This document shows, one piece after another, positions 1 through 61,007 of a stretch of 61,007 bases of DNA; the stretch's first letter is position 1; every line of letters starts with the position of its first letter. The stretch spans positions 1 through 61,007 of the forward strand of contig CAZXBW010000001.1 of the NCBI GenBank assembly GCA_964639105.1, given 5' to 3'. This DNA is from an uncultured Nitrososphaerota archaeon. Its GTDB lineage: Archaea; Thermoproteota; EX4484-205; JAAOZO01. The translations under genes and the position numbers were made by a program. The notes under the pieces are model-generated. The model had not been told where the DNA came from and did not search any database. It was given only the letters and a program-made list of their open reading frames with translations.

Positions 1-318
1 GTTGTAAATAGTCTGCTAGAAAAGAAACTGGGAGAGAATGCGTATGTACTGCATGTGAGGATATATCCTCACATAATCACGCGCGAACACAGACTGCTCG
101 GACAGGCTGGTGCAGATAGGATCAGCCAAGGAATGGTCAGGGCATTCGGGAAACCGACAGGTAGGAAGGCCAAACTTGGGAAAGGACAGACCATAATGGA
201 AGTTTTCGCCAACCATGAGAATGAGAATGTGGTGAAGGCAGCCCTCGCGGCTGGTTTGTACAAGCTGCCCATCAAGTGCTCCTTGGAGGTCATAACGCGT
301 GCAGGAGACGAAAAATAG
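1..318 (+). CDS. rpl10e: Ribosomal protein uL16 (L10e), C-terminal part; 5' end outside window
   Basis: Frame 1 is open from base 1. Translation RIYPHIITREHRLLGQAGADRISQGMVRAFGKPTG matches the conserved L10e core. Confidence 0.85.
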   Translation, partial: VVNSLLEKKLGENAYVLHVRIYPHIITREHRLLGQAGADRISQGMVRAFGKPTGRKAKLGKGQTIMEVFANHENENVVKAALAAGLYKLPIKCSLEVITRAGDEK

Positions 319-871
319 GGAAATCGCGATACCCGGAGATACAATAGGCACGATAGAAGAGGGCGATCCGGGGAAGGGAACGTACGAAGACCAAGGAAAA
401 ATCAACTCTATGTTCACTGGACGGATGCGATTCGACCGGAAGAATAAGATCTTCCAAGTAGATCCATTGACTCAGAGCCCATCATTTCCCCGGGAAGGGG
501 AGGAAGTCATTGCTAGAGTAATGGCCGTTCAGAACTCGCTCGCAACCTTGGAGATAGTGAAGGCAAGTGACAGAGTACTGGGTAGAACATTCACCGGTCT
601 GCTCCATCACTCACGAGCCGGTAGGATCGTGGGATCTAGACTCAAGAAGTATCTCAGGCCCGGAGACATCGTGCGGGTCAAGGTCGTCTACGACAAGAAC
701 CTGATTCACGTGAGCATGGTAGGGCAGAGATTTGGTGCCGTGCAGGCCTATTGCTCGAGGTGTGGAGGCAAGCTCGAAAGGAAAGGAGCCAGGAACTTAC
801 TGTATTGCGTAGATTGCGGCTGGAGGGACACGAGATTGACGTCGTCTGACTATGGAACCCTCAAGTGGTGA
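299..871 (+). CDS. csl4: Exosome complex RNA-binding subunit Csl4
   Basis: N-terminal IPGDTIG..EEGDPGKGTY, a central S1-like segment and a C-terminal zinc ribbon (CSRCGG...YCVDCGW). GTG start overlaps the end of rpl10e. Confidence 0.8.
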   Translation: MQETKNREIAIPGDTIGTIEEGDPGKGTYEDQGKINSMFTGRMRFDRKNKIFQVDPLTQSPSFPREGEEVIARVMAVQNSLATLEIVKASDRVLGRTFTGLLHHSRAGRIVGSRLKKYLRPGDIVRVKVVYDKNLIHVSMVGQRFGAVQAYCSRCGGKLERKGARNLLYCVDCGWRDTRLTSSDYGTLKW

Positions 872-934
872 GCGAAGACGATAACGAAGATCAACAAGAT
901 AGGAGAAGACGAGGTCGAGATAGTATTCGACGAC

Positions 935-1150
935 GTGTCGACAACTTTCGTTGATCCCCTCGTCGATCGCATATTGCAGGAGGACACCACTGCCGCTGCG
1001 TCTTATGTTGTGGAGCACTACATCAAAGGGCCACTCAGGATGATGGTCAGGAGTTCGAAGGGCGACCCAGAAGAACTCGTTAGGAAAGCGGTGGATCAAC
1101 TCACTTTAGACATCGACAGGGTCAAACTCGACCTTGAGAAGAGCAAGTAA
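935..1150 (+). CDS. rpoL: RNA polymerase subunit Rpo11 (RpoL); true start uncertain
   Basis: ASYVVEHYIKGPLRMMVRSSKGDPEELVRKAVDQL resembles RpoL. The first canonical start in frame is GTG 935, but RpoL-like sequence (KINKIGEDEVEIVFDD) continues upstream to base 872 in the same frame as csl4. Confidence 0.65.
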   Translation: MSTTFVDPLVDRILQEDTTAAASYVVEHYIKGPLRMMVRSSKGDPEELVRKAVDQLTLDIDRVKLDLEKSK

Positions 1151-1562
1151 GAAGTCGACTGGATCCATTGAACTCTTCATCCCGGGAAGGATATTGCAGA
1201 ACGTTTCGTCATACAGTGGTCTGAGGGAAATAGCAGAAAGCAGAGATCTCGCGAAGTTGGGAGATGCATTGCTTGGTCTATTGAATGTAGTCGGAATAGA
1301 GGCTGGCTACCTGAAGGACGAATCAAGGGTTACAAACGAGATGCTCAGGAGAGTTACGACACGCACTGGGCTCAGGACTGAACTACACAAGAGGATGAAC
1401 AAACGAGCCTTGGGGGATGCGATTGAGGCACTGACTGCATATTGGTTCGTCCGAGGTGATTTGTCTTGGGCTAGCATGATCGAGGAGATGAGGAACGGCG
1501 CAGAACTGGAAGATGCTCTAGTGAGATCTATTCTGCTCATCAGGGGAGGTGCTGAATCTTGA
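1134..1562 (+). CDS. RNase III-like domain protein (hypothetical)
   Basis: Two RNase III-type signatures: LAKLGDALLGLL and ALGDAIEALTAYW. Overlaps the rpoL end and the DUF99 start, so it is probably co-transcribed. Start codon (TTG 1134) is uncertain. Confidence 0.4.
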   Translation: MRRASKKSTGSIELFIPGRILQNVSSYSGLREIAESRDLAKLGDALLGLLNVVGIEAGYLKDESRVTNEMLRRVTTRTGLRTELHKRMNKRALGDAIEALTAYWFVRGDLSWASMIEEMRNGAELEDALVRSILLIRGGAES

Positions 1563-2125
1563 AGAGACAAGTCAGAATCCTAGGAGTGGACGACTCACCC
1601 TTTGAATTCAGGAAAAGTAAGACAACCTGGCTGGTCGGAGCGGTCTATCGAGGCAACCTCTGGATGGAGGGTATCATGGTTGATGTGATAGATGTGGACG
1701 GAATGAATGCGACCGATGTGATCAGAAGAATGATCGTCAACCCCAAATTCTCGTCACAGATCAGGGTCGTATTCCTAGACGGGATAACCTTCGGCGGCTT
1801 CAATCTCGTAGATATGGATGAGTTGTACCGAAAGACAGGCGTTCCAGTAGTCAGCATTGTGGAGAGAATGCCGAACATCGATCGCATCAAAAGGAGCATG
1901 CGATCACTCCCGGACTTCGAGAGGAGACTTGAGATAGTGTCCAGAGCCGACCAGCCCAACAAAGTCAAGCTCAAGGGGACAGACAAATCGCTATTCATTC
2001 AGAGCAGAGGCATCGATCGAGATGAGTTGACGCGCGTACTTGAATCCTCGAGGAAGGCGGGGACAGTTCCAGAGGCCCTCAGAGCAGCTCGGATGATAGC
2101 ATCCGCGTTGCTAGGAAATCGGTAA
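1559..2125 (+). CDS. DUF99/UPF0215 family protein (endonuclease V-like fold)
   Basis: N-terminal ILGVDDSPF motif and a length typical of the archaeal UPF0215 family. 4-nt overlap with the upstream gene. Confidence 0.7.
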   Translation: MKRQVRILGVDDSPFEFRKSKTTWLVGAVYRGNLWMEGIMVDVIDVDGMNATDVIRRMIVNPKFSSQIRVVFLDGITFGGFNLVDMDELYRKTGVPVVSIVERMPNIDRIKRSMRSLPDFERRLEIVSRADQPNKVKLKGTDKSLFIQSRGIDRDELTRVLESSRKAGTVPEALRAARMIASALLGNR

Positions 2126-2171
2126 CTAAACTTTATTAGCGCCCACCTTGCCCACACTCGATTCCTGAACG

Positions 2172-2507
2172 ATGGGGGTCATCAAATTCTGCCCGAAGTG
2201 CGGCACTAAGATGATTCAGGATCGTTCTGCTAAGCGACCCCAGTTCATATGCCCGAAATGCAAGTACAAGGAAGCAGCAAAAGATGTGAAGATCCCCGTG
2301 GTCAGGGGCAGGAGAAAAGCGGCGGTTCGAATTGTGGGAGAGGATAGTGAGAGCTTGAAGCCCATGCCGACCAGCGATGCCGTGTGCCCCGCCTGTGGAA
2401 ATACCAAGGCATACTGGTGGCTCATACAGACTCGGGGAGCGGATGAGTCACCCACCCAGTTCTTCCGTTGCACGAAGTGTGGCCACACGTGGAGAGTATA
2501 CAGCTAG
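2172..2507 (+). CDS. tfs: Transcription factor S (TFS / RpoM-like)
   Basis: N-terminal Zn ribbon FCPKCGT...CPKC. C-terminal TFIIS-type ribbon CPACGN..AYWWLIQTRGADESPTQFFRCTKCGHTWR with the acidic hairpin. Confidence 0.85.
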   Translation: MGVIKFCPKCGTKMIQDRSAKRPQFICPKCKYKEAAKDVKIPVVRGRRKAAVRIVGEDSESLKPMPTSDAVCPACGNTKAYWWLIQTRGADESPTQFFRCTKCGHTWRVYS

Positions 2508-2517
2508 GTCGGAAATG

Positions 2518-3282
2518 TCAGCTTTCCATCAGTGAAGCTAGATAGTAGTTCAGAATCACTCCTTCACGTATCTCCGCCACGATTTTCAGTGGAAGATCCT
2601 TGCCGAAGTAGAAGGTAACCTCCGCTTTAGGTTGAAATGATGCGATCAACAAGGAGAGCCTTCCGATATCGTACCTGGATGAAACTCCGTCTTCCAGAGT
2701 CGAGTCTCCGAGAGATCCCTTCTCGCGCATTAGCGTAACCTCTAGGGATCTTTTCTCCTCTGATCGGGCGATGAGTTTCAGATCTTTACCGACAACCGAG
2801 AGCTCTATTCTGTCAGTTACCCCCTTGCCAAGATCTACTATCTGCCTCAGGTATTTGATGTCGGCTTTGAAATTGGAGGTGTAGTTTATCTTAGGCAAGG
2901 AGAGTTCCTTTCCCTCCGGTTTGAACACCGCGAGATCTGCTTTTCTCATAACCTCGGCCTCAGATGCCATTACCAGAGTGCCGCGCCTGAAGTCGAGGCT
3001 AACCGCGTCGTTGCCGACTAGTCTGAGGAATTTCATCATCTCTGCGGCCTTTAGGACGTATGTGTCCGACTTGTCGACCTTGAATTCGGCTGCAGCTGCA
3101 GGTGGAATGGTTATGTCTACCATGGAAACCTCAGATAGATCAAGCGCCCTAAGCGAAATGCCATCTGGGGTTACCTTGACGGGGATTTCGTCTGTGACGG
3201 CCGAAGCCGCCCTTATCGAGTCATAGAGGAGAGAAGCATCCTTCATGGTCACCTTTGCGTAAGATTCGGTCTCTTCTGACAT
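2518..3282 (-). CDS. pcn: DNA polymerase sliding clamp PCNA
   Basis: About 250 aa with a PCNA-like pattern throughout (LYDSIRAASAVTDEIPVKVTPDGISLRALD ... FGKDLPLKIVAEI). ATG at 3282 preferred over the upstream GTG at 3306. Confidence 0.85.
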   Translation of the reverse strand: MSEETESYAKVTMKDASLLYDSIRAASAVTDEIPVKVTPDGISLRALDLSEVSMVDITIPPAAAAEFKVDKSDTYVLKAAEMMKFLRLVGNDAVSLDFRRGTLVMASEAEVMRKADLAVFKPEGKELSLPKINYTSNFKADIKYLRQIVDLGKGVTDRIELSVVGKDLKLIARSEEKRSLEVTLMREKGSLGDSTLEDGVSSRYDIGRLSLLIASFQPKAEVTFYFGKDLPLKIVAEIREGVILNYYLASLMES

Positions 3283-3351
3283 TCGAACGCCGTATATCGG
3301 TGTCACATATTAATTTAAGCTCCAATCGACCGAAGGTCAGCTGCGAAGCGA

Positions 3352-4353
3352 TTGAACCCCTTCTTCATGGCGAAGTACCCCTTTGTTCGTGACGCAAGGG
3401 AGTTCGTAGGGCAGCATTTTGACCTCAGTCTAGCTGAATTGCCTGAGTCAGAGAATCGTGAAGCGATAGAGAGAGGATTTCAGAGGGTCTACCAGGCCAT
3501 CAGACGCAAGAAGATACCGTTTGACACGCAGAACATGATCCGATATGATACGGAGGTTGTGTCATTCCCGGTAGCTGTCATGTTAGTTGCCCTCATAAAT
3601 GATGACATGCTCAGGAACATGTACGCAACTGCTGAGGCCAAACGCTGTTCGGAGTTGATGGCACAGGACAGGACAGATATTCCTCGGATTGCAGAAGAGC
3701 TAGAATTCCATTTCCGAGTTCCAGCAGGGGGGGATGAACAGAACCTGCTGGCCATCCGGCTGGTCGACTACCTGTCCTTCTCCCCGCAATTGTGGGGGGA
3801 GAAATGGAGGCTAGCGAACAGGGCGGTCGACAAGGGAGAGGTCCTCGTGACGGATCACGAGCTTGCCAGAATTCTTGAGGAGAAAATCAAGAGAATTATC
3901 TTGGAGAGAACGAGAACGGATGTCAGCGACATCAAACTTCCAGCTTTACTGGCCGAGAAGAGGGTCGAGTTGGCCGACGTTTGGGGGGAGTACAAGGCTG
4001 CTATTCAGCCTGAAGCTCGTCTAGAACCTCATGACATACCTCCGTGTATGGATAGGCTCAAGCAAAGGATGATGAAGGGTGAGAATCTGTCTCACGTCGA
4101 GAGAAGAACGCTTGTATCCTATCTCGCGGCGGTTGAATGGACCGAAGAGGAGATGATGTCCCTGCTTAGACATAGTCCAGATTTCAACGAGCGAATAGCA
4201 AAATACCAGCTAGAGCATATCACCGGAAGAAGAGGAAAAGGAAAGAGGTACTTGCCTCCATCGTGTGCGACAATGAAGATGTACGGCCTGTGTTATCCTG
4301 ACAAATGGTGTAATCGCATAAGGCATCCGCTCAGGTACAGGCGAAGGACATGA
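3352..4353 (+). CDS. priL: DNA primase large subunit PriL
   Basis: HDIPPCMDRLK...GENLSHVERRTLVSYL and a C-terminal Cys cluster (PPSCATMKMYGLCYPDKWC) as in the PriL Fe-S domain. Stop overlaps the priS start. An alternative ATG start lies at 3367. Confidence 0.85.
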   Translation: MNPFFMAKYPFVRDAREFVGQHFDLSLAELPESENREAIERGFQRVYQAIRRKKIPFDTQNMIRYDTEVVSFPVAVMLVALINDDMLRNMYATAEAKRCSELMAQDRTDIPRIAEELEFHFRVPAGGDEQNLLAIRLVDYLSFSPQLWGEKWRLANRAVDKGEVLVTDHELARILEEKIKRIILERTRTDVSDIKLPALLAEKRVELADVWGEYKAAIQPEARLEPHDIPPCMDRLKQRMMKGENLSHVERRTLVSYLAAVEWTEEEMMSLLRHSPDFNERIAKYQLEHITGRRGKGKRYLPPSCATMKMYGLCYPDKWCNRIRHPLRYRRRT

Positions 4354-5546
4354 GGGAGCAAGACGTCCGCTTCTTACGTTCGGTCTTCGCAGAGTATTAC
4401 TCGAAACACTCTGAGGCAGTGTATGTTCCTCCTCCAGTGAACAGCAGGGAGGTAGGGTTCGCTGTCTGGCCAGACAGGGTAATGGTTAGGCATATGAGCT
4501 TTAGGTCCCTGACTGATATGAGAGAGTACGTCCTCAATGACCCGCCCGCGGACGCATATCACTCCTGTGCTGTGTATGAATCCCCGGAAAAGCCTATGGA
4601 ATACAAGAACGCACTATGGGCCGATCTTGCCTTCGATGTTGATGCAAAGGACGTGCAGCCAGATTGCATCGAAGAGATGACTTACTCGATATGCCCAAAG
4701 TGTGGAGCACACAGAAAAGGAAACAAGAAAAAGTGTCCGAATTGCTCGGAAGAGAGCCATATTGTCGAGTTCATGAGTTCTAAGTGCATTGCGTCCACTG
4801 CCCACCAGACGAGGAGACTAAACTCAGCTCTGATAGACGAGTTGGGAATAGAGGAAGGAGACATAGCCGTATACTTCAGCGGACACATGGGATTCCATGT
4901 GTACGTGACCTCAAAGGCAATCGGTGAGCTTGGGCCGGACGCCAGAAGAGAGATTACAAGCTACTTGTCCCTTGAAGGAGCGGCGGATAGCTATTCGCCT
5001 GGTAAGTCGGCCAACTTGAGAACCATAAGGGCAGGAGGGGTCGGCCGGAGACTCCAAGAGGAGATTCTAGACATTGTGAATAACGCCGGCCAACACAATG
5101 ACATCTTGGAGGACGAGGGTGTACTTCTCTTGAAGGAGAACAAGCAGAGGATCCTGTCAGCATTTAACAAGGGGAGAACTGAAGACATCGTTGTGTTACT
5201 GGGCGTTAAGAAGGCAAGGAAGTTACTAAGACGAGCTTGGCAGAGAGCGGCCATTGTTGTGGACCCCTCTGTAACGATGGACATCCATAGGATATTTAGA
5301 ATGCCTGGAACTCTTAATAGCAAAAGTGGGCTGCCAAAGCAGCGAGTGCCATTGGACAAGATCGACGCGGACGTCCTATCGCTCGTGCCCGAGTATGGAC
5401 GAGCGGAGGTCCAGATTTCTGCATCCTTCGTCCCCGAAATGGAAATTGGCGACTACAAGGTTGGGCCCTTATCGAACGAGACCGTGAGTGTTCCGAGATA
5501 CATAGCGGCATACCTCATGCTGAAGGGGGTGGCCTCTGTTGACTGA
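4350..5546 (+). CDS. priS: DNA primase small (catalytic) subunit PriS
   Basis: DLAFDVDAKD catalytic motif, SGHMGFHVYV, RIFRMPGTLNSKSG, and a Zn knuckle CPKCG...CPNC. Confidence 0.9.
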   Translation: MREQDVRFLRSVFAEYYSKHSEAVYVPPPVNSREVGFAVWPDRVMVRHMSFRSLTDMREYVLNDPPADAYHSCAVYESPEKPMEYKNALWADLAFDVDAKDVQPDCIEEMTYSICPKCGAHRKGNKKKCPNCSEESHIVEFMSSKCIASTAHQTRRLNSALIDELGIEEGDIAVYFSGHMGFHVYVTSKAIGELGPDARREITSYLSLEGAADSYSPGKSANLRTIRAGGVGRRLQEEILDIVNNAGQHNDILEDEGVLLLKENKQRILSAFNKGRTEDIVVLLGVKKARKLLRRAWQRAAIVVDPSVTMDIHRIFRMPGTLNSKSGLPKQRVPLDKIDADVLSLVPEYGRAEVQISASFVPEMEIGDYKVGPLSNETVSVPRYIAAYLMLKGVASVD

Positions 5547-6093
5547 AGCTGCCGAAGAGTTGGTAGAAGCTTGGAGGAAAGAGAGGGAGAGCGAAGATCT
5601 GTCCGATCTCGCCTCAGACTCAATGGACAAGATTAGGTCCGCATTGAGAAAAGCGAGGGAATCGAACTACGGTAGAGATCGCTCTGGGTCGACGGGGAAA
5701 CTACGTACGACGGAGATGGAACTCGTCAAGTTCGTATCCACTGACATAGTATACTGCAGAACGCTCAAGACACTTCTGAGGGAGCAAGAGGACGGGAGAG
5801 TATACAGTTCTCCAGATCGACACATTCTTGTCCCTATCACAGAGACAAAGAAGATAGTGCAGGACACCCTAGAGGGGTTGGAGAGGGGACATACTGCCAC
5901 AGTCCAGACCCCGTTCAGAGCGTGGGCAGCTGAAGAAATCATAGTGACGAAGGCTGAGAAGGTGGACCAGTTCGTGGATGAATGGGGAAAGAAGCATGGG
6001 CCCTACCATCAGCGAGAAATCGTTGTGTTACCGAAAAAATACGCGGAAATTCTTATAAGCCAGGGTCTCGCGTCGAGGATTTCGCCACACTAG
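5539..6093 (+). CDS. GINS-like protein (Gins51/Gins15 type), tentative
   Basis: Overlaps the priS stop, the known archaeal priS-gins15 linkage. Helical N-terminal half plus a small C-terminal domain. No sharp motif, so the call rests mainly on context. Confidence 0.45.
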   Translation: MTEAAEELVEAWRKERESEDLSDLASDSMDKIRSALRKARESNYGRDRSGSTGKLRTTEMELVKFVSTDIVYCRTLKTLLREQEDGRVYSSPDRHILVPITETKKIVQDTLEGLERGHTATVQTPFRAWAAEEIIVTKAEKVDQFVDEWGKKHGPYHQREIVVLPKKYAEILISQGLASRISPH

Positions 6094-6108
6094 CTCTGGT
6101 GAACCGAA

Positions 6109-6396
6109 GTGAAGATACCGCCTGAGATAAGGGCCTATTGCCCAAAATGCGACAAATACACTGTCCATTCTGTTTCACTCTACAAGACAGGAAAGAGAAG
6201 AGCGATGGCCAGGGGTGAAAGACACCACGAGCGTGTGGACAGACATGGATACGGTGGATCTAAGGCACCGCTCGCCACGAGAAACATCGCCAAGACCACC
6301 AAGAAGCAGAGCCTCAGGTTGAAATGCAAGACATGTGGGACCTTTGTGATCAGAGAAGGCATTAGGTTGAAGAAACTAGAGGTGAAAGCAGCTTGA
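6109..6396 (+). CDS. rpl44e: Ribosomal protein eL42 (L44e)
   Basis: [11 protein letters not shown]...[23 protein letters not shown]...LRLKCKTCG matches L44e. Confidence 0.9.
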
Positions 6397-6596
6397 GTGA
6401 AAATTCGCGCCGAACCATGAGGACATCCAACAGTTCCTTCGGGATTATCAAGTGCAAGATGTGTGGGAACGAACAGCCTGTGTTCAGCAACCCCGCAATC
6501 GAGGTCAGATGCAACTCATGCAATGCCGTGCTACAAAAACCCACAGGAGGAAAGGGAAAGTTAATAGACGGGGAACTAGTCCGTAAGCTCGAATGA
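6393..6596 (+). CDS. rps27e: Ribosomal protein eS27 (S27e)
   Basis: [40 protein letters not shown] matches S27e. A TTG at 6393 overlaps the rpl44e stop; an alternative ATG lies at 6417. Confidence 0.9.
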
Positions 6597-7351
6597 GCGG
6601 GCGCCTGGACGGAGAACTCCTTGTAGCCGAAGTTACGGAGCTGGGCGAGTTTGGCGCAGTTCTGCGGTCTGAGGATTATGATGGCGAGCTCTTCTTACAC
6701 GTCTCAGAGATCCCCTTGAAAAGAGAACAAAAGTTGACTGATGCGATAAAGAAGAATCAGGTCGTTGTAGTCAAGCCATTGAAGGAGGACAAGGCTGCCA
6801 AGAGGCTGTTCGTTTCTCTGAAAGGGATCTCAAGGTCCGAAGCGAGAAACAGGTTGCGCGCAAGCAAAGATGAGAAAAGCGCCAAGGCAATACTCAGAGG
6901 AATAATCCAAGAGACAGGTCTCCCGACATCTGCGGAAGAGGAGATCGAAAGTCGAGCTGTCGAAAGGTTCGGATCCCTGAGTCTGGCCTTCAGGGCAATA
7001 CTAGAATCTGGCGACAAGGCGTTGACCAAGCTCCGTGTGCCGTCCCAGATCAGTAATGCCCTCAAGCGACAGCTTGAGTCCGAATTGTTGAAGAAGAGGT
7101 ACAGAGAAAAGCGTCACATAGAGATCTACTTCACGGGTCCAGACGGGGCTGAGAAACTCAGGAACTTAGGGAAGAAATACGTTGAGGACAAGAAGACTCG
7201 ATCTAGCATCACTATCAGGACCATATCGTCTCCTAGGTACGAGATCATAGTGGAGAGCAGGCGACCGAAAGAGGCCAAGACTGTTGCAGAAGAAGTGTTG
7301 GAGAAGATTGTGTCCGACGCAAAGGCTATGGGCGGTAACGTGAAGGTCTAG
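6593..7351 (+). CDS. eif2a: Translation initiation factor aIF2 alpha subunit
   Basis: N-terminal S1 domain ([18 protein letters not shown]...LHVSEI), matching overall length, and the conserved L44e-S27e-aIF2alpha gene order. Confidence 0.9.
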
Positions 7352-7512
7352 CGATGTAGCTTTGGACCCCGCAGATAGGCCTCTAGCTTGATCGAGTAGT
7401 GAGGGTCGTGTAGCGCGAATTTTGGGGGCGATGGATCCCCTAGACTCCCCCCGCATTTTGGACACTTGTCCTCGCTGAGGGTGTAGCTCATACAAACAGT
7501 GCAGCGCTTCAT
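7348..7512 (-). CDS. nop10: H/ACA RNP protein Nop10 (54 aa, below the ORF-track length cutoff)
   Basis: Hand translation of the minus strand gives [54 protein letters not shown]. This has the Nop10 Zn ribbon (CxxC...CxxC) followed by PPKF. Its stop overlaps the aIF2alpha stop. Confidence 0.8.
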   Translation of the reverse strand: MKRCTVCMSYTLSEDKCPKCGGSLGDPSPPKFALHDPHYSIKLEAYLRGPKLHR

Positions 7513-7559
7513 GGCGGACAACCTTAATTACATCCTCCATAAATCGGTTTGCGAGCCCC

Positions 7560-8372
7560 ATGTTTTCAGGCGGGATAGATCCAAATGTGTACTATTTCAC
7601 GCGCCCAAGGATATGGATCAGGAAGAACTGGGTTGTGTCTAGACCCACTTTGATATCTGGGTACCCCGGTCTGGGAAGGATCGGGGAAGTTGTCCTACGG
7701 TTCTTGGTCAGAGAGTTGTCCGCGAAGAAGATCGGTATCGTGACATCACCGTATTTCAGTTCTCAAGCGATTGTCGGAAAGGACGGAATCGCACGGCTAA
7801 CAGCAGTGCGTCTATATCTGAAGCCCAGGCCAGAGGGAGACTTGGTTCTAGCCCTCGGGGAACAACATCAGGAGATGATGGGAGGGGAGTATGAAACGTG
7901 CCGGGTGTTGTTATCCTTCTTCAAGAAGGTCGGCGGAAGCAAAGTCATCACAGTAGGTGGTCACATGGAGCCACCGCGTGAGAACCTGAGAACCTATGTC
8001 TTCACGTCGGACGCCCGAATAGCAGCTCAGCTCAAGACCGACGGATTCACGATGGCTCCGGCCGGAACACCCATAGTAGGTGCGGCAGGAATAGCACTCG
8101 GCCTAAGCAGGTTGTTGGGTTTGGAGGGAGTTGGCGTACTTGGATTGACGAATAGCGAGGGTCCTGATCTAGAAGCGGCCAAACATGTCCTCATGAACGT
8201 TGATACATTGCTGAAATTAGGACTGAATTACTCCAAGTTCGAGGCCGAGTCCGACAGATGGAGGAGACTGCAAGAACAGTACCAGAAGGGGCTACATAGG
8301 CTTGAAGAAGATCAACGCTTCTCTCCTCTCCTGCAAGGTAGAGGAACAGAGGGACCTGACTACCTAGGGTAG
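7560..8372 (+). CDS. PAC2-family proteasome assembly chaperone-like protein (COG1938)
   Basis: LISGYPGLGRIGEVV near the N-terminus, and a position next to nop10 as in the conserved archaeal operon. Confidence 0.6.
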   Translation: MFSGGIDPNVYYFTRPRIWIRKNWVVSRPTLISGYPGLGRIGEVVLRFLVRELSAKKIGIVTSPYFSSQAIVGKDGIARLTAVRLYLKPRPEGDLVLALGEQHQEMMGGEYETCRVLLSFFKKVGGSKVITVGGHMEPPRENLRTYVFTSDARIAAQLKTDGFTMAPAGTPIVGAAGIALGLSRLLGLEGVGVLGLTNSEGPDLEAAKHVLMNVDTLLKLGLNYSKFEAESDRWRRLQEQYQKGLHRLEEDQRFSPLLQGRGTEGPDYLG

Positions 8373-8384
8373 GGACTATCTGCA

Positions 8385-10985
8385 CTAACTTGGCGGAGTG
8401 AAACCGATCTTAATCGAAGTTACCGTCAACCGAGCGGTAGCGGCCTTTATGTCTGTGGCTGAGACGCCCGTTGGTGGCTTGTCTGCCTGCACTCTGAATG
8501 AGAGCCTGAGTGTCCCGGTGAAGTTCACGGGGATCTCGCTCTTTTGCCCTTCCTCATTGGATAACAGAATCTTGTCGGTGCTGATGTCGAGTGTAGTAGT
8601 GCCGACCGTGGGTACTATGCTTGAGACCACCCTCCCTGTGCTATCCAAAATCTCGACATAGTACGCAGATCCTAGACTGTAGGAGGTACCATTGACGCTG
8701 TAGGATCCATCGGTCTTCTTCGCGGTCGTTATCGTGAAAGCCACTCTGGAGCCAGCCCAGAGGCTGTTGCTGTCAGTCGTTTTCCACCCGCTCGTGCTAT
8801 TGTCAGTCGAGGAAGCAGTCAAGGTGGAGTACGTCTGCTCTTCGATCTCGTAGTTCACCTTGAAAATCATGACCAAACGATCTGTTGACCTGAAGGCAAG
8901 TGTGAAGTATGGATCGTCACTTATCAGTCCTGAGATCGCGCCGTATGATCCTAGCACCAATAGCTTGGTCAAGACGAAATCTGGCTTCGGCAACAATATG
9001 TTGGAGACACCGCTGGTTGAAGCGAGCAGTCCTTTGCTTGCCAATTGGCTCGTGAAGTTGGCCGGTGCGGGGTAACCGTTGCTCGACGGGACTACATCTC
9101 CATATGCAAAGTACGTCGCGTTATGTGTCGGTTCTGTCTTCAGAGAGTAACCTATTTCGGCCATCCATATCCATTTCACCTCGTCTCCCCAGTATCCTAT
9201 CGAGCTGTTGTAGTAACTTCTATAACCATATTCCAGTGCCATGTCGGAGAATACCACAACATAAGAGACATTGAGCCTCTTCATGATGGGCAGAGCCACT
9301 GAATCATTGGAAATGAAGGCCCTACCTACCATAGCGACCTGTGTGGAGTTTATCGTTGCGTTGTCGATTATTGTGGGTCTATCGCCCAGCGTCGTGATCC
9401 AGTATCCGTAATCCCACCAAGACATGATCACACTTCCCGGCGGGGTATTCTCGCGTATCCATGCCAAAGCTTCAGGCCAATCCGGCCACGAAGCCGAGAA
9501 GGGAAGGCTAGCTCCAGCAATAGTGACTGGAGCGCCTGCGTGTTGCAGTCCTGAGACCACGGAGGGAGCCAACAGCCCTGCAACAAGGAGGACAGACAGC
9601 GCGACCCAAGAGAATCCTAGGGCTCCTGTCCTTCTTTTACCATGGCGCATTTCTGTGGGCGATGCTTCAATGCTCTCCGGAAAGATTCCAGATATGAGTC
9701 TCTGCCCTCCGACGGAGCTAAGAGAGCAGCTGAACGGAGAAAAGATCAGACCCAGCCTGACCATCATGGTCGAGAAGTATAGGGACGTGCCTCCAGCGAG
9801 TAAGATGAAAATGTTATCGGCGGTCAGGGACATCACACTCGATACCAGACAGAACCCGAAAAGCAACAACATTGGGCCATGATCGCTGAACAGGTTATAC
9901 CATGTTGACATCTTGTGCTCTGACACTGACTCTATTATTGCCTCCTCGGATCTAAGGGCAGGATTGATGATCGCTGCCAATTTGCCATAAAGCGCCGAGA
10001 GAAACCCTGCCTGGACACCGACCAGCACGAGCAATCCAGCCATTGCGAACACTCCAGCTGCGAGTGAGACCTTGGCCTTGATCGAATGTGTCTTGTCCAT
10101 TTCCCGCTTTAGGAGTATCGAAACGAACGCGGCAGCGGATATCGCCAAGTTGATCGAAAGCATCTCGCCTTGGCTTCTGGGAAACACCGACCCCACGGTC
10201 AAGAAAATGCCCTCCACAATCGAGAAGATGACAAGCATCTTCGAAGGACTAACCAACGAGAGCAACACCAAGGCAACCGTAACCAGAGCAACCAACCCAA
10301 CCATGTACACATACCCGGTCCAAGTTATGGCCAAATACCCCAACGAAAGCCCCGACAACACTGAGAACAGCCAAACGCGCTTCTCATCGTCCGTCTTCAC
10401 AGCCTTGATGAAGAAGAGAAGAGTTAACACAATGAGCGGTATACCTAGTGTTTCGTGTTTGAAGAAGCCAAGGTCAGTTCTCTCGATATTGCTCCCGTTG
10501 AAGGCGATCAATATCGCCGAAACAATCCCGGCCTCTCTAGAAGCCAATTCCTTGGCAAAGTAGTAAACTGAGAGCGCGGCGAATATGCCAGAGATCGGTG
10601 GTATCAATATGGTCAAGCTCATCATGTCTACACTTATCCCGATCAGCTTCAGAAAGAAATCGAAAGAGGCCGCGAAAAGGGGCAGACCAATAGGAGTGGA
10701 TGTGGCTACGATTCTGCCTCCCGGAACCCAGCTCATGGTATCCCGCCAGAGGAGAAATGGAACAATGCCGTTGTCAGCAATATACTGGGCACACCTGTAG
10801 TGCCAATAGGGGTCGAATTCCGAGAGATAGAAGCCGTAGCGAAAGCTGAGTAGTCTTATGGTCAACGCCAAAGACAACGCTGTGATGAGGAGCGCGAAGT
10901 TCAGGAAGTCACTCGCGTCGACCTTGGGTCTCTTCCCATATACCGCTCGGACTATGTCCGATGCTGATGCGAGAGAGCCTGACAT
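8385..10985 (-). CDS. aglB: Archaeal oligosaccharyltransferase AglB (STT3 family)
   Basis: Multi-TM N-terminal half and a WWDYGYWI motif (WWDYG). Long Ser/Thr-rich C-terminal extracellular region. Confidence 0.9.
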   Translation of the reverse strand: MSGSLASASDIVRAVYGKRPKVDASDFLNFALLITALSLALTIRLLSFRYGFYLSEFDPYWHYRCAQYIADNGIVPFLLWRDTMSWVPGGRIVATSTPIGLPLFAASFDFFLKLIGISVDMMSLTILIPPISGIFAALSVYYFAKELASREAGIVSAILIAFNGSNIERTDLGFFKHETLGIPLIVLTLLFFIKAVKTDDEKRVWLFSVLSGLSLGYLAITWTGYVYMVGLVALVTVALVLLSLVSPSKMLVIFSIVEGIFLTVGSVFPRSQGEMLSINLAISAAAFVSILLKREMDKTHSIKAKVSLAAGVFAMAGLLVLVGVQAGFLSALYGKLAAIINPALRSEEAIIESVSEHKMSTWYNLFSDHGPMLLLFGFCLVSSVMSLTADNIFILLAGGTSLYFSTMMVRLGLIFSPFSCSLSSVGGQRLISGIFPESIEASPTEMRHGKRRTGALGFSWVALSVLLVAGLLAPSVVSGLQHAGAPVTIAGASLPFSASWPDWPEALAWIRENTPPGSVIMSWWDYGYWITTLGDRPTIIDNATINSTQVAMVGRAFISNDSVALPIMKRLNVSYVVVFSDMALEYGYRSYYNSSIGYWGDEVKWIWMAEIGYSLKTEPTHNATYFAYGDVVPSSNGYPAPANFTSQLASKGLLASTSGVSNILLPKPDFVLTKLLVLGSYGAISGLISDDPYFTLAFRSTDRLVMIFKVNYEIEEQTYSTLTASSTDNSTSGWKTTDSNSLWAGSRVAFTITTAKKTDGSYSVNGTSYSLGSAYYVEILDSTGRVVSSIVPTVGTTTLDISTDKILLSNEEGQKSEIPVNFTGTLRLSFRVQADKPPTGVSATDIKAATARLTVTSIKIGFTPPS

Positions 10986-11102
10986 GCCGGCGCTCTTTGC
11001 CCGCCTTTTCCAGCGTTTTAAACATATCTTGGTAAACTTGTGGTTTCTGTTCTCGCGTGTGCTGGGCAGACTTAAATACGGCGGGGCAAACTTTCCCGAA
11101 CG

Positions 11103-11528
11103 ATGGGACTGAAGGACCTGTTCTACGTCATCGATAACCTGCTGAACCGTGTGTTCGAGAGTCTGGGTGAGGAGGGAGGGAAAATAGGGCGCATGGAAAG
11201 GTCAAGTGGTCTGCTGATATTGTTCGGATTGGTGTTCTTCATGTCTTTCCTCCTCGCAGGAGGACCCTTCATTCTCGTCTACAAGCCGAGTATGTTGTTC
11301 AGAGCGAGTAACTCCTTTTCTGCCACCTTCGTGGCCCAAGATGCGCTTGAAGAAGGCACCATAGAAGGGTTCATTGTTGGCGTCATGTACTTGCTTGGCG
11401 TAGGAGGCATCTACTGGTTGTACACAGCATCAAGGGGGGGAAGGCCTTCTACCATCACATCGATGATCGCAATCGCGATAGTCGCTATAGCTACCCTCTT
11501 GCTATACCTGATAGCATCTTGGAAGTGA
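11103..11528 (+). CDS. Hypothetical membrane protein
   Basis: About 3 predicted hydrophobic helices. Divergent from aglB. No recognisable motif. Confidence 0.4.
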   Translation: MGLKDLFYVIDNLLNRVFESLGEEGGKIGRMERSSGLLILFGLVFFMSFLLAGGPFILVYKPSMLFRASNSFSATFVAQDALEEGTIEGFIVGVMYLLGVGGIYWLYTASRGGRPSTITSMIAIAIVAIATLLLYLIASWK

Positions 11529-11535
11529 CAGGATA

Positions 11536-12036
11536 TCACCAAGGAACCCTCTTGAGACCCAATTTGTAGGCAAGGTAGTTGGCTCCGAAGTGAACAACGG
11601 GTATGGTTATTAGAAACACGGAGCACCCGCTTGGGTCCAGAGGGTAGCCCAATAGCAGGGCCGTAACCATTGCGCCTACGACGAAATCGTATTGATCTAT
11701 GAGAGGAAACGGTTGACCGGGCTCAAGTTTGAACCGTCTCTTTATGAAGGCGCCAAGCAGATCTCCTATCAACGCACCCGTAGCCATGATGAAGCCCTGC
11801 AAGCCCTGAGAGAGAATCAAGCCTAGCAATCCACCCGAAAGCATCCCTCCCAAGAAACCTCTGGTCGTCTTATTCTTCCCGAAGATAGGTTCAGAGTCGA
11901 TGAACTTGATTCCCATGTCTATCATCGGCCCGCCACTGAAGATGACGGCGCTCGAGTTCGCCAACATGGCAGGTAGCATCATCAGATAGATGCGTAGGGT
12001 CGAGTCGGCTAGAGTAGCAAGTGTCAGGGCTTCCAT
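11536..12036 (-). CDS. carS: CDP-archaeol synthase CarS (DUF46)
   Basis: YLMMLPAMLANSSAV, GKNKTTRGFLGG, GDLLGAFIKRRF, PLIDQYDFV, and C-terminal NYLAYKLGLKRVPW. ATG at 12036 preferred over GTG at 12069. Confidence 0.8.
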   Translation of the reverse strand: MEALTLATLADSTLRIYLMMLPAMLANSSAVIFSGGPMIDMGIKFIDSEPIFGKNKTTRGFLGGMLSGGLLGLILSQGLQGFIMATGALIGDLLGAFIKRRFKLEPGQPFPLIDQYDFVVGAMVTALLLGYPLDPSGCSVFLITIPVVHFGANYLAYKLGLKRVPW

Positions 12037-12065
12037 TCTCTCACACCGTTTGTATTGGGTCCGAC

Positions 12066-12737
12066 TCACTCACCTATCGTTATGACCCTCGCGGAGGAAC
12101 CCGAGAGTTTCGTGTTCTCATTACCCTCAAACTCAGCTTCGGACTCGGGGCCACCGCGGAATTTGATTATCAGGTCCGGCCAGTAGCGCAGCAGGTATTC
12201 CTCGACCGTGTTTATGCCAGAACGCTCTCCCATGGTCACCAATATGTGTGTGTTCATTTCCAAAGCTGTGGTCTTTAGGTAGGCGAAGTGCCTCACTATG
12301 GATGCATTGACTTCCTTGAGCCTCGATTGAGATTCCATGGACAACGCAAGTGCAACAACGTAGTTGTCGCTAGGACTGTCGAAGAGCACCGTCTTTACGC
12401 CCATCCTTGACAGATCGATGCTGAGCCTTTTTAGTGTCCGCTCTTGTTCTTCCAGTGTTGGCACATAGTGGAAGATAGCACGCGACATCAAATCATCCCT
12501 GTTGGTCACGATATCGTAGAGGATCTCCGCTCTGACAACGGGCTTGGAGTGAAGGACAAGCGACCCACCTTTTGACAAGGAGGAACCCAATAGTTGCAGA
12601 AACAGTCTATCCCTTTCGAACCCTGGAACACCAAAAAGTACTGCTGTCCGTACATTGCTTAGGAGAGCATCCGCTTCCGCAATCTCCAACCTCTCAGACT
12701 CCTCTTCGGATATAGGGTAAGCCTTGTGATTGGGCAT
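12066..12737 (-). CDS. RecA/KaiC-superfamily-like protein with degenerate P-loop (hypothetical)
   Basis: VLFGVPGFERDRLFLQLL occupies the place of a Walker A (GxxGxGKT) but lacks the Gly-Lys-Thr. A hydrophobic strand followed by D (VLFDSPSD) resembles a Walker B. Confidence 0.35.
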   Translation of the reverse strand: MPNHKAYPISEEESERLEIAEADALLSNVRTAVLFGVPGFERDRLFLQLLGSSLSKGGSLVLHSKPVVRAEILYDIVTNRDDLMSRAIFHYVPTLEEQERTLKRLSIDLSRMGVKTVLFDSPSDNYVVALALSMESQSRLKEVNASIVRHFAYLKTTALEMNTHILVTMGERSGINTVEEYLLRYWPDLIIKFRGGPESEAEFEGNENTKLSGSSARVITIGE

Positions 12738-12766
12738 TATAAGATTGAAGGGCGTTTTCTGTCGAT

Positions 12767-15070
12767 ATGCATGACACGGAGCTCGCAAGATTCTTCCCCT
12801 ATGATACCTCTCGCCCAGGACAACTTGAACTCGCGAACAGAGTCTACTCCGCTTTGGTGCGGGGCGAGCATCTCATAGTGCAGGCGCCGACTGGCTTTGG
12901 CAAGACAGCAAGTCTGTTGGCAGCTTCTCTGCTTGCAATCGAGGAGGAGAGGATCTCGGTAAATTACGTCGTCAGAACTCACAGGGAAGCTGAAGTAGTG
13001 ATAAAGGAACTCAGGACGATAGCCGCCAGACGACCTTTCCCATTCGTGGCCGTGGAGATGAGGGGGAGGACACACCTCTGCATACTCAGCCATCTGGTCG
13101 GGATCAACTCGGAAGTGGCAAGCCGGCTATGTCGCGCGATGATTGTAAACGGAGGCTGTAATTTCTCCAGAGGAGGAAAGGAGATACCTACAAAGGACAG
13201 TTCCATAGACCCCGGCATCTGGGACTCGGCTTGGGCAGTAGAGGAGGGAAGGAACAAACATGCGTGCCCGTATCTCATGTTGAAGAACAGAGCACTCTCG
13301 GCTGACATTGTGGTGAGTCCGTACCAGTTCATCATGTTCGAACCCCTCCGGCGACAGATCATGAGGAACGGACAGAAACCGAGGGGGCTCGTGGTCGACG
13401 AATGCGTGGCCAAAGGCACTTCTGTCCGTACGCCCGCTGGAGATGTCGACGCTGAAGAGGTTCAGAGAGGCACTGTTCTGACTTCTGTGTTTGTGGGGCT
13501 AGGGCAACATCCCAGGCTGACTTGCAGCTCGGTTCTATTGAAGAGAACCTATAATCCAAACATGCTGATAGAGATCAGGGCGGAAGGCGGCAACGCCGTC
13601 GAAGTCACGGCAAACACCAAGTTCTTCGGCAGGAGACGAGGAGTTCGCTCGTGGCTCGGAGCTTGTGATCTTCGCTCCGGAGATCTCATCCTGTCAGGAG
13701 AGTGTCAGGAAGCGGATTTCGTAAAGGTCAGAGGAACAACCAAGAAACGAGCGAAGCCCGTATATGATTTCATGGTTATTCCCGACCACGACTATATTGC
13801 CAATGGTTTGGTTGTTCATAATTCCCACAACTTGCCTGCCCTGTCGGCTTCCCTTTCCTCAAGGCGACTCAAGATCATTGATATCCAAGAAGCTCTCCTA
13901 GAGGCAATCTCTCTCAAATCGCCACTATGTAGGTTTACCGAGCGATTCTTGCGAGTCCTGAAGGAAACCAGAGCGACCACGCCTGTGACGGTGGAGACCA
14001 GATGGCTTGACGACAGGATTAGAGAAGCGAGCGGCGGCGTTGATCCGATAGTTGTCATTGAGTCCATCAGAACCTTGTCGGAGGTAGCACAGGGTAGGAT
14101 CATATCCCAAGGAGGACTGCAGGAAAGTGCTCTAGCACGCCTTCATTCCTTTCTGAGAGGCACAATTCAGGCTTCTCCTGACGGCCTGCTTCAGTATGTT
14201 CCGCGCGACCGGTTCTCTGACGACTACCTAGAGATGTCGTGGTGGAATACTTGGCTCGGCCGAGGAATGTTCAGGGGGTTTCGATCCACGATCCACGCCT
14301 CAGGAACTAATGATTGGCCCGATGCCTATGCTACGCTGGTGAATCTGCCAGGGAAATACGAGGTCGTGGAAGCGAGCTTCCCGCTGAAGCCAGAGTATTG
14401 TTTTGTAGGTGTGCTGAAGAGCGTGACGAGTCAAGAGGAGTCGCGGACGGAGGATAATTACAGGGAGTACTCGGGGGCGCTGGCCGATGTGATCAACTTC
14501 CTCAGGGGAAAGACGGCACTCTTCGCGACAAGCTTTGAGGTATTGGGCGAGCTAGCGGCAGTTGGATTGGAGTCCAAGCTCTTGGCCAAGTCCTATTGGG
14601 AGTCCAGAGACATGGACAGCTACCAACACGAGATGATGCTGGAGGATTTCTCCAGAGAAAAAGGGCCATCGGTCCTGGTCGGTGTCATCGGAGGGAGGAG
14701 CGGCGAAGGGGTAGACTTCGGACCAGGTGTGTTGAACAACTCTATCGTGTTTGGAGTTCCGTTCCCAGAGCCAAGTCCGTTGATGCGAAGATACGTCAAG
14801 TGGTTGGATGGCATATCCCATGGAAAAGGCAGTGAATATGGCTACGTCTATCCGGCAGTCGTAAAGGCAGCGCAAGCCCTAGGCAGGGCACCTAGGTCAC
14901 CCCAAGACCGGGTCGTGTGCATTCTCGCCGACAAGCGTTTCTCCGAAAGTAGGTTATTGAGCAGATTCCCTTCATGGATACGAAACAACTACAGGGGGGC
15001 ATATGACAACCACGATGATCTTATCCGAGAAGTGGAAAGGTTTTATTCGGACAGCTCCTGTCACGAATAG
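12767..15070 (+). CDS. xpd: XPD/Rad3-family 5'-3' DNA helicase, interrupted by a mini-intein
   Basis: Walker A is APTGFGKTA. Four Fe-S domain Cys are present (HLCIL, LCRAM, GGCNF, HACPY). Motif II reads VVDE|intein|SHNL. The C-terminal helicase domain includes GRSGEGVDF. Confidence 0.85.
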   Translation: MHDTELARFFPYDTSRPGQLELANRVYSALVRGEHLIVQAPTGFGKTASLLAASLLAIEEERISVNYVVRTHREAEVVIKELRTIAARRPFPFVAVEMRGRTHLCILSHLVGINSEVASRLCRAMIVNGGCNFSRGGKEIPTKDSSIDPGIWDSAWAVEEGRNKHACPYLMLKNRALSADIVVSPYQFIMFEPLRRQIMRNGQKPRGLVVDECVAKGTSVRTPAGDVDAEEVQRGTVLTSVFVGLGQHPRLTCSSVLLKRTYNPNMLIEIRAEGGNAVEVTANTKFFGRRRGVRSWLGACDLRSGDLILSGECQEADFVKVRGTTKKRAKPVYDFMVIPDHDYIANGLVVHNSHNLPALSASLSSRRLKIIDIQEALLEAISLKSPLCRFTERFLRVLKETRATTPVTVETRWLDDRIREASGGVDPIVVIESIRTLSEVAQGRIISQGGLQESALARLHSFLRGTIQASPDGLLQYVPRDRFSDDYLEMSWWNTWLGRGMFRGFRSTIHASGTNDWPDAYATLVNLPGKYEVVEASFPLKPEYCFVGVLKSVTSQEESRTEDNYREYSGALADVINFLRGKTALFATSFEVLGELAAVGLESKLLAKSYWESRDMDSYQHEMMLEDFSREKGPSVLVGVIGGRSGEGVDFGPGVLNNSIVFGVPFPEPSPLMRRYVKWLDGISHGKGSEYGYVYPAVVKAAQALGRAPRSPQDRVVCILADKRFSESRLLSRFPSWIRNNYRGAYDNHDDLIREVERFYSDSSCHE
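13403..13822 (+). mobile_element. Mini-intein (140 aa, no endonuclease domain) in XPD motif II
   Basis: Starts CVAKGTSVRTPAGD directly after VVDE. Ends VYDFMVIPDHDYIANGLVVHN, followed by Ser (+1) and HNL. Confidence 0.8.
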
Positions 15071-15076
15071 TGTACG

Positions 15077-16369
15077 TTGCCGAGGAGTGAACAGACAAGG
15101 TTAAGGCAACTTCTTACGAAGCTGGGCCCGGTAATTCAGATCGACGGCCGTCTGGACAACCAGTTTGAGATATCGAGGCAAATCACGAAGGCCGGCACCA
15201 AACCTATTCTATTCAGAAGGCCTTTCGGAGGACAAGAGGAGATCGTCGCTAACCTCTACGCATCGAAGAGCGAGGTTGCACTTTGTCTGAACCTCCAAGA
15301 GAAGGAAGTTCTCAGTCTGCTCGGACGCACCGTGGCAAAGCCTACCGGAGAATACGTGAAAACTGACATGGGCCTGTTTCAAGAGACAAAGAAATCGGTG
15401 CTCCCAACGTTTCAGTACTATAAGTCTGACGCAGGCAAGTATGTGACGAGTTCAGTTTTGGTTGCACAGGACCCTGACACTAAATTCGTTAACATGTCAG
15501 TCCATAGGATGCTGGTCTTGAACGACAGGAGATTCGCTGTTAGGATGGTCGAGGGACGCCATCTACACAGGATATTCGTGAGGAACAAGGAAAGAGGTGA
15601 AGATACCCCCATTGCAGTGCTCGTGGGTTGTATGCCAGAGGTGATGATTGCGGCCTGCTGCCAGTCAGCATGGGGAGAAACCGAGATGAAGCTGGCTAGC
15701 GCCTTGGCTGGCGGGTCTTTGGATATAGTTGAACCACCGGGTTTGGACTTTGCCGTGCCCGCCCGAGCTGAGTACTTGATGACCGGCACCATATCGAAGG
15801 ACCAAGTGACTCCAGAGAGACAGGTGGATATTCTGGGAACTCTGGACTCGGAGAGGAGACAACCTGTTGTCAGCGTGACGGGGTTCTTCTACAAGGAAGA
15901 CCCGATTTACCATGCGATTCTGCCAGGCGGATATGAGCATAGGGTTCTCATGGGTATGCCCCGCGCCGCGGCCATCTGGGTGGGTTTAGAACGCAGAGGG
16001 ATTGCTGTAGAAGATCTGTCTTTGACGCCAGGGAGTGGGGGGTGGCTACATTGCGTAGTCAGCATAAAGAAGAAATCAAAGACGGACGGCAAAGATGCGA
16101 TTCTGACCGCCCTGAATTCGCACGGTTCCGTCAAGGGTGTTGTAGTTGTAGATGATGATGTGAATCCTAATGAATACGAGGACGTAGACTTTGCGCTTGC
16201 CACTAGACTGAGCAACAAGGGGCAACTGATGTGTTTCGAGGGACTCAGAGGATCGACGCTTGATCCATCCGCAGACAAGGAGAGTTATGCTACCCTGAAG
16301 TGGGGGCTGGATCTCACCTTGGAACTCGGATCGGACAGGAACCGGTTCAGGAAGGAACGTCTTGTTTGA
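15077..16369 (+). CDS. UbiD-family decarboxylase, likely anhydromevalonate phosphate decarboxylase
   Basis: UbiD-like length and sequence pattern. Lies immediately upstream of the two aconitase-X genes, the archaeal mevalonate pathway arrangement. Confidence 0.7.
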   Translation: MPRSEQTRLRQLLTKLGPVIQIDGRLDNQFEISRQITKAGTKPILFRRPFGGQEEIVANLYASKSEVALCLNLQEKEVLSLLGRTVAKPTGEYVKTDMGLFQETKKSVLPTFQYYKSDAGKYVTSSVLVAQDPDTKFVNMSVHRMLVLNDRRFAVRMVEGRHLHRIFVRNKERGEDTPIAVLVGCMPEVMIAACCQSAWGETEMKLASALAGGSLDIVEPPGLDFAVPARAEYLMTGTISKDQVTPERQVDILGTLDSERRQPVVSVTGFFYKEDPIYHAILPGGYEHRVLMGMPRAAAIWVGLERRGIAVEDLSLTPGSGGWLHCVVSIKKKSKTDGKDAILTALNSHGSVKGVVVVDDDVNPNEYEDVDFALATRLSNKGQLMCFEGLRGSTLDPSADKESYATLKWGLDLTLELGSDRNRFRKERLV

Positions 16370-16381
16370 TGGTGAGTCCCT

Positions 16382-17527
16382 GTGAGGGGAATAGACAAAG
16401 AGCGTCTCCTAGAGCTTCTCTACCTGCCATTCAGGGCATCTGGAGAAAGGCCCAGTCTCGTTCGCATTGATAGAGCACATGTTTCCGGAGTGTCTTACCT
16501 CAACTTGGGTGAGGCAGGCCTTCATCTCCTGCACGACATCTCAGAGACCGGCATGAAGGTGAAAGCCAGGACAACTCTGAACCCCTGCTTCGTTGAATTG
16601 TCAGAAGAAGGAAGTAGGTTCTGTGATGCCTTGACGTTCGAGAAGCAGAACGAGATCGCTCAGTGCTTCAATAAGATGGGGGTCATCCCAACCTTCTCGT
16701 GCACACCCTATCTGCAAGGTAACGTTCCGAAGCGAGGGGAGCATTTGGCTTGGGCCGAATCTTCCGCTGTCCTCTATTCGAACTCGGTCATAGGAGCTTG
16801 GACGAACAAGGAAAGTGGTATCGGGGCACTAGCAGCTGCGTTGATTGGAGCAACTTCCAGAACAGGGGTGCACCTTCCTGAGGGCAGAGAGCCCCAGCTG
16901 AGAATCGAGTACGCAGGGGACGTGGATGACGAGGTCAAAGCTGGTGCTCTAGGTTACGCCGTGGGAGAGGCGTCTGGAGATAGGATACCATTTGTAAGAT
17001 CCGAAGGCTTGCTGGTGAGGAGTAATACGATCGAGTTCTTGGCTGCATTGGGGACGAGCGGAGGTGCGCCCATGGCAGTGATCGAGAGTGTATCGCCACT
17101 CGCGCGGAGATACCCCCGCAAGAGGCCAACGAGAACAGCCCTATCCGAACACGACATAGCGGAAGTGCTTGAACGGTTCACACTGGGAAACAACCCTGAG
17201 GCCGTGTTGATTGGCTGCCCGCATCTGATTCGTCCCTCTGTCCGAGAGCTGTCTGAATTGAGGAACAGAAGATCACACCTACCGGTCTACGTCTTCACCT
17301 CAAGGCTCACGAAAGCGAGACTGGCCAAGAGTAATATTCTTGATAAACTTCTGGAGGATGGAGTGCACATCGTGGCTGACGCCTGTATTATGTGGTGTGG
17401 GTTGAAGACGCTGGGCTACAGGACAGTTGTCACCAACTCTGTTAAGGGGGCACACTATCTTAGAAATCAGATGCACATCGAAGCGGGCTTGAAGCCACTG
17501 AAAGAGCTGACGAGGGAGCTGGAATGA
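16382..17527 (+). CDS. Aconitase X catalytic domain protein (DUF521), likely phosphomevalonate dehydratase large subunit
   Basis: FSCTPYL and AWAESSAVLYSNSVIGAWTNKESG are typical of the DUF521/AcnX family. Confidence 0.7.
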   Translation: MRGIDKERLLELLYLPFRASGERPSLVRIDRAHVSGVSYLNLGEAGLHLLHDISETGMKVKARTTLNPCFVELSEEGSRFCDALTFEKQNEIAQCFNKMGVIPTFSCTPYLQGNVPKRGEHLAWAESSAVLYSNSVIGAWTNKESGIGALAAALIGATSRTGVHLPEGREPQLRIEYAGDVDDEVKAGALGYAVGEASGDRIPFVRSEGLLVRSNTIEFLAALGTSGGAPMAVIESVSPLARRYPRKRPTRTALSEHDIAEVLERFTLGNNPEAVLIGCPHLIRPSVRELSELRNRRSHLPVYVFTSRLTKARLAKSNILDKLLEDGVHIVADACIMWCGLKTLGYRTVVTNSVKGAHYLRNQMHIEAGLKPLKELTRELE

Positions 17528-17925
17528 AGACACACAGAGTCAAGACAATCGTCGCGGGAGGAGCCAAGGGAAAGATACTCAAGTCAGATCTTCCGTTGTC
17601 ATTCCTAGGAGGAGTAGATCCTGAGACAGGGCGGGTGACCGAGGAAGGGCACGTGCTGCGCGGAGAGATAATCGCCGGAACGATCTTTGCACTACCTCAC
17701 AGCAAGGGAAGCACGGTAGGGAGCTATGTCCTGTATTCGCTGGTAGCTCACGGAGTAGCTCCCTTGGCTATTCTGATGAAGAAGATGGACATGGTGACGG
17801 CAACGGGATGTGTGCTCGGTGAAATCCCGCTTGCTATCGTGACTGACAAAACCTGGTCCAGCCTGAGAAACGGAGGGTCGGCTGAACTATCCGCCACTTC
17901 ACCCACCTTGAGACTTTCAGAATGA
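17524..17925 (+). CDS. Aconitase X swivel domain protein (DUF126), likely phosphomevalonate dehydratase small subunit
   Basis: LSFLGGVDPETG...LPHSKGSTVGSYVLY matches the DUF126 pattern. 4-nt overlap with the large subunit gene. Confidence 0.7.
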   Translation: MKTHRVKTIVAGGAKGKILKSDLPLSFLGGVDPETGRVTEEGHVLRGEIIAGTIFALPHSKGSTVGSYVLYSLVAHGVAPLAILMKKMDMVTATGCVLGEIPLAIVTDKTWSSLRNGGSAELSATSPTLRLSE

Positions 17926-19209
17926 TATCCTCAATGACGTTGGCTGTTCCCCGAATATTCTCTTGGCTGCATCGGCAACTTCTCCCCTGGCCTCAGACGT
18001 AGTGTAGACTCTCGCAATATCAACGAATCCTCTAAGGCCCCTGGCCACCTCTGATACCCCGTACAGTGACTTCTCCACAAGCTTGCCGTTCTCCCTGAAA
18101 GCTACAGGTATGACTGTACCTCCCTTCTCCTCATAGACGGGCCTGTAGGGAAGTGATGGAACAGAAGACAGATCAAGCACAACCAAGTCATTGTCGACGC
18201 CGGCCATTTTCGCTATTTGCTCCTCAAGCTCCTCCCTTATTCCGGGGTTGGTTATGAGCCCGGACATCGCCTTGTTGTCATGATACATGAATGACTCGTA
18301 CGTGGATTTGAAGAGGTTCCGTGAGCGTAGCCTGCCCATCAACTCTTTGGCTTTTTTCATTGTCCCAGTGTTCTCTTTGCTCCGAACGATAGATTGCATC
18401 ACGTACCAGTCATCAAGAATCAGGAAATCCTCTACGTCCTTGAACGCCGTCAGCCCTAGGCTCTCGTTCGCAAGTTGCATCGCTCTAGATACCATCACTC
18501 CGGCAGCCCTAACCGTCTTGTGAAAGTAAACCGCCTTGAACATCATGTAACGGGCAAAGTAGAATGATTCCAGAGCGTAGAGTGAAGTCGAATCTATGGC
18601 CAGTGTCTTGTCCAGTGCAACCAGCGAATCCACCAGACGGTCGGCGTCAATGTAGCCGTATTCGACGCCGGTATGAATGGAATCTCTGACTAAATAGTCC
18701 ATCACATCAGCATCAAAATACCCCGAGACGATCTGGTTCAATAGAGGATTCGCGGTCTGACTCTTGCCTGATGTCAACTCAGAGATCTCCTTTGGATCTT
18801 GCCCACTGGCGCTCAGCACGTCAGCTACCGACGATTTGGTGACTATCCACTTCGCGAGATCTTCGTGCGTCATTCCTCTCTTTACGGAGAGCAAATCCTC
18901 GTACATGTGAGAGAACGGCCCATGACCCACATCGTGCAACAGAGCTGCCACCCTCACCTTCTCTATGTCGTCCTTCCCGATCGCAGAGGCCGACAGAAGC
19001 ACCCGGGCCATTTTGCCAGCCAAATGCATCACTCCTAGCGAGTGTGGGAATCTAGAGTAGTCAGCCCCGGGATACGTGAGTTCAGCGTACGACAACTGCT
19101 TGATTCTCCGAAGTCTTTGAACGGAGGGCTCGTCCATGACCTGTCTCTCGAGTTCGGAGAAGCCGATGTACTTGTGGACAGTGTCCCTGACCTCGCCTAT
19201 CATCTCCAT
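17917..19209 (-). CDS. HD-domain phosphohydrolase (dGTPase/SAMHD1-like)
   Basis: RFPHSLGVMHLA and AALLHDVGHGPFSH motifs. Confidence 0.75.
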   Translation of the reverse strand: MEMIGEVRDTVHKYIGFSELERQVMDEPSVQRLRRIKQLSYAELTYPGADYSRFPHSLGVMHLAGKMARVLLSASAIGKDDIEKVRVAALLHDVGHGPFSHMYEDLLSVKRGMTHEDLAKWIVTKSSVADVLSASGQDPKEISELTSGKSQTANPLLNQIVSGYFDADVMDYLVRDSIHTGVEYGYIDADRLVDSLVALDKTLAIDSTSLYALESFYFARYMMFKAVYFHKTVRAAGVMVSRAMQLANESLGLTAFKDVEDFLILDDWYVMQSIVRSKENTGTMKKAKELMGRLRSRNLFKSTYESFMYHDNKAMSGLITNPGIREELEEQIAKMAGVDNDLVVLDLSSVPSLPYRPVYEEKGGTVIPVAFRENGKLVEKSLYGVSEVARGLRGFVDIARVYTTSEARGEVADAAKRIFGEQPTSLRISF

Positions 19210-19265
19210 ATGTTAACAAATCTCCCTCCAGTTTAATAATCCTTCTAGGGCTAATCGGTATTGTC

Positions 19266-19853
19266 ATGCGAAGGGGGAAACTGATCGCTTTTGAGGGCAT
19301 CGATGGAAGCGGCAAGACAACCATGTCTACGCGAGCCTACCAAGCCGCAAAGAACAAGGGGGCCCAGGTTTTGTACACTTTCGAACCGACCTACTCTAAG
19401 GTCGGTAGCATAATCCATCTTGTGCTGAGCGGCGACATCGAGGCCTCCGGGGAGTTCCAAGCGTTGATGTTCGCTGCAGATAGGATCAATCACTTTCAGA
19501 CTGAGATCGAGCCAGAATTGAATGCGGGTAGGCATGTGTTGGTCGATAGGTACGTTCACTCCTCGATTGCATATCAAGGTGTACTGCTGAATGATGAGGA
19601 GTGGGTCAGGAGCATCAACAGGGGTGCTCCAACTCCTGACCTTGCCATATACATCGACGTAGATCCTAAGACCGGCTTGAAGAGGAGGGGCACACGGAGC
19701 ATATACGAGAAACTGGATTTGTTGGGCGACATCAGAGCAGCATACAAGAGGATGGTGACGCGTGGAGAGTTGGTCGAAGTCGACGGATCCAAACCCGAAG
19801 AGCTGGTCTTCGACGAGGTCTGGAAACTCGTAGTTGATGAGCTGAGGCTATAG
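19266..19853 (+). CDS. tmk: Thymidylate kinase
   Basis: P-loop IAFEGIDGSGKTT and DRY motif (VDRYVHSSIAYQG). Confidence 0.85.
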   Translation: MRRGKLIAFEGIDGSGKTTMSTRAYQAAKNKGAQVLYTFEPTYSKVGSIIHLVLSGDIEASGEFQALMFAADRINHFQTEIEPELNAGRHVLVDRYVHSSIAYQGVLLNDEEWVRSINRGAPTPDLAIYIDVDPKTGLKRRGTRSIYEKLDLLGDIRAAYKRMVTRGELVEVDGSKPEELVFDEVWKLVVDELRL

Positions 19854-22118
19854 AGCAGTATCCTTTTCCTCTTCCGTCTCCTTGGTCAATATCTCCCTTA
19901 TCTTGTTCGCCTTGACCTTCCCGATCCCTTCAACCTCCATAAGTTCAGCCGCTGACTTGTTGAAGACCTTCAAGGGCGAGCCGAACTTCTTCAGCATCTT
20001 CTCAGCAGTTGTTTTCTCCACGTTTGGTAGCCCGGACAATAAGTAGAGCTGCGACTCCCTGATGCTCGACGGCTTTTTTGTCTCCCTGACCCTGGGGAAC
20101 TTCTTACGTTCAACTTGTTCCCTCTGAGCTATCCTAAACAGGTACATCGCCGCCTCTTGTGGGGTTGGTACCTGGAGGATTGGTATTCCATAGTCAAACA
20201 TGATCGAGATCAGTGCCCCCCTTAGGGCGTTGGGGTGGAGCCCTGATTCCGTGAGGAGATCTGACCCTTCCAACAGTAACACGGGGTTGAAGTAGGTGTC
20301 TTTCAGCTGCTTCGCTTGTTCGAACAGTCTCCCATCCACTATTGAAGAAGCAAAATCCTTCGACGTCTTTCTTTCGACGGCGATGTCCTCAGAGAGAATG
20401 TAGTCCCCTACCTCGATGGTGTCGAACTGCAAAGAGGCACCCAAGTTACTGAGCTCAACCACCACCTGAGAACCCCTTTCTCTCTCGTCCACTATGATCC
20501 TGACCCCAGGTGTGCCCTCTGTGGACGGTACGATGAACCTGGAGAGGTTCGAGCTGTCACTCTTGATCTTAGTAGACAGTGACTTCACTAGCGCCCTCAT
20601 GGACTTCTCCCTTTTTCTTGCTATCCACAGATATCTTTCGTCGGAGGTGCCTGAGAAGAATAATAGATATGCATCCCCCGGTGCGAACCTAGCCGTTCTA
20701 CCGAGGCGTTGAACCAATCTTATGGCGCTTGGTGTGTTGTCATAGAAGACAACGACATCCGCGCCAGCGATATCTAGACCTTCCTCTCCCACCTGAGTCG
20801 CTATGAGGGCACCAGCTGGGCCCCCCCGGAACTCCTCCAGTACCTCGCGCTGTTCTCTCTGTGACATCCCCCCGCTCTGCCCAGACGTCCTTTGTCCGAC
20901 TAGCAATCGGGCGGTTGCGAGCCCTTTCTTTTCTAGGAAGCTGAGAACTTCATCCGCACAGGAACGATAGGAAACGAAAACAATCGCCTTCTTTCCCCCT
21001 TGGACGACCTCGCTATCCAAGACGTTGCCTAGTTCGACTAGTTTAGGATTCGGGGGATCGAGCCTGAGTTGGAGCTTCGCGAGTTCGACCGCATCTAGCA
21101 CTCGCTTCGTCTTCAGAAGCTGCTTCAAAGACTTCGCGCTGCCGCTCCTCCCAGCCTGCTCCATCTGAGAGGACACGAAATCCAAGAACAGCGTCGGACC
21201 ACCCAAGTCAAGCCTCTCGATCATGAGCAGAAGCCTTCTTGCTGTTGCCAGTGTCTTCACTGCATTCAGTAGCTCGTAATCCTGTGAAGCGACGGCCTTC
21301 CTCCTCAGTGCGATCATTCTCTCTGTTATCGATCTGAAAGTCGGACGAAGACCACGCAACTCCTCTCTAGTGGACTGAGAGTATAACAGCGCGTTCAGCT
21401 CGCTCATGAGCAACGTCCTGGCCTCCGACATGGCTGGCGGCATAGAGACTGGAACGAGGTGGGTGTTGACCTTCTCGATGTACTTACTTACCGACGCATC
21501 TTCCTCTGATCTCGCGAGAATTCGGACAGCGTTGAGGTTAGTCGAGAGTTCCGCCAGCCGTCTCGGATCTCCGGGCGAGGCGGTGAACCCCACGACGTGT
21601 GCCCCCTCCCTCTGCGAGGAATAGATCCGGACTATTGGGACGTAAGCGTAATTTCCCACGGCCCGATGAGCTTCGTCTAGTATTATCGTCGAGGTTCTGT
21701 CGAGCTTGATCTTTCCTTGGGTGAGCTCACTCAAGATGAGTTGAGGTGTTGCGATCAGAAGTTTCGGGAGAGAACCCTCCCTCGCTGCCAGAGGAACCTC
21801 ACCCGTCCACAGTCCTATGTTACTTTCATCCAACTTCAGAATGCGAACCATGAGGTCATGGTGTTGCTGACAGAGAGGTTTTGTCGGTGCTAGTATTATG
21901 ACCGAAGCTCTCGGATCCGCGTTAAGACGTTCTGCTACGATTAGGGCAGCCACAACTGTCTTACCCAGACCAGTTGGCAAAGCGACCAGTGCATTAGTAC
22001 CTAAAGCTGAGCGAGCTAGTTCGACTTGGTAATCCCTCCATTCGACGCTGCCCTTTCTGATCAGTGGGTGCTCTAAGTGTGAGGCCTCTTTGGTGAAGGG
22101 TCCGCCATCTAGACTCAT
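19848..22118 (-). CDS. hef: Hef-type helicase/nuclease (SF2 helicase + ERCC4 nuclease + HhH2)
   Basis: Helicase motifs PTGLGKT, DEAH (ILDEAHRAVG) and GRTAR. C-terminal ERCC4 motif (VGDYILSEDIAVERKTSKDF) and a terminal helix-hairpin-helix pair (GIGKVKANKI). Confidence 0.85.
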   Translation of the reverse strand: MSLDGGPFTKEASHLEHPLIRKGSVEWRDYQVELARSALGTNALVALPTGLGKTVVAALIVAERLNADPRASVIILAPTKPLCQQHHDLMVRILKLDESNIGLWTGEVPLAAREGSLPKLLIATPQLILSELTQGKIKLDRTSTIILDEAHRAVGNYAYVPIVRIYSSQREGAHVVGFTASPGDPRRLAELSTNLNAVRILARSEEDASVSKYIEKVNTHLVPVSMPPAMSEARTLLMSELNALLYSQSTREELRGLRPTFRSITERMIALRRKAVASQDYELLNAVKTLATARRLLLMIERLDLGGPTLFLDFVSSQMEQAGRSGSAKSLKQLLKTKRVLDAVELAKLQLRLDPPNPKLVELGNVLDSEVVQGGKKAIVFVSYRSCADEVLSFLEKKGLATARLLVGQRTSGQSGGMSQREQREVLEEFRGGPAGALIATQVGEEGLDIAGADVVVFYDNTPSAIRLVQRLGRTARFAPGDAYLLFFSGTSDERYLWIARKREKSMRALVKSLSTKIKSDSSNLSRFIVPSTEGTPGVRIIVDERERGSQVVVELSNLGASLQFDTIEVGDYILSEDIAVERKTSKDFASSIVDGRLFEQAKQLKDTYFNPVLLLEGSDLLTESGLHPNALRGALISIMFDYGIPILQVPTPQEAAMYLFRIAQREQVERKKFPRVRETKKPSSIRESQLYLLSGLPNVEKTTAEKMLKKFGSPLKVFNKSAAELMEVEGIGKVKANKIREILTKETEEEKDTAL

Positions 22119-22128
22119 CTGCCCCTGT

Positions 22129-22470
22129 TCACTTTTCCCCCAAAAGAGCCAGTATCTCTCTGATGCATGAAACTAGGTTCTTAATCTCGTTAGGGTCCTT
22201 AGCGTCCTTGAGGGCGTCAACCATCAGAGCGAGTTTCTGCTTCAATATGTTGTCCAGTTCACCGGTTATACTTCCCTTTTCTGCTTGTTCCTTGGACACT
22301 GTCTGCTTGCCAGCAGTCCCGCTGTCCGGTGAGTAGCCACAGGACGCGCAAAGTATCTTTCCGTCCTTCAACTTGAAGAGAGGTGCTCCGCAGTTCGGAC
22401 ATGATTTGGAAAGCATCGTGGCACCTGCGGACAGTAATTCCGCCATTTTGTGAACGCCATCACTTGACAT
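22129..22470 (-). CDS. Zn-ribbon protein, UPF0148 / autoantigen p27-like family
   Basis: AELLSAGATMLSKSCPNCGAPLFKLKDGKILCASCG matches the family pattern. Confidence 0.5.
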   Translation of the reverse strand: MSSDGVHKMAELLSAGATMLSKSCPNCGAPLFKLKDGKILCASCGYSPDSGTAGKQTVSKEQAEKGSITGELDNILKQKLALMVDALKDAKDPNEIKNLVSCIREILALLGEK

Positions 22471-22525
22471 TATCCTTTAATAATGGAGAAAAGGCGACCA
22501 TATAGAAATTTCGGAGGCATGACCG

Positions 22526-22807
22526 ATGACGACTGCAAAACAAAGGAAACTACAGAACGAGCAAGAGATTCTGAAGGTCGTTGAGTCGATCAAGGTCGTG
22601 CAGGCAGACCTGACCACACCCAAGAATGTGAAGAAGCTCGTGAAGGAGACGATCGATCGACTGAGCAGGACGGATCTCTCACCGGGAATAAAGGCGGCCT
22701 CAGCAATACAACTGCTAGAGGAAGCTAATCAAGACTCGAATTTGTCCATGCTGTCGAGGACCAGAATCTGGAATGCCTTGACCAAACTGGAAACCATTAA
22801 AGACTGA
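22526..22807 (+). CDS. UPF0147-family small helical protein (COG1698)
   Basis: About 90 aa. AASAIQLLEEANQDSNLSMLSRTRIWNALTKLETI resembles the UPF0147 signature. Confidence 0.5.
   Translation: MTTAKQRKLQNEQEILKVVESIKVVQADLTTPKNVKKLVKETIDRLSRTDLSPGIKAASAIQLLEEANQDSNLSMLSRTRIWNALTKLETIKD
22795..22803 (+). promoter_or_regulatory. TATA-like box upstream of tRNA-Leu(TAA)
   Basis: CATTAAAGA centred about 30 nt upstream of the tRNA 5' end. Confidence 0.35.
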
Positions 22808-22829
22808 CCTCGATTTGTTCTACCCGGTC

Positions 22830-22926
22830 GCGAGGGTGGCCGAGCCAGGAAAAGGCGCGAGACTTAAGATCTCGTGGCGAAGGCCTACCCGGGTTCGAAA
22901 GAGCCCCGAGAATCCCGGCCCTCGCA
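22830..22926 (+). tRNA. tRNA-Leu (anticodon TAA) with a 13-nt insertion in the T-loop; CCA follows in the genome
   Basis: Hand fold: acceptor GCGAGGG/CCCTCGC. Anticodon arm CGAGA-CTTAAGA-TCTCG. Long variable arm. T-stem CCGGG/CCCGG encloses 20 nt (TTCGAAAGAGCCCCGAGAAT) instead of 7. Confidence 0.8.
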
Positions 22927-22957
22927 CCATTTCTCTCATGAGATTTATCAGGTCGAA

Positions 22958-22968
22958 GGTTAAAATAT
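22958..22968 (+). promoter_or_regulatory. BRE/TATA-like box upstream of tRNA-Arg(CCT)
   Basis: GGTTAAAATAT centred about 28 nt upstream of the tRNA 5' end. The same GGTTAAA(T)A pattern occurs upstream of tRNA-Gly. Confidence 0.45.
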
Positions 22969-22990
22969 CAGAAGCTCGCGACTGGCACTT

Positions 22991-23080
22991 GGGCCCGTGG
23001 CCTAGTCAGGATCAAGGCGGCAGAGCAAAGCGCTGATCCTCCTAAGTTGCAAATCCTGGGTTCAAATCCCAGCGGGCCCG
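22991..23080 (+). tRNA. tRNA-Arg (anticodon CCT) with a 14-nt insertion in the 5' strand of the anticodon stem
   Basis: Acceptor GGGCCCG/CGGGCCC. D-arm GCCT-AGTCAGGATCA-AGGC. T-arm CTGGG-TTCAAAT-CCCAG. Removing 23024-23037 gives stem GCAGC/GTTGC and loop CTCCTAA. Confidence 0.75.
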
Positions 23081-23088
23081 CTCGGCAA

Positions 23089-23703
23089 ATGATGCCACTT
23101 GGAAGCGGGCGGCACCGAGAAGACCAACGGTTTTTATACGTAAAGAACCTCGGCTATGAAGTCACAGGTTTGGAAGAAGAGAGAATCGAGATTCAGATAG
23201 ATGGGATCCTTCGGGGGAACGATGTGTTTGTCACCAATCCCGAACAGGTGAAATGGCTTACCGAGCGGGGATTTGGCGTGGGCGACGAACAACTGCGCCT
23301 TTCGCTTCCCGAAGCACTATTCTTGATCGAAATCAAACGGCTTACTCTGCTATCAGGGAAGGGGATCGCCTACACCTTCGAGGATTTGGCAAGAAAGGCC
23401 AACAAGCTCGACAGAAATTCATGGTACAAGTACTTAGTGTTGAGAGACCTCCGCACGAGAGGTTACATAACTAGGGAGGGGTACGGGATTGGAATAGATT
23501 TCAACGTATACGAGAAAGGAGAGTATCCGCAGGAGGCACCCAAGTTCCTCGTCGTGGGCCTCTGTGAAGGAGCACCGGCTGCTTTTGGAAAGATGGTTGA
23601 GATACTGAAGAGGGCCCAGTCCAACAGGAAGACACTCATATTGGCTGTGATAGATAGGAGGAATGAAATGGTGTATTATTCAATATCGAGGTCGCTCGTG
23701 TGA
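23089..23703 (+). CDS. endA: tRNA-splicing endonuclease EndA homologue lacking the catalytic His
   Basis: YLVLRDLRTRGYITREGYGIGIDFNVYEKG...RKTLILAVIDRRNEMVYYSI matches the EndA C-terminal catalytic fold. Tyr and Lys align, but the His position reads QEAPKFLVV. ATG lies 8 nt after tRNA-Arg. Confidence 0.75.
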   Translation: MMPLGSGRHREDQRFLYVKNLGYEVTGLEEERIEIQIDGILRGNDVFVTNPEQVKWLTERGFGVGDEQLRLSLPEALFLIEIKRLTLLSGKGIAYTFEDLARKANKLDRNSWYKYLVLRDLRTRGYITREGYGIGIDFNVYEKGEYPQEAPKFLVVGLCEGAPAAFGKMVEILKRAQSNRKTLILAVIDRRNEMVYYSISRSLV

Positions 23704-24551
23704 TGAATGCAAGGGTTCTGCTGAAGATAGTCCGCCCGGCTGATGTTTTTCTCTTGGGAATCGGTGTCATCGTAGGTTATGTCGTCTCCACGGGAACGCT
23801 GCAGATCTCCATTGAATTGCTGGCAGGAGCGGTGTCGTGCGGCCTGTACACCGCCTTCGCAATGGTTACCAATGACATAATTGACATGGAAGCGGACAAG
23901 GTGAACGAGCCCAATCGACCTATACCCTCGGGAAAGTTGAGTCCAAAGGAGGCGTTGATCTACTCGTTTGTCTTGCTAGCACTGGGCGTAGTGATGGCCG
24001 GCTTCACCAAGAACATCTGGTTCCTTTCTGTTCCTCAAGTCGTCGCCTTGGCCAGTGTGGTCTACAATCTGTACCTAAAGAGGATTGGATTCTTGGGTAA
24101 CATCCTTGTCAGTACTTTGGTTGCTTCTTCGTTCATAGGGGGAGGGCTGATAGCGGTTGGTCACATCGAAACCTACCTCATGCTCTTTGCACTTATGGCA
24201 TTCGTAGGCAATCTCGGGCGAGAAGTTCACAAGGGTATAGCAGATGTGGAAGGAGACAGAAGCAAGGGAGTCATGACCATAGCTGTGGCTTACGGCGTTC
24301 AGAAAGCTAAGTGGCTGGCTGTATCTCTGTATATCACCGCTATCCTGTTGGCCTTGATACCGATCGCGCTGGGAATCACAAACGGATACTACCCCTATGC
24401 GATAGCGGTCGTGGCTATCCTCCTTGTGGCCTCCTCAGTGAGAGTGTTGAGGATGCAGAAGTCAGAAGAATTGAGGAAGGAGAAGAACTTGGTCAGAGTG
24501 TGGATGTTGTTCGCCTTGGTTGCGTTTGTAATAGGTGCACTGAGAATTTGA
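23700..24551 (+). CDS. UbiA-family prenyltransferase, likely digeranylgeranylglyceryl phosphate synthase
   Basis: NDIIDMEADKVNEPNRPIPSG (first Asp-rich motif), a second motif region KGIADVEGDR, and about 8 TM helices. Confidence 0.7.
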   Translation: MMNARVLLKIVRPADVFLLGIGVIVGYVVSTGTLQISIELLAGAVSCGLYTAFAMVTNDIIDMEADKVNEPNRPIPSGKLSPKEALIYSFVLLALGVVMAGFTKNIWFLSVPQVVALASVVYNLYLKRIGFLGNILVSTLVASSFIGGGLIAVGHIETYLMLFALMAFVGNLGREVHKGIADVEGDRSKGVMTIAVAYGVQKAKWLAVSLYITAILLALIPIALGITNGYYPYAIAVVAILLVASSVRVLRMQKSEELRKEKNLVRVWMLFALVAFVIGALRI

Positions 24552-25843
24552 AGATCAGCAAGCGGGCAGTACAGCCACTCAAGGGATTCAGGGAGCTGTC
24601 ACCAGAGGATTTCTTGAAGAAGAAAGAAATCATCGAGAGAAGCAGGGAAATCTTCCGCTTGTACGGGTACGAGGAAATTGAGATCCCCACTGTGGAACCC
24701 TCCGCGCTGATAGACCTGAAGTCAGGCGAGGAAATACGGCATCGTATGTTCAAGTTCAGAGACCTTGGAGGCAGAAATGTCGTCCTCAGGCCAGAAGGTA
24801 CTCCTTCGGTAGCTAGATATGTTGTCACCAAACTCAGAGGTAAACCATTCCCAGTAAGGCTGTCGTATGTATCCAACATGTTCAGATATGATGAACCCCA
24901 GAGAGGGAGGTTCAGAGAGTTTACGCATGTTGGGTTCGAACTCTTCGGTTCCGGCAGCCCGCTCGCGGATATGGAGATACTGGAAGTCACATCGATGCTG
25001 CTCTCTGGTCTCGGGTTCGCCGACTTCGAAGTGAAGATGGGAGACCAAGGCACGCTCAGGGCAGTATTGGAGAAATCCGGCATCAGAGGCTTGTCGCAAG
25101 ATCGCCTACTCGGCATGATTGACAGGAACGAAGAAAAGGAGATCTCCAGAGTCTTGCGGAAAAGTCCCCCAGGGCTTGCGAAACAGATGAAGGAACTGAC
25201 TGGCATAAGAGGAAATGATGTTGGTAGAGCGTTCGATATGGCGAATGATCTGGCTAGCGGGATTCCTAAGGCAGAACAAAGTCTCACGGAATTTCGCGAG
25301 TTGGTGGATTACTGCAATACGGTGACCGGTGGGAAGGTATCAATCGACTTCGGATTCGCTAGAGGAATCGAGTACTACACCGGAATGATATTCGAGGTAT
25401 ATGTTAAAGGTCTGAACGTTGCGGTAGCGGGCGGCGGCAGATACGATGGATTGTGTTCTCTATTCGGGTCAGACATCCCTGCCGTGGGAGTTGCGATTGG
25501 TGTGGATAGGCTCGCCTTAGGAGATGAATTTCCCAAGATCGAACTTGACTCTCCCGCCGCTATCGTCCTTCTCTTAGATCAAGGGCTCACAGGATATGGA
25601 ACCAAGGTTGCGAGAGAACTTAGGAGCAACGGCGTTTCAACTCTGTTTGATCTGTCCACAGGGTCCCTTTCCTCCAAATTGGAGAAAGCAGCGAAGAGGA
25701 GGATCAGATTTGTGCTATTGATCGGACAGAAGGAGACGAAGGGCGGAATCGTGACCGTGAAGGACTTGACGACTGGAACACAACAGGCCGTACCGTTAGA
25801 TGGCGTCGCGCAGTTCGTCCGCCAAGGGCTTCTCCCGACATAG
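24548..25843 (+). CDS. hisS: Histidyl-tRNA synthetase
   Basis: KGFRELSPEDF, FKFRDLGGRNVVLRPEGT, FREFTHVGFELFG and GGGRYD class II motifs. TTG 24548 overlaps the upstream stop. The listed ORF extension to 24311 overlaps the previous gene. Confidence 0.9.
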   Translation: MKISKRAVQPLKGFRELSPEDFLKKKEIIERSREIFRLYGYEEIEIPTVEPSALIDLKSGEEIRHRMFKFRDLGGRNVVLRPEGTPSVARYVVTKLRGKPFPVRLSYVSNMFRYDEPQRGRFREFTHVGFELFGSGSPLADMEILEVTSMLLSGLGFADFEVKMGDQGTLRAVLEKSGIRGLSQDRLLGMIDRNEEKEISRVLRKSPPGLAKQMKELTGIRGNDVGRAFDMANDLASGIPKAEQSLTEFRELVDYCNTVTGGKVSIDFGFARGIEYYTGMIFEVYVKGLNVAVAGGGRYDGLCSLFGSDIPAVGVAIGVDRLALGDEFPKIELDSPAAIVLLLDQGLTGYGTKVARELRSNGVSTLFDLSTGSLSSKLEKAAKRRIRFVLLIGQKETKGGIVTVKDLTTGTQQAVPLDGVAQFVRQGLLPT

Positions 25844-25921
25844 TAGTCTGACGGATTCGAATGCGCTCGAAGAGACCTTGAAGAAAATACTCAAAGGGAG
25901 CTTGACAGTAAGAGATGAATG

Positions 25922-26011
25922 CGGGCCCGGAGGGATTTGAACCCACGATCTCCGGCTTAGAAAGCTTACGCATTAACTTCGACGCCTTAATCCTGACTAG
26001 GCTACGGGCCC
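25922..26011 (-). tRNA. tRNA-Arg (anticodon TCT) with a 14-nt insertion in the 5' strand of the anticodon stem
   Basis: Reverse complement GGGCCCGTAGCCTAGTCAGGATTAAGGCG TCG[AAGTTAATGCGTAA]GC TTTCTAA GCCGG AGATC GTGGGTTCAAATCCCTC CGGGCCC G. One U-U mismatch in the T-stem. Confidence 0.7.
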
Positions 26012-26059
26012 TAACAGGTCGGCCCCCTTTGGGACAATAAGCTTTCTGCTGGGAGACCT

Positions 26060-28966
26060 TCATTCCAAGTAGAAGGACGGCCTCAGAGGTTCAGCTAGCT
26101 TTGCCTTCTTGCCTGGATCGGGAATGTCCGGACCTTCTTCATATACCTCCACCCTCTTGAGTCCAAGTTCATTGGCGAGGAACCAGATGCTGTTTCTGAG
26201 GGTGCTAGATTCGTCAATCCCGCTCAAGCGTGACAGCAAGTCCGCGGCGTTCCCTTCCTTGGTTTTGTCCATCATTTTCGTCAGCATCTTCTGAACGGCG
26301 GGTATCTCCTTACCTTGCCCTTGACCTCGTAGGTCTGTTATTACTGAATTGAGTATCTGCTGTGCTGTCTCACCGCGAACTAAGCGCTCCAAGCAGGATG
26401 TGACCATCTTTCGTTTCCAACTCGAAGCTACATAGATGTAGGCTCGGGTAGGTCGAACGGGGATAACTTTCAGGACGTTCTGTATGTCTTCCATCAAGCC
26501 GAGGATGTATTCTTCTTCAGCCTCGGCCGCCTTGTCCTCTGGAAACTCCCCAGGGGATGGCCAAGGTGAATTGACCACAAATCCCCTCATTTCTAGTGTT
26601 GCCCACATTTCCTCAGCCGCATGTGGAGCGAATGGAGATAGGAGTCTGGCCCAACAGGCCAGAGTCTTAGAAAGAGTGTCCTTGCTGGGAGACGGTTGTC
26701 TTCTCAGATACCACCTGATATCTGATCGCAGCCCGTAGAGGGTCTCAACCGCGGCCTTACGGAGCTGGTGTCCTTCCAAGAAAGTGGTGATGTTCTTCAC
26801 TCTCTTCCCCACGGTCGAGAGTAACCATCTATCTGTGATCGAATTCCCTGATGGACTGGTCCTCAACCTCCCGAAATCATCTTGAATATCTGATATTGAG
26901 TTCAGCAGCTGGATGCAGGCCAATGCATTCTCTTTCTTCCAATCTGGGTCATCAAGGTCGTCGGCAGCGAGAAGCCCTGTTAACCTAGTTGCGTCTGCGC
27001 CATATTCTCCAACTGCCTTCGAGAGGGGGATGAAAATGCCCTTGCTCTTGTGCATGGCCTCCCCTTCGATGCTCATGAATCCATTCACCGTGATAGCCTT
27101 CGGCCAATACTTCTCCGGAAAGATGGCAGTGTGATGGAAAATGAAGAAAGGAAGATGATTCCCGACTAGATCTTTCGCAGACCCTCGGAGATCTACCGGA
27201 TACCAGTATTCGAAGTCCCTCTTGACCTCGCGGAGTGTTTCCACTGGGATCTTAGCTGATGCAGATACCTCAGTTTCTTTGCCCTTTCCTAGCATGACAT
27301 AGTCGAAGAACTCAGGCAAGAGGTTCTCCGCGACAAGCCGTCCAGAATTGACGAACTTCGCCACGATGTAGTAAGCCATGTAGATTGTTGAGTCACTCAG
27401 AGTTTCGACCATGTAGCTCGGATCCCACGGCAATCTTGTTCCTAGTCCCGACGTCCGAACGAACGCCCAGTCATCATACCAATCGATAAACCATTCCAAG
27501 TTCTTTCTGACCTCCTCCGGATGAATTGACATCCGTTCCAACGCACTCTTTGTCTTCTCCTTCCATCGTGGGTCAGAGTATGCTAGGAGGTACTGGTCGG
27601 TCAATACCTTGACATAACATCTGGTTCCACATCTACATATCACTGGAGACGGTAACTCCAGCATTTCGCCACCTCTTCCTATCTCCTTCAGCAACTGCGC
27701 AGCTTGTTCCTTAGCCTGCCTGACGGGCAATCCAGACAGCGGGCCGGTGTTCTGCAGAGTGATGCCATGCAGGAATTCTTCGCGGTATACACCGGCTGTG
27801 GCCTGTTCGAGTTTCTTATCTCGTTGATCTGTTATTCCCATCTGCTTCACGACAACCTCAGACGGATTCGTACCGTATCGTTCGGTCGTAATGATTGAGA
27901 TTGACTGGATCTTGGTGATATCATCGACATTCATACCGTAGTGCTTCGCTGTTTGAGATGCGACCTTTTTCAGGTCCTCAAGCGCTACATAATCGTAGGG
28001 AGCATGCGCAGGGACGCTGTACACGACTCCGGTTCCAAGTTTAGGGTCGACGAACCCAGCAGGGAGTATGGGGACCTCCTTGTCTGAGAGCGGAGCGCCT
28101 GCAATCCTCCCGATCAGGGCTTCTCCCTTGAATGAACTCAATATCGCGACCTTTCTCCCCAGCTCGGAGAGTTTTCTCGCCGCGTCCTCGCTCACCACCC
28201 ATTTCTCCCCGTCCACCTCGGCAGACACATACGTGGCATCGGGATTCAGCCACACGTTCGTAACGCCGAAGATAGTCTCGGGTCTGAACGTCGCTGCCAC
28301 CAGATAACCATAATCTTTGACCTTGAATTTGACCAAACTGAACACAGTCGGGAAAACTCCTTCGCCCTCTAGCCTGTCGTGATCTCCGGTTGCGCTCTTG
28401 TCCTTTGGACACCAGACAACAGGGTGCTTTCCACGTTTTATGTAACCGTTATCTCTGAGCCTGAGATACTGCCACTCTACATACTTACTGAAACACTTAT
28501 CATAACTCGAGGTATGAAACTCTCGCCGCCAATCTATTCCAACACCCAGCTGTTTGACTGCTTCCTTGTTATGCTGCGTGTAGTAGTGGGCCATGTTCAG
28601 AGGATCCTTGAAGGTCTTCACCACCTCTTCTGGTACTCCGTCCATGTCCTTCAGTATGTGAATCGTCATCTCATCACCCTCGCTTATCCTCTCGGATATG
28701 CCTGCTATGGTAACACCAGTCCAGTGCCAAGCGAATGGAAATAACACGTTGTATCCCTTCGCTCTGAAATATCGGGCTAGGACATCCAGCCTAGTAAGTG
28801 TGTAGGCTGTCCCGACGTGGACGGGACCACTCATGTAGGGGAAGGGAAACGTCACTAAGTACTTCATCCTAGAGGGATCTGTGTCGGCTTCGTACACCTT
28901 GGCCTTCTCCCACTGATCCTGCCATTTCTGATCATTCATTCCTGGCGCTCTGGAACTCATGCTCAC
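26060..28966 (-). CDS. leuS: Leucyl-tRNA synthetase (archaeal type)
   Basis: FPFPYMSGPVHVGT (HIGH region), GEAMHKSKG (KMSKS region), and an editing domain between them. About 960 aa. Start codon uncertain within the first 10 codons. Confidence 0.9.
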   Translation of the reverse strand: MSMSSRAPGMNDQKWQDQWEKAKVYEADTDPSRMKYLVTFPFPYMSGPVHVGTAYTLTRLDVLARYFRAKGYNVLFPFAWHWTGVTIAGISERISEGDEMTIHILKDMDGVPEEVVKTFKDPLNMAHYYTQHNKEAVKQLGVGIDWRREFHTSSYDKCFSKYVEWQYLRLRDNGYIKRGKHPVVWCPKDKSATGDHDRLEGEGVFPTVFSLVKFKVKDYGYLVAATFRPETIFGVTNVWLNPDATYVSAEVDGEKWVVSEDAARKLSELGRKVAILSSFKGEALIGRIAGAPLSDKEVPILPAGFVDPKLGTGVVYSVPAHAPYDYVALEDLKKVASQTAKHYGMNVDDITKIQSISIITTERYGTNPSEVVVKQMGITDQRDKKLEQATAGVYREEFLHGITLQNTGPLSGLPVRQAKEQAAQLLKEIGRGGEMLELPSPVICRCGTRCYVKVLTDQYLLAYSDPRWKEKTKSALERMSIHPEEVRKNLEWFIDWYDDWAFVRTSGLGTRLPWDPSYMVETLSDSTIYMAYYIVAKFVNSGRLVAENLLPEFFDYVMLGKGKETEVSASAKIPVETLREVKRDFEYWYPVDLRGSAKDLVGNHLPFFIFHHTAIFPEKYWPKAITVNGFMSIEGEAMHKSKGIFIPLSKAVGEYGADATRLTGLLAADDLDDPDWKKENALACIQLLNSISDIQDDFGRLRTSPSGNSITDRWLLSTVGKRVKNITTFLEGHQLRKAAVETLYGLRSDIRWYLRRQPSPSKDTLSKTLACWARLLSPFAPHAAEEMWATLEMRGFVVNSPWPSPGEFPEDKAAEAEEEYILGLMEDIQNVLKVIPVRPTRAYIYVASSWKRKMVTSCLERLVRGETAQQILNSVITDLRGQGQGKEIPAVQKMLTKMMDKTKEGNAADLLSRLSGIDESSTLRNSIWFLANELGLKRVEVYEEGPDIPDPGKKAKLAEPLRPSFYLE

Positions 28967-31716
28967 TTAGGTCGGCTCTGTGGTGCGAGTAATAAGCGTA
29001 AGATTTCCTCCTTCAATTTGCTCACCTCAGTACCGCTGGACACACCGCCCTTTCCGAACCTATCACGTCCCCCGCCTCCCCCTTTGAAGGTGACACCTAC
29101 AACCTTCGCCACCTCTGCCGCGGTCAGTCCAGAGTTTGGTTTTGCCTTCTCGCCATAGATCAAGGCGAACTCCGGAAACTGCCCAGCCGAGGATACAACA
29201 ATCGAAATCACGTCTGGTCTAGAAGAGGCCAACTCCCTCGAGATGGCAATGAGATCGTTTACAGGACGGTACTTATCCTCATAGAAACTCACCTTCATTC
29301 CTGCGACGGTTTCTGCTGACCCTCTAAGCCTCTCCGCCAACTGTTTTGCCTCCGACTGCTTTACGAGTTCTAGCTCCTTCCTTGCGGTCTGCAGATCATC
29401 CAGCATCCGCCTTGTGGTCTTCACGACTTGCGCCCTATCAGTTCTCATGATTTCAGCGATTTGTTTCGTCGAACTTTCCTCCTCTTGGAATCTGCTGAGC
29501 GATGATAGACCCGTTGTGAACGAGATCCTCACTACTCCGTCCTGGATCTTGTCGACATTCACTATCTTGATCATGCCAATCTGGCCGGTATTGCTCACGT
29601 GAAGACCACCGCAGGCCTCGACCTCATATTCCCCGACCGACACAACGCGAATTATCTTTGAGGGAACGACACCTCCTTGGTAGATTCTGAAACCATACTT
29701 GCTTTCTGCCTCTGTCCTGCCGAGTAATTCAATCCTGACTGGAACGACCTTCATCACTAATCTGTTCGCAAGATCCTCTATCTTTCTAATCTCCTCGTCT
29801 GTCAGAGCGTCGTAGTGGGTCACATCCAGTCGCGACTCTTGAACTCCTTTCTGGGCACCGTGTTGCCACAGATGGCTACCGAGCGTCATCCTAGCGGCCC
29901 AGTTCACGATGTGAGTACCAGTGTGTGCTCTCCTCAAGGCCATTCTTCTGTCCTCGTCAACCTCAAGGGCCGCCTTTGTCCCTGTTCTTGGCAAGGGACC
30001 CGCGACCCTGTGAATGATTACCCCGTTCTGGTTCTCCAAGGCCGTCACCTTGATCTCTGTCGTATCGTATCTGATCTTGCCGGTATCAGAGGGCTGGCCA
30101 CCACCCTCTGGGTAGAATATCGTCCTGTCAAACACGACTCCGTCCGGCTTGACAGTTGCCAGCACAACACCTTCAGATTTCAGCAGCTCAGGATCCTCAT
30201 AGTATACCTTCTGGGTCTGAGGCAGCTTTTCTAACCCCGGTACCTTGTCCTCAGTGTGAGTGGGAGTTTGCAGTTGTTTCGTATGCTTAGCAGCTACCAG
30301 ACTGTAGAAGTCCGGCGGGACGACCACCTTCGCCCCAGTGGTTTCCAGAATGTCTGACACTTCCTCCGGGGTAATGCCCTGTGAGTCGTACAGCTGGATC
30401 AGCCGGTCACGTTGGAATGCTGCTGGGCCTTCTTCGCGTTGTATCTTCTCAACCAGCTCTACTGAACGCTCGTAATTTTTCTTATACTTCTCCATTTCAA
30501 CAGATGCCACTTTCAGAATCTCTGATCTTTGTTGGCCTAGGTGTGGAAATTGGGAGGACCAATGGTCAATCTGCATGGTGACAACCTCGGAGAGCAAGTC
30601 GAGCAGGCCTAGTGATCTCATCATCCTCGCCGATCGTCTGAAGAGGAGGCGCGCCAGATACCCCACTCCGACATTCGATGGAACAACACCCTCGGAGAGG
30701 ATGAAGACGAGGCTCTTGGTGTGATCTGCCACCCTGAAGATCCGTTCAAGCGGATCAATTCTTTCCTCTAGCGCTTTAGGCGTGAGTCCCAGTTTCGATG
30801 CGACAGCTGACCTGATAGAAGGAAGATCACCTCGGTTGTTGCCTATTCCTGACAGTGTTTCGATGTATTTGCGGGTGAATGCTTCGTCTATGTCAACGTG
30901 TGCCTCTTTCGAAAGGAAGTGCACGACCTTAGGGTGTACTACGAACATCGGGCTTGGAACCCCCGAGGTCACCCAAAGCATGCGTTCGATCCCATACCCA
31001 GTGTCCACGGTTCGTATCGGGGACTCAGAGAGCTTTCCCTCTTCGGATGTCTTGAACCGCATGAACACTAGGGTGGCTACTTCCAGCCCACCGGTGATTA
31101 CCTCGAAGCAAGGGCCTGCGTTTCCTCCCCCGAACCACGCTGACTCCTTGTAGATCACATCCTCGCCCGGTATCCCCATTGCCTTGCCGAAGAACTCGTG
31201 GCACAAACTGACGGTCTCTTCCTTCCAGTAGACCTCCTTCTCCCGAGAATTGAACGCGTGATGGCCTCCCATCTCGAATATGCTCATGTGTCTTCCGAAG
31301 GTGAGTCCGACGTTGTCAAGATCGACGAGACGGATGCACGGCTGAGATACCACCAGGGGATTCGCAGGCGGCGGTATCATCCCGTCCGTCACATAAGGCT
31401 GGAAGTCAACTATGCTCGCGTCGGTTAGGTAAAGATCATTCCTCCACCTAGATACCACGGGGTACGGAGAAACAACGGTATGGCCCTTGTTCTTGAAGAA
31501 CGAGAGAAACCTGTCGCGAGATTCGTTCAGATCGCTCGTCTTCTTCCCCATGGGCTTGCCGATGAAGGAGTAAGGGACCAGCGGACTTTCGCCACATTGT
31601 CCATTGAAATCTTGGTGAACCCAGTAGAAATCACCGTCGATCTCACTCTTCCTTCTCACATACCCTAGCGATTTGAAGATCTTGAGCGAGTATTCCTCTG
31701 GAGGGAAGGATTGCAT
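28963..31716 (-). CDS. alaS: Alanyl-tRNA synthetase
   Basis: Class II core, editing domain HTGTHIVNWA...GGLHV, and C-terminal DHHA1-like FKGGGGGRDRFGKGG. Confidence 0.9.
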   Translation of the reverse strand: MQSFPPEEYSLKIFKSLGYVRRKSEIDGDFYWVHQDFNGQCGESPLVPYSFIGKPMGKKTSDLNESRDRFLSFFKNKGHTVVSPYPVVSRWRNDLYLTDASIVDFQPYVTDGMIPPPANPLVVSQPCIRLVDLDNVGLTFGRHMSIFEMGGHHAFNSREKEVYWKEETVSLCHEFFGKAMGIPGEDVIYKESAWFGGGNAGPCFEVITGGLEVATLVFMRFKTSEEGKLSESPIRTVDTGYGIERMLWVTSGVPSPMFVVHPKVVHFLSKEAHVDIDEAFTRKYIETLSGIGNNRGDLPSIRSAVASKLGLTPKALEERIDPLERIFRVADHTKSLVFILSEGVVPSNVGVGYLARLLFRRSARMMRSLGLLDLLSEVVTMQIDHWSSQFPHLGQQRSEILKVASVEMEKYKKNYERSVELVEKIQREEGPAAFQRDRLIQLYDSQGITPEEVSDILETTGAKVVVPPDFYSLVAAKHTKQLQTPTHTEDKVPGLEKLPQTQKVYYEDPELLKSEGVVLATVKPDGVVFDRTIFYPEGGGQPSDTGKIRYDTTEIKVTALENQNGVIIHRVAGPLPRTGTKAALEVDEDRRMALRRAHTGTHIVNWAARMTLGSHLWQHGAQKGVQESRLDVTHYDALTDEEIRKIEDLANRLVMKVVPVRIELLGRTEAESKYGFRIYQGGVVPSKIIRVVSVGEYEVEACGGLHVSNTGQIGMIKIVNVDKIQDGVVRISFTTGLSSLSRFQEEESSTKQIAEIMRTDRAQVVKTTRRMLDDLQTARKELELVKQSEAKQLAERLRGSAETVAGMKVSFYEDKYRPVNDLIAISRELASSRPDVISIVVSSAGQFPEFALIYGEKAKPNSGLTAAEVAKVVGVTFKGGGGGRDRFGKGGVSSGTEVSKLKEEILRLLLAPQSRPK

Positions 31717-31783
31717 TCGAGAAGGAACGGATACCTGTCCTTAAAACGATTATGTCGCCAACATATACCATCGCCTAGAAAAA

Positions 31784-31794
31784 GCAAATAAAGG
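31784..31794 (+). promoter_or_regulatory. TATA-like box upstream of tRNA-Phe
   Basis: GCAAATAAAGG centred about 28 nt upstream of the tRNA 5' end. Confidence 0.4.
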
Positions 31795-31816
31795 ACGGGA
31801 GGCACCGCAAGAAGTA

Positions 31817-31917
31817 GGCCTGGTAGCTCAGCCTGTCGGGTGGGCCAAGGAGAGCGTTCGACAAACAGGACGAAGCTGAAGACCGAATTGTCGCAGGTCC
31901 AAATCCTGCCCAGGCCA
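31817..31917 (+). tRNA. tRNA-Phe (anticodon GAA) with two 14-nt insertions (D-loop and anticodon stem); CCA follows in the genome
   Basis: Acceptor GGCCTGG/CCAGGCC. D-stem GCTC/GAGC encloses 22 nt instead of 8. Removing 31861-31874 gives stem TTCGG/CCGAA and loop CTGAAGA. T-arm GCAGG-TCCAAAT-CCTGC. Confidence 0.75.
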
Positions 31918-31989
31918 CCACACTCATTCGATGTCAATCGCTATGCATGACCGAGCGGTGTGGGCATCTACAATCCAAGAAAGAGTGAA

Positions 31990-32001
31990 GGTTAAATAAA
32001 A
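31990..32001 (+). promoter_or_regulatory. BRE/TATA-like box upstream of tRNA-Gly
   Basis: GGTTAAATAAAA centred about 29 nt upstream of the tRNA 5' end. Confidence 0.45.
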
Positions 32002-32024
32002 TGCCAGCGCAACACAACGGCCGT

Positions 32025-32134
32025 GCGGCAGTAATCTAGCCTGGTCTAGGATCCGACCCTGCCAAACTTGAGGGTGCGGTGCGGTCGTCACGCGGGTTCA
32101 AACCCGTTTCGCGGTGAAAATCCCGCCTGCCGCA
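32025..32134 (+). tRNA. tRNA-Gly (anticodon GCC) with a 17-nt insertion in or next to the anticodon loop and an 18-nt insertion in the T-loop
   Basis: Acceptor GCGGCAG/CTGCCGC. D-arm ATCT-AGCCTGGTCTA-GGAT. Anticodon stem CGACC/GGTCG encloses 24 nt beginning CTGCCA(A). T-stem GCGGG/CCCGC encloses 25 nt (TTCAAA...AAAT). Confidence 0.7.
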
Positions 32135-32143
32135 CTCCCAACC

Positions 32144-32800
32144 CTATTCCTTGTGAGACGGATTGATTATGACAAACGCGAAGATTGATTCCGGTCCCTC
32201 TTCCACGTTGACGACCTTTACTTCTCTGACTTGAGACATTGTATATCCCCTCACTTCGCCCAGCTCCTTCGCGAAGGCGAGTCCGCGTACTCCCTCTTCC
32301 GGAGCGAGCGGGCCAAAAGTATCCAGCAGCGTTTTTGATCCCTGACTGAGAATGAGAAAAGCCACCCTGATATCGTATTCTACGACTAACTCTTTCCCAG
32401 CGGAGATTTTGCTCTTGAATGAGGTTGAGAGTTGTTCGAGAACCATTCTCTTCACGGTCTCATCCGCCGCAGCCGCCTCAGCTCTGAACCCCGAAAGGGG
32501 ACCATATGATTCCAAGGGTCCAATGAGATCCTTATCCTGAGCGGTAAGCAATTGAACTGTGATCTCCTTTATTGACCCTCGTGCCCTTGTCATTAGACTC
32601 CTGACTAGCCCCGGAATCCCTTTGGGGCCTTCCAACAACTTGTAGACGGTGTAGGCGTATACCTCGTCATTGTTGTGGCCGTACAGTGAGAGATACCCCT
32701 TGGCTATTCCCTGACTCCAGAGATCCTTTACGACCCGACCGGCTATGTTCGGTGCCTCTTCGATGTCTCCATCTTCTTGCCATATGTCTCGTGTTATCAT
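32144..32800 (-). CDS. Hypothetical protein, third gene of the TGT-like operon
   Basis: 218-aa ORF whose ATG overlaps the stop of the upstream LAGLIDADG gene (ATGA). No motif recognised. Confidence 0.5.
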   Translation of the reverse strand: MITRDIWQEDGDIEEAPNIAGRVVKDLWSQGIAKGYLSLYGHNNDEVYAYTVYKLLEGPKGIPGLVRSLMTRARGSIKEITVQLLTAQDKDLIGPLESYGPLSGFRAEAAAADETVKRMVLEQLSTSFKSKISAGKELVVEYDIRVAFLILSQGSKTLLDTFGPLAPEEGVRGLAFAKELGEVRGYTMSQVREVKVVNVEEGPESIFAFVIINPSHKE

Positions 32801-33714
32801 CTTCCTGTTTTCCTCCCCCCCATCTTGTGTTTCCAGAATTCCTCAATGGCTTCCTGATGCGACTCCTTAAAACTCCCTATCTCCTCGATGAATTTTATCA
32901 TGTCTTCATTCCTGTTTAGGGCCAATGTATATTCCGCCTTGTCTGGAAGCGGCTCTCCTTCAAGAGGGTATATCTCGCTGGTAATATCGAAATGATCTTT
33001 CACCAGATCCGCGAGGCCTTGTAGACCCTCCCGATTGCTTGAGAAGAACCTTACGCTCAGTCGCTTGGTCTTGGGGTAGTAACCTATTGACCCGTCTCCG
33101 CTCATGAACCCCTTCAAGTAAGCTCGGGCCGCCTCTTTGTCCATGTATTGCGCGGGCACTTCCCAGTACTTGCTTCCGTGCTTGTTGATGTATTTCATGA
33201 TATCAGCGGCCGCTTCTTTGCTTACCTTACCCATCTCGAAGAAGTGTTTCTTGTCCTTATGTCGATATCTACTAGGGCTCATACCGTACACAACAGACAG
33301 ACAATCGCTAAAAAGGTCCAACAGTTCATCTGATTTGCTGCCGAACCTCAGTACATATGGTTCTCCTTCGGGATTGCGTTGGATATTCCCGTCACTCTCT
33401 ATGAGTGACATCAAGATGGCTTTCTCTCGACAAAGCAATCTCCTAGTGTCATTTTCTGTCACTTCTAGCAACATCCCATTTTCCGATTTCAGCAAGACTC
33501 GATTATCTTCGATTGAGGCAACACCGGGATACGTTCCTAGACCCTCGCCCTCCTTTCTGAGTTCGACTCCTTCCTCTTTTTGCCAGAGTTCGTAGGAGCC
33601 GTATATCATGAAGGGCTCCTGTCCGTATCCGCATACATCCTTTTCTTGGGTCCACTCAGGTGTCCCTTGGTCGAAGCGTTGAGCGACTTGGTCCTCGTGC
33701 TTTCCTCCTCCCAT
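32797..33714 (-). CDS. Free-standing double-motif LAGLIDADG endonuclease-like protein
   Basis: Two LAGLIDADG motifs, LMSLIESDG (residues 101-109) and LKGFMSGDG (200-208), about 99 aa apart. Both keep the Asp before the final Gly. ATGA overlaps at both gene ends. Confidence 0.7.
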   Translation of the reverse strand: MGGGKHEDQVAQRFDQGTPEWTQEKDVCGYGQEPFMIYGSYELWQKEEGVELRKEGEGLGTYPGVASIEDNRVLLKSENGMLLEVTENDTRRLLCREKAILMSLIESDGNIQRNPEGEPYVLRFGSKSDELLDLFSDCLSVVYGMSPSRYRHKDKKHFFEMGKVSKEAAADIMKYINKHGSKYWEVPAQYMDKEAARAYLKGFMSGDGSIGYYPKTKRLSVRFFSSNREGLQGLADLVKDHFDITSEIYPLEGEPLPDKAEYTLALNRNEDMIKFIEEIGSFKESHQEAIEEFWKHKMGGRKTGR

Positions 33715-34841
33715 CAGATGGTCTTCTCCTCGAACCGGGCCTTTTGCTGCAACAAGTTGTGAAGCGACAACCTACGAACGTCATGCAAGAGGTCATACGG
33801 TCTAGCTCCGTTGCAGGCAGGGCAGTTGCAGGGAACATACTCTGTGTCCGGGTAAAGGACGGATCTCGTCTTCTCGCCGAAGAAGATGAATCTCCGCTTC
33901 GCGTGGATGTACCATGACAGAGTTGCATACTTCGCTCTCTTCAGCCGTCTGATCCGGTGCGAGAGACCGTAGACCAGCAACTCCGGATCTGCTCCTGCCT
34001 TCCTGAGGGCGTACGTGACGGTCGTAATGTATCCGTCCAACAGGTCGAGCTTGGCGAGTTCCCTGACAGGGAGGGCGAACGAATCATACCCGAGTTGGAG
34101 CTGCCTCTCGATGCACCACTGGGTCTGTTTGGAAATCGCGCCCTTGACGACACCTAAGACAGGAATCCCAAGATCACGGAACTCGGCCGCATACCTCACA
34201 AGTCGGAGGGTCTGCGACCAAGACAGGTAGAGAGGGTCATCGACATATGTGTGATTGTCCGAGACCATGACAACATCCGGCCTGAGGTCACTCACTAGTT
34301 TGACATAGTCTGCAGGCTTGAGCTTGTCGACGATCTCGTCGGGCATTATGGTCGAGAGCGCGATCTTTCCATCGTATCCGAGGTAGTCGTGCAGGCCGAC
34401 CCTAGAGATTTGGTCCAAGAGCCCTTTGGCCGTGAGGATCTCTCCCAGCCTGACGAATATCGCCGGGAAGGAGAAGGAATCCCAGAACCAAGATCTGCGG
34501 TCGGTGACGCTGATAATTGGGGTGAACCTCGGGAGGTCCGCCTTCTTGACCTGTCGTGCGTTGACTTCGGGAACCTGCTCCCGCATGGGCCTCTGCTTAC
34601 CTCCGATCGGGCAGTAGTCCCTAAGCCTGCAGAACTCGTTTGGATAGGTGATCCCGCTAATGGACGTGCCTCGTATGCAGCGGTCAATCAGGCAAATCCT
34701 CGTGATGCAGCCAGGGCACAGAACCCGGTAGTATGGGCAAGCTTGACAGCTCACACCACACTTGCCCTTCCTCTCCGATTCCAACGAAGATAACGTTGCT
34801 CTTGAGATAAAAAGGGCACACTTCTCCGGCTGTTCACACAC
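33714..34841 (-). CDS. TGT/DpdA-superfamily (transglycosylase-like) protein with N-terminal Cys-rich module
   Basis: LPRFTPIISV, VMVSDNHTY, LGYDSFA and the C-terminal Zn motif CNCPACNG...LSLHNLL resemble tRNA-guanine transglycosylases. There are 11 Cys in the first 77 residues, including CGVSCQAC. GTG start. Confidence 0.55.
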   Translation of the reverse strand: MCEQPEKCALFISRATLSSLESERKGKCGVSCQACPYYRVLCPGCITRICLIDRCIRGTSISGITYPNEFCRLRDYCPIGGKQRPMREQVPEVNARQVKKADLPRFTPIISVTDRRSWFWDSFSFPAIFVRLGEILTAKGLLDQISRVGLHDYLGYDGKIALSTIMPDEIVDKLKPADYVKLVSDLRPDVVMVSDNHTYVDDPLYLSWSQTLRLVRYAAEFRDLGIPVLGVVKGAISKQTQWCIERQLQLGYDSFALPVRELAKLDLLDGYITTVTYALRKAGADPELLVYGLSHRIRRLKRAKYATLSWYIHAKRRFIFFGEKTRSVLYPDTEYVPCNCPACNGARPYDLLHDVRRLSLHNLLQQKARFEEKTI

Positions 34842-34883
34842 CCCGAAAGAGTTATTGATACAGTATGTAGTAAATTATGAGAG

Positions 34884-35258
34884 ATGAAGGCTGCTGACGT
34901 CAGGTCGATTATGTCATCTCCCGTCGTCACCATTCTCTTCAACGAGCCCGTGAAGGTGGCTGTCAGCAAGATGGTTGAACATCAAGTAGGAGCAGTAGTC
35001 GTCGTTAGTGGTGGGCTTCCCGTTGGAATGGTAACCGAAAGAGATGTGCTCAAGATCGTAGCTGAGGGACGCGACCCGAACAAGATATTGACCTCTGAGG
35101 TCATGAGCAAACCGCTAGTCACAATAGGCCCTGATGCTCTAGTCACCCAAGCCATCGCATTGATGAAGGAGAAATCCATTCGTAGGATCCCGATTGTAAA
35201 GGAGAACAAGCTGCTCGGCATAGTGACTGAAAAAGAGATAATCCGAAATCTGCTGTAG
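34884..35258 (+). CDS. CBS-domain pair protein
   Basis: Two CBS repeats (IMSSPVVTI...GAVVVV; VMSKPLVTI...RRIPIV...LGIVTEKEI). Confidence 0.8.
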   Translation: MKAADVRSIMSSPVVTILFNEPVKVAVSKMVEHQVGAVVVVSGGLPVGMVTERDVLKIVAEGRDPNKILTSEVMSKPLVTIGPDALVTQAIALMKEKSIRRIPIVKENKLLGIVTEKEIIRNLL

Positions 35259-35347
35259 ATCCGCTGCCCACATTTCCTCCGCTCGTGACCCTAGCCGGCC
35301 AGAGATCCATTCATACGGCCAGATCAGAGGTTTCTGGTTGTTTCCGC

Positions 35348-36049
35348 TTACAGGAAGTACATCACAGCGAATGCGGCGAAGGGCACCGTGAAGTTGTCGA
35401 ATGGCTGCATAGGACCGACGGTCAACAATTCCACTGCCGTACCGACAAGAGATCCGACCAACGCGGTCGTCAGGATGCGACTCAGTGGGATCGCAGCGTA
35501 GAAGGTTGATGATATGAACAGGGCCAGCGAGGCACCCAAGAAGCCAGCAAGAAGCATCAACACCGAACCCTCGATCGATTTCTGCGAGAAGGAGTACTTG
35601 TGCCTGTTCTCGATGAATGGTGCGAACATCGATGCGGCACCATCACCCCACGCCATTATCATGACCGACGCCATTATCAGATCTCTTCTACTCCATCCCA
35701 CCAAGATCAGAACTCCTATGGAGATTATGTAGTACAGAGGGCCGTAGGCATGTGCCCCAGCGGTTTCCTTCTCATCAACCATGGCTGTAGAGATGAATGA
35801 CTTCTTGGCAAATGCCAAGGCCAAACCGACCACTAGCCCTAGGCCGACCGGAATCATGAACGGGTAATACCACTCGGAGGTCAAGGGAAGCACCAACACC
35901 GAAGCACCTGCAAAGAGATGTATGATGTGTCTTGTGAAGGTAGACTTGAGTGAAAGCCTCCGCCTGGCGATCTCGGCTCCTATGAGGAGTGCGAGCACGT
36001 AGACGTAAACCGCTAGAATGATACCGATCTCACTGAAGTCAAGAACCAT
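35348..36049 (-). CDS. Polyprenol/dolichol kinase-like membrane protein (CdsA/DolK superfamily)
   Basis: Multi-TM protein with the WGDGAASMF...SQKSIEGSVLMLLAGFLG signature of the CTP-dependent cytidylyltransferase/kinase family. Confidence 0.55.
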   Translation of the reverse strand: MVLDFSEIGIILAVYVYVLALLIGAEIARRRLSLKSTFTRHIIHLFAGASVLVLPLTSEWYYPFMIPVGLGLVVGLALAFAKKSFISTAMVDEKETAGAHAYGPLYYIISIGVLILVGWSRRDLIMASVMIMAWGDGAASMFAPFIENRHKYSFSQKSIEGSVLMLLAGFLGASLALFISSTFYAAIPLSRILTTALVGSLVGTAVELLTVGPMQPFDNFTVPFAAFAVMYFL

Positions 36050-36163
36050 CGGCTGGTGCTGCCTCTGATAATCACATAAAAGCCTTGTAATTGTGGTGGC
36101 TAGCGATTGCGGCCGCCGGTTTTGGACACCAAAGCCTTTTGAAGAGACGCCTCACGGAAACTC

Positions 36164-36838
36164 GTGCGATTCGAGGACTCCATCGACACGATCGCTCTCC
36201 TAGGCGGAACTGGCAAACTGGGCAGGGGATTGGCTCTGAGATGGTCTGCCAAGAGGGAGGTCATAATCGGCTCGAGGTTCAGACCCAAGGCGGAGGCGGC
36301 CGCTGAGGAGGTTCGCCGACTTCTCAAAGGGAAGCAAAGTGCCAGCAACGTGCGAGGTATGTTGAACCGCGAGGCCGCCAAGGAGGCAGATCTTGTGGTC
36401 TTCTGTGTGGAGCTCCGTCACGCGCTGAGGCTTGCAGGCCGTATTCGGGGAATCCTGAGGGACAAGCTTGTGTTATCCCCGATAGTATCTATGGGACACA
36501 GGGGCAACCTTCGCACCCCGAAGCTGAAGCCTCCGACCAGTGCGGCCGTCAGACTGGCTAGGGCTCTTGGCCAAAGGTCCAACGTTGTGTCCGGTCTTCA
36601 CACGATACCCGCCTTCATGCTCTATTCTTCTGAGCGACTTCACGACTACTCCGTTGTGATCTACGGGGAACAGCCGGCCAAGGGGATCGTCATGCGTCTG
36701 GTCAACGAGATAGAAGGCCTCCACTCGTTGGATGGCGGACCCTTGGAGATGTCATTCCTTTCTGAGAGTGCCACACCCCTCATCCTGAATCTGAACGAGC
36801 TCAACGCGGGGCGCATCCGTTCCGTCAGATACTACTGA
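36164..36838 (+). CDS. npdG: NADPH-dependent F420 reductase-like protein (NpdG/Fno family)
   Basis: IALLGGTGKLGRGLALRWS...VIIGSR Rossmann N-terminus typical of NpdG. Confidence 0.6.
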   Translation: MRFEDSIDTIALLGGTGKLGRGLALRWSAKREVIIGSRFRPKAEAAAEEVRRLLKGKQSASNVRGMLNREAAKEADLVVFCVELRHALRLAGRIRGILRDKLVLSPIVSMGHRGNLRTPKLKPPTSAAVRLARALGQRSNVVSGLHTIPAFMLYSSERLHDYSVVIYGEQPAKGIVMRLVNEIEGLHSLDGGPLEMSFLSESATPLILNLNELNAGRIRSVRYY

Positions 36839-36901
36839 CGTAAGTGCGGGGGACTAGGCGATAACCTTCCTTAATTAGTTGCCGAAAGATCACAACCCAG
36901 A

Positions 36902-37948
36902 ATGGGCAGAACCATAAGGTGGGAGAAGGGAGCCGTCGTCACCATCGACCAGACACTTCTTCCCCACCATTTCAAGACCATCAGGTTGCGAACCATGCCG
37001 CAGGTTCTAGAGGCTATAAGAACAATGAGGATCAGAGGCGCCCCCATAATTGGGGTGGCATCCGCATACGCGTTAGCTCTGGAAGCTTACAGAGGTAGAC
37101 ACATTCCAAAGGAGCGATTGGTACGACGACTCAGGAAGGCGGGTGACCTACTCCGGTCGAGCAGACCAACCGGGAGGGACATGCACAAGGCTGTCGAGAG
37201 AGTTCTTTCTCGAGTCGCAACCGCGAATGGAGACATCGGTCATGTGACCCTTCTTGAAGCTCAAGCCATCGCGGGTGAGTACGAGAGAGCGGAAAGACAG
37301 CTAGTGAAGAATGGACAGATCCTAATCGAAGACGGTGATGTGGTGTTGACCCACTGCAACAGCGGCCCGCTCGCGACCGTGGCGTGGGGCACGGGGCTTG
37401 GCATACTGCTCCGCGCTTGGAAGTCTGGGAAGAGGATCTCCGTGATTGCCACGGAGACGAGACCGATGCTGCAGGGCGCTAGGCTGACCGCTTGGGAACT
37501 CAAACACAATGGAGTTCCCTTCAGGCTGGTAACGGACGACATGGTTGGGTATGTGATGGCGCGTGGCTTGGTTGACAAGGTTCTAGTGGGAGCGGACAGG
37601 GTTTGGAGCGATGGCAGTGTCGCCAACAAGATAGGGACGCTGACTATCGCCAGTCTTGCCAAGGAGTACGAAATTCCTTTCTATGTCGCGGTGCCCGTGT
37701 CCACGTTCGACTTGGAAAGTACGCCGAGTTACAGCATCGTCGAGATGAGAGATCCCAAGGAGATTCTAGAGATCGGGCGGGAGAGGATTGCCCCGTTAGG
37801 AACGAAGTGCTTGAATCCGGCCTTCGACATAACTCCCGCAAATCACATCACAGCCATAGTGACGGAATGCGGGGTACTACACCCTCCTTTCAGACGAAGC
37901 ATTGGCAGGGTTTTGTCGGGACAGGACCACACCGGCAGCACAGCCTAG
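36902..37948 (+). CDS. mtnA: Methylthioribose-1-phosphate isomerase family (aIF-2BI/MtnA)
   Basis: IRWEKGAVVTIDQTLLPHHF...IRTMRIRGAPIIGVASAYALAL matches the MtnA-type eIF2B-related family. Confidence 0.75.
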   Translation: MGRTIRWEKGAVVTIDQTLLPHHFKTIRLRTMPQVLEAIRTMRIRGAPIIGVASAYALALEAYRGRHIPKERLVRRLRKAGDLLRSSRPTGRDMHKAVERVLSRVATANGDIGHVTLLEAQAIAGEYERAERQLVKNGQILIEDGDVVLTHCNSGPLATVAWGTGLGILLRAWKSGKRISVIATETRPMLQGARLTAWELKHNGVPFRLVTDDMVGYVMARGLVDKVLVGADRVWSDGSVANKIGTLTIASLAKEYEIPFYVAVPVSTFDLESTPSYSIVEMRDPKEILEIGRERIAPLGTKCLNPAFDITPANHITAIVTECGVLHPPFRRSIGRVLSGQDHTGSTA

Positions 37949-37993
37949 TACGAGCACAAACCCTTTAAGCGAGCTCACTGCCCGGCGTGTAAC

Positions 37994-38533
37994 TTGGGAG
38001 ACAGAATCAGGACTGTAGAGGGATTTCAGGGCGCTGCCTTCGGCCTCGCGGACGGGGTGATATGCATCCTAGGCATGATAGTGGGTGTTGCCGTGGCCAC
38101 CAGCGACGTGAAGTTCATTCTTATCGCAGTTATCACCGGAGGGCTAGCTGATGCGCTTGGCAACTCGTTTGGATTCTACCTCTCTGAGTTGACCGAGAGA
38201 GGAACACAAATCTATCAGAGATCTCAGGGGAGGGATGTCTCCACCCATACTATGAGAGAGGTCCTAGTAAGCGGAATCCTCTCCTTCGCCGCCACTGTGT
38301 TCGCGCTCGTCATTCTCCTCACACCCTTCCTGCTGACCGACATGTGGACAGCCCTGGCCTTGTGCTGCGTCGAAGGGATCGTGGTCCTTTTCCTACTTGG
38401 CCTATATGTGGGCCAGCTGAGCGGCGAGAACACCATCAAAATGGGAGTGAGATACGTCACCCTTGGCGCGATAGGTGCTGTGCTGTCTTTCGCAGTCGGC
38501 GACGTCTTGAAAATCGTGTTGCTCAGTATCTGA
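37994..38533 (+). CDS. VIT1/CCC1-family membrane protein (short form), tentative
   Basis: GAAFGLADGVICILGMIVGV and GGLADALGNSFGFYLSE resemble the VIT family. Several TM helices. Confidence 0.45.
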   Translation: MGDRIRTVEGFQGAAFGLADGVICILGMIVGVAVATSDVKFILIAVITGGLADALGNSFGFYLSELTERGTQIYQRSQGRDVSTHTMREVLVSGILSFAATVFALVILLTPFLLTDMWTALALCCVEGIVVLFLLGLYVGQLSGENTIKMGVRYVTLGAIGAVLSFAVGDVLKIVLLSI

Positions 38534-38539
38534 TGCCGA

Positions 38540-39724
38540 TCACTCGAGTGCCTTGAATTTCCACTCCTTTTCCTGTTCCGACATCTTCTCGACAATAGAG
38601 GTAGCCTTGTCACCCCCAATGGCGAGAAACAGCCTTGTGACGTGTTTGCAGAACTTCTTCTCCTTTGACTCCCGGGTCCAATCAGGGCAGTCGTGTGCGA
38701 TCGTCTTGTGATCCAAGTCAATGACAACCTGATACTCTTTGATCTTGGAGGCGATTCGATGATCGGATTCCTCCAAGATTTGCACCTCCTTGTCTCCTAT
38801 TGTTCTAGCTCTCTCCAGCCTAGCTCTGTCCGTGAATTTCAGTAAGAGGAACTCGAGCGAACCAGCTTGCTCGGTTGTCGTTCCCGGCGGGAGCTTGTGC
38901 ATTTTCGCACCAGAGGGTGAACCAGGCGGGTGATCGGTAAGCCACTTCTGCACATGTTTCAGCACCTTGACCTGCGGCTGCGTGATCTCGCCCAACATCT
39001 CAAGGATCTGCAGACAATTCTCCACAGCGTAGCCGTGGTAGTGGTTGTTGAAGAAGCCGTAAACATGCTCGCTATTCCTTTCCGCCTCCTTGATCTTTGG
39101 GATCCAGGGCTTCAATTCATCCGGTGTGTATCTGTAGTTATACCAAGGATGTCTACCATGTCCATGCCATCTGAAGTACGAGAGATCAGAGGTTACCTTC
39201 AGGTCGGGGGGGAGGAGCGGCTCGTCAACTATAGTATAAGACACGTTGTAATTCGAGAGCAACTGCCACGTCTCAGCCCTGAGCCAAGACAGGTGCCGGA
39301 ACTCAACCGCGAACCTCAGATCCTTTGGGAGTAACCCCAAGAAGGCCTCTAGGGTCTTTGGATCAAACTTGAGACTGGGCGGTAACTGAACTAGAATGCA
39401 CGCCAGTTTGCCGGAAGAGGATAATGGCTCCATCAACTGAAGGAATCTGTAGAGATCGTCTTCTACCTGCTCCTTAGCCCCCAGCATTTTGTTGTGCGTA
39501 ATGACTTGAGGCAGCTTGGCAGTGAAAGTGAATTCGGGCGGGCTATAGCGACCCAAACCGATTACTGTCCCCTTCGAAGGGTAGGCGTAGAAGGTCGAGT
39601 CTATCTCGACTGTATTGAATATCGTGGAATATCTGGAGAGCTTGCGCTCCTTTCCATCAGCATAGACCGGACCCACCCACTCCTCATAGCTCCACCCTGA
39701 GGTTCCCAGCCTCAGATCCTTCAT
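38540..39724 (-). CDS. DUF72 (YecE/UPF0759) TIM-barrel protein fused to a C-terminal SWIM-type zinc finger
   Basis: N-terminal LRLGTSGWSYEEW...FNTVEIDSTFY is the DUF72 signature. The C-terminus HDCPDWTRESKEKKFCKHVTRLFLAIG resembles SWIM (CxC...CxH, with the first Cys replaced by His). Confidence 0.7.
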   Translation of the reverse strand: MKDLRLGTSGWSYEEWVGPVYADGKERKLSRYSTIFNTVEIDSTFYAYPSKGTVIGLGRYSPPEFTFTAKLPQVITHNKMLGAKEQVEDDLYRFLQLMEPLSSSGKLACILVQLPPSLKFDPKTLEAFLGLLPKDLRFAVEFRHLSWLRAETWQLLSNYNVSYTIVDEPLLPPDLKVTSDLSYFRWHGHGRHPWYNYRYTPDELKPWIPKIKEAERNSEHVYGFFNNHYHGYAVENCLQILEMLGEITQPQVKVLKHVQKWLTDHPPGSPSGAKMHKLPPGTTTEQAGSLEFLLLKFTDRARLERARTIGDKEVQILEESDHRIASKIKEYQVVIDLDHKTIAHDCPDWTRESKEKKFCKHVTRLFLAIGGDKATSIVEKMSEQEKEWKFKALE

Positions 39725-39778
39725 GTACTGACGATCAATCAGGCTTAACTCGTCAGGTGATAAAGGATTTCACATAGC

Positions 39779-40708
39779 TTGCCTAAGGTGTTCGTCGGAG
39801 CTGGTGGGTGGGCATATTTCCGAGGGCCTTGGCGAGGAAATCTGGAGGCCTACGCAAGAGCTTTCAACTTCGTGGAAGTAAATTCCACCTTCTACTCGTT
39901 CCCTGACATCCAACTGGTAAGATCATGGAGGAAGAGAGTTCCTGAATCGTTCCAGTTTTCAGTGAGAGGCCACGGTGATCTCACACACCGGTATGAACTC
40001 CGGCCTGTCGACGAATCCTTCGATGCCTACTACAAGATGGTCGATATCTGCAACAACCTTGATGCAGAGATCTTGCATCTGTTGACTCCTGCCCGGGTGA
40101 GATTAGACGATCAGGGAATCCGTGAGATAGCAGAGTTCTTCTCTTCCATCGACTTGGAGAACCCGAGGCTCGCTTGGGAAATAAGGGGGCAGCGGACACC
40201 AGGAGAATGGGAGAAGTTGACCCGCGTAATGCAGGACCGCAACATAGTACACTGTGTCGACCTCTCAGTAGAACACCCAAGGGTTCGGTCCGACATTCTG
40301 TATGCACGACTATTCGGAAAGGGGGTTCACAATCTGTACCAGTTTGACGACAGGGAACTCCGTGAGATCAATACCCAAGCCGACAAGCAATCGGGGAGAT
40401 CCTATCTCATATTCCACGGAGGCAGGATGTACGAGGATGCTGCGAGACTCAAAACGTATCGAGAGACCGGCCAGTTCCCGAGAGCGCGCGGCCCAACTGG
40501 TGTGGAGTCGCTGATGAGGATCATGGGAGAGGATGCGGTCTTCCCGGCGACGAAGACGGAACTCACCAGAAAACAAGGGTGGAAGGTTATAGACACGACT
40601 TCGGATCAGAGATCTCATGCTTCGTCTCTGCTGGAGCGGCTCCCGGACAGGGAATACTCGGACCTAAACGACGTACGTCAAGGCCTGAGTGAAACAGGGA
40701 CCGACTGA
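39779..40708 (+). CDS. DUF72 protein fused to a C-terminal DUF2795-like module
   Basis: VGAGGWAYF...FNFVEVNSTFYSFP is the DUF72 signature. The C-terminus AVFPATKTEL...LLERLPDREYSDLNDVRQGL matches the DUF2795 pattern. Confidence 0.7.
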   Translation: MPKVFVGAGGWAYFRGPWRGNLEAYARAFNFVEVNSTFYSFPDIQLVRSWRKRVPESFQFSVRGHGDLTHRYELRPVDESFDAYYKMVDICNNLDAEILHLLTPARVRLDDQGIREIAEFFSSIDLENPRLAWEIRGQRTPGEWEKLTRVMQDRNIVHCVDLSVEHPRVRSDILYARLFGKGVHNLYQFDDRELREINTQADKQSGRSYLIFHGGRMYEDAARLKTYRETGQFPRARGPTGVESLMRIMGEDAVFPATKTELTRKQGWKVIDTTSDQRSHASSLLERLPDREYSDLNDVRQGLSETGTD

Positions 40709-40855
40709 ACTTCACCTTACATGGAAGTGTCGTCATCGATCGCGATCTTGTTCTCCCTGAACCAGGGGTCTCTTCTTCTTGAATACTGTGACCACCTGTC
40801 TTGATAGAGAGCATATCGGCATGCGCGAAGACTGAAGTGTCAAAAGTCGAGGTGG

Positions 40856-40940
40856 TGCGGGAGGTGGGATTTGAACCCACGAACCCCTTCGGGACGAGGG
40901 CCTGAGCCTCGCACCTTTGACCTGGCTTGGCGACTCCCGC
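40856..40940 (-). tRNA. tRNA-Leu (anticodon CAG), no insertion; CCA follows in the genome (40853-40855)
   Basis: Reverse complement GCGGGAG TC GCCAAGCCAGGTCAAAGGTG CGAGG CTCAGGC CCTCG TCCCGAAGGGGTTC GTGGG TTCAAAT CCCAC CTCCCGC A CCA. Confidence 0.85.
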
Positions 40941-40966
40941 AGTCTTCACTCCTCCGAGGGCCGGCG

Positions 40967-40978
40967 TTAATAAAAATT
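40967..40978 (-). promoter_or_regulatory. TATA-like box upstream of tRNA-Leu(CAG)
   Basis: Minus strand AATTTTTATTAA centred about 30 nt upstream of the tRNA 5' end. Confidence 0.4.
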
Positions 40979-41250
40979 GAAACGAACAAATGGTAGTGTT
41001 GTCGAAAATCTCATTGTCGACTGAGCCGATCGTGACGAGAATGATCTAGCGGATTGCGGGACATGAAAGGCGCCGCGGGCAGGAATCTCACAGGACCACA
41101 ACCCGCTTTGAACCTGCAGCTCCCGGGAGGGAGACCAGATCTCGAGTCTGGCGCGTTGAGCCTGGTTCCGCCACCGCGGCTGTTCGTTCCGAACCGCCGA
41201 GGGGTTTTAACCTTACTCTCCGAAATGAATAGCGCGACGGCTGCTGGATC

Positions 41251-42474
41251 TCATTTGATTGGAGCTAGGAGTTGTACGATCATCGAATCCGACCGCAAAG
41301 CCCTCAGGACTGGATCCGCTGGAACCGCGAGCCGCAATCTCCTCGTCCTCCCATGACGGCCGAGATTCACGATTTTGCCCTGTACTAGTCCCAGCATCTC
41401 AAGTTCATTCAGGAGCATCGCAACCCTACGATAGGTAAGATCAGGAACTCCCAGTGTGGAGCTGCGCTTCAGGTACTCGGAGTATATCTCGCCGCTCGTT
41501 GGGAACCCCTCACCTTGTGATGACGAAACGAGTGCCGCCAACAGGATCTTCGAATGTAAAGGCAGAGACCTGCATGCCTCAAAGACGTGATCGTCCTCGA
41601 TCTTACGTGTGGCCACTTGAACATCCTCGCTCGTCACGGAGTTCCCACCCCTCCGCTCAGCTATCTCGCCAGCTACCCTGAGAAGATTCAACGCCCTCCT
41701 TGCGTCGCCGTGCTCCGACGCCGAGAGTGCTGAGACCAAACTGATCACTGGCGACGGAGCAACACCCTCGTTGAAGGCCATGTTCGCCCTGATCTGCAGA
41801 ATCTCCCGCAACTGGTCCGCCGTGTATGGTGGAAATATGATCTCCTCCTCGCTTAGGGTGCTCAAGACGCGAGGGTCCAGATACTCCTTGAAGGATAGAT
41901 CATTCGAGATCACGACAAGCGTCACCTTTGACTCGGGAAGACTTTCATTCACTCTACTCAGCTCATACAGAAGGTCGTCCCCTGCCTCCTTTATCAAGAC
42001 ATCAACCTCATCCAAGATCAAGAGCAGGTTCGTTGGCTGGGACTTCATCCTCACCACCACGCGACTCAGAACCTCACCGGTTGCCAGGCCCGTGAATGGT
42101 ATTTGCATACCAAGGGCCTCCGCCACCCTGGCCAAGACTCTGTAGCCCGTTCCCTCGAGCCTGCAGTTGGTGTAAGCCTCGACGAATGGGATCCCCCTCT
42201 CTTGTGCCTTTGCTTGCATTAGCTTCGCAATCAGCCTCACGCACGCTGTCTTTCCCGTGCCCGTCTTGCCGTACAGTAAAGCGCTCGAAGCCTTACTGCC
42301 CCGTAGCATCGGGGCAAGCACCTCTCCTAGGCGCCGGAGCTCGTCCTCCCTGTGTGGTAGCTGAGATGGGATGAAGTCATGTCTCAGGGCGTCCCGATCC
42401 TTGAAGATCGTACCCTTCGTCAGGATTGACTCAAGGTACGCATCTATCTCGCCGAGATTGCTGCCTTGGCTCAT
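41251..42474 (-). CDS. orc1: Orc1/Cdc6 replication initiator
   Basis: LPHREDELRRL, Walker A YGKTGTGKT, Walker B LILDEVD, and a C-terminal winged helix (LLNELEMLGLV). Confidence 0.9.
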   Translation of the reverse strand: MSQGSNLGEIDAYLESILTKGTIFKDRDALRHDFIPSQLPHREDELRRLGEVLAPMLRGSKASSALLYGKTGTGKTACVRLIAKLMQAKAQERGIPFVEAYTNCRLEGTGYRVLARVAEALGMQIPFTGLATGEVLSRVVVRMKSQPTNLLLILDEVDVLIKEAGDDLLYELSRVNESLPESKVTLVVISNDLSFKEYLDPRVLSTLSEEEIIFPPYTADQLREILQIRANMAFNEGVAPSPVISLVSALSASEHGDARRALNLLRVAGEIAERRGGNSVTSEDVQVATRKIEDDHVFEACRSLPLHSKILLAALVSSSQGEGFPTSGEIYSEYLKRSSTLGVPDLTYRRVAMLLNELEMLGLVQGKIVNLGRHGRTRRLRLAVPADPVLRALRSDSMIVQLLAPIK

Positions 42475-42746
42475 GATGTCCGTGTCTGCCTCGCTTCATC
42501 CAACTCCGAGATAAGACGAGACGTCCGATTTTCTCGACTTATTCGACGAAGACCCTCTAACCCCCTCTCCCGTCGGCTTCCACTCGACGGATGTCTTCTT
42601 GACGTGGTGGGTTAGGGTATGTAGTGGTCTCTCCGGATGTCTTCCTAGTCGGCCCCTGACGCTATTGTGTCACGCGCTCGGCTGCGCTACAGCTTACACT
42701 ACACTTTCATAGGGCCCACGCATAGCGACGGAACTGCAATCGCGCG

Positions 42747-42773
42747 GTTCCACTGGAAAGAGAGGGGTGGGGG
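42747..42773 (+). repeat. ORB-like element 1
   Basis: GTTCCACTGGAAAGAGAGGGGTGGGGG: the dyad TTCCACTGGAA plus a G-string, as in archaeal origin recognition boxes. Confidence 0.6.
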
Positions 42774-42847
42774 TGGCTGTCCGTTCTCTCATGAGTTAGG
42801 TCCATCCGAGCTAGGACGATGATGATTAACTGTGAAAGAGGCTGATG

Positions 42848-42870
42848 ACCCCTGTGTTTCCACTGAACAG
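42848..42870 (-). repeat. ORB-like element 2 (inverted relative to elements 1 and 3)
   Basis: Reverse complement CTGTTCAGTGGAAACACAGGGGTC. Confidence 0.6.
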
Positions 42871-42994
42871 CGCAGAATAGCAGGATTTCTGGCACCCTGG
42901 CGCGGCGGGCCTAACAGATCGCCGCTTTCTTGGGGCCATTGGTGGAAAAATCGTGAAGTTTGGCTAATGAGCCCCAATAACGGTGAACTTCACC

Positions 42995-43013
42995 TTCAGT
43001 GGAAATCAGGGGG
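42995..43013 (+). repeat. ORB-like element 3
   Basis: TTCAGTGGAAATCAGGGGG. Confidence 0.6.
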
Positions 43014-43056
43014 TGAGGAACTCGTTATATGAGAAACTGGAAGCCTTCGTTAGCGA

Positions 43057-43584
43057 ATGAAGAAGGGTCGCTTCACGGCTGAGCTCACTGAGGATGATGG
43101 CTCGAAGGTCAAGGTAACCGTTGACGCCAAGGATCCAGAGGTGTCGCTCGGGAGGTTCCTGACAGTGATGAAGGAGCTGGGGGCCGCGAACGGATCCACC
43201 GACGAATCCGGGAGGCTTCCCCAGATTGAACCACCTGCGGTCGCGGAGAACGCCTTGGTGACCCGAAGGGCAGAGGATGAGCTCAGCTCCATGATGGTTC
43301 AGGGGGCTGCCCAAGACCCCGTGGCCTCTTGGGAAGGTGACTCGGGCCAGACGGACGGTGATACAAGATCGAAGATGAATAATGTCATGGTCCTCATGCG
43401 TTCCCTCCCTCGGAGTTGGTTCACGAGCAAGGATGTGAGGAGATTCTATGAGGAACGCTTCGGGGTCCGCGCGAATCTGACTGTTGTTTCGATGTACTTG
43501 GGAAGATTGGCAACACGCGGCTCATTAACAAGGGCCAAGTCCGGTAGATCGTTCAAATACAAGCTCGCGGAATCCGAGCGCTAG
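43057..43584 (+). CDS. Hypothetical protein with C-terminal winged-helix-like domain
   Basis: C-terminal FTSKDVRRFYEERFG...VVSMYLGRLATRGSLTRAKSGRSFKYKL looks like a wHTH domain. Starts 44 nt after ORB-like element 3. Confidence 0.4.
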   Translation: MKKGRFTAELTEDDGSKVKVTVDAKDPEVSLGRFLTVMKELGAANGSTDESGRLPQIEPPAVAENALVTRRAEDELSSMMVQGAAQDPVASWEGDSGQTDGDTRSKMNNVMVLMRSLPRSWFTSKDVRRFYEERFGVRANLTVVSMYLGRLATRGSLTRAKSGRSFKYKLAESER

Positions 43585-44069
43585 GGCTCCTGCACGACCG
43601 AGTACACGAACACCTTTCCATCTTGGTGCCTCGTGATCCTACCGCGCGCGGCCATGCTCTTCAGCGTTCTGCTCAGGTGCTCTCGCGTCTTCCCCAGTTT
43701 CTCCGCTATCGCTCTTGGTGTGGCTGGGCCACCGTTTCTCAAGATCTGCAGTATCTCATCCTCGAGTTCAGGACTTGGGGACCAGTGTACATCCTCACGA
43801 GATGCGCCCGGCGTTTCGATTTCATCTTGCCCCAAGGTATTGACCAGCTCCATGAGTCCCTGCGCCAGCTTTGCGTCGGCGGCCTCCACACGCGCTAGGC
43901 GCCCTTCTAGAGCCTCTGCTCGCTGCTTGGATTCTTCGTCGCGCTCCTGCAACCGCTTGAACTCTTCCTCTACTTGGGATAGTCGGTCCTCCAATTCCTT
44001 CTCCCTCTTCTTGTCCCACCCGAAGATCCTAGCGAGCAAGTTGCCTGCCTCCCAGGGCCTTGAGCACAT
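43581..44069 (-). CDS. Coiled-coil plus winged-helix (MarR/TrmB-like) protein, hypothetical
   Basis: Charged heptad-like region (KELEDRLSQVEEEFKRLQERDEESKQRAEALEGRLARVE), then ILQILRNGGPATPRAIAEKLGKTREHLSRTLKSMAARGRITR. Start uncertain because it overlaps the upstream gene by 41 nt. Confidence 0.4.
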   Translation of the reverse strand: MCSRPWEAGNLLARIFGWDKKREKELEDRLSQVEEEFKRLQERDEESKQRAEALEGRLARVEAADAKLAQGLMELVNTLGQDEIETPGASREDVHWSPSPELEDEILQILRNGGPATPRAIAEKLGKTREHLSRTLKSMAARGRITRHQDGKVFVYSVVQEP

Positions 44070-44613
44070 CGATCTTTGTTATTATCCCGAGGATCTTGCC
44101 CTCTTCCTTGACCAATACCCCCTTGTGCCCTCCCGCCAGCAACTCTAGGATCTCGACCAGTGGTGCCTCTGGCCTCACGGCAGGGAAGTATCCGCTGATC
44201 ACCTCTGTTATGGGCTTCTTGTAGAACTTCCCCGGGCTGTCCAACTGTAAGCCAAGGAGTGCGACTAGGTGATCCTCCTCAACACATCCAACGGTTTCAT
44301 TACCCTTCATGACGGGGAGTTGTGAGATGTCGTAAGTGGTCATCAATTTGATGGCCTTGGCAACCGTGTCGTCGTAACGTACTGAGACGACGTCGGTTGT
44401 CATCACATTCTTTGCGCATGGATCTGAAGACCCTGTGTGTTCAAAGGCGCCGACGATCTTCCGGAGAGTTGACATCTTAGGATCGACGGACCCATTCTCT
44501 ATCTTCGCGATTAGGCCTTGGCTCACGCCAACCTTGGATGCGAGTTGTCTTTGGGTCATGCCCGCCTTCTTCCTATACTGTCTGATCTCTGCTCCTGTTG
44601 GAATTCGCCACAC
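44029..44613 (-). CDS. HTH (XRE-type) plus CBS-pair transcriptional regulator
   Basis: IRQYRKKAGMTQRQLASKVGVSQGLIAKIENG followed by two CBS repeats. Confidence 0.75.
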   Translation of the reverse strand: MWRIPTGAEIRQYRKKAGMTQRQLASKVGVSQGLIAKIENGSVDPKMSTLRKIVGAFEHTGSSDPCAKNVMTTDVVSVRYDDTVAKAIKLMTTYDISQLPVMKGNETVGCVEEDHLVALLGLQLDSPGKFYKKPITEVISGYFPAVRPEAPLVEILELLAGGHKGVLVKEEGKILGIITKIDVLKALGGRQLAR

Positions 44614-44659
44614 GGCCTTGGTCGTGTGATATCATGATATTAGTCTTGCCGGTGTTGTG

Positions 44660-45085
44660 TCACAGCCGTTTGGCCGTCATCTCCTTGATGGCCCTCGCTA
44701 TGATAGATTCGGATTTCCGCAAAACAGCCTGTATATCTGTCGTTTCCCTCAGATCTTGGGCTTCCCCGAGTTCATGCAGGAGGTTACCTACGATCGTGAT
44801 ATTGTCGATATCACGTTGGTTGATTACGCCCTCATATACGAGCAAGGTGAGGGTGTAAAGGGACTGCTCGATGTTCCGTCGGGCTTGTGTCAGGCTTCTG
44901 AAGAACGCACCCTTTGTGACTCTCTTACCCGAGAGCCTGTACGCATCCGACCCAGACGTTACATGATCTCCTTGGACATACGACAACACGGCGGAAAGCT
45001 GCGTCTTGGTCAGACTCGAATTCTTCGTCAGGAATGTTCTGATGGCATTTTCCTTGGGAATTCTAGATCTTTCCGGCTGCGTCAT
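44660..45085 (-). CDS. Hypothetical protein
   Basis: 141-aa ORF with no competing ORF of better quality. No motif recognised. Confidence 0.35.
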   Translation of the reverse strand: MTQPERSRIPKENAIRTFLTKNSSLTKTQLSAVLSYVQGDHVTSGSDAYRLSGKRVTKGAFFRSLTQARRNIEQSLYTLTLLVYEGVINQRDIDNITIVGNLLHELGEAQDLRETTDIQAVLRKSESIIARAIKEMTAKRL

Positions 45086-45279
45086 GGGTCTCGTAATACA
45101 AAGTCGTATATCTAAATGAATTCGCCCGTCAGGTGCCTCCGTCAGATCCTAGGGTTGAGTTTTCGGGCCTTGCACGGGTGCTTTCTGCAGATTTTCTTAC
45201 CGGGTGCCCAAGCCGGTCCTGGTGAAAGATGAAGTGAGCTGGAAAACTTTAAGGCAAGTGAGTCCTTCCTCGCGTCGGA

Positions 45280-45558
45280 ATGGGACGTAAGAGAAGGAAG
45301 GAACAGAAGGTCATCCACAAGAGACTCCCGTCCATATTCAACTGTCCGAACTGTGGGATGAACTCAGTTTCAGTCGAGATCGATAGTCAGACGAGGAAGG
45401 CCACGGTCAAGTGTGGTTCTTGTGGCAGGTCAGGCGAGTATGTACTGAAGACTCTTCAGAAGAAGATAGATGCATACAACATGTTCATAGACCAATTCTT
45501 CGAAGAGGCGGGAGCCGCCGAGGAGGCGGGTCCTTCCACGGAGGCAGTCCCATCGTGA
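45280..45558 (+). CDS. elf1: Transcription elongation factor Elf1 homologue
   Basis: Basic N-terminus MGRKRRKEQK, Zn ribbon FNCPNCG...VKCGSCG, then IDAYNMFIDQF, matching the Elf1 pattern. Confidence 0.7.
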   Translation: MGRKRRKEQKVIHKRLPSIFNCPNCGMNSVSVEIDSQTRKATVKCGSCGRSGEYVLKTLQKKIDAYNMFIDQFFEEAGAAEEAGPSTEAVPS

Positions 45559-46346
45559 CTTCTCCAGACGAGATAGTCAAGGTCGGACGGATCGAGCGGC
45601 TCATCTATGATCGTCTCCGTCGAGATGGCTACCTGTACTTCATCTTGATCGACCCAGAGAAGCCCGGCGATCTGAAGACACTTGCACGCGCGGCTGAAGA
45701 GGAAGGAGCCTCTGGCTTCCTTGTGGGTGGGAGCACCGCGCAGATGACCTCAGACTACGAAGCCACAATTTCCGACTTGAAGAAAAATGGGACTCTTCCT
45801 GTCCTGATATTTCCAAGTGGGACGTCGTCAGTCGCAAAGGGCAGCGATGCGATTTGGTTCATGAGCCTGCTGAACTCAGATGATCCTCATTACATAATCG
45901 GCGCGCAAATGCTCGGGATAAGTGGGATCAGGCGTCTGGGACTTGAAGCAATCCCCATGGGCTACATAGTTGTCGGTTACGGCGGAACAGCCGGCTTCGT
46001 CGGACGGGCAAGGGTGATACCCTACGAACGACCGGAGGTAGCCTGTGGGTATGCTGCAGCAGCGGAAGCCTTGGGGATTCGTTTCATCTATCTTGAGGGT
46101 GGGTCGGGCGCGCCCAAGCACGTACCACCAGAGTTCGTGGCTGCTGTCAGACGCGCAGTACACATTCCGCTACTTGTAGGTGGCGGGATAACTACTGGCG
46201 ATGCAGCCGCAGAACTAGTGAAAGCGGGTGCAGATGGCATAGTGACGGGGACCGTTCTTGAAGGAGAACCCCAGATTCGTGAGAAAATAAGGGAGATAGT
46301 CGCCGGCTGCAAGAAGGCAGTGCACTCGCGTCAACCCAAAGTCTAA
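45555..46346 (+). CDS. Geranylgeranylglyceryl phosphate synthase (PcrB/GGGPS family)
   Basis: LIDPEK, FLVGGS, IFPSG, YIVVGYGG, FIYLEGGSGA and LLVGGGI motifs. GTG 45555 overlaps the elf1 stop. The listed ORF extension to 45411 overlaps elf1. Confidence 0.85.
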   Translation: MTSPDEIVKVGRIERLIYDRLRRDGYLYFILIDPEKPGDLKTLARAAEEEGASGFLVGGSTAQMTSDYEATISDLKKNGTLPVLIFPSGTSSVAKGSDAIWFMSLLNSDDPHYIIGAQMLGISGIRRLGLEAIPMGYIVVGYGGTAGFVGRARVIPYERPEVACGYAAAAEALGIRFIYLEGGSGAPKHVPPEFVAAVRRAVHIPLLVGGGITTGDAAAELVKAGADGIVTGTVLEGEPQIREKIREIVAGCKKAVHSRQPKV

Positions 46347-46348
46347 TA

Positions 46349-49300
46349 GTGCGTGCCTACATGTCCGGTTCGAACTTGGGGCAGCCGTTGGACGTCTACC
46401 AGAAGGATCTTCTCGACGAAACCAGCAGGCTGTACAGTCTCGCTGCTCGCGCTAGGCGGAACTCTCTAGATTCCACTCCGAACGTCGACTCGAAACTCGT
46501 CTTCTCGCATGGTCAGACCATCGAACACCTCATAGGGCTGGCTGGGCTGGCTGAACGCTTCGAAGATTGGGCAGGGCAGCTTCCCTATACCCAGGTTCCG
46601 TTCAAGATAGCTGAGGACGTGATTTACGGGCGGTTCGGATCCTTTGAGCAGGACGCGCTCGCCCTTCTCGCCATCAAGGCAGGAGTTGCATGCATTACTC
46701 CTCCTGGTACGACGGCCGCGCCGATTGAGGGGATAGCCGGAGCAAAGATCAACCGGAACTATGACAGATCGCAGTACCTAGCCATCTACTTTGCGGGCCC
46801 GATGAGATCAGCAGGAGGAACCGAACAGGCCCTGTCCATTTTGATCGGGGATTTTGTCAAGTCATTGTTACATCTCTCGAAGTACATACCCACTAAGGAG
46901 GAGATCGCGCGTTTCATCGAGGAGTTCAGACTCTACGAGCGTAGGGTTTCGAGATTCCAGTACAGAGTCTCGGAAGATCAAATCATGTTCGCGCTTGAGA
47001 GGATGCCCATAGAGGTGACAGGGGTTGGCACGGACCCAGTCGAGGTCGTTGCCTACAGGGGCCTCCCGAGGATCCCCACGAACTACGTTCGTGGTGGTGC
47101 GTTGCGTGTTCTGATCGACGGGTTCATCGGCAGGAGCGGTAAGGTCATGAAGTTCGTCAAGGAACTGAATCTGTCCGGCTGGGAGTGGCTTGAGTCACTG
47201 AACGTTTCACAACGAGAGTCAACCTACATGGATGAGGTGCTGGTCGGAAGGCCCGCCGTCTCGTCCTCCGACAGGTTCGGTGGCCTAAGGATCAGATACG
47301 GACGGGCGAGAAACACAGGACTCGCCTCGGTCGGCGTGCATCCAGCCACAATGGTCAGTCTCGATTCCTTCTTGGCGGTGGGGTCACAGCTGCGAATCGA
47401 TAGACCTGGTAAGTCGAGCACGATACTACCTGTGGACTCGATCGAGCCACCGGTAGTCAGACTGGAGGATGGCTCCGTTGTCAGGTTGGACACAACCGCA
47501 AAAGCACAGAACCTTGTTGGCTCGATTTCTGAGATTTTGTTCCTCGGGGATGTGTTGGTATCCCCGGGAGACTACATCGAGACCAACCATACGTTGGACA
47601 AGCCGGGGTTTGTTGAGGAGTGGTGGGCATCTGAACTAAGAGAAGTTGTTTCCAGCGATTCCGGGGGGATAGAGGCCTGCTCACAGAAAGTCGAGATCCC
47701 ACCGGAGAGACTTCGGCTCTTGGTGGAGAAACCGCTGGAATTAAGGCCTGATTTCAAAGAAGCCTCCAGAATATCGGGCCGCCTGAATATTCCGCTGCAC
47801 CCGGCCTTTGCCCACCTCTGGGAGAGATGCAGCGGGTCCGAGGTCTTTGATCTTCTGCTCTACCTGAAGAAGGAAGCCGTCAAGCAGGAGGGCAAGATAG
47901 TACTACCGCGTAACGACAAGATCGAATCATCCCTGGACAAGGCATTGGTCACCAGAAGAGTAGACGGCGACAGGATGGTGTTGGATGAAGATGCACTACA
48001 ACTCGTCGTTGCCCTTTCAACCTCTGAGAGCATTGCACTACCTCAACCCGAGGAGAATGGGCTGGATTACATCAGCAGAATAACACGTTTACCGCTGAAG
48101 GAAAGATCTGGAAGTTTCATATCCGCTAGAGTCGGAAGACCGGAGGCCGCCAAACCCAGACGCATGAAGCCACCAGTGCAGGTTCTGTTTCCGGTTGGGA
48201 ATGCCGGGGGCGCAGCTCGGGATGTGATAGCAGCTGGGAGCAAAGGACCAGCTAAGATCGAGATTGCCGACAGGAGATGTGTGGACTGTGGCTCACCTTC
48301 GTCTTACCCCAGATGCCCGAAATGCGGTGGTGAGACACGTGCACAGAGTGTCTGTCCGCGGTGCGGAGCACGGATCGAGAATTCAACATGTAGCAAGTGC
48401 GGCGAGAAGGCGAAGCCCTACTCAACAAGAGAGTTCAATGTCAACGATGAGATAAGACGGGCACAGCAGAAACTGGGCCTCAGATCATTGCCAGAGCACG
48501 TCAAGGGTGTCAAGTCGCTGTTCAACGACTGGAGGATACCCGAAGCGCTGGAAAAGGGGTTACTACGTGCGATTCACAAGTTATCTGTCTACAAGGACGG
48601 GACTTGCAGGTTCGATGCCTCGAACGTTGTACTCACATCTTTCAAACCTTCGGAAATCGGCACCCCTATACCGCAGCTCATGGCCATGGGTTATGAGAAA
48701 GATGTTGACGGACGTCCTCTTTCTTCGCCTGATCAACTCGTGCCGCTTAAGATCCAAGATGTCATAGTACCCAAGAGCTCTCTCCCCTTCCTGCTGAACT
48801 TGGCATCCTTCTTGGATAAACTACTCGCGACGTACGGTTGCGAACCCTACTACAATGTGAGGGATCGAACGGACCTAATCGGCAAGCACATTATCTCAAT
48901 CTCTCCTCACACTGTAGGCGGGATTGTCGGGAGGATAATAGGAATTACAGAGGCAGACGTGCTCTATGCACACCCATACTATCATCAGGCTAAGAGGAGA
49001 GACTGTGACGGAGACGCCGACTCCTTCACGCTCGCGCTCGACGTGTTCCTCAACTTGAACAAAGCGTTCATGCCAGAACGACCTGGAGGGAAGATGGATT
49101 CGCCTCTGGTAGTGTTTCCGTTTGTGAACCCCAAGGAGATCGATGATCAGGTGTACAACATGGAGGACGAGCGATTCCTCCCTGCAAGCTTCTACAGGCT
49201 GGCTGACACGAAATGTGATCCTGCTGCACTACATGGAGTGCTGAATCTCGTGGGGTCTTCCATTCCTCTGAGTATATCATCCACTCACTCGACGGACACT

Positions 49301-49774
49301 TTCGATTCCGGACCCAAGATGTCACGCTATAGGTCGATAGACAACACGACGGACAAACTCATGGCGCAGATTTCTGTCTTGGAGAAACTTCCCGCGGTGG
49401 ACAAGACCAAGGTTCTTCAACACATACTGGATACTCACCTGATGAGAGACTTCTCCGGAAATGTCAAGGCGCTGTACACCACCGGATTCAGGTGCGCGAA
49501 GTGTGGGATGAAATTCAGGAGGCCCCCGATATCCGGACGATGTAGTGGATGTGGTTCTGTAATTCAGCCCAATGTATACATGGCCAACGTCATCAAATAC
49601 TACGAACTAATCAAATACATAGCTAGGAACTTCCAGCTTGAGCCATATTTCGTGGAGTCGATAAGGGCATTGAGTGAAGAAGCGAAGCACATACCTAGCG
49701 CGGCTTCGAAAGCTGCATCAGTTGATACAAGATCCTCCTCTCTCACGAGATTCATGGACTCCGATTCCGCGTGA
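46349..49774 (+). CDS. polC: DNA polymerase D large subunit (DP2)
   Basis: APIEGIAGAKI...YLAIYFAGPMRSAGGTEQALSILIGDF, several Zn-binding Cys clusters, and a length around 1140 aa. No intein-like insertion seen. Confidence 0.9.
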   Translation: MRAYMSGSNLGQPLDVYQKDLLDETSRLYSLAARARRNSLDSTPNVDSKLVFSHGQTIEHLIGLAGLAERFEDWAGQLPYTQVPFKIAEDVIYGRFGSFEQDALALLAIKAGVACITPPGTTAAPIEGIAGAKINRNYDRSQYLAIYFAGPMRSAGGTEQALSILIGDFVKSLLHLSKYIPTKEEIARFIEEFRLYERRVSRFQYRVSEDQIMFALERMPIEVTGVGTDPVEVVAYRGLPRIPTNYVRGGALRVLIDGFIGRSGKVMKFVKELNLSGWEWLESLNVSQRESTYMDEVLVGRPAVSSSDRFGGLRIRYGRARNTGLASVGVHPATMVSLDSFLAVGSQLRIDRPGKSSTILPVDSIEPPVVRLEDGSVVRLDTTAKAQNLVGSISEILFLGDVLVSPGDYIETNHTLDKPGFVEEWWASELREVVSSDSGGIEACSQKVEIPPERLRLLVEKPLELRPDFKEASRISGRLNIPLHPAFAHLWERCSGSEVFDLLLYLKKEAVKQEGKIVLPRNDKIESSLDKALVTRRVDGDRMVLDEDALQLVVALSTSESIALPQPEENGLDYISRITRLPLKERSGSFISARVGRPEAAKPRRMKPPVQVLFPVGNAGGAARDVIAAGSKGPAKIEIADRRCVDCGSPSSYPRCPKCGGETRAQSVCPRCGARIENSTCSKCGEKAKPYSTREFNVNDEIRRAQQKLGLRSLPEHVKGVKSLFNDWRIPEALEKGLLRAIHKLSVYKDGTCRFDASNVVLTSFKPSEIGTPIPQLMAMGYEKDVDGRPLSSPDQLVPLKIQDVIVPKSSLPFLLNLASFLDKLLATYGCEPYYNVRDRTDLIGKHIISISPHTVGGIVGRIIGITEADVLYAHPYYHQAKRRDCDGDADSFTLALDVFLNLNKAFMPERPGGKMDSPLVVFPFVNPKEIDDQVYNMEDERFLPASFYRLADTKCDPAALHGVLNLVGSSIPLSISSTHSTDTFDSGPKMSRYRSIDNTTDKLMAQISVLEKLPAVDKTKVLQHILDTHLMRDFSGNVKALYTTGFRCAKCGMKFRRPPISGRCSGCGSVIQPNVYMANVIKYYELIKYIARNFQLEPYFVESIRALSEEAKHIPSAASKAASVDTRSSSLTRFMDSDSA

Positions 49775-50288
49775 TCTTGCGCGTCGTCGATCGGACGCGG
49801 ACTACACGAGAGCCACACTCTGGGCATTGTGTTAGGGGTCGGGCGAACACCTTGCCACAAACGGAACAGCGATAGCGATATGTGATCTCCTTGGTAATTC
49901 CCTGGTGGGTCAACCCCCCGTAGTCTATTCCGATGCTGGACAACAGATTCTGCAGGGCGTAGTCATCTGTCAAGACTTTGACCCTCTTCCTCCTCTGTCT
50001 CAAACTAACAGCCGCTGCCGCGACCTCCAAGTCGGCATCTGACAACTTCTCGGACTCCCCGATCCTTGAGGCTCGCTCACGAACGGACATCATGTCATTC
50101 TCTTTCACCTCGATCTTCCTGACCCTTCGTGCTTCTAAGTAGGCCAGAGCCCTGCTCGCGGTCTGAGGAGTCCCCTTCAGCTCCCCCAAAACGCCCTCTG
50201 TGACGTAGATTTCCTGGGCCTCAGCTGGAATTACCCCTGCGATAAAGGCCCGTGCGTCTAAGATGTAACTCGTAAGCGCCCGGGTCAT
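49752..50288 (-). CDS. nob1: Nob1-like endonuclease (PIN domain plus Zn ribbon)
   Basis: N-terminal YILDARAFIAG PIN start, LTDDYALQN, and a C-terminal CSVCG...CPECG ribbon. Confidence 0.7.
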   Translation of the reverse strand: MTRALTSYILDARAFIAGVIPAEAQEIYVTEGVLGELKGTPQTASRALAYLEARRVRKIEVKENDMMSVRERASRIGESEKLSDADLEVAAAAVSLRQRRKRVKVLTDDYALQNLLSSIGIDYGGLTHQGITKEITYRYRCSVCGKVFARPLTQCPECGSRVVRVRSTTRKITRNRSP

Positions 50289-51115
50289 TCGCTCATGACC
50301 CTTTGGATTCGCCTCATCAGGTATTCCTTTGTGAACCTGATCATGTTCACGATCTCTTTGCCCTTTGTGACCGTCATGATCTCATCATCTTCCACTTGAT
50401 GTTCGACGAACCCATCAAGGACGAGAACTGGTTTCTCCTTCCCTCCAATCTTCCTAACAGATATCCTCCTGTCCTCGTGAACTACGATTGGTGGCCACAG
50501 TCGCCTTGCGGAAATCGGACACACGACCAGACCGGGCAGACTGTCATCCAGCGAAGGACCTCCAGACGCTAAGCAGAATGCAGTAGAGCCAAGGGGGGTT
50601 GAAATCATGACGCCGCTAGACACTATATCCATCTGGCCGAGCCCCTCTATGTCGACCTGCAGAGACAGGACGCCCTTCCAGGTTCTCGTAGCGAATAGGG
50701 CCTCGTTCAGGGCGCTACCAGTCCAGCCAGCGCTCGTTCGGACGAGCAGTTTGCGGACGCGTTCGAGTGTGTAATTCCCAGCTAGGATGTCTTGGAGTCT
50801 CTCTGGCAGCTCGGGCAGCCGGACCTCCGCCAGGAATGCCTTGTTACCCATGCTCACATGGAGAACAGGAGTCGAGGGATTGAGTAACCCAGAGATCGCA
50901 TAGAATAGGGTCCCGTCTCCACCTGCCGCGATCATCAAGTTACAGTCAAACTTGGGCGGAACTGACAGAGGATAGAACAGATGATACTCTATCTCCGAGC
51001 CCTTCAGGACCTTCTCTATATCCGCTTTCTTGATCTTGGCTTCGACCTCGGGATCTTTGGACACCACACACACCTTTCTGTAATGCTGCATCCAGTGACC
51101 GGAGAGATTGCTCAC
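50285..51115 (-). CDS. nadK: NAD kinase
   Basis: MIAAGGDGTL motif, plus a STPLGSTAF (for TGSTAY)-like motif. Confidence 0.85.
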   Translation of the reverse strand: MSNLSGHWMQHYRKVCVVSKDPEVEAKIKKADIEKVLKGSEIEYHLFYPLSVPPKFDCNLMIAAGGDGTLFYAISGLLNPSTPVLHVSMGNKAFLAEVRLPELPERLQDILAGNYTLERVRKLLVRTSAGWTGSALNEALFATRTWKGVLSLQVDIEGLGQMDIVSSGVMISTPLGSTAFCLASGGPSLDDSLPGLVVCPISARRLWPPIVVHEDRRISVRKIGGKEKPVLVLDGFVEHQVEDDEIMTVTKGKEIVNMIRFTKEYLMRRIQRVMSE

Positions 51116-51225
51116 TTTTTAAGCAATGATGCTGCGCGGCTGGACCGTTATCGACCCCCCGTCATTGGGGCCGGTCGCAGGGATCTCACGGTCGTTCGAC
51201 CCCACGCCGCGAGATCCCACGCATT

Positions 51226-51345
51226 CTACTTGTAGTATTGGTTTGTCCTGTAGGCAAACGGCTGTGCGAACCTATCGGCCCTGAGATCCTTGGCGATCTC
51301 GTTCCAGTCGATTGCTTTCTTGGCCCTTTTCTTCCACACTTGCAT
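51226..51345 (-). CDS. Candidate small ORF (39 aa), unverified
   Basis: Hand translation MQVWKKRAKKAIDWNEIAKDLRADRFAQPFAYRTNQYYK. GGTGA lies 8 nt upstream of the ATG. No homology recognised. Confidence 0.2.
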   Translation of the reverse strand: MQVWKKRAKKAIDWNEIAKDLRADRFAQPFAYRTNQYYK

Positions 51346-51464
51346 TCTACATATCACCAGAGGATGATGAGTTGGTGCACATACTTAATGGAGACTCACG
51401 AATCAACATCTCGTTTCATAATCACTGGAGCATGATAACGATCTGTGCTCACGCGTTGTGAGTC

Positions 51465-52736
51465 TTGCTTAAGTCAGTGCCACGGCAACATGGGGTCAGA
51501 AGCAAAATGGTCGAGAGCATGAGGGTTGAACGAGGGAAGATTGCTGAGGTCGATGTTGTGGAAGGAGATCTGACTCTGGAGGCCGGCTCTAGGATCGGTC
51601 CGAAATCTCAGGGCAAGGTTGTGGTGAAAGGAACCACGATATGCGAGGGAGATTGTGAGGTGTTGTCTGGGTTAGAAACCGAGGGCATCGAGGGAGAAAG
51701 GAGAGGGAAAGTCAGTGTCCGCGGTGATCTGCTCGTCCGGAATTCGGTTAAGCTGGACGAGGGAGAATTAGTTGTCGATGGTTTGGTCAACGCGAGAGAC
51801 ATTGATGTTGGGAGGAGGCTCTCAATCGCCAAGGATCTACATTGTGCGGTCGTAGACGTTGGTGGAAGCCTAGACATCGGGGGGGATGCGGAGACGGAGA
51901 AAGTTAGTGTTGGGGGCTCTGTCTCTGTGCAAGGCCGTCTCAAGGCGAGAAAGCTAGATGTTGGGGGTTCGGTCAAAATCAAGGGGTTCGTGGATCTCGA
52001 TAGACTCGACGTCGGAGGGGTAGCAAACGTTGGGGGAGGAAGAATAGATGATGTGTCGGTGGGCGGGACATTTGAATCCTCCGGAAAGCTCGGCTTCAAG
52101 AAGCTTGATGTCGGAGGAATCGCCAAGATAGCAGAAGGAGAAGGCCAGGGTAAGATCAATGTCGGCGGAGTCTTTAGTGTGGGAGGCAGCTTGGAGTTTG
52201 ATGTGTTGGACGTCGGAGGAAAGGTCGACATCAGGGGATCCATCAAAGGCAGAGGTGTGAATGTCGGGGGTCAAATGGACGCAGGTGAGAACGCGACGAT
52301 AAAGGAGTGGCTGAAGGTCGGAGGATATGCAAAGGTGGGAGGTGAGCTGAATGCGGGGAGCGTAGAAGTCGGAGGCTCCTTGGCTGCAAAGGTCTGTCTG
52401 GCTGAGGGCGTCACCGTAGGCGGGGAGATCAGGACGGAAAAGGGAACGAAGGCCAAGAGGTTTGAGATTGGCAGAGGAGGAAAGGTCAAAGGGTCCATTG
52501 TTGCTGATGAAGCGAAGATTGGCAGAGGTGCAGAGGTGGAGGATGTCTATGCTGGTAAGCTCGAGATGGAAGAGGACTCGTCCGCCAACAACGTCTATGT
52601 AAGGGAAGCGAGGTTGGGATCCGACTCTAAGATCTTGGGCGAGCTGCTGTACACCGGAACCTTTGAACTTGGAGAAAATGCTATGGTGCGATCCGGACCA
52701 ACAAAAGCAGAAAAGCTGCCGAGTCCTCCCATCTAG
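51465..52736 (+). CDS. Bactofilin-like (polymer-forming, beta-helix repeat) protein
   Basis: About 15 repeats centred on V-G-G (LDVGGSVKIKG, VSVGGTFESSG, INVGGVFSVGG...) as in DUF583/bactofilin beta-helices. An alternative ATG start lies at 51507. Confidence 0.55.
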   Translation: MLKSVPRQHGVRSKMVESMRVERGKIAEVDVVEGDLTLEAGSRIGPKSQGKVVVKGTTICEGDCEVLSGLETEGIEGERRGKVSVRGDLLVRNSVKLDEGELVVDGLVNARDIDVGRRLSIAKDLHCAVVDVGGSLDIGGDAETEKVSVGGSVSVQGRLKARKLDVGGSVKIKGFVDLDRLDVGGVANVGGGRIDDVSVGGTFESSGKLGFKKLDVGGIAKIAEGEGQGKINVGGVFSVGGSLEFDVLDVGGKVDIRGSIKGRGVNVGGQMDAGENATIKEWLKVGGYAKVGGELNAGSVEVGGSLAAKVCLAEGVTVGGEIRTEKGTKAKRFEIGRGGKVKGSIVADEAKIGRGAEVEDVYAGKLEMEEDSSANNVYVREARLGSDSKILGELLYTGTFELGENAMVRSGPTKAEKLPSPPI

Positions 52737-52760
52737 GGAGTCACTTCGGCGATTCGGGGT

Positions 52761-53021
52761 ATGAGCAAATCAAAGAGATCTCGGGTGGAGATATACGCGG
52801 ACGTGCTCAGAGCTCTCAGAACGGTCGACGGAGGGTGCCGGATAACTAGGCTATCTTACGGAACCAACATGCCGTTGGACAGGATGAATGACTTAGTTGA
52901 GGAGTTGATTTCCTTCGGGCTAATCGCTAAGAGGCCAGACGATCCAAGATTCTACGTGATCACAGCAAGAGGAATAGACTTCTTGGATGCGTTCAAGAAG
53001 CTCTTCCTGTTCCTTGAATAA
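52761..53021 (+). CDS. Small winged-helix DNA-binding protein
   Basis: 86 aa. RVEIYADVLRAL...ITRLSYGTNMPLDRMNDLVEELISFGLI...YVITARG is typical of small archaeal wHTH proteins. Confidence 0.5.
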   Translation: MSKSKRSRVEIYADVLRALRTVDGGCRITRLSYGTNMPLDRMNDLVEELISFGLIAKRPDDPRFYVITARGIDFLDAFKKLFLFLE

Positions 53022-53122
53022 GTAGCTTAGTGCCATCCCAGCAACTACGGCAACCGAGACTACTGGGGTTGGGTTAATATTCGGGTCCAAAGATGCTTTG
53101 AGGGCAACAGGCGAGCATTGGA

Positions 53123-53518
53123 ATGAGCAAAATCACTGAGCTCGGTGGGATCAAGGAAGGATCCTGGCTGATGATAGACGGCGAACCGTGCCAAGCTGTT
53201 GAAGTGACGCACTCGAAACCTGGAAAACATGGAAGTGCCAAGGCACGAATTGTCGGAATCGGACTCTTCGACGGATCAAAGCACACAATACTGAACCCGG
53301 TTTCGGCAAACGTTGAGGTTCCTCTGATCGAGAAGAAGACCGCGCAGGTGCTTTCAGTCACAGGCAACATGGTACAGCTGATGGATATGCAGAGCTATGA
53401 GACGATGGAGTTCCCGCTGCCAAGTGGAGAAATAGCGTCTCAGATCAAAGCCGGAGTCACCGTAGAATACTGGTTCGCAATGGGAAAGTACAAGATAATG
53501 CGAGTCAAGAGCGAGTGA
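53123..53518 (+). CDS. eif5a: Translation initiation factor 5A (aIF5A)
   Basis: Hypusination loop THSKPGKHGSAKARIVGIG and a C-terminal OB domain. Confidence 0.9.
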   Translation: MSKITELGGIKEGSWLMIDGEPCQAVEVTHSKPGKHGSAKARIVGIGLFDGSKHTILNPVSANVEVPLIEKKTAQVLSVTGNMVQLMDMQSYETMEFPLPSGEIASQIKAGVTVEYWFAMGKYKIMRVKSE

Positions 53519-53519
53519 A

Positions 53520-54275
53520 TTGCCACTAGTTGGGGGCTCCACGCTTTTCGCGTGGAGCGAGGGGTATTCTCCAAGTATGTTCCGCGTGTTAGAACAAAGA
53601 GGAGATTTGCTGTGGGAGATAGTGGATGATTCAAAGCTTCGTGTTACCGATGAGGTGATTTCGAAGCTCAGCGGGTTACACAAAGACAAGGGGATGAGGT
53701 TCTCGGTTCATACCCCTTTCATGGATGAGGACATCCTCGCCGCCGACCATGCGAAAAGAGACGAGAGCATCTCCGATGTTCGTCGTTCGATTGAACTAGC
53801 CCACAAGTACGGCGCCGAATATGCAGTCATTCACGCTGGGTACAAGAATGAAGTAATCTCTCAGGGAGAGGTCGTGGAGATTTGGAGTGGGCTGCTCGAC
53901 TTCTGTGAGGAGATGGGCATCGTAGGCGTCATCGAAAATCTAACCCACAGATCTGTGTTCTCCAGCCCCCAAGACCTGTACAGTTTCAAGAAGGCCCTCA
54001 AGAAGCCCAGCTTCGTGCTTGACTTGGGACATGCCAACGTTGAGGGTAACTTGGGGTCGTTCATCGATGCGATGAGAGAATTTTCCTACTTCCACATTCA
54101 CGACAACGCCGGCGATAACGACAGCCATCTCAGGCTGGGCAGGGGAAACATCAACTGGGATCGCTTCTTCTCGAAAGTCGTTCAGCTGAAGATGGAGGCC
54201 CCCCTCATGATTGAAAACATGACGGTAGAGGACTTGGACGAGAGTATGCGGTTCGCACTTAAAAGGCTCACTTGA
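53520..54275 (+). CDS. Xylose isomerase-like TIM-barrel protein (sugar phosphate isomerase/epimerase or AP-endonuclease-2 fold)
   Basis: AVIHAG, IENL, LDLGHAN and HIHDN motifs typical of the family. Confidence 0.6.
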   Translation: MPLVGGSTLFAWSEGYSPSMFRVLEQRGDLLWEIVDDSKLRVTDEVISKLSGLHKDKGMRFSVHTPFMDEDILAADHAKRDESISDVRRSIELAHKYGAEYAVIHAGYKNEVISQGEVVEIWSGLLDFCEEMGIVGVIENLTHRSVFSSPQDLYSFKKALKKPSFVLDLGHANVEGNLGSFIDAMREFSYFHIHDNAGDNDSHLRLGRGNINWDRFFSKVVQLKMEAPLMIENMTVEDLDESMRFALKRLT

Positions 54276-54287
54276 AAGGTCCTTGTC

Positions 54288-55235
54288 ATGCGCGATGAAC
54301 TGTCGGAAAAAGTAGTGGACTACACTACAGCAGAGATCAACGACGTGTACGATTTGGTTGAGAGACTATCCAAGTCCGGAGGGTTTCAGGCGAGGGAGGT
54401 AGGAAGGGGCCTAGACCTTTTCGCTAAGATGGTCGAGGACAAGGACTGCACCAGGTTCCTATCCTTCACGGCCAACGTGGTGTCTACTGGCCTGAGAGGC
54501 GTTCTGGCCGAGGTGATAAGAGACAAGATGGTAGACGTCGTCATCACGACAGGAGGAACCGCAGATCATGACATTGCGCGCGCTCAAGGCGGCCAATACT
54601 ACTACGACCAGTTCTTCGCCGATGATGCTGAGCTGCGCAAGAAGAAGATACACAGGTTGGGTAACGTGATGATACCACTGAAGTCATATGGCCCACCTGT
54701 TGAGAGCTTTGTCAGCAATATTGTAGCTGAGCTGGGAGGCAGTCCGTTCATGTCGCCATCGGAGATACTGGCAATCGCAGGGAAGCATATCACAGACAAG
54801 AACTCAATACTCAAGGCAGCTTACGAAGCCAAGGTTCCGATCGTCTCGCCCGGCCTGGCCGATTCGGCTTTCGGGACAGATCTCTGGTACTCATACCAAC
54901 GTGGAGAGTTCAAACTGGACACCCTGAAGGACATGACCCTGATGTCGAACAAGGTGTTCGAGAGGAAGAGAACCGGGGCCATCATTCTCGGGGGAGGGAT
55001 AAGCAAGCATCACACCATATGGTGGAATCAGTTCAAGGAAGGGTTGGAGTATGTGTTGGCGATAACCACTGGCACGGAGTTCGACGGATCGCTGACGGGA
55101 GCCAGGATAAGCGAGGCCATAACGTGGGGGAAAGTGAAACCAGACGCACTGCAGGCTACGATAATGGGCGATGTAACTATAATCTTCCCGCTGATACTGA
55201 CGGCGTATCGCCAGTCGAGGAATAGGGCGAAATGA
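54288..55235 (+). CDS. dys: Deoxyhypusine synthase
   Basis: Length and motifs (VITTGGTADHDI, ILGGGISKHH, EAITWGK) match DHS. Confidence 0.85.
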   Translation: MRDELSEKVVDYTTAEINDVYDLVERLSKSGGFQAREVGRGLDLFAKMVEDKDCTRFLSFTANVVSTGLRGVLAEVIRDKMVDVVITTGGTADHDIARAQGGQYYYDQFFADDAELRKKKIHRLGNVMIPLKSYGPPVESFVSNIVAELGGSPFMSPSEILAIAGKHITDKNSILKAAYEAKVPIVSPGLADSAFGTDLWYSYQRGEFKLDTLKDMTLMSNKVFERKRTGAIILGGGISKHHTIWWNQFKEGLEYVLAITTGTEFDGSLTGARISEAITWGKVKPDALQATIMGDVTIIFPLILTAYRQSRNRAK

Positions 55236-55237
55236 GC

Positions 55238-55567
55238 CTAAGGTAAATCGCTGAGCTTCATTTCGTCCAGAACCTTGTTGATCTGATCCTTGTAGAGGTG
55301 ATCGCTCACTTTGACCTCGATTTTGCTGAACCCACCGATCTTGAAGAGTTTCTTCTTTATCGAGCTGCCTATCATGAGTGCCATCGGGGGCGGGCACATG
55401 GGCATGGTGAGATGGTAAGTAACGCGGGCTTCTCCATCCTTGACAGATATCTCGTCGACAAGTCCCATGTCTACTATGGAGACTCCGATTTCTGGATCCG
55501 TGACTTCTTTCAGTTCCTCGTAGATCTGTCGTTCCTTTTCATTCAGAGTTTCTGGATCTACTGGCAT
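55238..55567 (-). CDS. DUF59/MIP18-family Fe-S assembly protein (SufT/PaaD-like)
   Basis: VTDPEIGVSIVDMGLV...TMPMCP motif. ATG at 55567 preferred. Confidence 0.7.
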   Translation of the reverse strand: MPVDPETLNEKERQIYEELKEVTDPEIGVSIVDMGLVDEISVKDGEARVTYHLTMPMCPPPMALMIGSSIKKKLFKIGGFSKIEVKVSDHLYKDQINKVLDEMKLSDLP

Positions 55568-55643
55568 CGAACCACATCCCTTGCCCCGACCCACATAAGT
55601 CTATCACGTCGGTTCGCCGAACGCACCGTCCTATTTCTCCGCT

Positions 55644-56240
55644 CTAGTACTCTTCGCACAATCTCTGGTAGAAGCTCTTGCTGTGACCACATGACGGACA
55701 AGTCTCCGGTGGAGTCTTGCCTATGTGCACGTACCCACACTTCCTGCACACCCAGACGATCTGTTCGTCCCTGTTGAAGAACTTGCCCGTCTCGACGAGC
55801 TTCAACAACTTGGTGTACCGCTCTTCATGGTGTTTCTCCACTGACGAGATCGCACGCAGTTGCTTGGCTATGTCGGGGTAACCTTCCTTTTCTGCGACGG
55901 CAGCAAACTCTGGGTACATTACTGTGTTCTCATGGTGCTCGCCGCCAATTGCCGCCTTGAGGTTGTCAACTGTTTGGCCCAAGACAAGGGGGGCTAGGGC
56001 TTTCACCTCCAGCTCGACCTTGTCCTTTCTCAGACTCTGTATGTCCTTGAACAGCGTGTCCGCGTGCTCAGTTTCGTTTGCGGCAGTCAGTTCAAAGATC
56101 TCTGCTATCTGTTCATAACCTTCCTTTCTGGCTTTGCTGGCATAGAAAGTGTATCGGTTCCTAGCTTGGCTCTCCCCTATGAATGCCTTGATCAGGTTCT
56201 CTAGGGTTTGCATATAGTATTCCGCCATCTGCTGTTTCAT
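55644..56240 (-). CDS. rbr: Rubrerythrin
   Basis: Ferritin-like four-helix region ([13 protein letters not shown]...ETEHA...EHHE) plus a C-terminal rubredoxin CRKCG...CPSCG. ATG 56240 chosen because the longer ORF runs into a tRNA gene. Confidence 0.85.
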
Positions 56241-56278
56241 AACCTTTTTGTTCGCTCTATGGCCCGGGATTGGGTTGG

Positions 56279-56363
56279 TGCGGGAGGTGGGATTTGAACC
56301 CACGAACCCCTTCGGGACGGGGTCCTAAGCCCCGCGCCTTTGACCAGGCTTGGCGACTCCCGC
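56279..56363 (-). tRNA. tRNA-Leu (anticodon TAG), no insertion; CCA follows in the genome (56276-56278)
   Basis: Reverse complement GCGGGAG TC GCCAAGCCTGGTCAAAGGCG CGGGG CTTAGGA CCCCG TCCCGAAGGGGTTC GTGGG TTCAAAT CCCAC CTCCCGC A CCA. Confidence 0.85.
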
Positions 56364-56387
56364 GACGCGAGCTTCCGCACTCCCCTT

Positions 56388-56395
56388 CTTTTTAT
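56388..56395 (-). promoter_or_regulatory. TATA-like box upstream of tRNA-Leu(TAG)
   Basis: Minus strand ATAAAAAG centred about 28 nt upstream of the tRNA 5' end. Confidence 0.4.
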
Positions 56396-56476
56396 CTGTG
56401 TTTGTCGCTATGCCCTCTGAGACTCGAAACCCTATAACCGAAACAAGAACTCGATTCTCAAGACAGGTGGTCGTGA

Positions 56477-57664
56477 ATGAAAGTCAAGAGAGAGACGTGG
56501 ATAAACCCCTCGAAGCTAACCTATGCGGTCTTCGGAGAGGCCGGATACATTTCAGCGACAGAGCCGAGGATGATTCGACAGTGGGGTGAGGAGAACAAGA
56601 GCGATCGTGCGGACACAAGCTTCACCGAGGTATCAGAAGACAATGGTAGAACTTGGGGACATAGAAAGGTTCTGTCCGTCACTCACAAGGAAGGAGGTTT
56701 CACTTTCCTAGGAGGACGCGGGGGAGGAATTCCCTTCGTGGATCTTGACAACGGTGTGACTATTCTCTTTTCACTAGAGGTCGTCCTTGAGGGAGACGAC
56801 GTAGTCAGCGGACTGAAGAGAAGAAGGATATTCTACTCAACAAGCAAGGACGGCGGCAGAAACTTCTCCTCGCCCAAAGAACTCGTGGAGCAAGGAGAGG
56901 GATATGACGTCTTCCACTACATGAAAGGTGTGTACTATGGCCTGAACTCCGCGAGCCTCGGAGGAAAGCCCATCAAGATCTCTCGCGATGAAATCCTATT
57001 GCCGGTATATGTAGCTCCTCTCGATGAGAACGCCAAGCTCTACAATCCATTAGGAGGGTACACCTTCACTTACGCTGGTTTTCTGATTGGAAGATGGAAA
57101 GAAGATCTTTCAGATCTAGTATGGAAAAGCACTCAATTGGTGAAGATAGATCCGAAATCATCCATTCGCGGGTTCAGTGAAAACACGGTGGCTAAGCTCA
57201 ACGGCGAGCGGATTTTGTCGATTCTGCGTGGCTCCAACTCTTACAAATGGTTCACCCTCTCCCATGACAATGGTCTCACTTGGGATGAAGTCAAGCCTCT
57301 CCGGTTTGATGATGGCAGAGAGCTCTTCTCCCCAGCAAGCTACTCTCTGTTGATCAGGCATTCGGCCGGCAGACTGTACTGGATAGCGAACGTTGTTTCG
57401 ACCCATCCGAAGGGTAACTCGCCGCGTTACCCGCTGTGCATTGCTGAGATCGACGAGGATGGCGTAACCATCAAGAAGGGGACCTTGTTCAATATTGATG
57501 CAAAGGCAGAAGGAGAGTGCGAAGCCCTGCAGCTTTCCAACTTCGGCTTGTACGAGGACAGAGAGACGCATGAGATTGTGTTGACCTACCCACGTCTCTT
57601 TGCCAGAGATGACAAGGACTGGACGGCTCCCTGCATGCTGTACCGAGTATCCGTCGAACTGTAG
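56477..57664 (+). CDS. BNR/Asp-box repeat protein (sialidase-like beta-propeller)
   Basis: Asp-box motifs SEDNGRTW, SKDGGRNF and SHDNGLTW. Confidence 0.6.
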   Translation: MKVKRETWINPSKLTYAVFGEAGYISATEPRMIRQWGEENKSDRADTSFTEVSEDNGRTWGHRKVLSVTHKEGGFTFLGGRGGGIPFVDLDNGVTILFSLEVVLEGDDVVSGLKRRRIFYSTSKDGGRNFSSPKELVEQGEGYDVFHYMKGVYYGLNSASLGGKPIKISRDEILLPVYVAPLDENAKLYNPLGGYTFTYAGFLIGRWKEDLSDLVWKSTQLVKIDPKSSIRGFSENTVAKLNGERILSILRGSNSYKWFTLSHDNGLTWDEVKPLRFDDGRELFSPASYSLLIRHSAGRLYWIANVVSTHPKGNSPRYPLCIAEIDEDGVTIKKGTLFNIDAKAEGECEALQLSNFGLYEDRETHEIVLTYPRLFARDDKDWTAPCMLYRVSVEL

Positions 57665-57816
57665 ATTCTACGGAAAGGAATTTGATTCTTTACACGATTA
57701 CCGGCGTTGCTACGAGGACTTCCTCTCAGGGGGAACGAAGTTGTGGGCTGCGGAGCACTGTTCCCAAGCTTTTAACTGGAGTGGGGCCCAGAACTCCGCA
57801 AACAGAAGTGGCGCAG

Positions 57817-58551
57817 ATGCCCAGTCAGATTGTTGACATGAACACTCACTTCGGCGTCTATCCCCGCATGAAAGCTGACATTAGCCTCGAGATACTCGAA
57901 AGGTTGATCGAGCAGAACGGTGTCACCAGGGCGGTGACACTTTCCCTGAAGGGCGTTCTCTACGATTATGTCGAAGGTAACGCGGAGACGCTCAGGAAAT
58001 GCAGTGAGAGTAGGAAGCTCGTCCCTGCAGCCACACTAGATCCAAGGAAATGCACGGATGCCGTTGCGGACGTGAGTGCCCTAGTCAGCCGAGGCTTCAA
58101 GGTGCTGAGGCTCTTTCCTGACCTTCAGGAATGGCCCTTACGATTCGCGCCAGTCAGATCTATCGTCCATGAACTCCATCGCGTGCACATCCCTCTGATG
58201 GTCAACGCGTTGACCTACGGCGTTGCGACTGAGCTGACCGATCTGGTTGGTGAACATGCGTTCCCTGTGATACTGTCCGGAATAGGTTACTGGGTGTTGA
58301 GTGAGGTCATCGTCCTCATGAAAGATAACAAGAACACCTTCGTTGAGACAAGCTATCTGGATTCTCCAGACGCCATCGAGGTCTTGGTCCGTGAGGTCGG
58401 AGCTGACAGGATACTTTTTGGTTCTAACACACCAATGACCTACTTCAGGGGGCCCTACCTGTCGGTGGCCAAGGCAGACATCTCAGACCACGAGAAAGAG
58501 ATGATATTTCATCTCAACGCCGAGAAGATACTAGGAGAGGTTGGCGAATGA
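57817..58551 (+). CDS. Amidohydrolase-2 family metal-dependent hydrolase (TIM barrel)
   Basis: IVDMNTHFG start and ILFGSNTP near the C-terminus. Paralogous to the next gene. ATG 57817 preferred over the longer listed ORF. Confidence 0.6.
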   Translation: MPSQIVDMNTHFGVYPRMKADISLEILERLIEQNGVTRAVTLSLKGVLYDYVEGNAETLRKCSESRKLVPAATLDPRKCTDAVADVSALVSRGFKVLRLFPDLQEWPLRFAPVRSIVHELHRVHIPLMVNALTYGVATELTDLVGEHAFPVILSGIGYWVLSEVIVLMKDNKNTFVETSYLDSPDAIEVLVREVGADRILFGSNTPMTYFRGPYLSVAKADISDHEKEMIFHLNAEKILGEVGE

Positions 58552-59291
58552 AGATTATCGATGTTCACGCACACTGCGGGGAGTGGTTCTTCCCCATATA
58601 CATGAACGAGGCGCGGCGCATCATTGGTTTGATGGATAAGTACGGCGTTGAGAAGGCCGTGTTTTCGTCCAGCTTGGCGGTCTTCTATGACATGGTCGAG
58701 GGGAACGCTCAACTTAACGAGTTCTTGTCTGGATCTCCGAGATTCTACGGGTATGCAATATTGAACCCGAACTACATGGATCTTTCAGTCGAGCAGATTG
58801 AGAAGTACCTAGGGGTACAGAAGTTCCTAGGAGTGAAGATCCACCCGGACTACTCCAGAAAGTCCGTCTCATGTCACGAGAGCGTAGAGTTGCTGGAGAA
58901 AGCTAGGAAATTGAAGAAGGTAGTTTTATTGCACACTTGGGGTGATGAGCAGATACGCGCGACATCAATAGTAGCAGACACATTTCCTGACATGACAGTC
59001 ATAATGGGTCACATGGGAGGAGACGGAAAAGAAGGTGCTGGCTGGAAGGCTGGAATAGCAGCTGCCAAAGGCAGACCGAATTTGTATCTTGAGATCTGTG
59101 GCAGCGTGTTGCACCGCGACAGGATAAAGGAGGCAGTAGAAGCCGTTGGAGACGATCGCATACTCTACGGTAGTGACATGACGCTCCTCAATCCGTCGAT
59201 AGCAGTCGGGATGGTGGAGGAAGCGGACATATCTCAGTCATCCAAGGAGAACATATTCCACAGGAACGCTGAGAGAATACTCCACTTGTGA
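58548..59291 (+). CDS. Amidohydrolase-2 family metal-dependent hydrolase (TIM barrel)
   Basis: IIDVHAHCG start, MGHMGG and ILYGSDM motifs. 4-nt overlap with the upstream paralogue. Confidence 0.65.
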   Translation: MKIIDVHAHCGEWFFPIYMNEARRIIGLMDKYGVEKAVFSSSLAVFYDMVEGNAQLNEFLSGSPRFYGYAILNPNYMDLSVEQIEKYLGVQKFLGVKIHPDYSRKSVSCHESVELLEKARKLKKVVLLHTWGDEQIRATSIVADTFPDMTVIMGHMGGDGKEGAGWKAGIAAAKGRPNLYLEICGSVLHRDRIKEAVEAVGDDRILYGSDMTLLNPSIAVGMVEEADISQSSKENIFHRNAERILHL

Positions 59292-59349
59292 CTGCCAAAC
59301 AGTGTGCATCAACCATAAAAGGTAAGGCGCCCCATTCACTTCAGCGAAG

Positions 59350-60591
59350 ATGTCTAAGCTTGCGATCGAGGGAGGCAAACCTGTGAGGAAGCGCCCGTTC
59401 CCAACCGTTGGGGACAAATCAGGAAGGACCCTAGGGAAGGAGGAGGCCAAGGCCGCCAGCGAGGTGATAATGTCGGGTCGTCTCTTCCTGTACGGAGGAA
59501 CCAAGGTCCGCAAGTTCGAGAAAGAGTTCGCGAGGCGGATGGGAGTCAATCATGGGATAGCATCTACATCCGGTACGGCAGCGATTCATGTGGCACTCGG
59601 AGCGCTTGGTGTCAGCCCTGGGGACGAAGTCATCACGAGTCCCATCACGGACATGGGCACCATCATCCCGGTCATTTTTCAAGGGGCGGTGCCGATCTTC
59701 GCAGACGTATCTAGGGAATCACTCAACGTGGATCCGTCTGACGTTAAGAGGAAGATTACCGACAAGACTGCGGCGATCGTTCCCGTTCACCTGTTCGGCC
59801 TGCCGGCAGACATGGGCCCGATCTTGGATGCAGCTGACGAGCGAGGGATTCCAGTGGTCGAGGACTGTTGCCAAGCATACTTGGCCGAGTACGGAGGAAA
59901 GCTGGCTGGCAGTATTGGAAAGATGGGCGCCTTCAGCCTGCAACAGTCCAAGCACATGACGACGGGCGACGGTGGAATGACAATAACGAACGACGATGAG
60001 TTGGCAGAGAAGGCCGCCCTCTTCGCTGACAAGGGCTGGGACAGGTCGAAGGGCAGGGAGTACGTTATGCTGGGCATCAACTACAGGATGACTGAGGTAA
60101 CAGCGGCGATCGGGCTTGAGCAACTCAAGAAACTACGGTCTGCAGTCGAGAGTAGAAGGAAGTCGGCTACTAGGTTGACTCACCAGATAGAAGGGATCGA
60201 GGGTCTGAATCCTCCTCGCCCTCCGAAAGGTGTCAAGCACTCCTACTGGCAGTATCCGCTGATAGTAGATGATGAACTCGGAATGTCTCCCAAAAGATTC
60301 TCTGAAGCTCTGATAGCGGAAGGAATACCCGCGCCCTATTCATACATAGGGGAGCCGATGTACTTGAAGACTCCACTAAGGGAGAAGAAGACCTTTGCCA
60401 AGAACCAACATCCATTCGATTGTCCTGCTTACGGCAAGCCAATTTCATATGTACATGGTTTGTGTCCAAACGCTGAAGACGTGCTGAAGAGGCTCATTGT
60501 GATTCCTTGGAACGAGAAATACACTAAGGATGATGTAGATGACATCGCCGAGGCCATACAGAAGGTTGTGGCGCACTCGCACCAACTCTGA
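59350..60591 (+). CDS. DegT/DnrJ/EryC1/StrS-family PLP-dependent aminotransferase
   Basis: GIASTSGTAAIHVAL, VITSPITDMGT, and the PLP-Lys region FSLQQSKHMTTGDGG. Confidence 0.85.
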   Translation: MSKLAIEGGKPVRKRPFPTVGDKSGRTLGKEEAKAASEVIMSGRLFLYGGTKVRKFEKEFARRMGVNHGIASTSGTAAIHVALGALGVSPGDEVITSPITDMGTIIPVIFQGAVPIFADVSRESLNVDPSDVKRKITDKTAAIVPVHLFGLPADMGPILDAADERGIPVVEDCCQAYLAEYGGKLAGSIGKMGAFSLQQSKHMTTGDGGMTITNDDELAEKAALFADKGWDRSKGREYVMLGINYRMTEVTAAIGLEQLKKLRSAVESRRKSATRLTHQIEGIEGLNPPRPPKGVKHSYWQYPLIVDDELGMSPKRFSEALIAEGIPAPYSYIGEPMYLKTPLREKKTFAKNQHPFDCPAYGKPISYVHGLCPNAEDVLKRLIVIPWNEKYTKDDVDDIAEAIQKVVAHSHQL

Positions 60592-60624
60592 CTGGTTTAC
60601 TGAAACTGCAATCCAAATCTTATA

Positions 60625-60966
60625 ATGGCTGGGTACGTTAGATCTTGCATGGCCCTTGATGATGTATTCAAGGTCGGAAGAGAGAGCTGGGAGCAGAGGG
60701 TCATTGAAGCCGCGCAAAGGAAAAGTCCAGTGGAGATAACAATAGAAGATCAGAGTCACGTCCATCGCGCTGGCTTTGCTGGAAGTTCACACAGGCGAGT
60801 CGAGTGGCACTATCAGGTTTTCGTCAATTCTGTTCCGGTCATTTGGGAACCTAAGCTGCAGTTGGCCCAGCAACGCGTGGCGGAGATAGGTGCTCTCTTG
60901 ACCAGCCGTGGATTCATCGTGATTGGCTCCGAAGCGATGCCACCGCCGCCTCCTCCACCACCATGA
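60625..60966 (+). CDS. Hypothetical protein ending in a run of nine prolines
   Basis: 113-aa ORF. The C-terminus EAMPPPPPPPPP is encoded by CCA/CCG/CCT codons. No motif recognised. Confidence 0.35.
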   Translation: MAGYVRSCMALDDVFKVGRESWEQRVIEAAQRKSPVEITIEDQSHVHRAGFAGSSHRRVEWHYQVFVNSVPVIWEPKLQLAQQRVAEIGALLTSRGFIVIGSEAMPPPPPPPP

Positions 60967-61007
60967 TCTTGCATCTCGCCGAAGATTGCGGAAAAGACAA
61001 ATAAGAT

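Follow-up and report, generated by a model that had tools for sequence, protein, structure and literature searches.

What a relative of the archaeal tRNA-guanine transglycosylase (ArcTGT) is doing in a row with a LAGLIDADG endonuclease and an orphan protein, next to a tRNA gene, is the question raised by three genes in the window, a 61,007 nt stretch of DNA from an uncultured Nitrososphaerota archaeon. The original prediction, made from the sequence alone, had likened the trio to the bacterial Dpd islands, in which base modification is coupled to restriction. The answer that we favour, with a probability of roughly 0.55, is that the trio is a self-propagating homing-type cassette targeting the 3' ends of tRNA genes, of which the window holds an old, anchored copy.

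The three minus-strand open reading frames (Table 1) are real and tightly packed, and their expression as one unit is supported. ATGA overlaps had been expected at both junctions; genes 2 and 3 do share a 4-nt ATGA, whereas genes 1 and 2 are joined by TGATG with an overlap of 1 nt. The start of gene 1 is ambiguous, both a GTG at 34841 (375 aa) and a TTG at 34784 (356 aa) being possible, and the ATG of its homologues is an ACG in the window copy (34796-34794). The TTTTTAT listed in Table 1 is a possible TATA box for this gene, and in paralogous copies a conserved box, CTTAAAT or TTTAAAT, precedes gene 1 by ~35 nt. As predicted, 9 nt separate the stop codon of gene 3 from the 3' end of tRNA-Gly(GCC), a plus-strand gene presumed to be the target or anchor of the cassette. 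ARAGORN and Rfam overlooked it at default thresholds because two introns interrupt it, one of 17 nt following position 38 and one of 18 nt within the T-loop; once both were deleted ARAGORN reported tRNA-Gly gcc. The second tRNA-like gene, which gave only a partial ARAGORN call after one segment was deleted, is probably Phe(GAA) and is a neighbour that lies outside the cassette.

Table 1. Features of the trio and its surroundings in the window.
Feature	Position	Strand	Description	Basis
Gene 1	33714..34841	-	ArcTGT-derived TIM-barrel protein without two catalytic Asp	ORF, homologues, profiles, AF2/Foldseek
Gene 2	32797..33714	-	305 aa	Pfam, family profile against I-DmoI, PHROG, family alignment
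Gene 3	32144..32800	-	218 aa	Family HMM, AF2 model, structure searches
Possible archaeal TATA box TTTTTAT	34807..34813	-	23-29 nt upstream of the alternative gene 1 TTG start	Read from sequence
Gene 1 N-terminal Cys-rich module	34584..34760	-	Residues ~28-86, begins CGxxCxxC	Family alignment
Gene 1 zinc motif C338-x-C340-x2-C343 ... H361	33759..33830	-	Aligns with ArcTGT CSCPVC...H	
LAGLIDADG motif 1 KAILMSLIESDG	33388..33423	-	Predicted catalytic D108, equivalent of I-DmoI D21	
LAGLIDADG motif 2 AYLKGFMSGDG	33091..33123	-	Predicted catalytic D207, equivalent of I-DmoI E117	
tRNA-Gly(GCC)	32025..32134	+	Converges on gene 3	Rfam tRNA 17.9 bits, below threshold; ARAGORN after intron removal
Second intron-containing tRNA-like gene	~31818..31921	+	Ends in CCA	Rfam 14.7 bits

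The placing of gene 1 in the TGT superfamily is borne out by sequence profiles and by Foldseek alike. It matches Pfam TGT (E = 0.014) and the PADLOC TGT model (E = 2.6e-6), its family profile matches ArcTGT 1iq8 (E = 4e-8), hhalign against canonical ArcTGT gives a probability of 97.9 %, and its AF2 model (pLDDT 80) has 1iq8 as the best Foldseek match (E = 3e-13); its homologues fall into ~40 uncharacterised clusters. Gene 1 derives from ArcTGT, sharing with it, and with TGT and DpdA, the (beta/alpha)8 barrel and the C-terminal zinc subdomain (CxCxxC...H), and the motif 'GLHD(F/Y)LGFDG' is almost identical in ArcTGT. Of the four motifs assigned beforehand the zinc motif is present, as a TGT-type structural zinc site, and two were misplaced: VMVSDNHTY, read as TDSGGFQ, aligns instead with the FLD(I/E)xT motif that bears the base-binding Asp (ArcTGT D130), and LGYDSFA, read as GxDxFD, with the beta-6 'GFDxYxIGG' region. 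At the true TDSG and GxDxFD sites the window copy has LSTIMPDE and KYATLSW; across the family the TDSG segment has become LSTVMPDE and LFDSAAY has become YSNLSW or YATLSW, and the acid/base and nucleophile Asp are missing from every member. The base-binding Asp is retained as the invariant D195, and an invariant Lys (K233) stands in place of the base-contacting Gln of ArcTGT. Because both catalytic Asp are missing it would seem unlikely that gene 1 is a base-exchange enzyme of the DpdA/TGT type.

Nor is gene 1 an ordinary ArcTGT or ArcS orthologue; in addition to the catalytic Asp it lacks the C1/C2/PUA tRNA-binding domains of ArcTGT, as had been noted, and carries an N-terminal Cys-rich module. 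This module is real, with nine Cys conserved in the family alignment, their spacing being CX3CX2C in the window copy and CX4CX2C in another clade; it has low pLDDT in the AF2 model, and a Pfam search of gene 1 gave no radical-SAM match. Furthermore ArcTGT is a single-copy housekeeping gene, whereas gene 1 belongs to a multi-copy cassette that also encodes a nuclease. QTRT2, the non-catalytic subunit of the eukaryotic TGT, retains both the fold and the zinc site of TGT, has no catalytic Asp and is a non-enzymatic partner of the catalytic TGT subunit. Gene 1 resembles it as a TGT paralogue without the catalytic Asp, there being no sequence evidence for a specific relationship, but it is partnered by a LAGLIDADG nuclease together with an orphan protein.

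The two LAGLIDADG motifs reported for gene 2 are indeed present (D108-G109 and D207-G208, 99 residues apart). The first acidic position is Asp in most family members and Glu in a few, D207-G208 is invariant, and this family-wide conservation of both predicted catalytic residues argues for an intact free-standing single-chain nuclease. Gene 2 matches Pfam LAGLIDADG_3 (E = 9e-16) and a PHROG endonuclease (E = 4e-10), and its family profile matches I-DmoI 5ak9 (E = 3e-9), the monomeric LAGLIDADG homing endonuclease of the 23S rRNA intron of Desulfurococcus mobilis. Like I-DmoI it is archaeal and has a monomeric double-LAGLIDADG core with the D21 and E117 equivalents kept; unlike I-DmoI it stands outside any intron or intein, has a conserved ~95-aa N-terminal domain ahead of the core, is always co-encoded with two further proteins, and has as its presumed target the 3' end of a tRNA gene and not rDNA. 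Gene 3 is still an orphan, with no family match found. It is a fast-evolving two-domain alpha/beta protein whose AF2 model is confident (pLDDT 91) and gave no significant structural match in the PDB or BFVD; W7 and W28 are invariant, G185 and Y186 vary little or not at all, and a family HMM finds a homologue 3' of gene 2 in 35 of 39 loci.

The genes of the trio travel together, are multi-copy and lie beside tRNA genes far above chance. Their linkage, for which conservation elsewhere had been proposed as a test, is kept in ~50 loci of Brockarchaeota/Thermoproteota, with genes 1 and 2 neighbours in nearly all loci that have sequence there, and in varied genomic contexts. A single MAG may hold up to 10 diverged loci, with pairs of copies on single contigs and gene 1 identities of 41-81 % among the copies of one genome; five loci are rearranged, with gene 3 divergent upstream of gene 1 and a tRNA-Gly(TCC) after gene 2, and no copies were found in IMG/VR viral contigs. 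Values of dN/dS are 0.09-0.38 for all three genes, which indicates purifying selection on each of them, and within one operon dS differs up to 14-fold between gene 1 and genes 2 and 3, pointing to module exchange.

The suggestion of an accessory element beside a tRNA gene is likewise supported. In 20 of 35 loci the trio has a tRNA gene no more than 120 nt from one of its ends, against 0.24 expected, and at least nine tRNA species are involved; ~40 % of loci have no detectable adjoining tRNA. In most tRNA-adjoining loci the 3' end of the tRNA points toward the trio, in convergent and co-directional types alike, and in the closest convergent cases the tRNA comes 1-10 nt after the gene 3 stop. 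About ten copies are bracketed by direct repeats, 27-92 nt long, of the 3' part of the tRNA (found in loci L017, L019, L021, L022, L029, L031, L037, L041 and L045), and tRNA 3' fragments can be seen by eye upstream of the trio in L009 and L050. Some repeats extend 5-26 nt into the end of gene 3, the tRNA fragment has a variable inner boundary (23-62 nt), and no flanking repeat was detected around the window copy. At one site, F46-tRNA-Glu(ctc)-trio-F47, a clade-B trio sits in one orientation in L042 and a partly degraded clade-A trio in the opposite orientation in L043 and L046, showing that separate trio lineages entered it independently. Conversely, one clade (~80 % gene 1 identity) is found at tRNA-Ala(GGC), Ala(CGC), Thr, Glu(CTC) and Glu(TTC). 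The flanks in other loci are syntenic chromosomal genes, no recombinase family occurs in the three Pfam-annotated neighbourhoods, and neither a truly empty site nor a circular junction was observed. The original prediction had missed what proves decisive: several copies in a genome, a systematic position at tRNA 3' ends, tRNA 3' fragments repeated at the flanks, and separate insertions into a single site.

Copies also decay in place. At the window site the trio is intact in relatives L060 and L061 and reduced to a gene 3 remnant in L064, and beside the tRNA-Gly of L067 and L069 only ~11 N-terminal gene 3 codons are recognisable, inside a 37-codon ORF. L061 is 87 %, 59 % and 43 % identical to the window in genes 1, 2 and 3, with CBS at 91 % and AlaRS at 87 %. 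The window copy has apparently been inherited vertically, across lineages with AlaRS identity down to ~75 %, and may no longer be mobile.

For a homing-type cassette, gene 2 would cut both strands within or just past the 3' part of the tRNA gene (T-arm, acceptor) in an allele that is unoccupied or differently occupied, and repair of the break would copy the occupied allele or an excised copy of the element in circular or tandem form. Such a copy would bring along, between gene 3 and the promoter of gene 1, a tRNA 3' fragment of its own. The outcome would be a tRNA that is intact, the cassette, and a tRNA 3' fragment that has been displaced, and copying slightly over one unit length would give the repeats that run into the final 5-26 nt of gene 3. 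On this reading insertion would be driven by gene 2 rather than by general recombination or by an integrase acting in trans. Gene 1 would most likely read, without catalysis, a guanine-type base in tRNA or in the DNA of tRNA genes, serving targeting or the protection of the resident tRNA gene, and gene 3 probably assists the nuclease in a structural or regulatory capacity. There is a precedent in phage T4 SegB, a free-standing GIY-YIG homing endonuclease within a tRNA gene cluster, whose recognition site includes conserved T-psi-C stem-loop sequence and which spreads with flanking DNA (PMC2330249). Gene 2 is alike in being a free-standing homing-type nuclease among tRNA genes, but it is cellular where SegB is a phage gene, belongs to a different nuclease family, and has a TGT-like and a third partner where SegB is a single gene; tRNA 3'-fragment repeats, found at the trio, are not described in the abstract on SegB.

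The same repeats could be read otherwise. Integrase-type elements in tRNA genes are flanked on one side by the intact tRNA and on the other by a duplicated 3' fragment in direct orientation, the element bearing the copy of the tRNA 3' end. Trio copies with both features carry this classical signature, and in L009 and L022 a conserved sequence adjoins the fragment, which suggests that the element bears an attP-like region. The trio might on this view ride passively in minimal integrative elements that tyrosine integrases, encoded elsewhere, mobilise in trans, with ordinary attL/attR repeats and a function unrelated to mobility. This is improbable: the repeats enclose three genes only, with no tyrosine or serine recombinase among them and no integrase family in the annotated neighbourhoods, their variable inner boundary and their inclusion of the element's own 3' end misfit a fixed core site, a close clade at five tRNA genes would require several cognate integrases, and each cassette encodes a site-specific nuclease that is, judged by its residues, intact. 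A conflict module for defence or addiction is a possible though doubtful alternative, in which the inactive pocket of gene 1 would sense a guanine-type or modified base or nucleotide, such as 7-deazaguanine from invader DNA or degraded tRNA, and release gene 2 as a DNA-cutting effector, with gene 3 as inhibitor or adaptor; the tRNA flank would then reflect acquisition as a mini-island, which is compatible with a mobile cassette. In its favour, the Asp-less TGT-like superfamily (286 clusters) pairs mix-and-match with effector-type domains, some members being fused to a calcineurin-like metallophosphoesterase (L008 2840-4594; P0088, P0083, P0091) and a ~295-aa branch lying within modules of CARF, TGT-like, ThsB-TIR and 8xMP; the PADLOC TGT model that matches gene 1 also matches P0088 (E = 3e-11), genes 2 and 3 diverge much faster than flanking housekeeping genes, and there is an analogy with PUA-Calcineurin-CE-HAD, where a modified nucleotide is sensed (bioRxiv 10.64898/2026.01.15.699771). 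Against this, the trio lies among housekeeping genes and outside defence islands, up to 10 paralogues per genome at tRNAs with repeats is the pattern of a proliferating element, many copies decay, genes 2 and 3 of the window have no PADLOC match, and a sequence-specific homing-type nuclease would be an unusual abortive-infection effector.

The Dpd-like pairing first suggested, with gene 1 swapping DNA guanine for 7-deazaguanine and gene 2 restricting unmodified DNA, now appears very improbable. Whilst a TGT-superfamily protein is encoded beside DNA-targeting proteins in the Dpd system (DpdA/B/C and restriction genes; PMC10164549) as it is here, and gene 1 keeps the fold, zinc site, base-binding Asp and PADLOC match and is partnered with a DNA endonuclease, three active-site Asp are invariant in TGT and DpdA, and D95A and D256A each abolish guanine exchange (PMC10164549), and two of the trio's expected catalytic Asp are absent family-wide. 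The trio has no DpdB ATPase, DpdC or preQ0 synthesis genes, none being found in the three annotated neighbourhoods, it is multi-copy and tRNA-anchored unlike Dpd, and LAGLIDADG enzymes read long specific sites, not modification status. There is as little to be said for a housekeeping complex that modifies or processes the adjoining tRNA, for example its unusual introns. The ArcTGT ancestry of gene 1, the tRNA and aminoacyl-tRNA synthetase genes adjoining several loci and the non-canonical introns of adjoining tRNAs would fit, but the trio is dispensable: close relatives have lost it or show it decayed at the same site, and there are pseudogenised copies elsewhere. In addition its copy number varies, the same clade stands beside different tRNAs, and gene 1 lacks the catalytic Asp. 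Moreover maturase-type LAGLIDADG proteins have often lost the DNA-nuclease catalytic residues, which gene 2 retains.

The trio belongs to an undescribed family of small (~2.7-2.9 kb), probably mobile cassettes in Brockarchaeota and related Thermoproteota. Distant relatives of gene 1 are found in defence-like contexts. Homing elements normally require the nuclease gene alone, and the strict conservation of two extra genes under purifying selection suggests that these cassettes have an additional function.

The three minus-strand ORFs are present as originally described, and the unit that they form ends 9 nt from the 3' end of tRNA-Gly, with the gene 3 stop codon and the tRNA 3' end converging. 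Their coupling departs in one detail from the pair of ATGA overlaps first reported: genes 2 and 3 do share a 4-nt ATGA, and genes 1 and 2 meet at a TGATG with a 1-nt overlap. The start of gene 1 is uncertain, because the ATG of its close homologues is an ACG at 34794-34796 in the window, so that both a GTG at 34841 and a TTG at 34784 are possible; the 375 aa first given for gene 1 correspond to the GTG, within a range of 356-375 aa. A bacterial promoter and terminator scan was set aside, the host being an archaeon, and the rest of the window contains neither a further copy nor a remnant of the trio.

Features of the three-gene unit and its tRNA neighbours in the window
Feature	Position	Strand	Basis or remark
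Gene 1 (TGT-like)	33714-34841	minus	ORF
Gene 2 (LAGLIDADG nuclease)	32797-33714	minus	ORF
Gene 3 (orphan)	32144-32800	minus	ORF
tRNA-Gly(GCC), two introns	32025-32134	plus	Rfam 17.9 bits; ARAGORN call after intron removal
Second intron-containing tRNA-like gene	~31818-31921	plus	Non-canonical intron(s)

Both tRNA genes beside the trio contain non-canonical introns, are missed by ARAGORN and fall under the Rfam gathering score; with ARAGORN at its defaults and Rfam at the gathering threshold no tRNA is reported near the trio in the window, and the two genes were recovered by an E-value search and manual removal of introns. One intron of tRNA-Gly(GCC) lies after position 38 and the other inside the T-loop, and once segments of 17 nt and 18 nt are cut out ARAGORN reads tRNA-Gly gcc. 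Elsewhere in the window ARAGORN reports a 91-nt 'tRNA-Phe (aaa)' on the plus strand at 22991-23081, the odd anticodon and length of which suggest a mis-parsed intron-containing tRNA.

Single-sequence searches with gene 1 give only weak matches to tRNA-guanine transglycosylases (TGT): E = 0.014 in Pfam, E = 2.6e-6 for the PADLOC 'TGT' model and E = 0.7 for PDB 1iq8. The homologues that a database search finds fall into ~40 clusters, are uncharacterised and come without exception from Thermoproteota or Brockarchaeota MAGs and metagenomes; a profile of this family matches ArcTGT 1iq8 over residues 105-358 with E = 4e-8. Comparison of the family with a canonical ArcTGT from Methanohalarchaeum (L057; motifs TDSGAYQ, GCDLFDSAAY and CSCPVC) by hhalign gives a probability of 97.9 % and E = 5e-13, and in Foldseek the best PDB matches of the AlphaFold model (pLDDT 80) are ArcTGT 1iq8 (E = 3e-13) followed by bacterial TGTs (~1e-9). 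As the family profile, hhalign and structural matches are strong, membership of gene 1 in the TGT superfamily at the level of the fold, a (beta/alpha)8 barrel, is established, in agreement with the original prediction; the near-identical 'GLHD(F/Y)LGFDG' motif speaks for an origin from ArcTGT.

That gene 1 would not be an ordinary ArcTGT or ArcS orthologue is also confirmed. It stops straight after the zinc subdomain and has none of the C1, C2 and PUA tRNA-binding domains of ArcTGT, the lack of C-terminal domains having been anticipated; the two canonical ArcTGTs of the survey, for which a length of ~480-600 aa was taken as criterion, have 483 aa (L057) and 538 aa (L058). Several elements of a TGT site are nevertheless kept. 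The predicted zinc site CxCxxC...H is represented by C338, C340, C343 and H361 in at least 90 % of the family and aligns with the CSCPVC...H of the reference, the stacking aromatic residue is Y291, and the base-recognising Asp is the invariant D195 of 'PDNYTY' or 'SDNHTY', which aligns with D130 of ArcTGT (D156 in Z. mobilis). The base-contacting Gln of TGT is replaced by an invariant Lys, K233.

The catalytic Asp residues are missing. In the window the TDSG position is occupied by LSTIMPDE, for which the family consensus has LSTVMPDE, and the general acid/base Asp (D95 in ArcTGT) falls opposite the invariant S163 or within a 7-residue deletion, depending on the alignment. The GxDxFD nucleophile, D249 in ArcTGT and D256 in DpdA (the TGT-superfamily enzyme of Dpd, a bacterial 7-deazaguanine DNA modification/restriction system), stands opposite Ser, Asn, Ala or Thr in a segment that reads KYATLSW/YATLSW in the window and YSNLSW in the consensus; no acidic residue is conserved in this segment among 24 aligned members, and the window protein has none there whatever. 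All three active-site Asp are invariant in TGT and DpdA, and in DpdA the changes D95A and D256A abolish guanine exchange (PMC10164549). Two landmarks had therefore been misplaced in the original prediction: VMVSDNHTY, equated with TDSGGFQ, holds the base-binding D195, and the position of GxDxFD, assigned to LGYDSFA, is held by KYATLSW. The equivalence of LPRFTPIISV with ETPxFMPV at beta-1 probably stands.

The Cys-rich N-terminal module first noted in gene 1 has nine conserved Cys; the model is of low confidence in this part, with a pLDDT below 55. A possible radical-SAM nature of the module was considered and rejected, since its Cys are spaced CX3CX2C in the window and CX4CX2C in another clade and there is no radical-SAM barrel. 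The motif lies ~75 residues before beta-1 of the TGT barrel, and neither Pfam nor NCBIfam gives a radical-SAM match to gene 1. In the Methanohalarchaeum locus the ArcTGT that served as catalytic reference for gene 1 is found at 4824-9544 in a canonical cluster whose other members, identified by eye, are a radical-SAM protein of 343 aa and an ArcS-like one of 602 aa.

Gene 2 matches Pfam LAGLIDADG_3 with E = 9e-16, and its family profile matches I-DmoI (E = 3e-9) across the entire nuclease core. The predicted catalytic acids D108 (D or E across the family) and D207 (invariant) align with D21 and E117 of I-DmoI, and the absence of any loss in this profile alignment agrees with the earlier description of a single-chain protein with two LAGLIDADG motifs and probably intact metal-binding acids. 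It lies in neither an intron nor an intein, as had been noted, and is a free-standing ORF joined by start/stop overlaps to the genes on either side. Its N-terminal domain of ~95 aa is conserved (MGGGS..Q..RRF..GE...) and found no match.

Gene 3, in which no motif had been recognised, has no family match in Pfam, NCBIfam, PADLOC or PHROGs. It is fast-evolving, with only 7 close matches, and it was by means of an iterated HMM that an ORF of ~216-233 aa directly after gene 2 could be recognised as gene 3 in 35 of 39 loci. Both alignments keep W7 and W28 without exception, and G185 and Y186 vary hardly or not at all. In the confident AlphaFold model (pLDDT 91) a helical linker connects a beta-alpha-beta-beta-alpha-beta domain to a beta-rich one, and Foldseek finds nothing significant for this model in PDB or BFVD. 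The best hits, to HORMA proteins (Mad2, REV7) and to HUH Rep proteins, have probabilities of at most 0.25 and TM scores of at most 0.22, and both were rejected; the family has neither a conserved catalytic pattern nor an HUH motif.

When one genome per species was scanned, 50 loci with family members were found, all in Brockarchaeota or Thermoproteota-type MAGs, in addition to the two canonical ArcTGTs. The three-gene linkage, which the original prediction had proposed to look for in related genomes, recurs in them, almost everywhere in the order gene 1, gene 2, gene 3; in five rearranged loci (L016, L023, L024, L025 and L039) gene 3 instead lies upstream of gene 1 and diverges from it, and a tRNA-Gly(TCC) directly follows gene 2, its 5' end facing the cassette. 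A single MAG can hold up to 10 loci, and several pairs are on the same contig. Copies of gene 1 are 41-81 % identical within one genome and 80-95 % identical between orthologues of different genomes, and several trio copies are frameshifted or truncated. Comparison of six orthologue pairs gives a dN/dS of 0.09-0.38 for each gene, and at this sequence level shows purifying selection on all three. Within one operon dS differs by up to 14-fold between gene 1 and genes 2 and 3 (L011 vs L012, L031 vs L032, L029 vs L037), which indicates that modules have been exchanged. Allelic or paralogous replacement of this kind is also indicated for the window copy in comparison with L060 and L061; against its relatives the window locus has 67-87 % identity in gene 1, 43 % in gene 3 and 87-91 % in flanking genes. 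No relatives of gene 1 were found in the viral contigs of IMG/VR. One complete trio with a flanking tRNA repeat lies on a 2.9-kb contig binned as Fervidobacterium sp. (L021); the contig almost certainly comes from an archaeon and was mis-binned.

In 20 of 35 loci a tRNA gene called by ARAGORN lies no more than 120 nt from a trio end, against 0.24 expected from the tRNA density elsewhere in the same loci, the 35 loci not all being independent; at least nine tRNA species are involved. The fraction may be an underestimate, because ARAGORN overlooks tRNAs rich in introns, the window's among them. It is the 3' end of the tRNA that faces the trio, either convergently (1-10 nt after the gene 3 stop in the closest cases) or co-directionally just upstream of gene 1, except in the five rearranged loci. 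Near-perfect direct repeats of 27-92 nt, made up of the 3' part of the tRNA, stand on both sides of about ten copies, so placed that one end has the full tRNA and the opposite end a 3' fragment; no such repeat was detected at the window copy, nor at several others. The inner boundary of the fragment is variable, and in four loci (L022, L037, L031 and L041) the repeat includes the spacer and the last 5-26 nt of gene 3. No older trio remnants lie upstream of the flanking repeats, so that a simple origin by tandem copying plus random deletion is unlikely.

In L028 a perfect 101-nt direct repeat (4897-4997 and 7700-7800) surrounds a trio at the 3' end of a protein-coding gene, not a tRNA; it reflects an insertion that is very recent and came with a long duplication, or else an artefact of assembly. 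In L019 a functional tRNA-Arg and its displaced 3' fragment (4883-4922 vs 7716-7755) have the same acceptor strand and different T-stems with compensatory changes. It is the T-arm of the orthologous L017 tRNA that the fragment matches, which suggests that the 3' part of the tRNA was supplied or exchanged by the element.

Independent insertions have occurred at one tRNA-Glu site. In the orthologous arrangement F46-tRNA-Glu(ctc)-trio-F47, where F46 and F47 are flanking gene families with proteins 76-81 % identical between genomes, L042 holds a trio of the lineage termed clade B, and L043 and L046 hold a clade A trio in the opposite orientation and partly degraded. Conversely one clade (~80 % gene 1 identity) is found at tRNA-Ala(GGC), tRNA-Ala(CGC), tRNA-Thr, tRNA-Glu(CTC) and tRNA-Glu(TTC). 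At the window's own site, a search of metagenomes for a true empty site, with AlaRS as anchor, turned up only decayed remnants and no virgin sites. The trio is intact but mosaic in L060 and L061 (AlaRS 87 % identical to the window; in L061 gene 1 is 87 %, gene 2 59 % and gene 3 43 % identical), is represented by genes 2 and 3 at a contig edge in L066 (AlaRS 74 %) and by a gene 3 remnant alone in L064 (AlaRS 82 %), and is reduced in L067 and L069 (AlaRS 75 %) to ~11 recognisable N-terminal codons of gene 3 in a 37-codon ORF beside tRNA-Gly. Judged from these states the window copy is old, dispensable and vertically inherited. Clustering the flanks of the 50 loci into gene families showed that other trios are set among syntenic chromosomal genes.

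The best-supported explanation of the trio is a homing-type mobile cassette aimed at the 3' ends of tRNA genes. Gene 2 would make the initiating break, repair of which would copy the cassette; the template may be a circular or tandem copy of the element, copied slightly beyond one unit, and this would explain both the repeats that include the end of gene 3 and the two orientation classes. Gene 1 would read, without catalysis, a guanine-type base in tRNA or in the DNA of tRNA genes, serving either targeting or protection of the resident gene, and gene 3 would be a partner or regulator. A precedent for a free-standing homing nuclease at tRNA genes is SegB of T4, which is described as encoded in a tRNA cluster and as having a 27-bp site that includes a conserved T-psi-C stem-loop motif (PMC2330249).

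Other explanations fare unequally. The pairing of base exchange with restriction, modelled on Dpd in the original prediction, fails on the missing catalytic Asp of gene 1 and on gene content, as no dpdB/dpdC, preQ0 or helicase/nuclease restriction genes occur in the Pfam-annotated neighbourhoods of three different contexts. A housekeeping role in tRNA function would suit the neighbours of the trio, and is contradicted by its dispensability and varying copy number. Trans-mobilisation by integrases is possible but less parsimonious; there is no recombinase between the repeats or in the same three annotated neighbourhoods. The serious rival is a sensor-effector module for defence or addiction, which would be compatible with mobility. 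Asp-less TGT-like proteins form a wider superfamily, of 286 clusters at 50 % identity, that has effector-type partners, with members fused to a calcineurin-like metallophosphoesterase and a ~295-aa branch set in modules with CARF, ThsB-TIR and 8xMP proteins, and it is because this pattern is typical of conflict systems that the rival has to be taken seriously.

Within that superfamily, a divergent gene 1 paralogue in L008 (2840-4594, minus strand; 24 % identity including the Cys-rich module) has the phosphoesterase as a C-terminal fusion, as have P0088, P0083 and P0091, and is placed back-to-back with a trio; the gene beside it (392-2659, minus strand) encodes a highly acidic protein of 755 aa with a C-terminus that by eye is PD-(D/E)xK nuclease-like. 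The ~295-aa branch is a distant one without the Cys-rich and zinc modules (L111 2953-3837; L113 5001-5882; L114 917-1810; L115 903-1796). Its conserved module is made up of an HFX_2341_N/Csa3-like CARF protein, the TGT-like protein, a TIR of the ThsB type and a membrane protein, 8xMP. Genes for methyltransferases or for conjugation adjoin the module, which has the look of a defence-type system not described before.

Homing-endonuclease elements that are free-standing, and insertions targeted to tRNA genes, are known already, and the mobile cassette proposed here is a variant of these; should gene 1 prove to be a targeting subunit, there is a real chance that it is a new class. We would put at roughly one in four the tentative proposal of a new class of archaeal mobile element in which a domesticated and catalytically dead ArcTGT paralogue, as the subunit that recognises tRNA or tRNA genes, steers a LAGLIDADG nuclease to tRNA-gene 3' ends in general or restrains it. 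Such a cassette would hop from one tRNA gene to another, the copying being induced by a break and starting from a circular or tandem intermediate. Alternatively, the same architecture may be an immune module of a new sensor-nuclease type, with a base reader of TGT fold at its core. Neither the trio, nor the gene 1 family, nor gene 3 was found described in the searchable literature, in which nothing relevant was found on TGT paralogues in Thermoproteota or endonucleases in Brockarchaeota.

For annotation, the lesson is that a TGT-like protein need not imply DpdA-like DNA modification, an attractive but wrong route that is corrected here. For genome engineering, a nuclease aimed at the 3' ends of tRNA genes would be of interest along with its accessory proteins. 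The phosphoesterase fusions and CARF/TIR contexts of the wider Asp-less superfamily suggest that conflict systems have used the TGT pocket repeatedly as a sensor module. If the homing-type reading is correct, the TGT scaffold of a tRNA-modifying enzyme has left its chemistry behind on being recruited, probably to read bases or nucleic acid, and a free-standing LAGLIDADG nuclease is able to persist for long in a three-gene unit. The trio would then be a previously unrecognised family of cellular mobile elements that has colonised up to ten or more sites per genome, mostly tRNA genes, in Brockarchaeota and related archaea, and would bear on why tRNA loci turn into insertion hot spots.
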